Notes under the pieces: generated by a model
What the model saw: only the letters and a program-made list of their open reading frames with translations
Databases searched by the model: none
Told to the model about the DNA's origin: nothing
Assembly: GCA_030604855.1 (NCBI GenBank)
Contig: JAUVVC010000003.1
Span: 30,001 to 62,000, forward strand
Source of the DNA: Erysipelotrichaceae bacterium
Lineage (GTDB): Bacteria > Bacillota_I > Bacilli_A > Erysipelotrichales > Erysipelotrichaceae
Length of the DNA: 32,000 nt
Reading direction: 5' to 3'
Program-made: the position numbers and the translations under genes
In this document: piece by piece, positions 1 to 32,000 of the stretch
Layout of the letters: every line of letters begins with the position of its first letter
Position numbering within the stretch: the stretch's first letter is position 1

Positions 1-153
1 GATTTGAGTGATAGCCTGGTGGTTTTCTACAATGGACGCATCGTTGGGTATTTCGAAGATGCATCCTTGCTAAGTGAAACTGAATTAGGTTTATATATGT
101 TGGGCTTGAAAGCTCAGAGTGAAGCTGAGATAAGGAGATGTGTGTATGCTTAA
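1..153 (+). CDS. ABC transporter ATP-binding protein, C-terminal fragment (5' end outside window)
   Basis: Frame 1 is open from base 1 to TAA 151-153. The translation DLSDSLVVFYNGRIVGYFEDASLLSETELGLYMLG resembles the tail of sugar/nucleoside-type ABC ATPases. Two cognate permease genes follow directly. Confidence 0.55.
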   Translation, partial: DLSDSLVVFYNGRIVGYFEDASLLSETELGLYMLGLKAQSEAEIRRCVYA

Positions 154-1219
154 ACAATGGTTAAAGAAGCAATCTGTTGATTCTAAGTTTGAAACCTTAC
201 GTTTCAGTGTCGCAATCATCATCGCTTTGTTGGTGGCTTTTGGTTTGATTCTCTTGGTCAGTAAAGAACCCTTTGAAGCGTTGAGACATCTGTTCTTAGG
301 ACCGATTTCAAAATTCAGAAAGATCGGTAATGTCGTAGAGACAGCGATTCCATTGACCTTCTTAGGCTTATCGGTATCGGTCATGTTTTCAGCGAATCAG
401 TTTAACATGGGTTCGTCAGGAGCCTTATTTATGGGCGGTACGGTCGCAGCCATCGTTGGTTTGACTTTACCTCTCCCGACCGGAATCCATCCGCTTGTCG
501 CACTTTTGTTCGCAGGGGTTGTGGGTGGAATCATCACTTCCATTCCCGCCATCATCAAGCTTAAGTGGAACGCATCGGAATTGGTCTCATCCTTGATGCT
601 CAATTTCGTGGCACTCAATCTTGGGCTCTATCTCATCATGAATCATTTCCGGGATCCCGATGCTGGAACCTTGGCATCCTTTAAGTTTCCAGCAACAGCG
701 TTATTGCCGACCTTAGTCAAAGGAACACGCATTCACTTCGGTATCTTCATCGTCATTTTGATGGTCATCGTGATTTGGTTGTTTTTAGCCAAAACCAAAT
801 GGGGTTATGCGTTGCGCATGACTGGGATGAACATGAATTTTGCGAAGTATTCGGGTATTTCAACGGCAGCCGTCATTCTCTATTCTCAATTCATTGGGGG
901 CTTCTTAGCGGGAATGGCTGGAGCTGTCGAAGTCTTAGGGATGTATGATCGTTTTAGATGGCAAATGATGCCGACCTATGCATTTGATGGGGTCATCGTT
1001 GCCGTACTTGGGAAACGGAATCCGATCTTCGTACCGGTAGCGGCCATCTTGTTGGCGTACATCCGTGTTGGGGCGGATACGATGTCGGTGAATTCCGATG
1101 TCAGTTATGAAATGATTTCGATCATTCAAGGCTTCATCATCATCATGATCGCAGCCAATGCGTTCTTGAAACATTATCGTCAGAAAATGGTTGTTAAGGA
1201 GGCGACATCTCATGATTAA
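146..1219 (+). CDS. ABC transporter permease (BMP/nucleoside-type, YufP/NupB-like)
   Basis: ~357 aa multi-TM protein. AAGGAG at 132-137 lies 8 nt before ATG 146 (the track's GTG 140 is less likely). Sits between the ATPase tail and a second permease. Confidence 0.8.
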   Translation: MLKQWLKKQSVDSKFETLRFSVAIIIALLVAFGLILLVSKEPFEALRHLFLGPISKFRKIGNVVETAIPLTFLGLSVSVMFSANQFNMGSSGALFMGGTVAAIVGLTLPLPTGIHPLVALLFAGVVGGIITSIPAIIKLKWNASELVSSLMLNFVALNLGLYLIMNHFRDPDAGTLASFKFPATALLPTLVKGTRIHFGIFIVILMVIVIWLFLAKTKWGYALRMTGMNMNFAKYSGISTAAVILYSQFIGGFLAGMAGAVEVLGMYDRFRWQMMPTYAFDGVIVAVLGKRNPIFVPVAAILLAYIRVGADTMSVNSDVSYEMISIIQGFIIIMIAANAFLKHYRQKMVVKEATSHD

Positions 1220-2153
1220 TCTTTTAACACCTGAATTCTTGTTTACAGTCATTCGTGTCACCACACCGATCTTATTGGCAGCGATGGCTGCGGTCATCTG
1301 TAATAAAGCAGGTGTCGTAAACATAGCGCTTGAAGGGATCATGCTTACCTCTGCCCTTACTGGGGTCTTGATCAGTGGGTTTACACAGAATCTTTGGTTG
1401 GGTGCCTTGGGGGGTATTGTCGGAGGTGTCTTTATTGCCTTCCTATTGGCTTACTTTGCCTTGTATCTAAAGACCGATATCATTCTTGGTGGGATCGCAT
1501 TGAACTTGTTGACCGTAGGGGGCACCGTCTTCGTGATGTTTGCCATTACGGGGGATAAGGGTGCGACAAACTCGGTTCGTTCCCTTCAATTCCCGTCCAT
1601 CAATATTCCATTCATCCAAGACATCCCGATTATTGGGCAGATGTTGTCAGGGCACAATCTCTTGACCTATCTGGCCATTGTGATGGTGTTCTTGGTGTAC
1701 TTCTTACTCTATAAGACGACCTTTGGTTTACGTTTACGGGCTGTTGGGGAGAATCCAGATGCGGCTTCATCGGTTGGGATCGATGTCAATCGCATCCAAC
1801 TCTATGCATTGTTGCTGAGTGGTGTGATCGCGAGCTTCGGGGGCATGTACATGTCCATGGCTTATTTGAAAGTCTTCACCACAAACATGGTTGCTGGTCG
1901 TGGGTATATCGCCCTTGCGGCAGCTGCGATGGGTCAAGCCAATCCAGTGGGTACAAGCATCGCTTCCTTGTTGTTTGGGTTCATGGAATCCTTTGGTTAC
2001 CAACTCCAATCCCGTGGTATTCCTTCGCAGTTTATCAATATGGTTCCTTACGTTTCGACGATCATCGGCTTAGTATTGTATGCGCAGTACCGTCAACGTC
2101 AAATCGCTAAGAAGAAGATCCAAAAAATACATGAAGAAGAGGTAAAAGCATGA
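1212..2153 (+). CDS. ABC transporter permease (YufQ/NupC-like second permease)
   Basis: Hydrophobic ~313 aa. AAGGAGG at 1196-1202 precedes ATG 1212. The stop TGA 2151-2153 overlaps the next start as ATGA. Confidence 0.8.
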   Translation: MINLLTPEFLFTVIRVTTPILLAAMAAVICNKAGVVNIALEGIMLTSALTGVLISGFTQNLWLGALGGIVGGVFIAFLLAYFALYLKTDIILGGIALNLLTVGGTVFVMFAITGDKGATNSVRSLQFPSINIPFIQDIPIIGQMLSGHNLLTYLAIVMVFLVYFLLYKTTFGLRLRAVGENPDAASSVGIDVNRIQLYALLLSGVIASFGGMYMSMAYLKVFTTNMVAGRGYIALAAAAMGQANPVGTSIASLLFGFMESFGYQLQSRGIPSQFINMVPYVSTIIGLVLYAQYRQRQIAKKKIQKIHEEEVKA

Positions 2154-3073
2154 TTCCAATCATCATGGATTGTGATCCTGGGCACGATGATGCGATTGCG
2201 CTGTTGATGGCGTTCGCATCCGATGCCTTTGATATCAAAGGGGTGACCATTACCGGTGGAAACCAGACCCTTGCGAAGACACTGAATAATGCCCGTAAGG
2301 TGCTTAGTTTTGCAGGCAAGACAGCTCGGATTGCGGCGGGCTCGGATAAACCAATCCTTCGTGAACTCGAGGTTGCCCCTCAAGTGCATGGAGAGACAGG
2401 CTTGGATGGTCCGGTACTTCCGGAATCCGATCTACCCGTTGAACCGATGCATGCGATTGAATTGATGAAAGAAATCTGTGATCAAAGTCCAGAGCCCGTC
2501 ACACTCATTGCGACCGGTCCTTTGACCAATGTGGGCACATTCTTGACGATCTATCCTGAATGCAAAGCAAACATCAAACAGATTGCCATCATGGGTGGAT
2601 CCATGGTGGGAGGAAACTGGACATCCAGTGCCGAATTCAATATCTTGGTAGATCCAGAAGCTGCGGACATCGTCTTCAGTTCGGGCATTCCAATCATCAT
2701 GGCGGGCTTGGATGTGACACATAAGGCACTGATTTATGAAGAAGATGTGGAACGCATTCGTGCTGTCGGTAAGAAAGTATCGACCATGGTAGCGGAACTC
2801 TTGGATTTCTTTATGAAATTCCATAAATCCATGGGTTACCATGGGGCACCCTTACACGATGCCTGTGCGGTTGCTTATTTATTGAAACCAGAAATATTCA
2901 TTGGTAAAGATTATTACGTTGAGATTGAGACGAAGGGTGAGTTCACAACAGGAAGTACGGTTGTGGATCAATTCAATCGCTACAAAAAGAAAGCAAACAC
3001 CAAAGTGCTCTTAGACTTGGATCGCCAAGCCTTTGTGGATCTCTTGGTTGACTTGGTGAATCACTATGCTTAA
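2150..3073 (+). CDS. nucleoside hydrolase (IUNH family)
   Basis: N-terminal DCDPGHDDAIAL is the DxDxxxDD Ca-binding fingerprint of inosine-uridine-preferring nucleoside hydrolases. 307 aa. Confidence 0.85.
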   Translation: MIPIIMDCDPGHDDAIALLMAFASDAFDIKGVTITGGNQTLAKTLNNARKVLSFAGKTARIAAGSDKPILRELEVAPQVHGETGLDGPVLPESDLPVEPMHAIELMKEICDQSPEPVTLIATGPLTNVGTFLTIYPECKANIKQIAIMGGSMVGGNWTSSAEFNILVDPEAADIVFSSGIPIIMAGLDVTHKALIYEEDVERIRAVGKKVSTMVAELLDFFMKFHKSMGYHGAPLHDACAVAYLLKPEIFIGKDYYVEIETKGEFTTGSTVVDQFNRYKKKANTKVLLDLDRQAFVDLLVDLVNHYA

Positions 3074-3995
3074 AACACCGATTATTTTGGATTGCGATCC
3101 AGGTTTGGACGATGCGATTGCGATTTTCATCGCATTGGCCAGTCCGGAGTTTGATGTCAAAGGCATCGTTACCGTTGCCGGTAATCAGACTTTGGACAAA
3201 GTCACACGCAATGCGTTGCAGTTGTTGGAAGTCTGTAAGAGTGATGTGCCGGTTGTCAAAGGTGCAGCTCTTCCACTTGTTCGCGAGCAGGTCACAGCAG
3301 GCTATGTGCATGGTGCGAGTGGGTTGAAGACCTTGGTTTTACCTGAACCTAAAAGAACAGCGCAAAGTAACGCGATTCAGTTCATCTATGATACGGCTGT
3401 TGAACTTAAGGGTGAATTGGTCATCGTGGCCGTTGGTCCATTGACCAACATCGCACATGCCATTCTGATTCATCCCGACCTCAAGGATCACGTGAAGAAG
3501 ATCGTGATCATGGGCGGTGGTCATCACAATGGAAACATCACTCCAGCTGCGGAATTCAACATCTTTGCGGATCCTGAGGCAGCGAAAGTCGTCTTTGAGT
3601 CCGGTATTGAGTTGGTCATGGTTGGTTTGGATGTGACCATGGCGGATGGGTTGAGCAAAGATGAAGTCTTATCCCTATTCACAAAACACAACGAACAAAC
3701 AAAGATCATCGAACACATTCTCTTGGATATGGTCAACAGTGAAGGTCCAGGATACAAACCCTGGGCGTACATCCACGATGCCATGGCCTTGATGGTGCTT
3801 TTGTATGATGATCTGTTAAGCGGACGTTGGTGTCATGTGGACATTGAAACCAAAGGTGAACGCAGCTATGGTAAGACGGTCGTGGATTACTACGATACCC
3901 ATAAATTGCCTAAGAATGCATTTGTGACATTCGAGGTCAATCGTGAACGTTTCCATCAAGCCATCCAAGAACGTTTGCGTGTTTATGAAAAATAA
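3066..3995 (+). CDS. nucleoside hydrolase (IUNH family), tandem paralog
   Basis: N-terminal DCDPGLDDAIAI fingerprint. 309 aa. Overlaps the previous gene by 8 nt. Confidence 0.85.
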   Translation: MLKTPIILDCDPGLDDAIAIFIALASPEFDVKGIVTVAGNQTLDKVTRNALQLLEVCKSDVPVVKGAALPLVREQVTAGYVHGASGLKTLVLPEPKRTAQSNAIQFIYDTAVELKGELVIVAVGPLTNIAHAILIHPDLKDHVKKIVIMGGGHHNGNITPAAEFNIFADPEAAKVVFESGIELVMVGLDVTMADGLSKDEVLSLFTKHNEQTKIIEHILLDMVNSEGPGYKPWAYIHDAMALMVLLYDDLLSGRWCHVDIETKGERSYGKTVVDYYDTHKLPKNAFVTFEVNRERFHQAIQERLRVYEK

Positions 3996-5262
3996 TATCA
4001 TCATATTTAACCACTGTACCCTTTTGGATGAAGCAGGAATGCTTCATCCAAATCAATCGCTTGTGATTGAAAACGGTATCCTCACGCGCATCACCAGCGA
4101 TGTTCTCGAGGGCATCGATTGCAGTGGTTTAGTCATAAGCCCTGGCTTTGTGAATCTACATACGCATGCGGCCATGAACATCTTCAAGGGCATTGCGGAA
4201 GATGTGAGCATCGATGCATGGTTCAATGAGGAAATCTGGCCGTATGAAAGTAAGATGGAAGAACAGGATGTTTACTTGGGGACACGGCTTGCGATGGCTG
4301 AGATGATGAAGAATGGTGTCACAGCCTATGCGGATCATTATTTCTCGCCGAACGCCATCTTGCGTGCAGCAGAGGAGATGGGCATCAAGACCGATCTGGC
4401 AATCACCTTATTTGGTTTCGCACCCAACTACCAAGACGACTTGAAACAAGCCATTGAATTGATCCGACAAAATAAGAATGAAAGAGTTCATCTCCGTTTA
4501 GGTCCGCATTCTCCTTATACTTGCAGTCCTGAGGTGCTCAAAGAGATTGCTGGACATGCCAAGGTGCTGGGTTGTGGACTTCATATCCATGTCTCAGAGA
4601 CACAGAGTCAAGTGGATGAAAGCATTCAAAACTACGGTAAGAAGCCGTTGGAAATCGTCTATGAAAGTGCTTGTCTGGATGTGCCTTGCATCATTGGTCA
4701 TGGTTTATACATCACCCCTGAGGAACATCCACTTTTACAAAAGGACACAATGATTTCCTTAAGTCCTAAAACCTATCTTAAATTAGCCATGGGCTTAGGT
4801 CACATGCCGGATTTGATTGATGATGAACATTATGCGATCGGTACAGATGGGGCAGCCTCAAGCAACAGCTTGAATCCACTCGAACAAGCACGATTATTGG
4901 GCTTGGTGCTGAAGGATGTTTATCAGGATGCACGCAAGGCCAAACTTGAACAACTTTGGAAGTTGTTGATGAAGGGCCATGAGGCCTTGCCTTTCAACAG
5001 TGGAAAACTCAAGGAAGGCTATAGTGCGGATCTAATCTTCTGGGATTTGAATCAAGTGCATACGATGCCTGTATACAATCCACTCGCAAGCATCCTCTAC
5101 AGTGCAAATGAAACCAATATCAAAGCGGTGATGATCAATGGGGAATGGGTTAAGAAGGACTATCAACTCTTACTCGATGAAACACTTCTCATTCAAGAAG
5201 TGAATGCACAAGTCCAAGATTTACTCAAACGGGGTAAAGGAAAGGCAAAGGTACATTTCTAA
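3985..5262 (+). CDS. amidohydrolase-superfamily deaminase (MtaD / nucleoside-nucleobase deaminase-like)
   Basis: Contains the metal-ligand motifs VNLHTHAAMN, HIHVSETQSQV and GTDGAASSN. Start trimmed to ATG 3985 (MKNNIIIFNHCTLL...), which matches the usual N-terminus of this family. Confidence 0.7.
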   Translation: MKNNIIIFNHCTLLDEAGMLHPNQSLVIENGILTRITSDVLEGIDCSGLVISPGFVNLHTHAAMNIFKGIAEDVSIDAWFNEEIWPYESKMEEQDVYLGTRLAMAEMMKNGVTAYADHYFSPNAILRAAEEMGIKTDLAITLFGFAPNYQDDLKQAIELIRQNKNERVHLRLGPHSPYTCSPEVLKEIAGHAKVLGCGLHIHVSETQSQVDESIQNYGKKPLEIVYESACLDVPCIIGHGLYITPEEHPLLQKDTMISLSPKTYLKLAMGLGHMPDLIDDEHYAIGTDGAASSNSLNPLEQARLLGLVLKDVYQDARKAKLEQLWKLLMKGHEALPFNSGKLKEGYSADLIFWDLNQVHTMPVYNPLASILYSANETNIKAVMINGEWVKKDYQLLLDETLLIQEVNAQVQDLLKRGKGKAKVHF

Positions 5263-6632
5263 TGAAAGCATGGGAGATTGAACGGCATAAAATGGATACA
5301 GCGATTCCGAGGATTCTAAGTGAAGATGAACAAACCTGGGATTTTGCGCAAGTATTGGAGAAGAATGCGGATGATTATCTCAAATTGATGTGGGAAAGTC
5401 ATGTGCCGGGTTCCTATGCACCGGAGTCTTTGATGGTGGCAGCGGTACAATCCTTAGAAAACAAAGGGTATTTCGTTGAAGATGGGGATCGTTTGATTCA
5501 AGAAGGTTTAAAAGCGCTTGAAGTGAGCGACATGCTCAAGCTCAATGAAGTGAGTGGTCTTCTTTGGAGAAGCATTCATCATGCCAAGGTCAATCAAGCG
5601 TCCTTCTACTGGCGTTATATGCCTTATCATGATTACCAACATTACTGCTCGAAATGCCAGTTCATTCCTAAAGTAGAAGTTGCTAAGGATGAGGTCTTAT
5701 TGGATAAGATCTATGCGGCTTGGTTGGCGCAAATCATCGGTGGAGCGGTCGGCACCGCATTGGAAGGGTATACGACTGAAAACATCAGAGCGACTTTTGG
5801 GGATGTCTATGACTATGTCCGTAAGCCGAACACCTACAACGACGACATCACCTTTGAATTGGCATTCTTAAAAGCCTTTCAGGAAAAAGGCAGAGCACTG
5901 AAGAGTGAAGACATCGCATTGAAGTGGTTGGCGTATATTCCCATGGCGTGGTCAGCGGAAGACATTGCGTTGAGAAATTTGAAACAGGGCATTTTCCCAC
6001 CTGAAAGTGGTCGTTTCAATAATCCGTACAGTGATTGGATCGGAGCTCAAATGCGTGGCGCCATTTGTGGCATGTTGGCACCCGGAGATGCCCGTGAAGC
6101 CGCGCGTTTGGCATGGTTGGATGCGCAAATATCGCATGATAATAATGGCATCCTCGGTGAAGTATTCAATGCGGTGCTAGTGGCATTGAGCTTTGTGATT
6201 CAGGATACGAAGACTTTGGTCACTGAGACTTTGGCCAGCGTTCCAAAAGACAGTGAATATTTCCATTTTGCGAATACCGCTTTGATTCAATGCCAAACGC
6301 ATGAAAAGTGGGAAGATGCCTGGACGGTTTGTGAGACCGTGTTTAAGGAATACAATTGGATTCATGCCTATCCGAATGTGATGGCTGAAATCGTAGCGCT
6401 TTGGTATGGTAAAGGTGACTTTACGGAGACCTTGCACATCATTGCGATGTGTGGTCAAGATGTGGATTGTAACGCAGCTCAAATCCTTGCGGCTTTAGGG
6501 GCGATGCATGGGTCGAAGAAGATTCCAAGCAAGTTCAAGAAACCCATCAAAGATCGTTTGGATACCTACTTAAGAGTGGATAAGAAGTTAAGCATCAAAC
6601 AACTTGCGAAGGATACCTTTGCTTGTCTATAG
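5262..6632 (+). CDS. ADP-ribosylglycohydrolase family protein
   Basis: 456 aa. GGAVGTALEG and the C-terminal CGQDVDCNAAQILAALGAMHG resemble the two conserved metal-site segments of the ARH/DraG fold. TAATG overlap with the previous gene. Confidence 0.6.
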   Translation: MKAWEIERHKMDTAIPRILSEDEQTWDFAQVLEKNADDYLKLMWESHVPGSYAPESLMVAAVQSLENKGYFVEDGDRLIQEGLKALEVSDMLKLNEVSGLLWRSIHHAKVNQASFYWRYMPYHDYQHYCSKCQFIPKVEVAKDEVLLDKIYAAWLAQIIGGAVGTALEGYTTENIRATFGDVYDYVRKPNTYNDDITFELAFLKAFQEKGRALKSEDIALKWLAYIPMAWSAEDIALRNLKQGIFPPESGRFNNPYSDWIGAQMRGAICGMLAPGDAREAARLAWLDAQISHDNNGILGEVFNAVLVALSFVIQDTKTLVTETLASVPKDSEYFHFANTALIQCQTHEKWEDAWTVCETVFKEYNWIHAYPNVMAEIVALWYGKGDFTETLHIIAMCGQDVDCNAAQILAALGAMHGSKKIPSKFKKPIKDRLDTYLRVDKKLSIKQLAKDTFACL

Positions 6633-6643
6633 GAGGAAGAAAT

Positions 6644-7546
6644 ATGGGAAAAATTGTTGTCGTAGGAAGCATCAATATGGATTACACTGCGATCATGGCG
6701 GAGTTGCCACGTCCAGGGGAGACCTTATTGGCTAAGGATTTTAAGATGTCAGGGGGTGGCAAAGGCGCGAATCAAGCGATGGCGGCCGCAATCTTCAGTG
6801 ATCAAGTCATCATGATCGGCATGTTGGGAAACGATCCCGCAGGCCATGCCTTGTATAAGAAGATGCAGTCTAGGGGAATCGATGTCTCGTGTATCGAATT
6901 CACAGAAACACCAACAGGAAATGCTTTGATCAATGTGGCTGAACAAGGAAAAAATACGATCGTTGTATTTCCAGGGGCGAATCATCAATTGACGCCTACA
7001 CAGGTGGCGAAGTATAAGGATGTGATTGAAGCGGCCGATATGGTCATGATGCAGTTGGAGATCCCGATGGAAACCGTGCGTTTCGTAACGGATCTAGCCT
7101 ATGCCGCGAATGTGCCTGTCTTCTTGAATCCTGCTCCAGCTCAAGCTTTGGATGCGGAATTGTTGTCGAAAGTCACCTACATCACACCGAATGAAACCGA
7201 ACTCTTACGCATCACGCAATCCTTTGATTCAACACGCGGTGCTGTGAGTTTAATGAACTTGGGTGTGAAGAATGTCATCATCACCTTGGGATCCAATGGT
7301 TGTTATGTGAAGAATGCTCAGGAAGAAGGACGCATCGGTACGTTTAAAGTGAACGCGATCGATACGACGGCTGCTGGGGATTCATTCAGTGGTGCTTTGG
7401 CGGCTCAGTTGGCGAACGGGGTGCCCCTTAAAGAAGCCTTGGTCTTTGCCAATGCGACCGGTGCCTTGACCACGACAAAAATCGGAGCTCAAGAAGCTTT
7501 ACCAAGCAAAGAAGAAGTCCTTGAGTTGATCAAACAAGGAAATTAA
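6644..7546 (+). CDS. rbsK: ribokinase
   Basis: Contains VVGSINMDY, GGKGANQA and DTTAAGDSF, the PfkB/ribokinase signatures. AGGAGG lies 6 nt before ATG 6644. Confidence 0.85.
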   Translation: MGKIVVVGSINMDYTAIMAELPRPGETLLAKDFKMSGGGKGANQAMAAAIFSDQVIMIGMLGNDPAGHALYKKMQSRGIDVSCIEFTETPTGNALINVAEQGKNTIVVFPGANHQLTPTQVAKYKDVIEAADMVMMQLEIPMETVRFVTDLAYAANVPVFLNPAPAQALDAELLSKVTYITPNETELLRITQSFDSTRGAVSLMNLGVKNVIITLGSNGCYVKNAQEEGRIGTFKVNAIDTTAAGDSFSGALAAQLANGVPLKEALVFANATGALTTTKIGAQEALPSKEEVLELIKQGN

Positions 7547-7550
7547 CACC

Positions 7551-7646
7551 ATGGAACTGATGTCAGGCTTAATCTTTGGCGGTTTAATGCTCGGGGCATT
7601 GGTTGTCTTTGTGTTGATTGTGATCATCTCTAAACGTAAAACGTAG
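7551..7646 (+). CDS. possible 31-aa hydrophobic peptide
   Basis: MELMSGLIFGGLMLGALVVFVLIVIISKRKT forms one TM helix with a basic tail. Lies between the rbsK stop and the operon terminator. Only a weak SD (AAGGA 10 nt upstream). Confidence 0.3.
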   Translation: MELMSGLIFGGLMLGALVVFVLIVIISKRKT

Positions 7647-7673
7647 AAAGACAGAAAACTCTGTCTTTTTTTT
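7647..7673 (+). terminator. rho-independent terminator of the nucleoside operon
   Basis: AAAGACAG-aaaact-CTGTCTTT followed by a T run. Confidence 0.6.
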
Positions 7674-7683
7674 ACAATCGTAC

Positions 7684-7738
7684 TTGACAAACTAACAAGT
7701 GTTAGTATAATAATTCTTGTAAACTAACACTTGTTAGT
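7684..7738 (+). promoter_or_regulatory. sigma-A-type promoter with two operator palindromes
   Basis: TTGACA 7684-7689, a 16-nt spacer, TATAAT 7706-7711. ACTAACAAGTGTTAGT (7691-7706) and its exact reverse complement ACTAACACTTGTTAGT (7723-7738) bracket the -10 box. Confidence 0.55.
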
Positions 7739-7750
7739 TTGGAGGACCCT

Positions 7751-8113
7751 ATGAATTCATTATCTTACATTCTCCCCTTGTTTGCCTTGAGCATCCTTGG
7801 CATAAACTTGATCCAATACCGCAAGCATCAGTCTTTAAAAATCGCCTTTATCTTATTTGTATTTGCCGGTTTAGCGTTGTGCATCGCAGTGGCACTACGA
7901 GATGGCTATGGTTTTAGTGAAGATGCCATATTACCTTTTGTTGGAACCTTATCAACGATTCTGAGTTTCTTAGGCGCAAGTTTGATCGTTCTAGCCCTTA
8001 TAGGAATACTTGTTAAAAACATCCGCGTACAGCGAAATGTGTTTCTGCTCATGAATGTGATCTTCGTTGTTAAGTTGGTGATTGTCGAAAGTAAAGTTTG
8101 GGGGATTTTCTGA
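7751..8113 (+). CDS. small integral membrane protein
   Basis: ~120 aa with 3-4 TM segments. GGAGGA 7741-7746 precedes ATG 7751. The stop TGA overlaps the next start as TGATG. Confidence 0.55.
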   Translation: MNSLSYILPLFALSILGINLIQYRKHQSLKIAFILFVFAGLALCIAVALRDGYGFSEDAILPFVGTLSTILSFLGASLIVLALIGILVKNIRVQRNVFLLMNVIFVVKLVIVESKVWGIF

Positions 8114-8853
8114 TGAACATCGTTATCATTCACGGAACTTATCACAAAGGAAGCACAGCATATTGTGCAGATCAGATCATTAAACAACTCGATCCGAAAA
8201 TCATACCGAATGTTCAAACATTTATGGCACCAGTTGTCTACCCGTCGCTGTGTGTTGGTTGTTTCAAATGCATCGTAGAAAGCGAAGAACATTGCCCACA
8301 CAATAAACAATCCATTGCATTGAAACAAGCGATAGTGGATGCGGATCTCGTAGTCTTGACCTCACCGGTATATGTCTTTGATGTGAGTGGTTCAATGAAA
8401 AATCTTTTGGATCATTTTGGGTATCAATGGATGTCTCATCGACCTAAACAAACCATGTTTACCAAGTTGGGTTTAAGTGTTGTTACGGCGGCAGGTGCTG
8501 GCTTGAGTTCTACTGAGAAGACATTAAAGACCAACCTACGTTGGTGGGGGATGAAGAAGGTCTTTGGCTTCAAACAAGCGGTGATGTCCAAAAGTGTTAA
8601 TGAAATCAGTCCTGAAGTATTAAGTAAAATTGATGTTCAAGCAAAGAAAGTAGCCAAAAAGATATCAAACGCTTATTTGAAGCCGCAGTCGAAGCCGGAG
8701 TTCTTGACACGATTCTACTTTGGCATCATGCGAATGGGTAAGAAAGGCCATCCAGAATGGAATGAACTCGATCATGCATATTGGATTAAGCATGGCTATT
8801 TTAATCAGAAACCGTGGGAAATCAGGGTAAGTCATGGTACGATGAATCCATGA
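8113..8853 (+). CDS. flavodoxin-like / NAD(P)H-dependent FMN oxidoreductase family protein
   Basis: MNIVIIHGTYHKGST..., a Cys cluster CVGCFKC...HC, and LVVLTSPVYVFDVSGSMKNLLDH are typical of the flavodoxin-fold FMN reductase / iron-sulfur flavoprotein family. Confidence 0.65.
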   Translation: MNIVIIHGTYHKGSTAYCADQIIKQLDPKIIPNVQTFMAPVVYPSLCVGCFKCIVESEEHCPHNKQSIALKQAIVDADLVVLTSPVYVFDVSGSMKNLLDHFGYQWMSHRPKQTMFTKLGLSVVTAAGAGLSSTEKTLKTNLRWWGMKKVFGFKQAVMSKSVNEISPEVLSKIDVQAKKVAKKISNAYLKPQSKPEFLTRFYFGIMRMGKKGHPEWNELDHAYWIKHGYFNQKPWEIRVSHGTMNP

Positions 8854-9449
8854 ATACAAAAGATAAAATCATCGATGTGGCTCTTGAGCGCTTCTCAACT
8901 TATGGTTACGCATCTGTCTCTGTACGCGATTTGGCAAAGGAAGTGGGCATCAAAGAGAGTTCACTTTACAACCATTTTAAAAACAAGCAAGATATCTTCG
9001 ATACGATCATTGAACGATGCATGGCTAAAGTCATGAAACACTACCAAACCATGCATTTGGATCAGACCCTTCAAGGTGATTTCACGGTTTATCGTGGCAT
9101 TTCCGAGGATGTGTTGCTCAATATTGCCTATGATCACTTTAGGTTCTATGTCGAAGATGTGGACATGAAACGATTTCGTCGGATCCTGATCATTGAACAG
9201 TTCAAAAATGAAACCATCCAGCAAATCTACCATACGCAATTCTTTGATGGCGCAATCCAATTTCAGACCCAACTGTTCAAACACTTGGGCGATACCGGGC
9301 ATTTAAGGGTAGAGGATCCTGAACGTTTGGCCTATGCGTTTTACACACCGATTTTCTTTCTTATGCATCGATATGATCGATACAACGACGAAGTCAAGCT
9401 TCAACTCAGTGCGCATATTCATCATTTCATTGAGCAATATAAACCCTAA
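8850..9449 (+). CDS. TetR/AcrR family transcriptional regulator
   Basis: N-terminal HTH region KIIDVALERFSTYGYASVSVRDLAKEVGIKESSLYNHFKNKQDIF. Start ATG 8850 overlaps the upstream stop as ATGA. Confidence 0.85.
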   Translation: MNTKDKIIDVALERFSTYGYASVSVRDLAKEVGIKESSLYNHFKNKQDIFDTIIERCMAKVMKHYQTMHLDQTLQGDFTVYRGISEDVLLNIAYDHFRFYVEDVDMKRFRRILIIEQFKNETIQQIYHTQFFDGAIQFQTQLFKHLGDTGHLRVEDPERLAYAFYTPIFFLMHRYDRYNDEVKLQLSAHIHHFIEQYKP

Positions 9450-9473
9450 AGACAGAAATTCTGTCTTTTCTTC
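9448..9473 (+). terminator. rho-independent terminator
   Basis: AAAGACAG-aaatt-CTGTCTTT followed by TCTT. The stem is the same as in the terminator at 7647-7673. Confidence 0.5.
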
Positions 9474-9514
9474 GTCTATCTTCATGATAATGCGCTCTAT
9501 AATAAAGAGAGACG

Positions 9515-10015
9515 ATGAATAAACACAGCGACTTTGAAACCATCTACCGTGCGACTTTCAACACATTGAGCAAACATGTGTATTTTAAGGTTGCGAAATT
9601 GAGTGATGCGGAAGATATCGTTCAAGAAGTTTATATGGATTATTATCGATACATTCAGGCACAGAACAAAGAAGTGGAGAATGTACAAGCGTACTTGATT
9701 CAAATCGCAAATAACAAGTTGAGTCATTATTATAAGGATAAAGCAAGTTTGGTGTCCATTGAAGATGATGGAAATATCTTTGATCAAAGTGAAGATCCAC
9801 TTCAACTTGAGCATACGGTCTTAGATAAAGCCACACTTGATCAGATCTTTTCAGAAATTATGAACTTGAGTGAAGTTGACCAACACATCATGTTTGGCTA
9901 CTATCGTTTTGGACTCAATTATCGTGAATTATCCGAGAAACTTGACATGCCGGAAAGTACAATCAAGAGCAGGGCGCAGAAGATTATTGAAAGCCTTAGA
10001 GAGAAATTTAGATAA
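9515..10015 (+). CDS. RNA polymerase sigma factor, ECF (sigma-70 family group 4)
   Basis: 166 aa. Region 2-like DAEDIVQEVYMDYYRYI and region 4 HTH LNYRELSEKLDMPESTIKSRAQKIIESLREKF. Confidence 0.8.
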   Translation: MNKHSDFETIYRATFNTLSKHVYFKVAKLSDAEDIVQEVYMDYYRYIQAQNKEVENVQAYLIQIANNKLSHYYKDKASLVSIEDDGNIFDQSEDPLQLEHTVLDKATLDQIFSEIMNLSEVDQHIMFGYYRFGLNYRELSEKLDMPESTIKSRAQKIIESLREKFR

Positions 10016-10071
10016 GTTTTCGTCGAAAACGATTCAATCGTACTCGTAGAGGGTGAAAGGACGGTTAAGCA

Positions 10072-11103
10072 ATGAATAAAATTAAGAAAAGTATCGAGAT
10101 GCATGCATTCAATGAAGATGTATTTTTAAATCGTATCACCATGCAGGCAGATCGCGAAGGCTTGACGAGTCAACGTCCTCTAGGAGGAAGATCAATGAAA
10201 AAAGTATTGGGTTTATTTGCCTTAAGTTTCGCACTTGTATTGGGGCTTTGGGTAGGGTTGAATCAGTTCAGTCCAGTGGATAAAAGTCTGATCACAAGCA
10301 TTGTGGCTATCGACATCAATCCGAGCTTCGAAGTATCGGTTAATGCTTTGGATAATGTCGTTAAGATCGAAGCCGTTAATGGAGATGCAGAAGTGGTTGA
10401 AGTGGATGACCTGATCGGCATGAAAGTCGAAGACGCAGTGGCTTTGATCATTCAACGTTCCGGAGAAGCAGGCTTCATCGATATTGAAGATTTGGAAGAA
10501 GATTTCGTTATCGTAACTTCGATTTCACTTCAAGATCGTGATCAAGACCATGATCGCATCCAAGATCGCATTCAAGATCAAATCAAGGACAATGAATACC
10601 TTCAATCTTTGAACATCGTATCCATCAAGGCGACACAACGTGAAAAGTTTGAGGCAGAAGGTAAGAATATACCAATCGGACTTTACGTAATCAATGGGTA
10701 TGTCTTACAAGAAGATGGTTCATACATGAAGGCAGGAGAGTTCTTCTCCAATCCTGAAAATCGAGAAGCGGTTAAGAATCGAGTCCAAATCACAGAAGAA
10801 AATGAATTGAAACTTCGTGAACGTATTGAAAAAGCACTTGGCAAATTGGAAGCCAAAGGTGAAGACGCCACGGAATATCGCCAACGCTTAGAAAATGCAG
10901 GTATGGAAGAAATGCTGCAGATCCAAGCAGAGATCAAAGTTGAATCGAAACAAGCAGAAGATGCTGGTAATGATGATTCAGGCAATCCAGACGCTGGAAA
11001 TCCAGATGTGGGAAGTGGTGAAGGTGTTGAAAACACAGAAAACCGTGGCAATTCAGATACTGCCCCAAAGGCGAATGATAACGCTGGCGGCAAAGGTAAC
11101 TAA
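10072..11103 (+). CDS. putative membrane-anchored anti-sigma factor with acidic low-complexity tail
   Basis: Lies immediately downstream of the ECF sigma gene. Has a short N-terminal segment, one TM helix (VLGLFALSFALVLGLWVGL), an RsgI-like IDINPSFEVSVN segment, then D/E/Q/N-rich repeats (QDRDQDHDRIQDRIQDQIKD; GNPDAGNPDVG). An alternative strong-SD start is ATG 10195. Confidence 0.5.
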   Translation: MNKIKKSIEMHAFNEDVFLNRITMQADREGLTSQRPLGGRSMKKVLGLFALSFALVLGLWVGLNQFSPVDKSLITSIVAIDINPSFEVSVNALDNVVKIEAVNGDAEVVEVDDLIGMKVEDAVALIIQRSGEAGFIDIEDLEEDFVIVTSISLQDRDQDHDRIQDRIQDQIKDNEYLQSLNIVSIKATQREKFEAEGKNIPIGLYVINGYVLQEDGSYMKAGEFFSNPENREAVKNRVQITEENELKLRERIEKALGKLEAKGEDATEYRQRLENAGMEEMLQIQAEIKVESKQAEDAGNDDSGNPDAGNPDVGSGEGVENTENRGNSDTAPKANDNAGGKGN

Positions 11104-11115
11104 AAACGTTTAGCG

Positions 11116-11148
11116 AAAAAAGACATCGAGTGAATCGATGTCTTTTTA
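11116..11148. terminator. bidirectional rho-independent terminator
   Basis: AGACATCGA-gtgaa-TCGATGTCT (9 bp) flanked by an A run and a T run, between convergent genes. Confidence 0.6.
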
Positions 11149-11173
11149 CTGTTTGTCGGCTGTGATGAATCGT

Positions 11174-11728
11174 CTATTTGGAAAGGGAAAAGCCACCTGT
11201 CCATCCAATCAGCCCACGGATGGCTAACGTGATTTGTAAGAAACCTAAGGCCTCCAACTCACGAGCACGTTTCAAGGAACCTGCATCTATGATATTCAAG
11301 TGACTTCCGTCTAATGCGTTTGTCAGTTCAGCTTTTGCATCGGCATCATCGGATGCCAACAACACGGAAGTGGTAGTATCCCCTGCAAGGGTAGCGGCAA
11401 AGTTTGTGTTGAAGGCTTTGACGACACGTGCTGCGGGTGCGGCTTTTGCGATCACTTCTGTTGCGGAACTGTCACTGGGAACCAAAAGCGCGTCCATGGT
11501 GCTGAAATCTACAGGATTGGTGATATCGACCAAGATTTTCCCTTTGAAGTCGTTCGCTTCAAGAATCGTGGTGAGTGCCCCATAAGGAACGGCGAGGATG
11601 ACGATGTCTCCGATGTTTGTGACTTCGTCTTTTGAGCCATAGAGTGTGACTTCATTGCCGGCTTTTGTAAATCGTTCGGCAATGACTTTAGCCATATTGC
11701 CTTTTCCAAAGATGCTTATGTTTTTCAT
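11174..11728 (-). CDS. NAD(P)-binding oxidoreductase (NADPH-dependent F420 reductase-like family)
   Basis: Rossmann N-terminus MKNISIFGKGNMAKVIAERFTKAGNEVTLYG. 184 aa. Divergent from an HxlR regulator. Confidence 0.7.
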   Translation of the reverse strand: MKNISIFGKGNMAKVIAERFTKAGNEVTLYGSKDEVTNIGDIVILAVPYGALTTILEANDFKGKILVDITNPVDFSTMDALLVPSDSSATEVIAKAAPAARVVKAFNTNFAATLAGDTTTSVLLASDDADAKAELTNALDGSHLNIIDAGSLKRARELEALGFLQITLAIRGLIGWTGGFSLSK

Positions 11729-11856
11729 GTTATGTCCTCTTTCTTAAGATGCTTGTGTTTTGTTGAGCATCTGCTATAATTATCGCAGTACTATAATTAA
11801 TGTAAAGTACGCACTAAAAAGTTATATAGTATCCAAATAGATACCTAGGAGAACAT

Positions 11857-12189
11857 ATGGAACACAATCAATTACCTGAATGTCCAGTTGAAGTAACTTT
11901 GGGATTATTGTCCAGTAAATGGAAGATCTTGATCATTCGTGAATTATTGACAGGCACAAAGCGCTTCAGTGAAATCAAGCGGACTTTGCCCGACGTCACA
12001 CAGAAGATGTTGACGCAAAGTCTACGTGGATTAGAGGAAGATGGATTGATTGAGCGGAAAGTCTATCCTGTTGTTCCACCTAAGGTTGAATATTCGTTAT
12101 CTGAATTGGGTTGGCGTTTAAGTCCAGTGATCGATACGATGCGAACGTTTGGTACGCAGTATCGACAATTTGAACAACCATCTTCATAA
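11857..12189 (+). CDS. HxlR family transcriptional regulator
   Basis: CPVEVTLGLLSSKWKILIIRELL...KRFSEIKRTLPDVTQKMLTQSLRGLEEDGLIERKVY is the HxlR winged-helix signature. AGGAGA SD. Confidence 0.85.
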   Translation: MEHNQLPECPVEVTLGLLSSKWKILIIRELLTGTKRFSEIKRTLPDVTQKMLTQSLRGLEEDGLIERKVYPVVPPKVEYSLSELGWRLSPVIDTMRTFGTQYRQFEQPSS

Positions 12190-12270
12190 ATCACTAACAG
12201 GGAAACATTTTTATAATATTGATCGTAAATAGATTCATCATTCGATATAATGGGACCACTGAGGAAATTT

Positions 12271-13572
12271 ATGCGTAAAATAGTTTTGATTTTTTTCTTG
12301 GTGATCGCACTTAGCGCTTGCCAAGCACAAGTAAATCGCTTACCTGCGAACAGTGAAGTTAAGATTGCGATCGCGACCGATCTTCATTTGTTATCGGATC
12401 AACTTTTTGACTACGATCCTGAAACCATGGAGGCCTATGTCAGTGGTGATGGACGTTTGGTTTTCTATACATCCGAAATCATGGATGCCTTTAGTAATCA
12501 ACTGAGTATAGAGAAACCGGATGTTCTCATCATCAGTGGTGACTTGACGCATAATGGCGAAAAGAAAAGCCATGAAGTGCTTTCAAAGAAACTTAAGGAA
12601 CTTGAGAAGGATGGTATCCGAGTTCTCGTCGTACCTGGGAATCATGATATCGAAAACTTCTTAGCGCGATCATTGCAAGATGGCAAGTGGATCTCGACAG
12701 ATACCATTGTGGCAAAGGATTTTGATCGTTATTATAAAAACTTTGGATATGCCGATGCTTTGGACAGAGATCCAAATGGTTTGAGTTATGTCAGTGAACT
12801 TTCAGAAGATCTGTGGGTTTTGATGATAGATTCCAACCGATATCGTATCGGAATGCCAACAGGGAGCGGTGAAATACGTGATGAGTCTATGGAATGGATC
12901 GAATCCATTTTGATAAAGGCTAAGGAAATGAATGTGGAAGTGTTTAGTGTCATGCATCATAATCTTTTGATTCACAGTCCCAATAACTATATTGGGAATA
13001 CCTTGAACAATTACGAAGAAGTTGTGGAACTTTATGATCAGTACGATGTGCGTTTGAATTTCAGTGGTCATATCCATGCCCAAGGCATCGTACATTCTGA
13101 ACACATGGAGCCAATTTATGATGTGGTTACGAGTTCAATAAGCATAAGCCCAATTCAATATGGATGGGTGACATATCAAAAAGATGATGGGTTTGAATAC
13201 GTTACACGACAGGTTGATGTGCAGAATTGGGCGATTCAAAACAATCTCAGTGATATGAACCTTTTAAACTTTAAAGACTATGCTCGCGAATCATTTAAGG
13301 CACTTTCATATGGTCGCACACTTGAAACCCTGACGGAACTTGGACTTTACAATGCAGAGATGAATGAGCTCTTAGCTTCAAGCATGTCTGAAGTCAATGC
13401 TTACTATTTCCCAGGACATATCGCTAATGAACGAGAACGATTCTTGGTCAGTGAAGGTGTCCTTCAATGGATGAGTAAGAGTGAGCCTCAACGTACACGA
13501 CGTTATGTCGAATTCATGCTTCAAGAAAAGTCGATCAGTCCAATCCACTTGAAGCTTCAAACAAACAATTGA
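12271..13572 (+). CDS. metallophosphoesterase, probable lipoprotein
   Basis: Lipobox FLVIALSAC. Calcineurin-like motifs IATDLH, SGDLTHNG, PGNHD and SGHIH. Start ATG 12271 follows GAGGAA. Confidence 0.75.
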   Translation: MRKIVLIFFLVIALSACQAQVNRLPANSEVKIAIATDLHLLSDQLFDYDPETMEAYVSGDGRLVFYTSEIMDAFSNQLSIEKPDVLIISGDLTHNGEKKSHEVLSKKLKELEKDGIRVLVVPGNHDIENFLARSLQDGKWISTDTIVAKDFDRYYKNFGYADALDRDPNGLSYVSELSEDLWVLMIDSNRYRIGMPTGSGEIRDESMEWIESILIKAKEMNVEVFSVMHHNLLIHSPNNYIGNTLNNYEEVVELYDQYDVRLNFSGHIHAQGIVHSEHMEPIYDVVTSSISISPIQYGWVTYQKDDGFEYVTRQVDVQNWAIQNNLSDMNLLNFKDYARESFKALSYGRTLETLTELGLYNAEMNELLASSMSEVNAYYFPGHIANERERFLVSEGVLQWMSKSEPQRTRRYVEFMLQEKSISPIHLKLQTNN

Positions 13573-13592
13573 GAATATGGTAAAATAAGACT

Positions 13593-14048
13593 ATGCAAAA
13601 ACCAAGTTTCATCATGCCAGCTAGGGGACATCTCATGTCCTTGGAACATGTTCCAGATGACATGTTCAGTAAATACTTATTAGGAGATGGCTTTGCGATT
13701 GATCTTTATTCAGGCGAAGTCGTTGCGCCGTTTAAAGGAAAGATCACTGCAATCTTCCCAGGCGGTCATGCCTTGGGCTTAAGAGGAGACCAAGGGGTGG
13801 ATATATTGATTCACATCGGTCTGAATGCGGTACGTTTACGCAATGAACCTTTTGAAATCGCTGTGCAAATCGGTGAAGTTGTTGAGCAAGGACAATTACT
13901 CGTCAAAGCAGACTTGGAAAAGTTTAGGGAAGGCAATGTCTTGCCGATCATGCCCGTCATCTTCACCAACCAAGCCATGTTTAAGATGACGTGTTTGGAT
14001 GTGGATGTGGCGTTGGGTCAAAGTGATTGCGTCCATATTCTAGAATAG
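13593..14048 (+). CDS. PTS EIIA (glucose-family EIIA domain) stand-alone protein
   Basis: VPDDMFS...GDGFAI...GHALGLRGDQGVDILIHIGLNAVRL...GEVVEQGQLL matches the EIIA-Glc fold, including the paired His region. No EIIB/C gene is adjacent. Confidence 0.8.
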   Translation: MQKPSFIMPARGHLMSLEHVPDDMFSKYLLGDGFAIDLYSGEVVAPFKGKITAIFPGGHALGLRGDQGVDILIHIGLNAVRLRNEPFEIAVQIGEVVEQGQLLVKADLEKFREGNVLPIMPVIFTNQAMFKMTCLDVDVALGQSDCVHILE

Positions 14049-14106
14049 GCATATTGCTTGAATCCCATTCATTGCTTCATTATGCTAATCATGAAGCGGA
14101 GGATGT

Positions 14107-14472
14107 ATGAAAAAATTATTAATACCGATCATGGGCTTACTCTTGTTAAGTGCATGTGCGAATGGAGCCAGTGTGACGAAAATCAGTGCAGCAAAAGCTA
14201 AAGAGATGATGGAGACCCAAGATGTGATCATCGTGGATGTCCGAACACAAGAAGAGTACAACGAAGGGTATATTCCCAATGCGATTTTGATTCCCAATGA
14301 ATCGATCGTGGGTGAACCTGAAGCATTGATGGATAAGGATGCGACCATCTTAGTGTATTGCCGTAGTGGCAATCGAAGTGCACAAGCCGCAAAAAAGCTT
14401 GTGGATTTAGGGTATACAAATGTTTATGATTTTGGTGGCATCATCGATTGGCCATACGAAATCGTGAATTAA
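14107..14472 (+). CDS. rhodanese-like domain lipoprotein
   Basis: Lipobox LLLLSAC. Rhodanese active-site loop YCRSGNRS. GGAGGA SD. Confidence 0.8.
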   Translation: MKKLLIPIMGLLLLSACANGASVTKISAAKAKEMMETQDVIIVDVRTQEEYNEGYIPNAILIPNESIVGEPEALMDKDATILVYCRSGNRSAQAAKKLVDLGYTNVYDFGGIIDWPYEIVN

Positions 14473-14491
14473 TGCAGAAATGCATTTTTTT
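14472..14491 (+). terminator. rho-independent terminator
   Basis: ATGCA-gaaa-TGCAT followed by T7. Confidence 0.45.
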
Positions 14492-14520
14492 AAGAAGAAT
14501 GAAGGGACATAACTTGAACT

Positions 14521-15186
14521 ATGCCACGTAAAGCACGCCAAAGTTTACAATCCAATCTGGTCCTGGTGACTCAGAAGTCCAATTTACGCATGTACCGTGA
14601 TGACCATGACCGGGATGTCTTTTTAGATTTACTTAAGAAAGTGCAAAGTAATTTCAACTGTGTGGTCTTGGCCTTTTGTTGTTTCGATGAAGATGCGTTT
14701 CAAATCGTCATCGATACCAACGGGGCAAACATCTCAAAGATCATTCAATCCTTAACCATCAGTTATGCCTTGCATCGAAGAAGTGAGGAAAAACTCTTCA
14801 CGCAACGCTTTAAAACCAAGGCCTTGATGGATGAGTCTGAGGTTCGTAAAGCTGTTGAGCAGATCCGTGAAGGCAAAGAAGACTATGTCGGTTGTTGCAT
14901 GTTCTCAGATACACTACAAAAGTATGATTGGATCAAACCCTATTCAAACATTCAATTCTTGAATCTTAAGAAAGACTACGAAGTCAAACCAGAATCCGAT
15001 TTCCAAGCACTACTGGATGACTATCTTCGCACACATCAAATCAGCTTTGATGAGATCTTAAAGAAAAAAGAATTACGGAATGCATGCATCAAGTACTTTA
15101 GACAAGAAATGGACTGTAGCTTAGCGAAGCTTGGTGAAGTTTTCAAACTCTCAGAATCATCCGTATCCAAAATCATCAATAACTAA
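14521..15186 (+). CDS. IS200/RayT-like (Y1 transposase fold) protein with C-terminal DnaA-C-like HTH; HUH motif apparently lost
   Basis: The N-terminus MPRKARQSLQSNLVLVTQKSNLRMYRDDHDRDVFLDLL and ...VLAFCCFDEDAFQIVIDT...ISYALHRR...FTQRFKTKAL follow the layout of REP-associated Y1 transposase-like proteins. AFQ sits where the His-hydrophobic-His motif is expected. The C-terminus ends in HTH-like CSLAKLGEVFKLSESSVSKIINN. Confidence 0.45.
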   Translation: MPRKARQSLQSNLVLVTQKSNLRMYRDDHDRDVFLDLLKKVQSNFNCVVLAFCCFDEDAFQIVIDTNGANISKIIQSLTISYALHRRSEEKLFTQRFKTKALMDESEVRKAVEQIREGKEDYVGCCMFSDTLQKYDWIKPYSNIQFLNLKKDYEVKPESDFQALLDDYLRTHQISFDEILKKKELRNACIKYFRQEMDCSLAKLGEVFKLSESSVSKIINN

Positions 15187-15246
15187 TGCAAATATCTTGA
15201 TATTCAAGTAGTGTCCCCTTATACTTGAATTCGTAAGGAGGGTAGT

Positions 15247-16212
15247 ATGTCACTCAATTTCAGTTTTAGTGGTTTAAACAAATCAAAAGTCGATACCAGT
15301 ATTCTATATGACTTTGTGGCAATCGGTGGTGGACCCGCGGGATACAATGCGGCACTTTATGCGAAACGCAAAGGCTTAAAGACCTTGGTCATCGCTAAAA
15401 AACCAGGAGGACAACTCCTGAATACCTCTTCAGTCGACAATTATCTCGGTTTTGTGGAGTTATCGGGTGAAGCGCTTAGTGAGCATTTCATTGAACACAT
15501 TCAATCGATCGATGTCAAAGAAGTGAATGATCAAGCGATTGAATCCATTCAAAAGATTAATGAGATCTTTGAACTCACGATGGAGAATGGGGATGTCTTA
15601 AAGACGAAAACCGTACTCGTTGCGACGGGTTCGAATCCGCGTAAGCTTGGCGTAAAAGGTGAAGATACCTTCGCGAATGCCGGCGTTGCCTACTGTGCCA
15701 TCTGTGATGCGCCACTCTTTAAGGGTAAGGATGTCATCATTGCCGGCGGGGGGAACTCAGCCGTCGAAGCTGCCATCGATGTGGCAAAAATCGCAAAACA
15801 GGTTACACTTGTGCATCGGAGTCAGTTCAGAGCCGATCAGGTTCTCATTGATAAGATGATGGCACAGTCCAACATCACCATTCATTTGGAATCCCAAATC
15901 TTAGAGATTTATGGGGATGTCAAAATGCGTGGCATCAAAGCCTTGAATAAGAAGACCAATGAAGAATTCAGTGTTGAAGCCGATGGCATCTTCATTGAAA
16001 TCGGAAACATCCCAAACTCAGGGCTGGTCAAAGACCTCGTCGAACTCAATGCCAACCAAGAAGTGCTCGTCAACCGTAAACAAGAAACTTCCCTCCCAGG
16101 CCTCTATGCCGCAGGGGATGTGACGGATACACCCTATAAACAAATCATCGTGGCGACTGCGGAAGGTGCGAAAGCAGCACTGGCGGCCAACGAATACATC
16201 AATACCCATTAA
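15247..16212 (+). CDS. thioredoxin-reductase-like FAD/NAD(P)H disulfide oxidoreductase
   Basis: GGGPAGYNAALYA (FAD), redox CAICDAPLF, GGGNSAVEAA (NAD(P)H) and AAGDVTD. TAAGGAGG SD. Confidence 0.8.
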   Translation: MSLNFSFSGLNKSKVDTSILYDFVAIGGGPAGYNAALYAKRKGLKTLVIAKKPGGQLLNTSSVDNYLGFVELSGEALSEHFIEHIQSIDVKEVNDQAIESIQKINEIFELTMENGDVLKTKTVLVATGSNPRKLGVKGEDTFANAGVAYCAICDAPLFKGKDVIIAGGGNSAVEAAIDVAKIAKQVTLVHRSQFRADQVLIDKMMAQSNITIHLESQILEIYGDVKMRGIKALNKKTNEEFSVEADGIFIEIGNIPNSGLVKDLVELNANQEVLVNRKQETSLPGLYAAGDVTDTPYKQIIVATAEGAKAALAANEYINTH

Positions 16213-16225
16213 AAGGAGAAAGAAA

Positions 16226-16864
16226 ATGGAAAAATTATTAAACAAAGAAGTGCAAGATCAATTGCGTGAAGTCTTCAATGAATTGAAAGAGAATGTGACC
16301 ATGGTTCTTTTCACCAGTGAAAAGGACTGTGAAAGCTGTGAAGCAACGCAAGGCTTATTGACTGAAGTTGCGGAACTCAGTGACAAATTAAGCGTTAAAC
16401 AACACGATTTAAATTCAGAAGAAGCCAAGCAATATGACATCACCTTAGCCCCAAGCTTTGTGTTGCTCAATGCGAAAGGCGAATACCAAGGGGTTAAGTT
16501 CAATGGTATCCCTGCGGGTCATGAAATCAACAGCTTCATCTCGGCCTTGATTGAAATGTCGGGTGCGGAAAGTGAAATCCCTGCTGAACTCTTGGAACGT
16601 ATTCAAAAGATCGACAAGCCTGTAAACATCAAGGTCTTCGTCACCTTGTCTTGCCCACATTGCCCGGGTGCGGTTCAAAAAGCCCATAAGATTGCGATGT
16701 TGAATAAGAATGTCGTGGGTGAAATGATTGAAGCTCAAACGTTCTATGACCTTTCAACGAAATTCAACGTATCTGGTGTTCCTAAGATCATCATCAATGA
16801 TTCATTGGAATTGGTCGGTAACCAACCGATTGAACGTTTCTTAGAACAAATCGAATCCCTTTAA
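16226..16864 (+). CDS. two-domain thioredoxin-fold protein (glutaredoxin-like / protein disulfide oxidoreductase, AhpF-N-terminal-like)
   Basis: Two CxxC sites (CESC and CPHC in LSCPHCPGAV). About 212 aa. AAGGAGA precedes ATG 16226. Lies directly after the reductase gene. Confidence 0.7.
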   Translation: MEKLLNKEVQDQLREVFNELKENVTMVLFTSEKDCESCEATQGLLTEVAELSDKLSVKQHDLNSEEAKQYDITLAPSFVLLNAKGEYQGVKFNGIPAGHEINSFISALIEMSGAESEIPAELLERIQKIDKPVNIKVFVTLSCPHCPGAVQKAHKIAMLNKNVVGEMIEAQTFYDLSTKFNVSGVPKIIINDSLELVGNQPIERFLEQIESL

Positions 16865-16869
16865 GCATC

Positions 16870-16905
16870 AAAGTATACATTCTCTAAGAGTGTATACTTT
16901 TTTTA
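16870..16905 (+). terminator. rho-independent terminator
   Basis: AGTATACA-11 nt-TGTATACT followed by T7. Confidence 0.6.
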
Positions 16906-16921
16906 TTGATAATTTGTCAAA

Positions 16922-17272
16922 TTAAGCGAAACACTCAATTGATAAACCATTTATAACTTCTAAAGGTGTTAAAAAGCCGATACATCTACGAGGCCGATTG
17001 TTGAGTAGATTCAATTTTTCATGAAGTTCAAGATTTGATGTTTCAGATAAATCCATACCTTTTGGATAATATTCTCTTAGTAATCCATTCGAGTTTTCAT
17101 TCGTTCCTTTTTGCCAAGCGCAATAAGGATCCGCAAAGTATAAATCACAGTTTAGTTTTTCTTCAATCTCTTTGTATCCTGCGAATTCTTTACCTCGATC
17201 ACAGGTAATCGTTATAACTAATTCGTCTGGGTAAATTGAAAGAAGTTCAATGATCGCAGCTGTCACATTTTC
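16922..17272 (-). pseudogene. IS30-family transposase, C-terminal fragment only
   Basis: ITCDRGKEFAGYKEIEEKL...YFADPYCAWQKGTNENSNGLLREYYPKGMDL...LNNRPRRCIGFLTPLEV matches the C-terminal part of the IS30 DDE domain. There is no N-terminal HTH or first catalytic Asp region, and the frame closes at about 17272. Confidence 0.75.
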
Positions 17273-17315
17273 TCAGTTCGGTCCGGAAGAAGTGGAGATT
17301 TGCGATTATCACTAA
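17268..17315 (+). pseudogene. possible 3' remnant of a higB-type toxin gene
   Basis: 15 codons FSQFGPEEVEICDYH then TAA, ending 13 nt before higA. HigB-family killer proteins typically end in ...DYH. Lacks start and body. Confidence 0.4.
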
Positions 17316-17328
17316 GAAAGGAAGCACA

Positions 17329-17646
17329 ATGAACATGAAGAAACTTATTCCGGTAGCACCTGGTGAGCTATTGTTAGAAGAATTTATGATTCCAATGAAT
17401 TTGACCAAATATCGTTTAGCGAAAGATATTAAAGTTTCTGCTCAACGCATTGGTCAGATCGTGGCAGGTAAGCGAGCGATTACGGCAGATACGGATTTAC
17501 GTTTATGTAAATACTTTGGACTTAGTGAAGGGTATTGGCTTCGTATACAGAATAAGTATGATGTCGAAATCGAGAAATTTAAAATAAAAGATCAGTTGGA
17601 TCTTATCGTACCCTTCTCTAAGCTTCATCTAAACAATCATAACTAG
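17329..17646 (+). CDS. higA: HigA-family antitoxin (XRE HTH)
   Basis: PGELLLEEFMIPMNLTKYRLAKDIKVSAQRIGQIVAGKRAITADTDLRLCKYFGLSEGYWLRIQNKYD is the classic HigA/VapI pattern. Confidence 0.8.
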   Translation: MNMKKLIPVAPGELLLEEFMIPMNLTKYRLAKDIKVSAQRIGQIVAGKRAITADTDLRLCKYFGLSEGYWLRIQNKYDVEIEKFKIKDQLDLIVPFSKLHLNNHN

Positions 17647-17793
17647 ATATCAATTGTTATTCTGTAATTATAGATCGCTTAAAATAATCATTAACATCAA
17701 AACCCACTGAAAAGTGGTTTTTCTTAAGTTGCGTAATCAAGATAGTAAATTGGTTTAAGTGTGTATGTGAATGAGATATGTTAAACTGAACAT

Positions 17794-18690
17794 ATGGAAA
17801 AGATACAACTTAATAATGAGGTGGCCTTGTCTCGCATCATCCAAGGTCTATGGCGTCTCAAATCATGGAAAATGACTCCTGAAGCATTGCTGGAATTTGT
17901 TCATCAGTGCATCGACTTGGGTGTCACCAGTTTTGATACCGCTGAAATTTATGGGAATTACGAAGCTGAAGCGATGTTTGGTGAAGCCTTGAAATTGGAA
18001 CCGGAATTACGCTCCAAGATCGAAATCATCACCAAGACCGGTATAAACATGAAATCGGATAAACGTCCGTATACCATCGGTCATTATGATACGACCTATG
18101 ATAAAGTCGTCGCTTCGTGTAAGAAGAGCATTGATTTGATGCATTGTGAGTATTTGGATGTCTTCTTGATTCATCGCGAAGATCCTCTGATCAACCACAA
18201 GGAAGTTGCTCGTGCTTTGAATGATCTTAAAGCGATGGGTTTGATTAAGTCGTTTGGTGTTTCAAATTTCGATCCTTTCAAGTTTGATGCCTTGCAAAAA
18301 GCAACGGGTGGTCAATTGGTCACCAATCAAATCGAAGTATCGCCTTTATGTTTTGAACACTTCAATAATGGAAATATGGATTATCTTCAATCCGTGGATG
18401 TGCCTCCAATGATCTGGTCGCCATTAGCCGGTGGTAAGATTTTTACCGGAACCGATGAGCGCTCAACCAATGTACGTAAGGTATTGGAAGATCTATCTAA
18501 AGAATATGGTGTTGAGACGGATGTCTTGGCCTATGCTTGGTTGCTAAAACACCCTGTACGGATGATGCCGATCTGTGGCAGTGGGAAGATCGATCGTGTG
18601 AAGAATGCGGTCAAAGCCTTGGATGTGGAGTTGAAGCACGAAGATTGGTATAAGATCTATGTCGCTTCGAAGGATCAGGAACTCAGATAA
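17794..18690 (+). CDS. aldo/keto reductase (YdhF-like)
   Basis: GVTSFDTAEIYGNYEAE, LIHREDP and FGVSNF motifs. 298 aa. Confidence 0.85.
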   Translation: MEKIQLNNEVALSRIIQGLWRLKSWKMTPEALLEFVHQCIDLGVTSFDTAEIYGNYEAEAMFGEALKLEPELRSKIEIITKTGINMKSDKRPYTIGHYDTTYDKVVASCKKSIDLMHCEYLDVFLIHREDPLINHKEVARALNDLKAMGLIKSFGVSNFDPFKFDALQKATGGQLVTNQIEVSPLCFEHFNNGNMDYLQSVDVPPMIWSPLAGGKIFTGTDERSTNVRKVLEDLSKEYGVETDVLAYAWLLKHPVRMMPICGSGKIDRVKNAVKALDVELKHEDWYKIYVASKDQELR

Positions 18691-18965
18691 TGTGGGTCTA
18701 TCTCATTCCCTTGTTGGGATTGGTGTATTATGCCTTGATTGTGGTTTTGGCTAAGCGCTTTAATTTCAAACGTATCCATGGCTTGTGGTTGCCGGTCATC
18801 TTGAATGTATTAGGTATAATCGGGGTGACCACTGCTTCATTCACGGATAGTACCGGTTGGGCTACTCTAGGTTACCTGATCATGGAGATTTTGGCTTTAG
18901 GTTTCTTGTTGGTTTATGGCATCAGTTGGGGCATTCATGTCTTGATCGAGAAGTCCAAGAAATAA
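18690..18965 (+). CDS. small membrane protein (3 TM)
   Basis: 91 aa, hydrophobic. TAATG overlap with the upstream gene. A terminator follows. Confidence 0.5.
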   Translation: MWVYLIPLLGLVYYALIVVLAKRFNFKRIHGLWLPVILNVLGIIGVTTASFTDSTGWATLGYLIMEILALGFLLVYGISWGIHVLIEKSKK

Positions 18966-18997
18966 CAACACTTGCATTTGCGGTGTTGTTTTTTTAT
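18964..18997 (+). terminator. rho-independent terminator
   Basis: AACAACAC-11 nt-GTGTTGTT followed by a T run. Confidence 0.6.
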
Positions 18998-19034
18998 ACT
19001 AAGAAGGCTTTAAGAAGAAAGAAAGGGTGACGCA

Positions 19035-19229
19035 ATGGGCGATTTTATTGTGATTCTAATCTTGGTCCTCATTGTGGGTGCTGTCTTTCGCTTCATTCAT
19101 TTGGAACGCAAGAAGATTAAACAGAGTTGTTATGGGATCGGCTGTATCGGTTGTGCGAAAGCCACATCATGCAGTTCTTTGACTCCGGAAGAGTTGCTTG
19201 CGAATCTGCGCAAAGAAATACGTCAATAA
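19035..19229 (+). CDS. FeoB-associated Cys-rich membrane protein family
   Basis: 64 aa: an N-terminal TM helix followed by the Cys-rich segment CYGIGCIGCAKATSC. No feoB gene is nearby. Confidence 0.6.
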   Translation: MGDFIVILILVLIVGAVFRFIHLERKKIKQSCYGIGCIGCAKATSCSSLTPEELLANLRKEIRQ

Positions 19230-19252
19230 GAAGCTTCGGCTTCTTTTGTTTT
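19228..19252 (+). terminator. rho-independent terminator
   Basis: AAGAAGC-ttcg-GCTTCTT followed by TTGTTTT. Confidence 0.65.
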
Positions 19253-19266
19253 GGTATAATGAAGGT

Positions 19267-20175
19267 ATGAAAATACAAAATAAAGCATTGCGATTGATTT
19301 GGAAACAAATCGGTGAAAGTGATGAACTGTATTACCAAAGCGCCACCATGCCCACTGGGGTCGAACTGAGTCTGGACCATGCCTATGTCAATGATGATGA
19401 ACCGATGCATCGTTTGGACATCGCACGACCGGAGGGTCATCAAGGGAAATTGCCCGTTGTCATTCAGATTCATGGTGGGGGTTGGGTCTATGGTCATAAA
19501 GACAGTTATTACCGATACCATGCGATGGAATGTGCCAAGTATGGCTATGCGGTACTGACGATTAATTATCGTCTTGCCTTTGATCATCCTTTTCCATCCA
19601 TGATTGAAGATGTCTTTGCCGTCCTTCATTGGCTTAAAGCCAATGCCGAGGCGGAAGCCCTCGATGTGGATAATGTGTTTATCCTTGGCGATTCTGCAGG
19701 AGCACATATCACAGCCCTAACGGCTTTGATTCATCAATCAAAAGAGCTTCAGGAGCGGTATGGTGTTCAAGCTGCGGATATTCAAATCAAAGCCTTGGGT
19801 TTGAGTTGTGGTGTCTATGATTTTGATCGTTTGCTTAATGATCCTTATGATATGCCGATGCGAAGAACACTCTTGGAGACGATCTTTGATCGCAAGGATT
19901 TTAATGAGCATCCCTTTTATCTCTATGCATCGGTATCGAAGCAGTTATCGGTGGGATTGCCGCCGGTGTATCTGGTGAGCAGTGAAGCGGATCCCTTGTG
20001 TCCTGAATCGAAACAATTGATCCAGGAATTGGATGGTTCAAACGCTGTGTTTAAAGCACGTATCTTTGCGAAGGATCATGCTTTACCTCATGTGTTCAAT
20101 CTTAAATCCATCTATCCAGAGTCACGGATTGTTTTGAATGAAATGTTTGCGTTTTTTGCTCAGTTTAGAACTTGA
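19267..20175 (+). CDS. alpha/beta hydrolase (esterase/lipase, HGGG-type)
   Basis: IQIHGGGWVYG oxyanion motif and the GDSAGAH nucleophile elbow. Start trimmed to ATG 19267. Confidence 0.8.
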   Translation: MKIQNKALRLIWKQIGESDELYYQSATMPTGVELSLDHAYVNDDEPMHRLDIARPEGHQGKLPVVIQIHGGGWVYGHKDSYYRYHAMECAKYGYAVLTINYRLAFDHPFPSMIEDVFAVLHWLKANAEAEALDVDNVFILGDSAGAHITALTALIHQSKELQERYGVQAADIQIKALGLSCGVYDFDRLLNDPYDMPMRRTLLETIFDRKDFNEHPFYLYASVSKQLSVGLPPVYLVSSEADPLCPESKQLIQELDGSNAVFKARIFAKDHALPHVFNLKSIYPESRIVLNEMFAFFAQFRT

Positions 20176-20200
20176 ATTCTTTGTTTGTGCGTGCTAAACT
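20172..20200 (+). promoter_or_regulatory. candidate promoter of the tRNA cluster
   Basis: TTGAAT 20172-20177, a 17-nt spacer, TAAACT 20195-20200, about 15 nt before the first tRNA. Confidence 0.35.
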
Positions 20201-20215
20201 TAAAACGCACACTTT

Positions 20216-20291
20216 GGACGCTTAGCTCAGTTGGGAGAGCACCTGCTTGACGTGCAGGGGGTCAGGGGTTCGAGTCCCTTAGCGTCCACCA
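20216..20291 (+). tRNA. tRNA-Val (anticodon GAC)
   Basis: Acceptor GGACGCT/AGCGTCC, anticodon loop TTGACGT, T arm GGGGTTCGAGTCCCT, encoded CCA. 76 nt. Confidence 0.9.
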
Positions 20292-20301
20292 TTTGTGTTT
20301 T

Positions 20302-20378
20302 GTGCCCGTGGCGCAATTGGATAGCGCATTTGATTCCGATTCAAAAGGCTGCAGGTTCAAGTCCTGTCGGGCGCACCA
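20302..20378 (+). tRNA. tRNA-Arg (anticodon CCG)
   Basis: Acceptor GTGCCCG/CGGGCGC, anticodon stem TTTGA/TCAAA with loop TTCCGAT, T loop GGTTCAAGTCC, CCA. 77 nt. Confidence 0.85.
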
Positions 20379-20381
20379 TTA

Positions 20382-20458
20382 CGGGACATAGCACAGCTTG
20401 GTAGTGCGCTTGCTTCGGGAGCAAGAGGTCGCGTGTTCAAATCACGTTGTCCCGACCA
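20382..20458 (+). tRNA. tRNA-Pro (anticodon CGG)
   Basis: Acceptor CGGGACA/TGTCCCG, anticodon stem CTTGC/GCAAG with loop TTCGGGA, T loop TGTTCAAATCA, CCA. 77 nt. Confidence 0.85.
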
Positions 20459-20462
20459 GAAC

Positions 20463-20538
20463 GGGGCTGTAGCTCAGCTGGAAGAGCACAACGCTGGCAG
20501 CGTTGGGGTCGAGGGTTCGAGTCCCTTCAGCTCCACCA
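20463..20538 (+). tRNA. tRNA-Ala (anticodon GGC)
   Basis: Acceptor GGGGCTG/CAGCTCC with the G3:U70 Ala identity pair, anticodon loop CTGGCAG, T loop GGTTCGAGTCC, CCA. 76 nt. Confidence 0.9.
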
Positions 20539-20640
20539 TATACGTAAACAAGTACAACTTTAGGATGTGCTTTTTTTTCACCTTGTGAGGATTAGGGAGA
20601 AGTGCTAGACTGAAACGTATAGATGGGACGAGGGAGAACT

Positions 20641-21816
20641 ATGATCAAGATCTTGATTCGATGGTTTGTGAAGAACAGTGAAGTCATAGAAAATAAAAAT
20701 GTTCGTGAACAGATCATTTCGTTGAGTGGGATGATTGGTATCTTTTGTAATGCCTTGATCTTTGTGATCAAGCTTTTCTTAGGTTTTTCCATCAACAGCA
20801 TTGCCATCATCTCGGATGCCTTCAATAATCTTTTTGACATCGCCTCATCCATTATCTCCATCGTGACGGCAAAACTGGCTAATCGACCACCTGATGCCGA
20901 GCACCCGCATGGACATGGACGTTTTGAATACATCGGTTCTTTAGGTGTTGCGTTCATCATCTTTACGGTAGGCTTTGAGTTGTTTAAGCAATCCTACGCA
21001 CGCGTTATTAATCCAGAACCGGTTGATTTCAATCCTTGGGTCTTGATGCTTATGGGTTTTACGGTTTTAATCAAATTGTGGATGTTCATGTACAATCGAT
21101 ATCTTCATCGTACCTTGAATTCAAGCATCAATAAGGCAACGGCCTTTGATAGTTTGAGTGATGTGGTAGCGACAAGTCTACTCATTATTTCAATGCTTAT
21201 TGCCTTGGTCACACCATTGCCGATCGATGGCTTCATGGGCATCCTCATCGCATTGATGATCATGTATTCTGGTTTTGATGTGGCAAAGGATATGGTCGGT
21301 GTATTGTTGGGGTCACATCCACAGCCTGAGGTTATCCAAACTCTTGAGAAGATTCTTAAAGATGGCCCCAGTATTCTTGAGATCCATGATTTGCAGGTCC
21401 ATGACTATGGTCCTGGTCGAATCTTAGGTTCTGTGCATGTGGAACTTTCGGATACATTGAACATAGTCGAAGCGCATCGCATCATCGATGCGTTAGAAAA
21501 GCAGATCGAGGCGGAGATGAACATCGTCTTGACCATTCATGTGGATCCTATTTCAACAGATACCGATAAGACAAATCGTGTTCAGAATGACATACAAGTC
21601 ATCGTAAGTGCGATTGATCCATCGATTCGTATCGATCATTTTCGCATTGCTCAAGCGAAGAGCATCTTTGTGGTGATCTTTGATCTCATTGTTGAAAAGA
21701 CACTGCTTGAGTCGGAACAAAGCAATTTGAAACAACGCATTAAAAATAGTATTCATGAATGTTATCCTCATTATGATGTGGTGATTGACAATGTGTTGAT
21801 TCAAGAGAAGGCATAA
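20641..21816 (+). CDS. cation diffusion facilitator (CDF) family metal efflux transporter
   Basis: SDAFNNLFDIASS (TM2 metal site), HPHGHGRFEY and FDSLSDVVATS (TM5 site). GAGGGAG SD precedes ATG 20641. About 390 aa, longer than typical CDFs at the C-terminus. Confidence 0.85.
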   Translation: MIKILIRWFVKNSEVIENKNVREQIISLSGMIGIFCNALIFVIKLFLGFSINSIAIISDAFNNLFDIASSIISIVTAKLANRPPDAEHPHGHGRFEYIGSLGVAFIIFTVGFELFKQSYARVINPEPVDFNPWVLMLMGFTVLIKLWMFMYNRYLHRTLNSSINKATAFDSLSDVVATSLLIISMLIALVTPLPIDGFMGILIALMIMYSGFDVAKDMVGVLLGSHPQPEVIQTLEKILKDGPSILEIHDLQVHDYGPGRILGSVHVELSDTLNIVEAHRIIDALEKQIEAEMNIVLTIHVDPISTDTDKTNRVQNDIQVIVSAIDPSIRIDHFRIAQAKSIFVVIFDLIVEKTLLESEQSNLKQRIKNSIHECYPHYDVVIDNVLIQEKA

Positions 21817-21828
21817 GCCTTTTTTTTG
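21806..21828 (+). terminator. rho-independent terminator
   Basis: AAGGC-ataa-GCCTT followed by T7. Confidence 0.5.
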
Positions 21829-21866
21829 TTTATGCATTGGTGTTTTAATGGTGAAAAGGAGTTCGC

Positions 21867-22280
21867 ATGAAATACGGAAAAACAGATAAGAAGTTGGAGG
21901 ATTATCTTAAGACATTAGATCCCAAGCGACAAGCAGATGGTAAGATTTTATCAAACTTGTTTGAAGAGGTAACGGGGCATCCTTCAGTACTCTGGGGGGA
22001 TTCCATCATTGGATATGGGGACTGTCATTATAAGTATGAATCTGGATTGGAAGGAGATTCATCCATTGTGGCATTCTCACCACGTAAAGCCAAGTTGAGT
22101 ATTTATCTTTATCTTCCAGAAGATGAGCGTGAAGACTGGCTTAAACGTTTGGGTAAATGTACGAGCGGTAAACTGTGCATCTACGTGAATCAGTTGAAGG
22201 ATATTGATTTGGATGTATTGAGACAGATGATCAAACGGTCTTGGGAAGCGGTATTGGAACTTTATCCTGATCAAGGGTAA
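21867..22280 (+). CDS. DUF1801 (YdhG-like) domain protein
   Basis: 137 aa. ...VLWGDSIIGYGDCHYKYESGLEGDSSIVAFSPRKAKLSIYL... matches the DUF1801 pattern. AAAGGAG SD. Confidence 0.65.
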   Translation: MKYGKTDKKLEDYLKTLDPKRQADGKILSNLFEEVTGHPSVLWGDSIIGYGDCHYKYESGLEGDSSIVAFSPRKAKLSIYLYLPEDEREDWLKRLGKCTSGKLCIYVNQLKDIDLDVLRQMIKRSWEAVLELYPDQG

Positions 22281-22365
22281 AGTTTTTTAATAAACAGAAA
22301 TATTCAAAGTTTAATATAACGGTATCCATGTGTTGGTAGATAGACTATGGGATCAGTTTGATATA

Positions 22366-22577
22366 CATGGAAAACTACAACGAATAAAAAGCTCTGACTG
22401 CGAAGACATTCTCTCAATCTGCACATCTGTATCTCAGGGATGAACCCTTGAATTTCATTGATGTGCTGTCTCGTGTTCAAATTGAGGACTTGATTCTAAA
22501 ATTTAACCAACCATGCTCTTCGTAGAACATGATCAACTTTTGTGGATAAGATTGCGACAGAGATCATCAAACTTTGA
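22366..22577 (+). pseudogene. decayed C-terminal fragment of an ABC ATPase (ABC-F / Lsa-like flavour)
   Basis: Three frames must be joined. The pieces are ...GKLQRIK...SICTSVSQG, then DEPLNFIDVLSRVQIEDLILKFNQP (Walker B region, 22439-22513), then MLFVEHDQL, then FVDKIATEIIKL and TGA 22575-22577. A hairpin AAAGGA-7 nt-TCCTTT with T's follows. Confidence 0.5.
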
Positions 22578-22674
22578 GTATCAATACACATTCATGAAAA
22601 GGAGCAATGTTCCTTTTATTTACATTCAAATGAAACAGGCATACACTAAAAAGTGAAAGGTTAAGGAATGCAAC

Positions 22675-23304
22675 ATGATTAAAGTAGAACACCTGACCAA
22701 GCGATACAGCAGTGGTAAAGGCATCTTTGATGTTTCATTTGAAGTTAAACAAGGTGAAGTCTTTGGCTTCCTTGGTCCCAATGGGGCAGGAAAAACGACC
22801 ACCATCCGCCAACTCCTCGGATTTACCAATGCGAATGAGGGCATCTGCACCATCAATGGTTTGGATACCCGTAAAGACAGTCACTTGATCAAGAAGAATC
22901 TGGGTTATTTACCTGGTGAGATTGCCTTTTTTGATGATATGACCGGTCATCAGTTCATGGATTTCATGCAGTCTTTGTACAATCATCACGACAAGACCTT
23001 AAGACATGAATTGATGGATCGTTTTGAATTGGAAGGGGATCGTAAGATTCGTAAGATGTCAAAAGGGATGAAGCAAAAGGTTGCGCTGATCACTGCCTTC
23101 ATGCATGATCCGGATATTTTGATTTTGGATGAGCCGACCAGTGGTTTGGATCCCTTGATGCAGAAACGTTTCATCGAATTCATTTTGGAACAAAAAGCCA
23201 AAGGAAAGACCATCTTGATGTCTTCCCATATGTTTGAAGAAGTGGAGCGGACCTGTGAGCGGGTTGCGATCATCAAGGATGGTCGAATCGTTGCGATTGA
23301 GTAG
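22675..23304 (+). CDS. ABC transporter ATP-binding protein (NBD), ended by an in-frame TAG
   Basis: Walker A GPNGAGKTT, signature MSKGMKQKV, Walker B ILILDEPTSGLD and an H-loop SSH. Only 209 aa because of TAG 23302-23304. Confidence 0.8.
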   Translation: MIKVEHLTKRYSSGKGIFDVSFEVKQGEVFGFLGPNGAGKTTTIRQLLGFTNANEGICTINGLDTRKDSHLIKKNLGYLPGEIAFFDDMTGHQFMDFMQSLYNHHDKTLRHELMDRFELEGDRKIRKMSKGMKQKVALITAFMHDPDILILDEPTSGLDPLMQKRFIEFILEQKAKGKTILMSSHMFEEVERTCERVAIIKDGRIVAIE

Positions 23305-23325
23305 ATCAGTACCTTGAAAGAGAAC

Positions 23326-23559
23326 ATGCAGAAACAGTATATTGTCAGTTTAAAGGATCAAGCTTCCATTGATTTCTTGCTTAAATCGGATTTAGAGACA
23401 AGGGCGATCAATGGTCATCAAGTGGAGATCACACTCAAAAACAACACCCAACAGATGTTGGATGTCTTGCATCAATGCAAGGTGGAAAGTTTTGATTCAG
23501 TCCATCAGTCCTTGGAACAAATCTTTATTTCCTATTATGGTAAAGGAGAAACACGATGA
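23326..23559 (+). CDS. C-terminal accessory domain of the same ABC ATPase, now a separate ORF (same frame as 22675-23304)
   Basis: The frame continues straight after the TAG as ...IVAIE*ISTLKENMQKQYIVSL.... The N-terminal part plus this tail gives about 294 aa, the usual length of ABC-2-type ATPases. The stop overlaps the permease start as ATGA. Confidence 0.55.
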   Translation: MQKQYIVSLKDQASIDFLLKSDLETRAINGHQVEITLKNNTQQMLDVLHQCKVESFDSVHQSLEQIFISYYGKGETR

Positions 23560-24356
23560 TCTGGCCACTGTTCAAATACAATATTAAAACGAATCGATTC
23601 TTGTGGCTCTTACTCGTAGCCGTTATGTTTATGTATTTCTCCATCATCATCTCAATGTATGATCCCGAGAATATTGAAGCGTTGACCAAAATGCTGGAAC
23701 TCTTTCCCAAAGAATTGATGGATGCGATGGGCTTCAGCCAATTTGGCACGACTTTATTATCGTTCATCGTGGGGTATATCTATGGCTTTTTGATTTTCTT
23801 GTTTCCGATGGTTTTAACCGTTGTGATCAATCATAAGTTGGTCGCATCCATGGTGGACAAGGGAAGTATGGCCTATTTACTGTCCTCACCTTTTTCAAGA
23901 GTAAAAGTCGCTTTGACGCAGGCTTTGAGTGGTTTGGTGTTGATCACTACGTTTCTTTCAGTTGTGACATTGAGTGCATTGGCAATGTCGGAGTTGATGT
24001 TTGCAGGTGAGATGGATATCGCGATGTTCATCAAAATCAACATTTATACAATCATCCTTTACTGGGCGATCAGTTCCATTGTTTTCTTTGGCTCAGCGAT
24101 TGCGAATGACTCCAAAGTCAGTTTGGGTATAGGTGTCGGAGTCCCTGTCATGTTCCTTGTGATACAGATGTTGTCAGGTGTCGGAGAAGACTTCAAATGG
24201 TTGGAGAATTTCACCATGTATACCCTTTTCAACCCCGATAAGATGATCCAAGGGGATGGATTTGTTTGGTTGGGCATGACTGTGTTAATCGCAATAGCAC
24301 TTGTACTCTACAGTGCTGCTATCTGGATTTTCAATCGTAAGAACCTCTATATTTAA
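23556..24356 (+). CDS. ABC-2 type transporter permease
   Basis: 266 aa with about 6 TM segments, translationally coupled to the ATPase. Confidence 0.75.
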   Translation: MIWPLFKYNIKTNRFLWLLLVAVMFMYFSIIISMYDPENIEALTKMLELFPKELMDAMGFSQFGTTLLSFIVGYIYGFLIFLFPMVLTVVINHKLVASMVDKGSMAYLLSSPFSRVKVALTQALSGLVLITTFLSVVTLSALAMSELMFAGEMDIAMFIKINIYTIILYWAISSIVFFGSAIANDSKVSLGIGVGVPVMFLVIQMLSGVGEDFKWLENFTMYTLFNPDKMIQGDGFVWLGMTVLIAIALVLYSAAIWIFNRKNLYI

Positions 24357-24558
24357 CTTGTGAATAAAGAATGTAAATATTTCACATAGATTTCACAGTT
24401 CTTACATTGTATTTTCATGAAGATTCTATATACTTATCTCATAACAAGGGATCGATCATATCAAACTTCATTTCATTGTTCCCCCTAAAATATAAAACTC
24501 CTTGTTTATTAAAATCGTACTGGCAGCGTACGATTTTTAATTTGTGTATAATAGTCCT

Positions 24559-24957
24559 ATGAAACCTTACTTATTACGTCTAAAACCTAAGCAGGATATC
24601 AGATTGGAGCTCATCCGATTTGCACAAGCACATAACATCAAAACAGCCTCGATTGTGTCGGCTGTTGGAAGTGTGTCATCCATGAAAGTTCGGATTGCGG
24701 ATGGGAAGACGGTTGTGAGTGATGATCAGAATCGTGAAGTTCTAAGTTTGAGTGGTACTTTGATCAATGGAAAGATTCATGCGCATATTGGCGCAATCTC
24801 CACAAAGATGGGTGTCTTTGGAGGCCATTTGATGGAAGGCTGTATCGTGCATACGACGATGGAGGTCACATTATTCGATCTTACGGATGACATTCAAGCA
24901 GAAAGAAGGTTTGATTCACAAACCGGCTTTGATGAGCTCTATGTTATTGACATTTAA
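24559..24957 (+). CDS. PPC (DUF296) domain DNA-binding protein
   Basis: MKPYLLRLKPKQDIRLELIRFAQAHNIKTASIVSAVGSV...LSLSGTL...HAHIG...GGHL matches the PPC/DUF296 pattern. Start trimmed to ATG 24559. Confidence 0.7.
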   Translation: MKPYLLRLKPKQDIRLELIRFAQAHNIKTASIVSAVGSVSSMKVRIADGKTVVSDDQNREVLSLSGTLINGKIHAHIGAISTKMGVFGGHLMEGCIVHTTMEVTLFDLTDDIQAERRFDSQTGFDELYVIDI

Positions 24958-24983
24958 CGCTACAATTTATATTATTTAATAGC

Positions 24984-25059
24984 GCCGACTTAGCTCAACT
25001 GGTAGAGCAACTGAATCGTAATCAGTAGGTTGCGGGTTCAAGTCCTGTAGTCGGCACCA
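24984..25059 (+). tRNA. tRNA-Thr (anticodon CGT)
   Basis: Acceptor GCCGACT/AGTCGGC, anticodon stem ACTGA/TCAGT with loop ATCGTAA, T loop GGTTCAAGTCC, CCA. 76 nt. Confidence 0.9.
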
Positions 25060-25126
25060 TTTAACACTAAGAATGCCCTAATATGTAGCATATATATGGG
25101 GCATTTTGCATTTATGTAGAAAAAAC

Positions 25127-25160
25127 AACATAAGTAAAATAAGAATAAATTACTTATGTT
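25127..25160. repeat. perfect 11-bp inverted repeat
   Basis: AACATAAGTAA-12 nt-TTACTTATGTT, 68 nt after the tRNA-Thr end. Confidence 0.6.
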
Positions 25161-25317
25161 GAGCAATTAATAAGCTAGAAATCATCTGAAATAGCTTCAG
25201 TTTTCCAGAAGTTAAAATTTGTGGGTTAAAATAAAAATCTCGTTTTAAGTGAATTCACTTATATATTTAATAATATAAAAGAACCCTACACATTAAGTTT
25301 GTGTAAGATTCTTAAGG

Positions 25318-26580
25318 TTATTCATTCTCGATTATTATACTTAATTCTGGTTCGAGTCGGCTTATGACTCTAGTGACGAGTGCATTCCCCATCATGAAAT
25401 ATCTACGAGATTCTGGCATCCCTGTATTTGTCCAATTATCTGGAAAAGATTGCAAGCGCTCAGCTTCAATGGGTGTAATGAATCTAAGCCTACCGGTTAA
25501 GTGGTCTTCAATCACATGTGTACTACGATTTATACTTGACTCACTTGTAAGCATAGTTCTACCTGGTAAATCTAAACTATCAGGGAAGCCCATGCCGCCT
25601 TCGGAATAAAAATAGGAGTTACCATTAGAGTTGACACGCTTAATCTTCTTGCCATCTTTTAGGTACTTGAATTTCTCTATTTGCTTTTCAGTTAAGAAGT
25701 AGTTTGATAAATCAACGCCTTCTTCTCTAATTTCTGAAAGCGTAATGGGTTCTTCTGGGTTCGGAATAACTTTCTGAGTGAAAGCGACACCATCTACCAT
25801 TAGTCCAGAGTTTTCAAATAAGAAACTGAACTTTTCTGTCATTTGAACAGTATCGAGGTGTTCATTAAGGTTTACAGACTTAAGCTTGTTTTGTTGGCTC
25901 AAAGCAATATCTAATGGGAATGAAGAAGCAAGTAAGCTTCTGTTGAGCATAATGTCTTCTACCGTATAATCGTTCACCATTTGGTTGTATCTTAATTCCC
26001 TTCGCCAAGCGAAAATAAAGACGCGACGTCTTCTTTGTGCGCCACCATAATCGGCTGCATTAATGACTCGCCATTCCAGATTATAACCAAGGTCTGAAAA
26101 AGTTCTAAGCATTATTCCAAAATCTCTACCACGCTGAAGTGCTGGAGACTTTAACAGTCTATCTACATTTTCAAGTAAAACAAACGGAGTTGCTTTCGCT
26201 TCGAGGATATCTGTTATTTGCCAGAACAGAACTCCCTTTTTTCCTTCAATTCCTTTTTCGTTACTTTTTGTACGCGCAACAGAATAGTCTTGACATGGGA
26301 ATCCACCCACTAAGAGAGAATGGTCAGGAAGCAATTCTTTATTAACTAATGAAATGTCTTCATTGCTGTTAGGACCTGGATTATTAAACCGAGTTACATA
26401 ACACTGATATGCATGTTGAGATATTGTTGATGGTTCCCACTGGGAGGCCCATACGAAATCCCAGTTATTTCTTTCGATAGCTTTTCCGTTTTGGTCAAAG
26501 TTAGCAACATTGTTCAAACCAACTCGAAACCCACCTACTCCGGCAAAAAGCTCTATTACGGTTTTTTCCATTGTGTACAC
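25318..26580 (-). CDS. DNA (cytosine-5)-methyltransferase, M.Sau3AI-like
   Basis: C5-MTase motifs ELFAGVGGF (I), GGFPCQDYS (IV), LLENVDRLL (VI), QRRRRVFIF (VIII) and MGNALV (X). Long stretches recalled from M.Sau3AI are also present (WASQWEPS, GKKGVLFWQI, RGRDFGIML, EWRVINAADYG, RTMLTSESSINRSTH, PIEAERLQSFPDNWT). Confidence 0.9.
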   Translation of the reverse strand: MYTMEKTVIELFAGVGGFRVGLNNVANFDQNGKAIERNNWDFVWASQWEPSTISQHAYQCYVTRFNNPGPNSNEDISLVNKELLPDHSLLVGGFPCQDYSVARTKSNEKGIEGKKGVLFWQITDILEAKATPFVLLENVDRLLKSPALQRGRDFGIMLRTFSDLGYNLEWRVINAADYGGAQRRRRVFIFAWRRELRYNQMVNDYTVEDIMLNRSLLASSFPLDIALSQQNKLKSVNLNEHLDTVQMTEKFSFLFENSGLMVDGVAFTQKVIPNPEEPITLSEIREEGVDLSNYFLTEKQIEKFKYLKDGKKIKRVNSNGNSYFYSEGGMGFPDSLDLPGRTMLTSESSINRSTHVIEDHLTGRLRFITPIEAERLQSFPDNWTNTGMPESRRYFMMGNALVTRVISRLEPELSIIIENE

Positions 26581-26702
26581 TCTCCTAGTACTATTGTATA
26601 ATAATCGAAATGGGATTTTGGTTATTTTTACAATAAAAACTTCATTAATTATACAGCATTTCTTTTACTCAGAACAATAATTAAAACAGGGGGGATAAGG
26701 GT

Positions 26703-28151
26703 ATGAATGAGAGCATTTATCAGTCAAGAGAAGAACTGTTGGAAATAGCTAAGAGTGCAATCGGGGAAAGGATTGGGAAGTATGACACAAGAAACAGACT
26801 TATTCCTGGGAAGGGCAAAGGAAAGATTGGTTTAGTTATTGAGGAAGGCTTGTTTCATAGAAAAGCTGACTCTAGTCAAAAGCCTGATTTTGATAATCTC
26901 GGTATAGAGCTAAAAGTAACTGGTTATCAATGGAAGAACAACAATAAGAAAGTTTCAGCCAAAGAGAGACTCGTAATTACAATGCTGGACTATTTTAATG
27001 ATGTAAATAAAGAGTTTAGAAACAGTAATGTCTATCATAAAATCGCGAAAATGCTTCTAATGCTCTACGAGCACGAACTAGATAAAAATGAGGCTGATTT
27101 CATATTAACGAATTACTTCATGTATGAGTTCGAGAATATAAGTGAGTTGGATAAGAGAATAATTATTAGGGATTACGATAACATTATACAGAAGATTTTA
27201 GATAATCAGGCCCATGAAATTTCCGAAGGGGACACTCTGTATTTAGGGGCATGCACTAAAGGGGAAAATAGTGGCTCAACTGTTGTAGTCAATGGTATAG
27301 AAGTTATGAGGAGAGCTTTTGCATTGAAACAGTCGTATATGACTTACTTGATGCGCAGCAGCATTTTCAAAAACTGGGGGAACAAAGAATCGTTCATTAA
27401 AGATTTAAACTTACTTAAAAAGAATACTCTTGAGGAGCTCGTTTATAAATCGTTTGAGCCCTTCATCTCTAAGAGCCTTACAGAAATTGATTCGATGTTT
27501 AATACTCAAGTTGACAGAAATCCCAAACAATATTTGAAAAGTTATGTTTCTAGAATGTTAAATGTCAAAGATAAAAATCTTGAGAGTATTGATGAATTTT
27601 TAAAAGCTAACATTCAAGTTAAAACGATAAGACTTTCAAGAATTGGTGAAATTAAAGAGAGTATGTCTTTTCCTAATTTTGATTTCATTCAGTTATCTGA
27701 GGAGTCTTGGGAGGAGTCTGTTACACGAGATATGTTTGAAGTGAGTAAATTTCTCTTTGTTGTTTTTGATGAGGTTAATGATTCAAAAAAAGAGTATAAA
27801 TTAAGAAAAGTCTTGTTCTGGAATATGCCTACATCTATATTGGATGGAGAAGTTCGTGAAGTTTGGGAATCAACCAAACAGATTCTAAATTCCGAAATCC
27901 GAGTAAGTGTTAAGAACAAAAGGTTTTTGAATAATTTCCCCTCATCTAAAAACAATCCTGTAGCACATGTTAGACCCCACGGAGTAAATAGTCTTGATGT
28001 CTACGAACTACCTTCTACATGTAAGATTAGAGTTATGAGTAATGATGGAACGAAAGATATTGAAGACTTTATTAATCGTCATGTCTTCACTAAGCAAAGC
28101 TTTTGGCTAAATAATAAATACGTGCTAAGGGTGATTAATAACTTTAAATAG
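26703..28151 (+). CDS. type II restriction endonuclease, Sau3AI family (MutH-like catalytic domain; GATC expected)
   Basis: 482 aa. PDFDNLGIELKV fits the D...ExK MutH/Sau3AI site. Also has SAKERLVITMLDY, ISEGDTLYLGACTKGEN, RRAFALKQSYMTYL, ESMSFPNFDF, FLFVVF, AHVRPHG and TKQSFWLNNKY, which parallel Sau3AI as I recall it. Divergent from the MTase. Confidence 0.8.
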   Translation: MNESIYQSREELLEIAKSAIGERIGKYDTRNRLIPGKGKGKIGLVIEEGLFHRKADSSQKPDFDNLGIELKVTGYQWKNNNKKVSAKERLVITMLDYFNDVNKEFRNSNVYHKIAKMLLMLYEHELDKNEADFILTNYFMYEFENISELDKRIIIRDYDNIIQKILDNQAHEISEGDTLYLGACTKGENSGSTVVVNGIEVMRRAFALKQSYMTYLMRSSIFKNWGNKESFIKDLNLLKKNTLEELVYKSFEPFISKSLTEIDSMFNTQVDRNPKQYLKSYVSRMLNVKDKNLESIDEFLKANIQVKTIRLSRIGEIKESMSFPNFDFIQLSEESWEESVTRDMFEVSKFLFVVFDEVNDSKKEYKLRKVLFWNMPTSILDGEVREVWESTKQILNSEIRVSVKNKRFLNNFPSSKNNPVAHVRPHGVNSLDVYELPSTCKIRVMSNDGTKDIEDFINRHVFTKQSFWLNNKYVLRVINNFK

Positions 28152-28270
28152 CTGTGAAAATCCTAAATCAACTTATTTTCCAAAATAGTTATAAGCAGTG
28201 TAAGATGAATCTATACTGCTAATGTTCATATAGAACATCTCCCCTCAGCTCTTCGAGTTTCCAAGATTAA

Positions 28271-28292
28271 GCGCCCCATAATGGCGCTTTTT
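28271..28292 (+). terminator. rho-independent terminator
   Basis: GCGCC-ccataat-GGCGC followed by T5. Confidence 0.5.
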
Positions 28293-28353
28293 CTTTTCGT
28301 TATATTTTTATCTTTAAATGCATAGAATGGGGCATCACAAGGAGATTACGAAA

Positions 28354-28599
28354 GTGAAAAAAAGAAAACGAAGCGAAGTCCAAGGACCGCTCAGTTATGA
28401 CCAGGAAAAAGATTGTTTTACGATAGGAACACGAGAATTGAAGCATGGAACACCATTATTTGTATGTTTAGCCGTCGAAAAGGATGATTGAATGGTATAT
28501 GATTCGAGGATTAAAAAGTGTGAAAATGGGTGAGTTTTGGCGGATTTAGGCCGTCCAGCCGTCGATTTTCTCGGTCAGGTGTGTTTTTTACGTAGCTAA
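28354..28599 (+). CDS. hypothetical 81-codon protein, open only if TGA is read through (2 in-frame TGA)
   Basis: AAGGAG 28339-28344 lies 9 nt before GTG 28354. The frame runs to TAA 28597-28599 with TGA at 28489-28491 and 28531-28533 (...VEKDD*MVYDSRIKKCENG*VLADLGRPAVDF...). A strong terminator follows. Confidence 0.45.
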
Positions 28600-28606
28600 T
28601 GTTGCC

Positions 28607-28630
28607 AAAAGCGCAGAAGTGCGCTTTTTC
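28607..28630 (+). terminator. rho-independent terminator
   Basis: AAAAGCGCA-gaag-TGCGCTTTT (9 bp) followed by a T run. Confidence 0.65.
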
Positions 28631-29245
28631 TTTATGTAGTTTTTTTGTTTAGTTATGAAGCGTTGCGCACGAAACTATACTAAGAATGACTTTCGAAACC
28701 CGTCGAGCCGGGAAAAAGGCGCCACGGCGCCTTTCCCCCACATCTCCGGATATCGAAAATCATTGAAAAACGTAGACGGAAAGCGGGTTTAGTTTACTTT
28801 TCCTTGAACGTTATCTTCCGGTTAAGCTCCGCCGCTTCGTTTGTCGTTTTTCCGCTTCGCTTCAAAACACGAAGGCGTGCTCGCTTAACCGGTGCTCGAG
28901 CCGGGCCGAATGAATTCGGCTCTCGGCTTCCTATCGAGCGCCTTCCCCCAAAGTTCCACCGGTCCACGATAACGTGGACGCGCTGGTTGTTCGCTTGGAG
29001 GTCGTGGAACATCGCCGTAGGTTTACTCCGCTCGTGTGTCCGCCATTATGCGGACGCCACGTCGCCATGTGTGCGCAACGTTGCGCCGATGATGCCGTCT
29101 TCAGGTGTCGACTATAACGTCGACGACCTTACGACTTTGAGGAGCTTATGTTTCGCTAATCCAGGGGAAGCCCTAGGTGAAACCCACACGAAGTCCGAGA
29201 GTTTCGCCGTTAAATTTTCTTTTAAAAATCTGTTTGAAATCAGAT
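28631..29245. other. ORF-free, GC-rich, hairpin-dense region: candidate large structured RNA or replication/transfer origin
   Basis: No credible ORF in any frame, even with TGA read as sense. Contains a composite 75-nt hairpin closed by CCGGTTAAGC/GCTTAACCGG (28818-28892). GC-clamped stem-loops lie at 28715-28734, 28905-28920, 28962-28979, 29036-29057, 29073-29086 and 29103-29129. A module is duplicated at 28703-28740 and 28896-28950. Confidence 0.4.
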
Positions 29246-29258
29246 AGGAGGTCCAGAT

Positions 29259-29399
29259 ATGGAACACGCTTTGAATGGAGTCGACCTCATTTCGCTGCTG
29301 CTCTTTGGCGGTTCGAGATTAACTCAGGATGAAAAGAATGAACTTTTGGAAGTGTATTTGGAAAGCACAAACGTGCGGGAGGATTCTGAGAATGAGTAG
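29259..29399 (+). CDS. hypothetical 46-aa protein
   Basis: AGGAGG 29245-29250 lies 8 nt before ATG 29259. Ends in TAG. Confidence 0.5.
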   Translation: MEHALNGVDLISLLLFGGSRLTQDEKNELLEVYLESTNVREDSENE

Positions 29400-29427
29400 A
29401 GCTGGAGATTGAGAGATTAAAAAATGG

Positions 29428-29934
29428 ATGGATTCCGACATCAAGGCGGCGCAGTTGTTTAATTCTATTTGCAACGTTTCAGAGGAAGACGCCATGGCCT
29501 ACGCTGGTATCAGCGCAACGCGCTTAAAGACACTGGCGAACATCCATTACCTTGAGCGGAAGATTGATAAAAAAGGAAACTACTATTACCGGACGACCAT
29601 AGAAGGACGAAAAGAATTCGAGAAGAGGTCCGGAATAAGAGGCTATTTTTCAAACAGCTACGCACACGATAAGGCCCTATATGATGTCTATACGAGTTTA
29701 AGCGAAGAAGAGCAGAACAGCTGAATGACGGAACGCGAACAACGTCAATACGCCGAAGACCACGGGTATGAAATTGAGGATACGTCGGTGTGCGACGGAG
29801 CGTATCGCGACAGTGAAACAGGTGAGATGGTCTATGTGGAAATTATTACATCTGACTATACCGATAAAATGAAAGAAGCCAAGGCTAAATATGCTGAGGT
29901 TATGGGAGGCCGATATGACCAGCATTCAATCTAA
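29428..29934 (+). CDS. hypothetical wHTH-like protein, 168 codons with one in-frame TGA (replication-relaxation-like layout, tentative)
   Basis: Track ORFs 29428-29724 and 29725-29934 are in the same frame, separated only by TGA 29722-29724 (...SLSEEEQNS*MTEREQRQY...). N-terminal ...ISATRLKTLANIHYLERKIDKKGNYYYRTTIEGRKEF looks like a winged helix. The C-terminus has D...E motifs (CDGAYRD...VYVEIITSDY). Ends in TAA. Confidence 0.45.
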
Positions 29935-31339
29935 GAATACAAAATACGACAAGGATGCCGTAAAGAGACTCGTGGAAGCGAAAAGAGGGGGATTGCTCGT
30001 TGAACAACTCTATGAAGCGATACCCGAAAATGAACGTCCTTCTCGAAGCTATTTCTTGGAATTCTTAAAAAATATCAAAGGGGTTTACACGAGCCAATAT
30101 GATGTCTTTAAAAATCGATTCTTCGTCTCGACCCTTCACAATAAAGATTTATTAGCCAAACGAAGATTACTTGTTATGCTCGCAGCGTGAGAGAAAGAGA
30201 ATGGACGTCCAGCGAGCTGGTTCGTCGAACCCGGCGGATTGCCCAATAAATACAAAGAACTCATTCTTAGAATGGCGGAGAGACCCGGACCGTATCGAAA
30301 CGGAGGAAGCGTGAATCTCGAGGAGAGCTTCATCTGGATGTCCTATTTTGCCGGACAACAAAAAATGGCACTCAAGAAAAGAAACACCCCAAAGCCAAAG
30401 CCCGAAATGATTCTGGAGTTGGGCGACGGAATGGTGATAGATTTAAGCGATGATAATGAGGTTATTTCGCTCGATAACGAAAACAAAGTTTATATTGGGA
30501 AAAACAGCAAATGGGGAAACCCTTTCGAGAGCGGTGGCATATGGACCGATACCGAATGTAAAGAACTTTACCCCGCTCACTTCTGGAGTAGCAATCTATA
30601 CGACGAACTCGATGAGCTCATCAATAAGAGACTTTACGTCCACACAGGCGAGGATGAGTTCCACGGCCAATTCCTACGTGACATGATTAAAGAGAAGGCG
30701 GCGGGGAACAAGCCCGGACCGACCATTCCCCCGATACATCTCTACAACCTTCACCGAAGAAAGATATACCTTGAAATCGTTAAAGATAAAGAGAACCCTA
30801 AAAAAATAGGGAAGCTAGTCTTCCATATGTTCGATGTTGAGGATGACCTGACTTTTGAGAAAGTCATTGCTTGTCTAAAGACCATTTTCGAATTTATGAC
30901 CTACCATGAGATTTTAAGACCGTTCTCAATCAACATCTACACCTGAAATGAGAAGAAGCGGGACCTTTACAAAGAACGTTTCCGGATTTCTCTTAAAGCG
31001 ATACTTCGAAAGAAATTCCATACGGCCGGACTCAATGTCGATGCCACATTCCGAAGATACTTGAAAGACATCTACGACGAGGCCTTTAAAGGCTATAATT
31101 TCATTGATTTAAATATCGACAGATTCTTATACGAGAAGGGGAAAGAATATTGAACGAAGGGGAACAACCTAAACCTACTGGAATATGCTGGTGAAGACTG
31201 GCGAGACCACGTAAAAAAGGACCCAAACAAGGCGAAATTCGAGGATTTAAGCAATCAGGCGAGTATTAACCTGTCCCAGTCCGAAAACGAGGCAAAAAAC
31301 GCCTTAAATGAGGATGACGAATATTTCGATTTAGGGTAA
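29915..31339 (+). CDS. composite 474-codon reading frame with three in-frame TGA; central DUF4326-like motif
   Basis: GGGAGG lies 6 nt before ATG 29915. One frame stays free of TAA/TAG until TAA 31337-31339, with TGA at 30188, 30944 and 31151. The two segments after 30946 contain no ATG at all. The motif VYIGKNSKWGNPF resembles the DUF4326 signature. This may be more than one gene. Confidence 0.45.
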
Positions 31340-31376
31340 AATAGAAGAGACTTCCCCCCGAAGTTATAAGTAGTTG

Positions 31377-31406
31377 AGAAGCGCAATAATAGGCGCTTTT
31401 CTTTTT
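31377..31406 (+). terminator. rho-independent terminator
   Basis: AAGCGC-aataatag-GCGCTT followed by TTCTTTTT. Confidence 0.6.
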
Positions 31407-31411
31407 GCCAT

Positions 31412-31444
31412 AAAAAAAGCCGATATTATTCGGCTTAATTTTAT
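31412..31444. terminator. bidirectional terminator between convergent units
   Basis: A7 then AAGCCGA-tattat-TCGGCTT then AATTTT. Confidence 0.55.
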
Positions 31445-31548
31445 CGAGTGAAAATGTAGATGAGTGAAATGATGAAGAGTGCTGCATTGATGATACGACT
31501 GAATTTCTTGTCGATTCTTCGGAAGTTTTCGAGTTCTTCTTTATTCAT
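31441..31548 (-). CDS. possible 35-aa tail-anchored membrane peptide
   Basis: [35 protein letters not shown]. Overlaps the upstream (minus-strand) gene end by 8 nt. Ends in TAA. Confidence 0.35.
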   Translation of the reverse strand: MNKEELENFRRIDKKFSRIINAALFIISLIYIFTR

Positions 31549-32000
31549 AGAAGGCATCCGCGTTAACACCGAAGGCAGCGGCAGCAGCTTGGTATGCTGA
31601 TAGCTGGCCGGCTGGAACGGAAATTGTGTTCGTTGTTAGATTGTTGTTTTCTTGGAAGATATTCGCTCCGAATAGTGCTGGCAATTCGCCATTGAATGCA
31701 ACAGAGGTTAATTGGTTGTGTGCGAACGCACCTTCCCCAACTTCTATTACGCTGCTTGGAATAATGATTGATGTTAATTGATTTCCGGTGAATGCGTGAT
31801 ATCCAATTCACACTACACTGCCCGGAATTTCGACCGAAGTAAGTTCGTTGTTTTGAAAGGCACCACCACTAATCATTATAATCCCATCCGGAATGGACAC
31901 CGAGGTCAATTTGTTATTGGCAAAAGCATTGACACCAATATCTACAACGCTGTCGGGGATTACCACCGAAGTCAATTGGTTATCGGCGAATGCACTACCA
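31541..32000 (-). CDS. BspA-type leucine-rich-repeat protein, C-terminal part (N-terminus beyond window), one in-frame TGA
   Basis: Minus-strand frame anchored on TAA (31541-31543) reads [22 protein letters not shown] / [22 protein letters not shown] / [21 protein letters not shown] / [22 protein letters not shown] / [10 protein letters not shown].... The TGA at 31808-31810 sits inside an otherwise perfect 22-residue repeat. Confidence 0.7.
31715..32000 (-). repeat. 66-nt (22-codon) tandem periodicity of the LRR coding region
   Basis: The Asn codon of N-x-L-T-S recurs at 31715, 31781, 31847, 31913 and 31979. Confidence 0.7.

Follow-up and report, generated by a model that had tools for sequence, protein, structure and literature searches.

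A GATC-free integrated element with TGA recoding and a Sau3AI-type restriction-modification module at a tRNA-Thr gene of an Erysipelotrichaceae bacterium

Reported avoidance of restriction-modification (R-M) targets is usually a matter of statistical under-representation. Depletion of type II palindromic targets has been described in plasmids and prokaryotic viruses as an anti-restriction strategy (PMC10359461; PMC6286503), and the 140-kb genome of Staphylococcus phage K is reported to contain no GATC and to evade Sau3AI (PMC6532042). The locus analysed here resembles phage K in that a mobile genome has wholly lost the 4-bp Sau3AI site; GATC-specific restriction is carried by the hosts of phage K and may be by those of the element. 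Unlike phage K, a lytic tailed phage without cognate R-M, the present element is integrated, has no recognised phage genes, carries a GATC-family R-M system and shares the trait with a divergent family. In contrast to the depletion seen in plasmids and viruses, the avoidance is absolute over more than 110 kb, family-wide, under current selection and coupled to carriage of systems predicted to target GATC. Avoiding a restriction site is in itself an established strategy; what appears to be new is its combination with the other features of these elements.

In the concept of Kobayashi, R-M systems are said to be selfish and addictive. Their carriage by mobile elements as cargo of this kind has been described (PMC4176335). 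The locus is similar in that type II R-M genes occupy a variable slot by the integrase and attachment site, and the host chromosome is densely targeted; it differs in that the carrier has no target sites, and hence would stand outside the addiction that it may impose on the host. Like the Sau3AI system of Staphylococcus, the module has a two-domain MutH-like endonuclease, aligning over its full length, and an adjacent divergent C5-methyltransferase, but identity is only about 30-40% and the specificity is predicted from homology.

Stop-codon recoding in standard-code hosts is known from the prophages Garnet and Topaz (Borges et al., bioRxiv 10.1101/2021.08.26.457843). As in the present case, these are ~20-25 kb in length, adjoin a tRNA (tRNA-Thr for Topaz) and reside in a standard-code Firmicute; the reassigned stop interrupts many genes and spares those for establishment (there the integrase, here the integrase and R-M genes), and a suppressor tRNA often goes undetected. 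However, the Garnet and Topaz prophages analysed are tailed phages that recode TAG and are delimited on a terminase phylogeny, whereas here the codon is TGA (Trp), searches for terminase, capsid, portal and tail genes found none, and the genes that could be recognised are related to conjugation (one VirB6/TrbL-like, one NikA-like). Gram-positive type IV secretion clusters (PrgI/VirB4/VirB6-like/cell-wall hydrolase), e.g., that of the B. thuringiensis Bt407 megaplasmid, share a homolog of an 840-aa protein of the element, but over the 19-21 kb covered, the window-type elements have no genes for PrgI, a TraC-like protein, VirB4 or the hydrolase.

Extent and left junction of the GATC-free stretch

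Exact counting in the window (the whole stretch of 32,000 nt analysed) gave 192 GATC sites, all within positions 1-24877 and the last at 24877, and none in the 7124 nt from 24878 to 32000. The features that define the stretch and its left junction are:

24878-32000, no strand: GATC-free stretch, reaching window-equivalent 38151 or further on L001, a contig of identical sequence
24984-25059, plus strand: tRNA-Thr(CGT), left junction (attL side) of the element, from the tRNA call, contig breaks and relatives
25020-25059, plus strand: putative att core, corresponding to the last 40 nt of tRNA-Thr, placed from the assembly-break position

The original prediction, made by eye, had reported no GATC in 25060-32000 and 10 sites in the first 1500 bases of the window, and both counts are exact. 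It had also proposed a tetramer and Markov comparison, in which the zero sites of 25060-32000 stand against 24.7 (base composition), 29.1 (dinucleotide) and 19.0 (trinucleotide Markov) expected; GATC is the sole tetramer of the 256 with two or fewer occurrences, and the probability of its absence is about e^-19 or lower. The Logan contig L001, which is 100% identical to the window, prolongs the run to window-equivalent 38151, giving 13.1 kb with no site against 40-58 expected (on L001, with a second tool, 0 against a shuffle mean of 58.4, sd 7.8). The proposed rightward extension thus lengthened the run but did not reach the point where GATC returns; the right boundary lies past the end of the sequence covered by the window and L001.

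The host part of the window contains 7.7 GATC/kb, which is 2.1 times the mononucleotide expectation but 0.87 times the Markov expectation, so that the host is GATC-rich via codon and dipeptide usage and not depleted. Its largest gap is 569 nt. Chance or an eyeballing artefact can practically be dismissed as the source of the absence, being contradicted by the exact counts and three null models, and by replication in independent elements.

The GATC-free run begins at 24878, inside the last host gene and ahead of tRNA-Thr; the biologically meaningful left edge is tRNA-Thr (24984-25059) rather than 24878. Two Logan contigs from the same sample break at 25019/25020, within this tRNA gene, and the relatives L007 and L020 likewise adjoin a tRNA 3' end. 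The GATC-free stretch is part of one integrated element and not host DNA. An integrase gene was found in L007 and L020 but, unlike in these relatives, none lies between tRNA-Thr and the methyltransferase gene of the window copy, or elsewhere in its covered part. The window copy could be an immobile remnant; its right end and attR lie outside the sequence.

Gene content and recoding of the element

Next to the junction lie two R-M genes in divergent orientation:

25318-26580, minus strand: C5-cytosine DNA methyltransferase, M.Sau3AI-like (PF00145, E=1.7e-59; TIGR00675, 232 bits; PADLOC MTase_II, 538 bits)
26703-28151, plus strand: type II restriction endonuclease of the Sau3AI family, with an N-terminal and a C-terminal MutH-like domain (NF040973, 456 bits; PDB 4pxg, E=4e-55)

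The methyltransferase is likely to start at the ATG at 26571. The endonuclease exceeds the 300-bit cut-off of the NCBIfam equivalog NF040973, its alignment with PDB 4pxg (Sau3AI) runs end to end over residues 6-478, and PF02976 matches it in two stretches. The Sau3AI-type system that had been proposed for the element is thus borne out by homology, as a full-length Sau3AI-family endonuclease beside a C5-methyltransferase, and cleavage and protection at GATC are predicted for the pair. Neither gene contains an in-frame TGA or a GATC. In comparison with L007, the methyltransferase shows 70 synonymous and 21 nonsynonymous codon differences and the endonuclease 75 and 24, respectively; both genes are under purifying selection.

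The cargo slot that holds these genes adjoins the attachment site and carries Sau3AI-type R-M in the window element, L007 and L020. In L003 it contains an unrelated DpnM/Dam-type methylase (DpnM, PDB 2dpm, E=1.8e-72; TIGR00571) together with a type II endonuclease that matches PADLOC REase_II end to end (E=2e-89). Overall, R-M with a methylase or endonuclease of the GATC family was found in four of the five members with a visible cargo slot; for L006, L010 and L013 the cargo region is outside the covered sequence.

The remainder of the element in the window comprises:

28480-29258, no strand: GC-rich non-coding region with three 19-nt hairpin palindromes
29428-29934, plus strand: 168-aa winged-helix-like gene, in-frame TGA at 29722-29724
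29891-31339, plus strand: 482-aa gene carrying a DUF4326 insert, three in-frame TGAs (30188-30190, 30944-30946, 31151-31153)
31541-32000, minus strand: 3' part of a BspA-type leucine-rich-repeat surface protein gene (PF13306, E=1.4e-54)

The palindromes (28962-28980, 29038-29056 and 29107-29125) are spaced 69-76 nt apart and their stems show compensatory changes; no Rfam match was obtained for 28480-29258, which would represent a candidate origin or protein-binding array. The GC content is 33-37% in the R-M module and 46% in the non-coding region, both GATC-free. The gene order recurs in GATC-free relatives, in agreement with the earlier view of a single unit made up of the AT-rich R-M module, the GC-rich non-coding block and the genes with in-frame TGAs.

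The BspA-type gene reaches 32716 on L001, with an in-frame TGA at 31808-31810 and four more beyond the window. At the position aligned with the TGA of the 168-aa gene the L006 homolog has W; the 482-aa gene has homologs in L003, L006, L007, L008 and L020; and the homologs P0001 and P0005 carry W at TGA positions. In five elements TGA and TGG swap at conserved W columns. Reading TGA as Trp restores signal peptides and raises the coding coverage from 0.68 to 0.95, every stop then being TAA or TAG. Judged by these comparisons, the in-frame TGAs of the element are genuine Trp codons (code 4). TGA is absent from the R-M genes, and from the integrase where present, and makes up about 40% of the Trp codons in the remaining element genes; the R-M and integrase genes would therefore be expressible immediately in a cell with the standard code. 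The host itself follows that code and reads TGA as a stop: its 24 ORFs contain no in-frame TGA against 66 TGG, and TGA terminates four of them, once in an ATGA stop/start overlap (2150-2153). No tRNA, and so no suppressor tRNA(UCA), was called by ARAGORN in the covered parts of L001, L003, L006, L007, L008, L010 and L013. Standard-code gene callers fragment these elements, which is probably why the family lacks annotation.

No Pfam or PHROG matches to phage hallmarks (terminase, portal, capsid, tail) were obtained in the elements, nothing matched when three conserved element proteins were run by tblastn against 50,697 phage records, and an IMG/VR search was likewise without hits. No relaxase family matched in the elements; a NikA-like accessory protein (PF21983, E=7e-07) was all that could be recognised in this respect. 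The VirB6/TrbL-like channel protein is the 840-aa membrane protein homologous to a VirB6-like component; its homologs match PF19590 TrbL_3 and are located in PrgI-VirB4 clusters. By tblastn with L013 proteins, VirB4 and the coupling protein are absent from the 19-21 kb seen of the window-type elements; the T4SS ATPase (VirB4) and coupling protein are present in the more distant L013, which is also GATC-free and TGA-recoded.

Tentatively, these elements may constitute an undescribed non-phage integrative family of Erysipelotrichaceae-like Firmicutes, with GATC loss and TGA-to-Trp recoding as two isolation devices. If so, GATC loss would hide the elements from the GATC-specific R-M systems that they exchange in their own cargo slot and distribute within the host clade, and the transfer and surface genes would be recoded while the R-M and integrase genes stay code-neutral so as to act first. 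Should the elements not be phages, stop-codon recoding would be reported here for the first time in a mobile element that is conjugation-related or otherwise non-viral, and TGA as Trp in an element without phage genes would extend code switching beyond bacteriophages. A code-based gating, with standard-code genes expressed first and recoded genes later or at a low level, would be testable.

Selection against GATC across the family

Seven elements were compared, namely that of the window (WIN), L007, L003, L006, L010/L008, L013 and L020, with a total of 112,174 nt. They come from different samples, share 40-94% protein identity, and together contain no GATC against 359 expected. GATC is the only tetramer absent from each of the six elements checked (L020 left out), whereas the host flanks contain 4.9-13.1 GATC/kb, that is 0.85-0.94 of the Markov expectation. 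The absence is common to the family whichever R-M module is carried.

The avoidance operates via context-dependent synonymous codon choice. In the element, Asp before a codon starting with C is encoded by GAC in 15 of 15 cases (elsewhere 70% GAT), ATC is never used for Ile when the preceding codon ends in G (0/45; elsewhere 33%), and TCN never for Ser when the preceding codon ends in GA (0/12; elsewhere 58%). The host is without such a bias and has GAT-C in 75 of 85 cases. WIN and L007 differ by 11.6% at the nucleotide level, and at 36 variable columns that are one base short of GATC the completing base occurs in neither sequence (0/36). GATC avoidance is thus still under selection and has been maintained across this divergence. 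Both lines of evidence uphold the original prediction of a mobile element selected against GATC.

It is very improbable that the island is a compositional relic of a GATC-poor donor genome, with no selection on the element itself. The island is foreign DNA with a GC content unlike that of the host, which speaks for such an origin, but the count is exactly zero even at 40-50% protein identity and in differing samples and hosts, and blocks as different as 33-37% and 46% GC are all free of the site. These zero counts, together with the codon context and the 0/36 columns, effectively refute it.

Recipient restriction and the element's own endonuclease

The explanation that we consider likely is a tRNA-Thr-integrated mobile element of a family that has been purged of GATC and kept free of it by purifying selection, as an anti-restriction adaptation. 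The GATC-free stretch would be the left 13 kb or more of the element, at the 3' end of tRNA-Thr in an uncultured Erysipelotrichaceae-like Firmicute with the standard genetic code, and the family members have lost every GATC from coding and non-coding DNA alike. GATC-specific type II systems would be common in the host clade and spread by the elements themselves. Within Erysipelotrichales, homologs of the R-M genes are found in, among others, Erysipelothrix larvae and Coprobacillus cateniformis (586 contigs), and Sau3AI-family homologs are present in these two and at other chromosomal loci. The Sau3AI-type system would be protected by m5C and the DpnM/Dam-type system of L003 by m6A, neither chemistry protecting against the other enzyme type; since they are not interchangeable, only complete GATC loss would protect in every recipient. 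The selecting systems may then be the GATC systems of recipients. It would follow that the element passes freely through GATC-restricting hosts and is unaffected by its own endonuclease, methylated or not, while the host, with ~1 GATC per 130 bp, would depend on the element's methylase.

Escape from methyl-dependent (DpnI-type/type IV) nucleases, or from another GATC-reading process such as MutH-type nicking, is improbable as the driver. The cargo would methylate any GATC of the element (m5C/m6A) and expose it in new hosts, and zero sites would also remove that exposure; however, no methyl-dependent nuclease was found in any locus, the enzymes present being GATC-family type II, and such escape would be an additional benefit, not a separate explanation.

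Self-immunity only, with sites removed to survive the element's own endonuclease while unmethylated and recipient restriction of minor weight, carries more weight but is still unlikely. The occasions would be just after entry, during rapid replication, or when the endonuclease is unleashed to degrade a GATC-dense host chromosome, and the 7.7 GATC/kb of the host, the GATC-family R-M in four of five visible slots and the purging of the R-M genes themselves are consistent with it. On the other hand, the cargo varies among members while the avoidance is uniform, which suggests that the avoidance is older than any one cargo, and L013 is GATC-free with no R-M seen in 13.7 kb. The family offers a natural system for asking whether recipient defences or the element's own weapon drives avoidance, and for following the influence of mobile elements on the R-M landscape in a clade. 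In ordinary plasmids and chromosomes with Sau3AI-type systems, GATC is tolerated both within the module and beside it, and carriage alone therefore does not force site loss. Unlike the element's R-M genes, the Sau3AI-family modules on three plasmids contain 3-4 GATC per module, and those of Erysipelothrix larvae and two other chromosomal loci 5-7 each, so that the absence of GATC belongs to the element and not to the R-M genes.

GATC counts and selection against the site

By exact count the window has 192 GATC sites. Every one falls within 1–24877 and there is none in 24878–32000, which bears out the original observation of a GATC-free stretch. The longest GATC-free gap in the host part was 569 nt. 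For 25060–32000 a mononucleotide model gives 24.7 expected sites, a dinucleotide model 29.1 and a trinucleotide model 19.0, and among the 256 tetramers tallied GATC alone occurred twice or less often. The GATC density of the host part was 7.7 sites per kb, 2.1 times the base-composition expectation and 0.87 of the Markov expectation, so the host owes its GATC richness to codon and dipeptide usage and does not avoid the site. Contig L001 (Logan, run SRR14872665), which shares 6982 nt with the window at 100% identity, carries the sequence to window-equivalent position 38151 with no GATC throughout; a pattern search independent of the first count gave 0 matches versus a shuffle mean of 58.4. Extension past the window, where the return of GATC was to mark the right boundary, lengthened the stretch to about twice that first visible, and GATC had not returned by position 38151.

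Related elements were sought with two queries, the 840-aa VirB6/TrbL-like protein of the element and its Sau3AI-type endonuclease (R), encoded next to a C5-methyltransferase (M).

Loci of related GATC-free elements
L007; Logan SRR28423926; 94% protein identity to window; tRNA 3′ end, tyrosine integrase, same M/R pair
L003; JGI metagenome; 52% similarity to window; different cargo
L006; NCBI MAG "Erysipelotrichaceae bacterium"; 47% similarity to window; host flank present
L008/L010; JGI; 52% similarity to window; same sequence, two loci
L020; JGI; R 64% identical to window R; tRNA cluster, then integrase, M and R
L013; Logan; VirB6-like protein 46% to window; canonical Gram-positive T4SS cluster

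Each listed element lacked GATC; together with the window element they came to 112,174 nt with 0 GATC versus 359 expected. In the six elements examined for other missing tetramers, none besides GATC was absent. It was back at once in the host flanks, at 4.9–13.1 sites per kb (window, L006, L020, and L003 past a scaffold gap). The tetramer GTAC was moderately depleted in all element loci (e.g., 7, 13 and 8 observed versus 23, 38 and 20 expected), and no 6-bp palindrome stood out in them.

In the element genes, Asp before a codon starting with C was GAT in 0 of 15 cases (GAC in 15/15), with 70% GAT elsewhere in the element; Ile after a codon ending in G was ATC in 0 of 45 (33% elsewhere), and Ser after a codon ending in GA was TCN in 0 of 12 (58% elsewhere). 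The host showed the opposite tendency (GAT-C, 75 of 85). Between the window element and L007, 11.6% of aligned sites differed. There were 36 variable columns whose neighbouring three positions made up the rest of a GATC; the completing base was found in 0/36, in either sequence, the chance of which is roughly 0.5^36, or (2/3)^36 under a conservative model. The absence of GATC is selected and is not inherited composition. M, R and a 650-aa gene showed about three synonymous codon differences per nonsynonymous one; these genes are functional.

Putative attachment site, restriction-modification slot and non-coding regions

The left part of the element is arranged as follows.

Features of the window copy
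24984–25059; tRNA-Thr(CGT), start of the stretch
25318–26580; minus strand; C5-methyltransferase gene (M)
26703–28151; divergent from M; Sau3AI-type endonuclease gene (R)
right of R; GC-rich non-coding region containing a hairpin array
28962–28980, 29038–29056 and 29107–29125; three 19-nt hairpin palindromes in the GC-rich region, 69–76 nt apart

In run SRR14872665 two contigs meet within the tRNA-Thr gene, one (L002) ending and L001 starting at 25019/25020. An att core would produce an assembly branch there. The break fits an att repeat, or else a sample in which occupied and empty sites are mixed. No integrase lies between tRNA-Thr and M (25060–25317) in the window copy, a place where both L007 and L020 carry a tyrosine recombinase, and homology between the window and L007 begins only at 25261.

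R matched the NCBIfam Sau3AI equivalog model with 456 bits (cut-off 300) and aligned end to end with the solved Sau3AI structure 4pxg; together with M it would form a Sau3AI-type pair, with GATC specificity assigned by homology only. The window module had 0 GATC versus 7.3 expected. Sau3AI-family modules on plasmids of Priestia, Clostridium tagluense and Lactiplantibacillus had 3–4 each, with flanks at 0.6–0.9 of expectation, a chromosomal one of Erysipelothrix larvae had 7, and two further chromosomal modules had 5 and 6. GATC avoidance is a trait of the element, not of the R-M genes. In a chromosomal Sau3AI-type module of another Firmicute (locus L025, 9550–9999), M and R are separated by a gene for Vsr (very-short-patch repair); the window module has no such gene.

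The cargo slot next to the attachment site holds a different system in L003. Its methylase has DpnM as best structural relative (2dpm, E = 1.8e-72) and satisfies the Dam family model, and it is followed by a 431-aa protein that a PADLOC model for type II endonucleases matches over the full length (E = 2e-89). With a Dam-type pair in L003 and a Sau3AI-type pair in the window, one and the same position in related GATC-free elements holds two unrelated systems of GATC-recognising families. Sau3AI is blocked by m5C and not by Dam methylation, and DpnII/MboI-type enzymes are blocked by m6A. If these rules hold here, methylation from one host would give no protection in a host with the other system, and across both system types protection would come only through loss of every GATC site.

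The hairpin palindromes (GTCCAC-GATAAC-GTGGAC and variants) show compensatory changes in their stems. Their array, in a GC-rich region for which no Rfam match was found, is a candidate for an origin or a binding array. Close to their right ends, L006 (17004–17460) and L010 (19890–20346) share about 460 nt of non-coding sequence at 78% identity, despite proteins only about 40–50% identical; this block could be a cis-acting site or RNA.

TGA as a tryptophan codon in the element

From 29.2 kb onwards the genes were broken into fragments by a standard-code ORF finder. When TGA was taken as sense the fragments joined into long frames, and coverage of the element by ORFs of at least 100 aa rose from 0.68 to 0.95. 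Two of the fusions regained textbook signal peptides right after a strong ribosome-binding site and ATG (MKAKLK-TGA-LGVFTTIIFLLSMNFAPVYA and MK-TGA-VFRTLALIALIMVSTLSATEDVHA).

In-frame TGA, TGG and stop codons
Element genes right of 29.2 kb (window 29428–32000 and L001 4400–12700, the latter window-equivalent 29.4–37.7 kb and overlapping the former); TGA 15; TGG 22; stops TAA/TAG only
M and R genes; TGA 0; TGG 13; stops TAA/TAG only
24 host ORFs; TGA 0; TGG 66; stops 16 TAA, 4 TGA, 4 TAG

The element therefore uses code 4 (TGA read as Trp) inside a code-11 host. Homologs from other samples had Trp where the window gene has TGA, and in L013 an in-frame TGA cuts the VirB6-like gene in two, within the conserved motif LS-W-GHVVY. 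The in-frame TGAs might also be taken as marks of pseudogenes. This reading was rejected on account of the alternation of TGA and TGG at conserved Trp columns (two protein families, aligned by codon across five elements), the 3:1 synonymous:nonsynonymous ratio and the restored signal peptides. Use of code 4 by the host itself was likewise rejected, given the TGA stops, one of them part of an ATGA stop/start overlap, and the lack of in-frame TGA in the 24 host ORFs. None of the element loci yielded a tRNA, suppressor tRNAs included, with ARAGORN.

Three genes for secreted or membrane proteins have, within their opening 10 codons, four of the 15 in-frame TGAs, at non-conserved positions of the signal-peptide n-region.

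Early TGAs
L001 8243–8265; window-equivalent 33261
L001 10766–10774; window-equivalent 35790
L001 about 7670–7700; window-equivalent about 32690–32716

Their placement looks like a translational gate at the gene start rather than random codon choice. In an Rfam search of four loci no family reached its gathering score; a sub-threshold match to Trp_leader (Trp operon leader) at L006 16874–16982 (27.8 bits versus a gathering score of 41) was regarded as chance, curious as it is beside Trp recoding.

Nature of the element

Besides the VirB6/TrbL-like protein, the recognisable gene products are a NikA-like ribbon-helix-helix protein, surface proteins with BspA-type LRRs and a protein containing DUF4326; L006 additionally encodes ParA and ParB. 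PrgI–VirB4–hydrolase clusters of L013 and of a megaplasmid from B. thuringiensis include homologs of the VirB6/TrbL-like protein. The cluster of L013 (1–13719; also L014) comprises PrgI, TraC-like, VirB4, VirB6-like and SLT/M23 hydrolase genes with 0 GATC versus 56 expected, and VirB6-like is the only gene that L013 has in common with window-type elements. In the 19–21 kb seen of window-type elements, no gene for a terminase, capsid, portal, relaxase or VirB4 could be recognised. The conserved 650-aa, 441-aa, 146-aa (encoded at the right end) and other proteins had no Pfam or PHROGs match, and conserved proteins had none in 50,697 phage records (tblastn) or in IMG/VR scans. Kinship with MAV1- or L2-type Mollicute phages was dropped, as tblastn gave no match and the phage records should include Mollicute phages. 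With conjugation-related genes found but neither phage hallmarks nor phage-record matches, we regard it as an integrative element, so far unclassified, that has parts derived from conjugation systems, and not as a demonstrated prophage.

Phage and plasmid collections contained no match to the element in near-identity DNA searches, and GTDB representative genomes gave no hit when scanned once with the VirB6-like protein and once with its alignment. The nearest named relatives of the host are Erysipelotrichaceae MAGs (thioredoxin reductase 62–63% identical). A host metallophosphoesterase (12250–13572) was weakly similar to an "anti-phage phosphoesterase" model (55.8 bits versus a cut-off of 420).

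Phage K versus Sau3AI is the textbook case of total GATC loss (PMC6532042), and restriction-target avoidance is well documented for plasmids and viruses (PMC10359461, PMC6286503). Among tailed phages recoded at TAG, prophages with a code-neutral integrase have been described in standard-code hosts; one is located at tRNA-Thr (Borges et al., bioRxiv 10.1101/2021.08.26.457843). The element family differs from all of these by a combination of traits: its GATC avoidance is absolute and family-wide; it carries and exchanges R-M systems that are cognate by homology; its R-M genes are themselves purged of GATC; and its recoding is TGA to Trp without phage genes, whereas the prophages of Borges et al. 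are TAG-recoded tailed phages. No report of stop-codon recoding in non-phage mobile elements was found in the literature searched, an absence that is not proof.

In the C-terminal part of a 168-aa gene (29725–29934), behind a winged helix, lies the motif CDGAY...YVEIITSDYT, with no database match at E < 0.05; it resembles a PD-(D/E)xK or Replic_Relax-type nuclease core and is a possible relaxase/initiator candidate. The LRR/BspA proteins of all elements open with ...G-Y-V-(S/A)-I-E-x-V-I-T..., with Glu five residues past Gly (L001 about 7600–7700; L006 8100–8214; L008 5100–5237, 6200–6321 and 7600–7719), a motif that resembles a prepilin/TadE-type class III signal and is a candidate for one.

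What the first reader, a model, noticed from the sequence alone, without database searches (positions are those of the whole stretch)
28631..29245. 0.6-kb ORF-free, GC-rich, hairpin-dense region: candidate large structured RNA or origin
Between a strong terminator (28607-28630) and the SD of the next gene lie about 615 nt that are visibly more GC-rich than anything else in the window. I found no believable ORF, since all open frames are Arg/Cys/Ser-rich and overlap each other on both strands. The region is packed with GC-clamped stem-loops whose loops are AT-only. These are AAAGGCGCC-ac-GGCGCCTTT (28715-28734), GCCGAAT-ga-ATTCGGC (28905-28920), GTCCACG-ataa-CGTGGAC (28962-28979), GTCCGC-cattat-GCGGAC (29038-29055), GCGCAACGTTGCGC (29073-29086) and AGGT-GTCGAC-tataac-GTCGAC-g-ACCT (29103-29129). 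A long-range 10-bp pairing CCGGTTAAGC (28818-28827) / GCTTAACCGG (28883-28892), extended by CGCC..TTCG / CGAA GGCG, closes a 75-nt composite hairpin. A module TCGAGCCGGG-hairpin-GCGCCTT(T)CCCCCA occurs twice (28703-28740 and 28896-28950). Large ornate RNAs of unknown function are known to live in prophages near tRNA genes. Alternatively this is an oriT, ori or ssDNA initiation region for the adjacent wHTH protein. I cannot assign it to a known class from memory.
Basis: partly seen in the sequence, partly recalled or inferred. Interest (0 to 1): 0.65.

Follow-up and report, generated by a model that had tools for sequence, protein, structure and literature searches.

The report
Conserved hairpin array in mobile element
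This 0.6-kb gene-free stretch is a real, evolutionarily conserved array of DNA hairpins in a little-known family of integrated mobile elements; it folds best on the strand opposite the neighbouring genes, so it most likely works as single-stranded DNA when the element moves or replicates, not as a known RNA.

Summary
It matches no Rfam family and no phage or plasmid record.

The region belongs to the backbone of a rare tRNA-integrated mobile element. I found it in 10 sequences from 5 lineages, one of them an Erysipelotrichaceae MAG. The order is always the same: small ORF, terminator, ~80-nt imperfect hairpin A, array of GC hairpins, "CACAC", then a small-gene operon that includes a DUF4326 gene in the window's clade.

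Compensatory changes support the hairpins: 31 of 72 core pairs, against 2-7 in slid controls. Substitutions show no 3-periodicity.

The core helices are almost purely Watson-Crick. Hairpins A and B, and the total folding energy, favour the minus strand in all 10 sequences. That strand is antisense to the operon.

Best reading (about 0.4): a cis element that acts as single-stranded DNA on the transferred or displaced strand. It would resemble an Frpo/ssi ssDNA promoter, an sso priming site, or a roadblock to strand conversion.

Rivals are a minus-strand ncRNA, a canT-like plus-strand leader RNA, and an oriT. The transferred strand, the relaxase and any transcript are unknown.

The parts
28269..28289 (+). 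Intrinsic terminator T1. It lies downstream of the RM cargo and upstream of the small ORF.
   Evidence: Also found in L004 and L006.
28353..28491 (+). Small backbone ORF (GTG start, AAGGAG Shine-Dalgarno, 46 aa) that precedes the array in every lineage.
   Evidence: Sequence. A 46-aa gene is called at the same place in L014 (3535-3675), with 74% nt identity over 70 nt. Similar small ORFs occur in L018 and L017.
28607..28628 (+). Intrinsic terminator T2 (AAAAGCGCA-gaag-TGCGCTTTT), the left boundary of the element. It is preceded by a conserved AGGTGTG.
   Evidence: Equivalent terminators are in L004, L007, L014, L018 and L017.
28653..28681 (+). Weak sigma-70-like site, TTATGA-17-TATACT (8/12). 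The overlapping invariant AACTATAYT also reads TATAGT on the minus strand.
   Evidence: Sites in the same position occur in L004 (9/12), L007, L011 and L014. L017 has TTGACA-18-TAAAAA (read).
28685..28764 (-). Hairpin A: about 80 nt, imperfect, 39-nt arms, with a GGCGCC-ac-GGCGCC tip. It is much more stable on the minus strand.
   Evidence: It is 10-16 kcal/mol more stable on the minus strand in 9 sequences and about 6-7 kcal/mol in L017. Summed over the 10 sequences, the folded hairpin has 29 G.U pairs on the minus strand and 2 on the plus strand. Hairpins of the same size and position occur in L014 3902-3983, L018 ~797-866 and L017 ~498-568.
28765..28777 (.). Conserved unpaired motif GAAAAACGTAGAC (minus strand GTCTACGTTTTTC), next to the base of hairpin A.
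   Evidence: Invariant columns in A1. L017 has AACGTAAAC at the same place.
28818..28892 (-). Hairpin B: a 10-bp closing helix CCGGTTAAGC/GCTTAACCGG. Its interior is replaced by different hairpins in other lineages.
   Evidence: 3 pairs with compensatory change. It is 1.6-14 kcal/mol more stable on the minus strand.
28894..28939 (.). Hairpin C: a nested helix with the tip GGCCGAA-tgaa-TTCGGC.
   Evidence: 8 pairs with compensatory change. L014 has GGGTCAAA-taaa-TTTGACC in the same context.
28957..28985 (.). Hairpin D (H1): CACCGGTCCACG-ataa-CGTGGACGCGCTG.
   Evidence: Five pairs show compensatory change. L008 has GTTGGCG/CGCCAAC here.
29038..29055 (.). Hairpin E (H2): GTCCGC-cattat-GCGGAC.
   Evidence: Three pairs show compensatory change.
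29103..29129 (.). Hairpin F (H3): AGGTGTCGAC-tataac-GTCGACGACCT.
   Evidence: L014 has GGGTGTCGGC-agga-GCCGACGACCC.
29155..29194 (.). Hairpin G. It includes the conserved CACAC(G) motif at 29185-29189.
   Evidence: TTCACAC(G) lies at the same distal position in L014, L018 and L017.
29259..30946 (+). Downstream operon: a 46-aa ORF, a wHTH protein (29428-29724), an acidic 69-aa protein, a 99-aa protein and a DUF4326 protein. It ends at a terminator at 31376-31401.
   Evidence: DUF4326 is a predicted ADP-ribose-derivative phosphatase found in virus-host conflict contexts (PMC9503650).

Best explanation
The region is a cis-acting element of an integrative mobile element, and it works when the minus strand is single-stranded DNA.

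After nicking, one strand is displaced or transferred. Three things suggest this is the minus strand: an analogy with NikA-type relaxosomes, the orientation of the downstream genes, and the strand that actually folds.

On that strand, hairpin A and the array of GC-clamped hairpins snap back. I propose three roles for them.
- They recruit host RNA polymerase as an Frpo/ssi-like single-strand promoter and priming site. Transcription and primer extension would run rightwards over the already-entered template into the 46aa-wHTH-69aa-99aa-DUF4326 operon.
- They serve as a single-strand origin.
- They slow complementary-strand synthesis coming from the later-entering side, which would keep the operon single-stranded and expressed for longer.

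What is shown: the hairpins are real, they are under selection, and folding is biased to the minus strand.
What is inferred: that the molecule is ssDNA, which strand is transferred, and that the hairpins act as promoter, primer site or roadblock.
For: 1. Hairpin pairing is under selection. In the seven alignable sequences, 31 of 72 strand-independent core pairs carry compensatory double changes, against 2-7 in slid controls. 95% of cells are paired, against 32-45% in slid controls (full folds).

2. The same architecture recurs in three further lineages that have no BLAST similarity in the array: L014, L018 and L017. A covariance model built on H1-H3 gives weak hits at the right place and on the right strand.

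3. The minus strand folds better in 10 of 10 sequences. After correcting for composition, the excess is -22, -4, -27, -28 and -25 kcal/mol in the five lineages. In hairpin A, G.T/G.U pairs number 29 on the minus strand and 2 on the plus strand.

4. The core helices are almost purely Watson-Crick: 474 WC cells, 4 + 4 wobble cells and 20 other mismatches. Wobble is not enriched on either strand. The loops I inspected are mostly AT-rich and, in the window's clade, not GNRA/UNCG. Hairpin number and sequence vary between lineages. This looks like a generic array of stable hairpins, not a precise RNA tertiary fold.

5. No sigma-70-like site of 8/12 or better recurs on the operon side of the minus strand; the only two isolated 8/12 hits there (L018 1320, L007 1220) are not conserved. 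There is no Rfam match either.

6. The context fits.
- The element has an integrase next to a tRNA in L004 and L006, a NikA-like RHH protein, and a VirB6/TrbL_3-like protein. Homologs of that protein sit in Gram-positive T4SS clusters.
- The array lies directly upstream of plus-sense genes, which include a DUF4326 gene. The minus strand is therefore their template, as leading-region genes require (PMC11541004).
- Two terminators insulate the array from upstream transcription.

7. In 3 of 5 lineages a -35-like hexamer lies in the 3' arm of hairpin A, with a -10-like hexamer just beyond its base (8/12). This is the geometry an Frpo-type fold-back promoter needs.

8. There are precedents.
- Frpo stem-loops act as ssDNA promoters (PMC9849209).
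- An ssDNA promoter stem-loop acts as a roadblock to strand conversion (bioRxiv 10.64898/2026.01.09.698686).
- The sso of pBAA1/ICEBs1 has three stem-loops, and its structure matters more than its sequence (PMC4595007).
Against: - No relaxase, VirB4 or VirD4 was recognised in any locus. Conjugation, oriT and the identity of the transferred strand are therefore all inferred. In ICEBs1-type elements the sense strand is the one transferred.
- No canonical -35/-10 pair is reconstituted in all lineages. The best are 8/12, and L014 and L017 have none.
- The array is 550-750 nt with 7-10 hairpins. That is larger than any described Frpo (50-350 nt) or sso (170-340 nt).
- Conserved G.T wobbles in hairpin A are more natural in RNA than in DNA.
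- A weak plus-strand promoter-like site sits between T2 and hairpin A in 4 of 5 lineages. The plus strand is therefore probably transcribed through the array in the double-stranded state.
- Only about 10 sequences exist. Seven of them fall into two close clades.
Confidence: 0.4

Rival explanations
1. It is a large (about 550-750 nt) structured non-coding RNA transcribed from the minus strand, antisense to the operon's upstream region. Such an RNA could regulate the operon or act as a stable functional RNA of the element.
For: - Folding is biased to the minus strand in all 10 sequences.
- Hairpin A has G.U pairs on that strand only.
- The size, GC enrichment and compensatory changes resemble those of large bacterial ncRNAs.
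- In L018 and L014, a small GC hairpin followed by a T-run on the minus strand precedes hairpin A.
- T2 is palindromic and could terminate transcription in both directions.
Against: - No conserved minus-strand promoter lies on the operon side in any lineage.
- The core helices show no wobble enrichment.
- The array shows no recurring GNRA/UNCG tetraloop on the minus strand.
- Outside a few short motifs, junctions and loops are poorly conserved, and the number of hairpins varies between lineages.
- Nothing in Rfam matches.
- Hairpin A is not a terminator: its U-run is lost in L006.
Confidence: 0.22
2. It is a long structured 5' leader of the plus-strand operon mRNA. It would act in cis, for example as a processive antiterminator like Tn916 canT or pLS20 conAn2, or as a translational or stability regulator.
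For: - It lies just upstream of the first backbone operon.
- Weak plus-strand promoter-like sites sit between T2 and hairpin A in 4 of 5 lineages. In L017 there is no room for a promoter between the array and the Shine-Dalgarno sequence.
- canT is a 341-452 nt region with multiple stem-loops in an ICE (PMC11658703).
- One helix at 29192-29215 has G.U pairs on the plus strand only.
Against: - The plus strand is the less stable strand in 10 of 10 sequences. In L017 it folds no better than shuffled sequence (z = -0.6, against -5.8 for the minus strand).
- On the plus strand, hairpin A carries A.C mismatches at the positions where the minus strand has G.U.
- The strong terminators lie upstream of the array, not downstream of it. 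The operon is only about 2.1 kb long and ends at a terminator. A processive antiterminator therefore has little to do.
Confidence: 0.13
3. It is the element's origin of transfer (oriT) or a rolling-circle double-strand origin. On this view the hairpins on the nicked strand bind the relaxase or Rep protein and accessory proteins, and the nick falls in one of the conserved unpaired motifs.
For: - It is the only GC-rich, hairpin-dense non-coding region in the element.
- No comparable inverted repeats lie upstream of the NikA-like gene.
- Hairpin A is strand-specific and is flanked by invariant unpaired motifs: GTCTACGTTTTT and TATAGTTT on the minus strand. From memory, CTACG recalls the pMV158 RepB nick sequence TACTACG/AC. 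This is a lead, not a test.
Against: - oriT normally adjoins the gene for the accessory protein or relaxase. Here the NikA-like gene is about 3.5 kb away.
- The flanking motifs are not conserved in L014 and L018.
- Seven to ten hairpins over 550-750 nt far exceeds typical oriT or dso cores.
- No relaxase or Rep protein was identified.
Confidence: 0.12

Closest known systems
Frpo / ssi single-stranded DNA promoters in the leading regions of enterobacterial conjugative plasmids (F, ColIb-P9)
   Same: - It is a non-coding stem-loop element directly upstream of co-oriented early or anti-defence genes.
- The folding strand is the template strand of those genes.
- It is functionally plausible as promoter, primer site and conversion roadblock.
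(PMC11541004, PMC9849209, bioRxiv 2026.01.09.698686)
   Different: - There is no sequence similarity: plasmid BLAST found no match.
- No canonical -35/-10 pair is conserved in the stem.
- It is a multi-hairpin array of 550-750 nt, not one long stem-loop of up to 350 nt.
- The host is Firmicutes-like.
- The transferred strand and the leading region are not established.
Single-strand origins (sso) of rolling-circle plasmids and ICEBs1 sso1 (the pBAA1/pTA1060 type)
   Same: - It is a strand-specific, non-coding set of stem-loops.
- Pairing matters more than primary sequence. The pBAA1 sso has three functional stem-loops (PMC4595007).
- The window has three similar hairpins at 28962, 29038 and 29107.
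   Different: - It is two to three times larger than known sso elements.
- It has no similarity to any plasmid record.
- The ssoA CS-6-like hexamer TAGCGA at 29154-29159 (minus strand) is not conserved in clade 2.
- It folds on the strand antisense to the genes, whereas ICEBs1 displaces the sense strand (my recollection of ICEBs1 polarity, not checked in the paper read).
Intergenic region of Ff filamentous phages (f1/M13). This comparison rests on my own knowledge.
   Same: Both are roughly 500-nt ORF-free regions that act as ssDNA. Both have a ~78-80-nt imperfect hairpin A at one end, followed by an array of hairpins. In Ff phages these include an RNA-polymerase-recognised complementary-strand origin.
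   Different: - In Ff phages the folded strand is the sense (viral) strand.
- No inovirus hallmark gene, such as the pI/Zot ATPase, was found here.
- There is no sequence similarity.
Tn916 canT and pLS20 conAn2, cis-acting antiterminator RNAs of Gram-positive conjugative elements
   Same: Both are large (341-452 nt) multi-stem-loop non-coding regions in an integrative element, lying near insulating terminators (PMC11658703).
   Different: - canT acts in the sense orientation, upstream of the terminators it overrides.
- Here the structure favours the antisense strand and the terminators lie upstream of the array.
Large bacterial ncRNAs found near tRNAs and prophages (ROOL, GOLLD, OLE, HEARO, raiA)
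   Same: The size range, the GC enrichment in a low-GC genome and the mobile-element context are similar.
   Different: - No covariance-model match was found, even at E<=10.
- There are few conserved junction or loop nucleotides.
- Wobble pairs are not enriched in the core helices.

Membership tests
Frpo/ssi ssDNA promoter | The single-stranded stem-loop reconstitutes canonical -35 (TTGACA) and -10 (TATAAT) boxes. | tested here: inconclusive
   The best minus-strand sites score 8/12. The -35-like hexamer lies in the 3' arm of hairpin A and the -10-like hexamer just beyond its base: TCGACG-18-TAGTAT in the window, TTCGAA-17-AATAAT in L007/L011, and CTGAAT-16-TATTAT in L018. No such site is found in L014, L017, L004, L006 or L003.
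Frpo/ssi ssDNA promoter | Sequence similarity to known Frpo/ssi elements. | tested here: not met
   blastn (word size 11) of 28500-29300 against 72,556 plasmid records found no match.
Frpo/ssi ssDNA promoter | It lies in the leading region, on the transferred strand, upstream of genes for which that strand is the template. | not testable with these tools
   The gene orientation is consistent: the operon is plus-sense and the folding strand is the minus strand. But nic, oriT and the relaxase are unidentified.
Single-strand origin (ssoA/ssoT/ssoU type) | A strand-specific, non-coding region with extensive secondary structure in which pairing is conserved. | tested here: met
   Compensatory changes are shown. 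The minus-strand bias is shown. The absence of coding signal is shown.
Single-strand origin (ssoA/ssoT/ssoU type) | Family-specific conserved sequences (RS_B and CS-6 for ssoA) or similarity to known sso elements. | tested here: not met
   No plasmid match was found. The TAGCGA hexamer is present only in the window's clade and is not conserved.
Single-strand origin (ssoA/ssoT/ssoU type) | Orientation-dependent conversion of ssDNA to dsDNA. | not testable with these tools
   This needs the pHP13-type assay used in PMC4595007.
Rfam large ncRNAs (ROOL, GOLLD, OLE, HEARO, raiA and others) | A covariance-model match at or near the family's gathering score. | tested here: not met
   In the window, only tRNAs reach gathering score. 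The best hit in the region is 19 bits against a 46-bit gathering score, at E = 1.3. L014 and L018 are also negative.
canT/conAn2-type processive antiterminator RNA | A sense-strand RNA structure located upstream of the terminators it overrides. | tested here: not met
   The structure favours the antisense strand. T1 and T2 lie upstream of the array. The operon is about 2.1 kb and ends at a terminator.
Group II intron domain V (considered because of GAGCCGGGCCGAATGAATTCGGCTCTCGGCTTC) | A conserved 34-nt D5 with an AGC triad, a 2-nt bulge and a GNRA loop, detected by the Intron_gpII model. | tested here: not met
   There is no Rfam hit at E<=10. The loop is UGAA. The GAGCCG sequence is not conserved in L007 and L011.
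Protein-coding gene or pseudogene | An ORF kept open in the homologs, and 3-periodic substitution. | tested here: not met
   mod-3 counts are uniform (p 0.5-0.9), and the ORFs are broken differently in each homolog.

The most novel reading that the evidence does not exclude
The array may be a previously undescribed class of 'entry module' in Gram-positive integrative elements. It would be a 0.55-0.75 kb multi-hairpin single-stranded-DNA device, unrelated in sequence to enterobacterial Frpo/ssi. It would both fire early transcription of a counter-defence operon from the incoming strand and hold that operon single-stranded by blocking complementary-strand synthesis. Alternatively, and equally unexcluded, it is a new large antisense structured RNA unique to this dark-matter element family.
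Probability: 0.3. Interest if true: 0.8.

Novelty: new variant of a known kind. Interest (0 to 1): 0.6.

Why it matters
Single-strand promoters and conversion roadblocks have been shown experimentally only in enterobacterial plasmids. Searches for Frpo-like sequences in a Streptococcus pneumoniae conjugative-element island, a Gram-positive example, found nothing similar (PMC11541004).

This array gives a concrete candidate to test for how Gram-positive elements express genes or prime DNA synthesis on entering ssDNA. It is conserved, supported by compensatory changes, strand-biased, and sits directly upstream of a putative counter-defence operon.

It also marks a family of integrative elements whose proteins are almost all unannotated. 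The method is useful too: here strand-asymmetric folding plus Watson-Crick-only compensatory change distinguishes a candidate DNA structure from a classical RNA.

If it proves to be an RNA instead, it would be a new large ncRNA class.

Tried and rejected
- Rfam at gathering score and at E<=10, on the window, L014 and L018: nothing found.
- blastn against phages and plasmids: no match.
- Pattern scans of viral contigs, twice: none.
- Scans of genome and metagenome contigs with ACTATAYTNNNAATGAYTTTCGAAA: one true homolog (L011) and two chance hits (L010 in a Proteiniphilum MAG, and L012).
- Coding region or pseudogene: rejected.
- Hairpin A as a minus-strand terminator: rejected, because the U-run is lost in L006.
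- Group II intron domain V resemblance of hairpin C: rejected, because there is no model hit and the sequence is not conserved.
- Double-stranded palindromic operators for the wHTH protein: rejected as the sole explanation. Stems change sequence while keeping their pairing (L008 H1 has GTTGGCG/CGCCAAC), the interior of hairpin B is replaced wholesale, and folding is strand-asymmetric.
- ssoA CS-6 motif: not conserved.
- The dinucleotide-shuffle script timed out. I replaced it with mononucleotide shuffles.
- Pfam, NCBIfam, PHROGs and PDB sequence searches of backbone proteins gave almost nothing beyond NikA-like, LRR_5, DUF4326 and TrbL_3. The type of mobile element could therefore not be settled.
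- The intergenic region upstream of the NikA-like gene shows no convincing oriT-like GC hairpins.
Full report
**1.

The repeat finder recovers several of them independently:
- the 10-bp long-range pair (28818-28827 / 28883-28892);
- the duplicated TCGAGCCGGG and TTCCCCCA;
- a family of three similar hairpins, GTCNNC-loop-GNNGAC, at 28962, 29038 and 29107;
- a 39-nt-arm imperfect inverted repeat centred on GGCGCC-ac-GGCGCC (28685-28764), which I call hairpin A.

The 400-nt bin 28801-29200 is 56.5% GC. This is the maximum in the window; the flanks are 33-45%.

A strong terminator lies at 28607-28628, and a second one at 28269-28289.

Both strands fold far better than dinucleotide shuffles. With RNA parameters the z-scores are -6.3 (+) and -11.5 (-). 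With DNA parameters they are -6.0 and -7.4.

**2. It is not a known RNA and not coding**

At gathering score, Rfam finds only the five tRNAs in the window. At E<=10 the region gives only noise.

blastn against the phage and plasmid collections finds nothing.

The 147-aa ORF has no Pfam hit. It is interrupted differently in each homolog. Substitutions are evenly spread over the three codon positions (p 0.5-0.9), whereas the adjacent wHTH gene is strongly 3-periodic (p 6e-7 and 8e-5).

**3. Genomic context**

The region lies in an island next to tRNA-Thr (24984-25059). Reading rightwards, the island contains:
- a Dcm-type methylase and a MutH/Sau3AI-like endonuclease;
- terminator T1, a 46-aa ORF and terminator T2;
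- the array;
- an operon of a 46-aa ORF, a wHTH protein, an acidic 69-aa protein, a 99-aa protein and a DUF4326 protein, ending at a terminator at 31376-31401.

L001 is identical to the window over their 6,982-nt overlap (100% in the stretches compared) and extends it. There the next genes are minus-strand LRR_5 genes, a NikA-like RHH gene and a ~642-aa protein.

That protein is TrbL_3/VirB6-like. Its homologs sit between the VirB4-like ATPase and the cell-wall hydrolase in Gram-positive T4SS clusters.

The relatives L004 and L006 start with a tRNA 3' end and a tyrosine integrase, and L004 carries a different RM cargo. The array is therefore backbone of an integrative mobile element, and the RM systems are cargo.

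The window's copy lacks the integrase.

No relaxase, VirB4 or VirD4 was recognised anywhere. The mode of transfer is therefore inferred, not shown.

**4. Homologs**

The wHTH protein and the 69-aa protein each have only a handful of relatives among 5.8 billion proteins. Their contigs gave six further copies of the array:
- L004 at 91% identity;
- L006 and L003 at ~86-87%;
- L008 at 83%;
- a divergent clade, L007/L011, at ~68-74% and only partly alignable by BLAST.

Homologs of the VirB6-like protein led to three more distant lineages:
- L014, from a JGI metagenome;
- L018, from a JGI metagenome;
- L017, from an Erysipelotrichaceae MAG, GCA_054814245.1.

These three share no BLAST similarity with the window's array, but they have the same layout. 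In order:
- a small ORF;
- AGGTGTG;
- a terminator;
- an AT-rich spacer;
- an ~70-86-nt imperfect hairpin with a GC tip;
- an array of GC hairpins, 450-650 nt long;
- TTCACAC(G);
- the Shine-Dalgarno sequence of a small-gene operon.

Individual hairpins are recognisably the same with compensatory changes. For example, H3 is AGGTGTCGAC-tataac-GTCGACGACCT in the window and GGGTGTCGGC-agga-GCCGACGACCC in L014. The tip of hairpin C is GGCCGAA-tgaa-TTCGGC in the window and GGGTCAAA-taaa-TTTGACC in L014.

A covariance model of the H1-H3 segment hits L018 1051-1213 (E ~0.007) and L014 4170-4309 (E ~6e-4 in 3 kb). Both hits are on the plus strand at the expected place. This is weak but consistent support.

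**5. The structure is under selection**

On the seven alignable sequences, the RNAalifold consensus of either strand shows 39-50 pairs with compensatory double changes, against 4-12 in slid controls.

Restricting the count to the 72 pairs common to both strands' consensus gives stronger figures:
- 31 pairs have double changes, against 2-7 in slid controls;
- 95.2% of cells are paired, against 32-45%;
- 0 of 500 shuffles reach the observed value.

The interior of hairpin B is replaced by different hairpins in different lineages.

Because stems change sequence while keeping their pairing, the inverted repeats are not simply palindromic binding sites for one protein.

**6. Which strand, and which nucleic acid**

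The 72 core pairs are almost purely Watson-Crick:

| Cell type | Count |
|---|---|
| Watson-Crick | 474 |
| G.T on the plus strand | 4 |
| G.T on the minus strand | 4 |
| Other mismatches | 20 |

Wobble is not enriched on either strand. The hairpin loops listed are mostly AT-rich and not GNRA/UNCG. This is unlike typical structured RNAs.

Hairpins A and B are nevertheless strongly asymmetric. Hairpin A is 10-16 kcal/mol more stable on the minus strand in nine sequences, and about 6-7 kcal/mol in L017. Summed over the ten sequences, the folded hairpin has 29 G.U pairs on the minus strand and 2 on the plus strand.

The whole array folds better on the minus strand in 10 of 10 sequences, with both RNA and DNA parameters.

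After subtracting the mean of mononucleotide shuffles, the minus-strand excess is -22, -4, -27, -28 and -25 kcal/mol in the five lineages. In L017 the plus strand is no better than random (z = -0.6, against -5.8 for the minus strand).

The functional single strand is therefore the minus strand, which is antisense to all the flanking backbone genes.

**7. Transcription signals**

No sigma-70-like site of 8/12 or better recurs on the operon side of the minus strand in any lineage; the only two isolated 8/12 hits there (L018 1320, L007 1220) are not conserved.

Weak plus-strand sites lie between T2 and hairpin A in 4 of 5 lineages. The window has TTATGA-17-TATACT. L017 has TTGACA-18-TAAAAA (read).

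On the minus strand, 3 of 5 lineages have a -35-like hexamer in the 3' arm of hairpin A and a -10-like hexamer just past its base (8/12). In a fold-back, that arm would serve as the non-template strand. Transcription would then leave the hairpin rightwards towards the operon, which is the Frpo geometry. The matches are too weak to count as evidence on their own.

Hairpin A is not a terminator, because its U-run is lost in L006.

**8. Interpretation**

The minus-strand bias, the missing minus-strand promoter, the Watson-Crick-only modular hairpins and the mobile-element context together point to one reading. The array most likely acts as single-stranded DNA on the strand that is displaced or transferred.

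Suppose nic lies near the NikA-like gene and that gene enters last, as in NikA/MOB_P systems. (This is my own knowledge, and an analogy only.) Then several things follow.
- The transferred strand is the minus strand.
- The operon enters before the array.
- The array, once inside, can fold.
- The minus strand is the operon's template. This is the arrangement described for leading-region genes and Frpo promoters (PMC11541004; PMC9849209).

DUF4326 is a predicted ADP-ribose-derivative phosphatase from virus-host conflict systems (PMC9503650). That fits a counter-defence operon expressed early.

A recent preprint shows that an F-plasmid ssDNA promoter stem-loop also blocks complementary-strand synthesis and so prolongs early expression. 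An array of very stable hairpins, placed exactly where the incoming polymerase would reach the operon, would do the same. That would explain why the array is so much larger than a promoter needs to be.

The sso literature shows that three stem-loops can suffice and that structure can matter more than sequence (PMC4595007).

I put this reading at about 0.4.

**9. Rivals**

- **Minus-strand structured ncRNA (0.22).** It explains the G.U bias naturally. It lacks a promoter, wobble in the core helices and conserved junctions.
- **canT/conAn2-like plus-strand leader (0.13).** It fits the position and the weak plus-strand promoter. The strand bias contradicts it, and the terminators lie upstream of the array, not downstream (PMC11658703).
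- **oriT or dso (0.12).** It fits the strand-specific hairpin flanked by invariant unpaired motifs, and the lack of hairpins upstream of the NikA-like gene. It does not fit the size of the array or the poor conservation of those motifs in L014 and L018.

**10. Verdict**

This is a real, conserved, previously uncatalogued structured element specific to a rare and largely unannotated family of Firmicutes integrative elements. The best-supported mechanism is an ssDNA-active promoter, priming site or roadblock module, which would be a new variant of a known kind. The nucleic acid and the transferred strand remain to be shown by experiment.

Noticed in passing
window 28353-28491 (+), flanked by terminators at 28269-28289 and 28607-28628: A small ORF (GTG start, AAGGAG Shine-Dalgarno, 46 aa: KKRKRSEVQGPLSYDQEKDCFTIGTRELKHGTPLFVCLAVEKDD) is bracketed by two intrinsic terminators. 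It is conserved as a called 46-aa gene in L014 (3535-3675). Analogous small ORFs occur in L018 and L017. Its function is unknown.
   Followed up: partly
window 28475-28628: A promoter-like site, TCGAAA-17-TATGAT (TTGAAA-17-TACGAT in L004), is followed by a conserved AGGTGTG and terminator T2. This could be a ~120-nt small RNA or an attenuator just upstream of the array.
   Followed up: no
window 25318-28151; L004 1750-3904; L014 1056-3206: The cargo slot between the integrase and the backbone holds different restriction-modification systems. The window and L006 have a Dcm-type methylase plus a MutH/Sau3AI-like endonuclease. L004 and L014 have a Dam-type (MethyltransfD12) methylase plus a DUF6996/6997/7226 protein.
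   Followed up: partly
window 24984-25318: The window's copy of the element abuts tRNA-Thr(CGT) but lacks the tyrosine integrase that L004 and L006 carry next to a tRNA 3' end. Homology with L006 resumes only at window ~25261. This copy may therefore be immobilised.
   Followed up: partly
window 20216-20538: A tight array of four tRNA genes, Val(GAC), Arg(CCG), Pro(CGG) and Ala(GGC), lies upstream of the island.
   Followed up: no
L014 4380-4528: Three tandemly spaced hairpins share the apical motif GGC-TTYA-GCC on variable lower stems (GTAGGG/CCCTAC, GTATGG/CCATAC, GTGGC/GCCAC). This is a lineage-specific counterpart of the window's three GTCNNC-loop-GNNGAC hairpins. It suggests a hairpin-binding factor that co-evolves with the array.
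   Followed up: no
L017 ~566-590 and L018 ~866-890: An identical 13-mer, CCCGTGGGACGGG (a small GC hairpin with a GGGA loop), lies immediately after hairpin A in two otherwise very divergent lineages. In L018 it is followed by T5 on the minus strand, and in L017 by T4 on the plus strand.
   Followed up: no
L001 6790-7569; L004 7416-8931; L014 7402-9517; L017 5821-8214; L018 4410-9028: Minus-strand genes sit between the operon and the NikA-like gene in every lineage, most of them BspA-type LRR_5 surface-protein genes (L017 7711-8214 was not scanned against Pfam; L018 6274-6705 and 8285-9028 have no precomputed hit on record). In these stretches they are the only backbone genes on that strand.
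   Followed up: no
L001 8282-10747 compared with L004 9818-12283 and L014 10001-12511: In the window's lineage the ~820-aa VirB6/TrbL_3-like gene is split into 169-aa and 642-aa ORFs. In L017 it is split into 343-aa and 485-aa ORFs. This may be a frameshift or a genuine two-gene form. No VirB4, VirD4 or relaxase gene was seen in up to 20 kb of any lineage.
   Followed up: partly
window 29725-29934: The 69-aa protein is strongly acidic, with 17 D/E against 8 K/R. Small DNA-mimic anti-restriction proteins look like this. It has no family hit.
   Followed up: no
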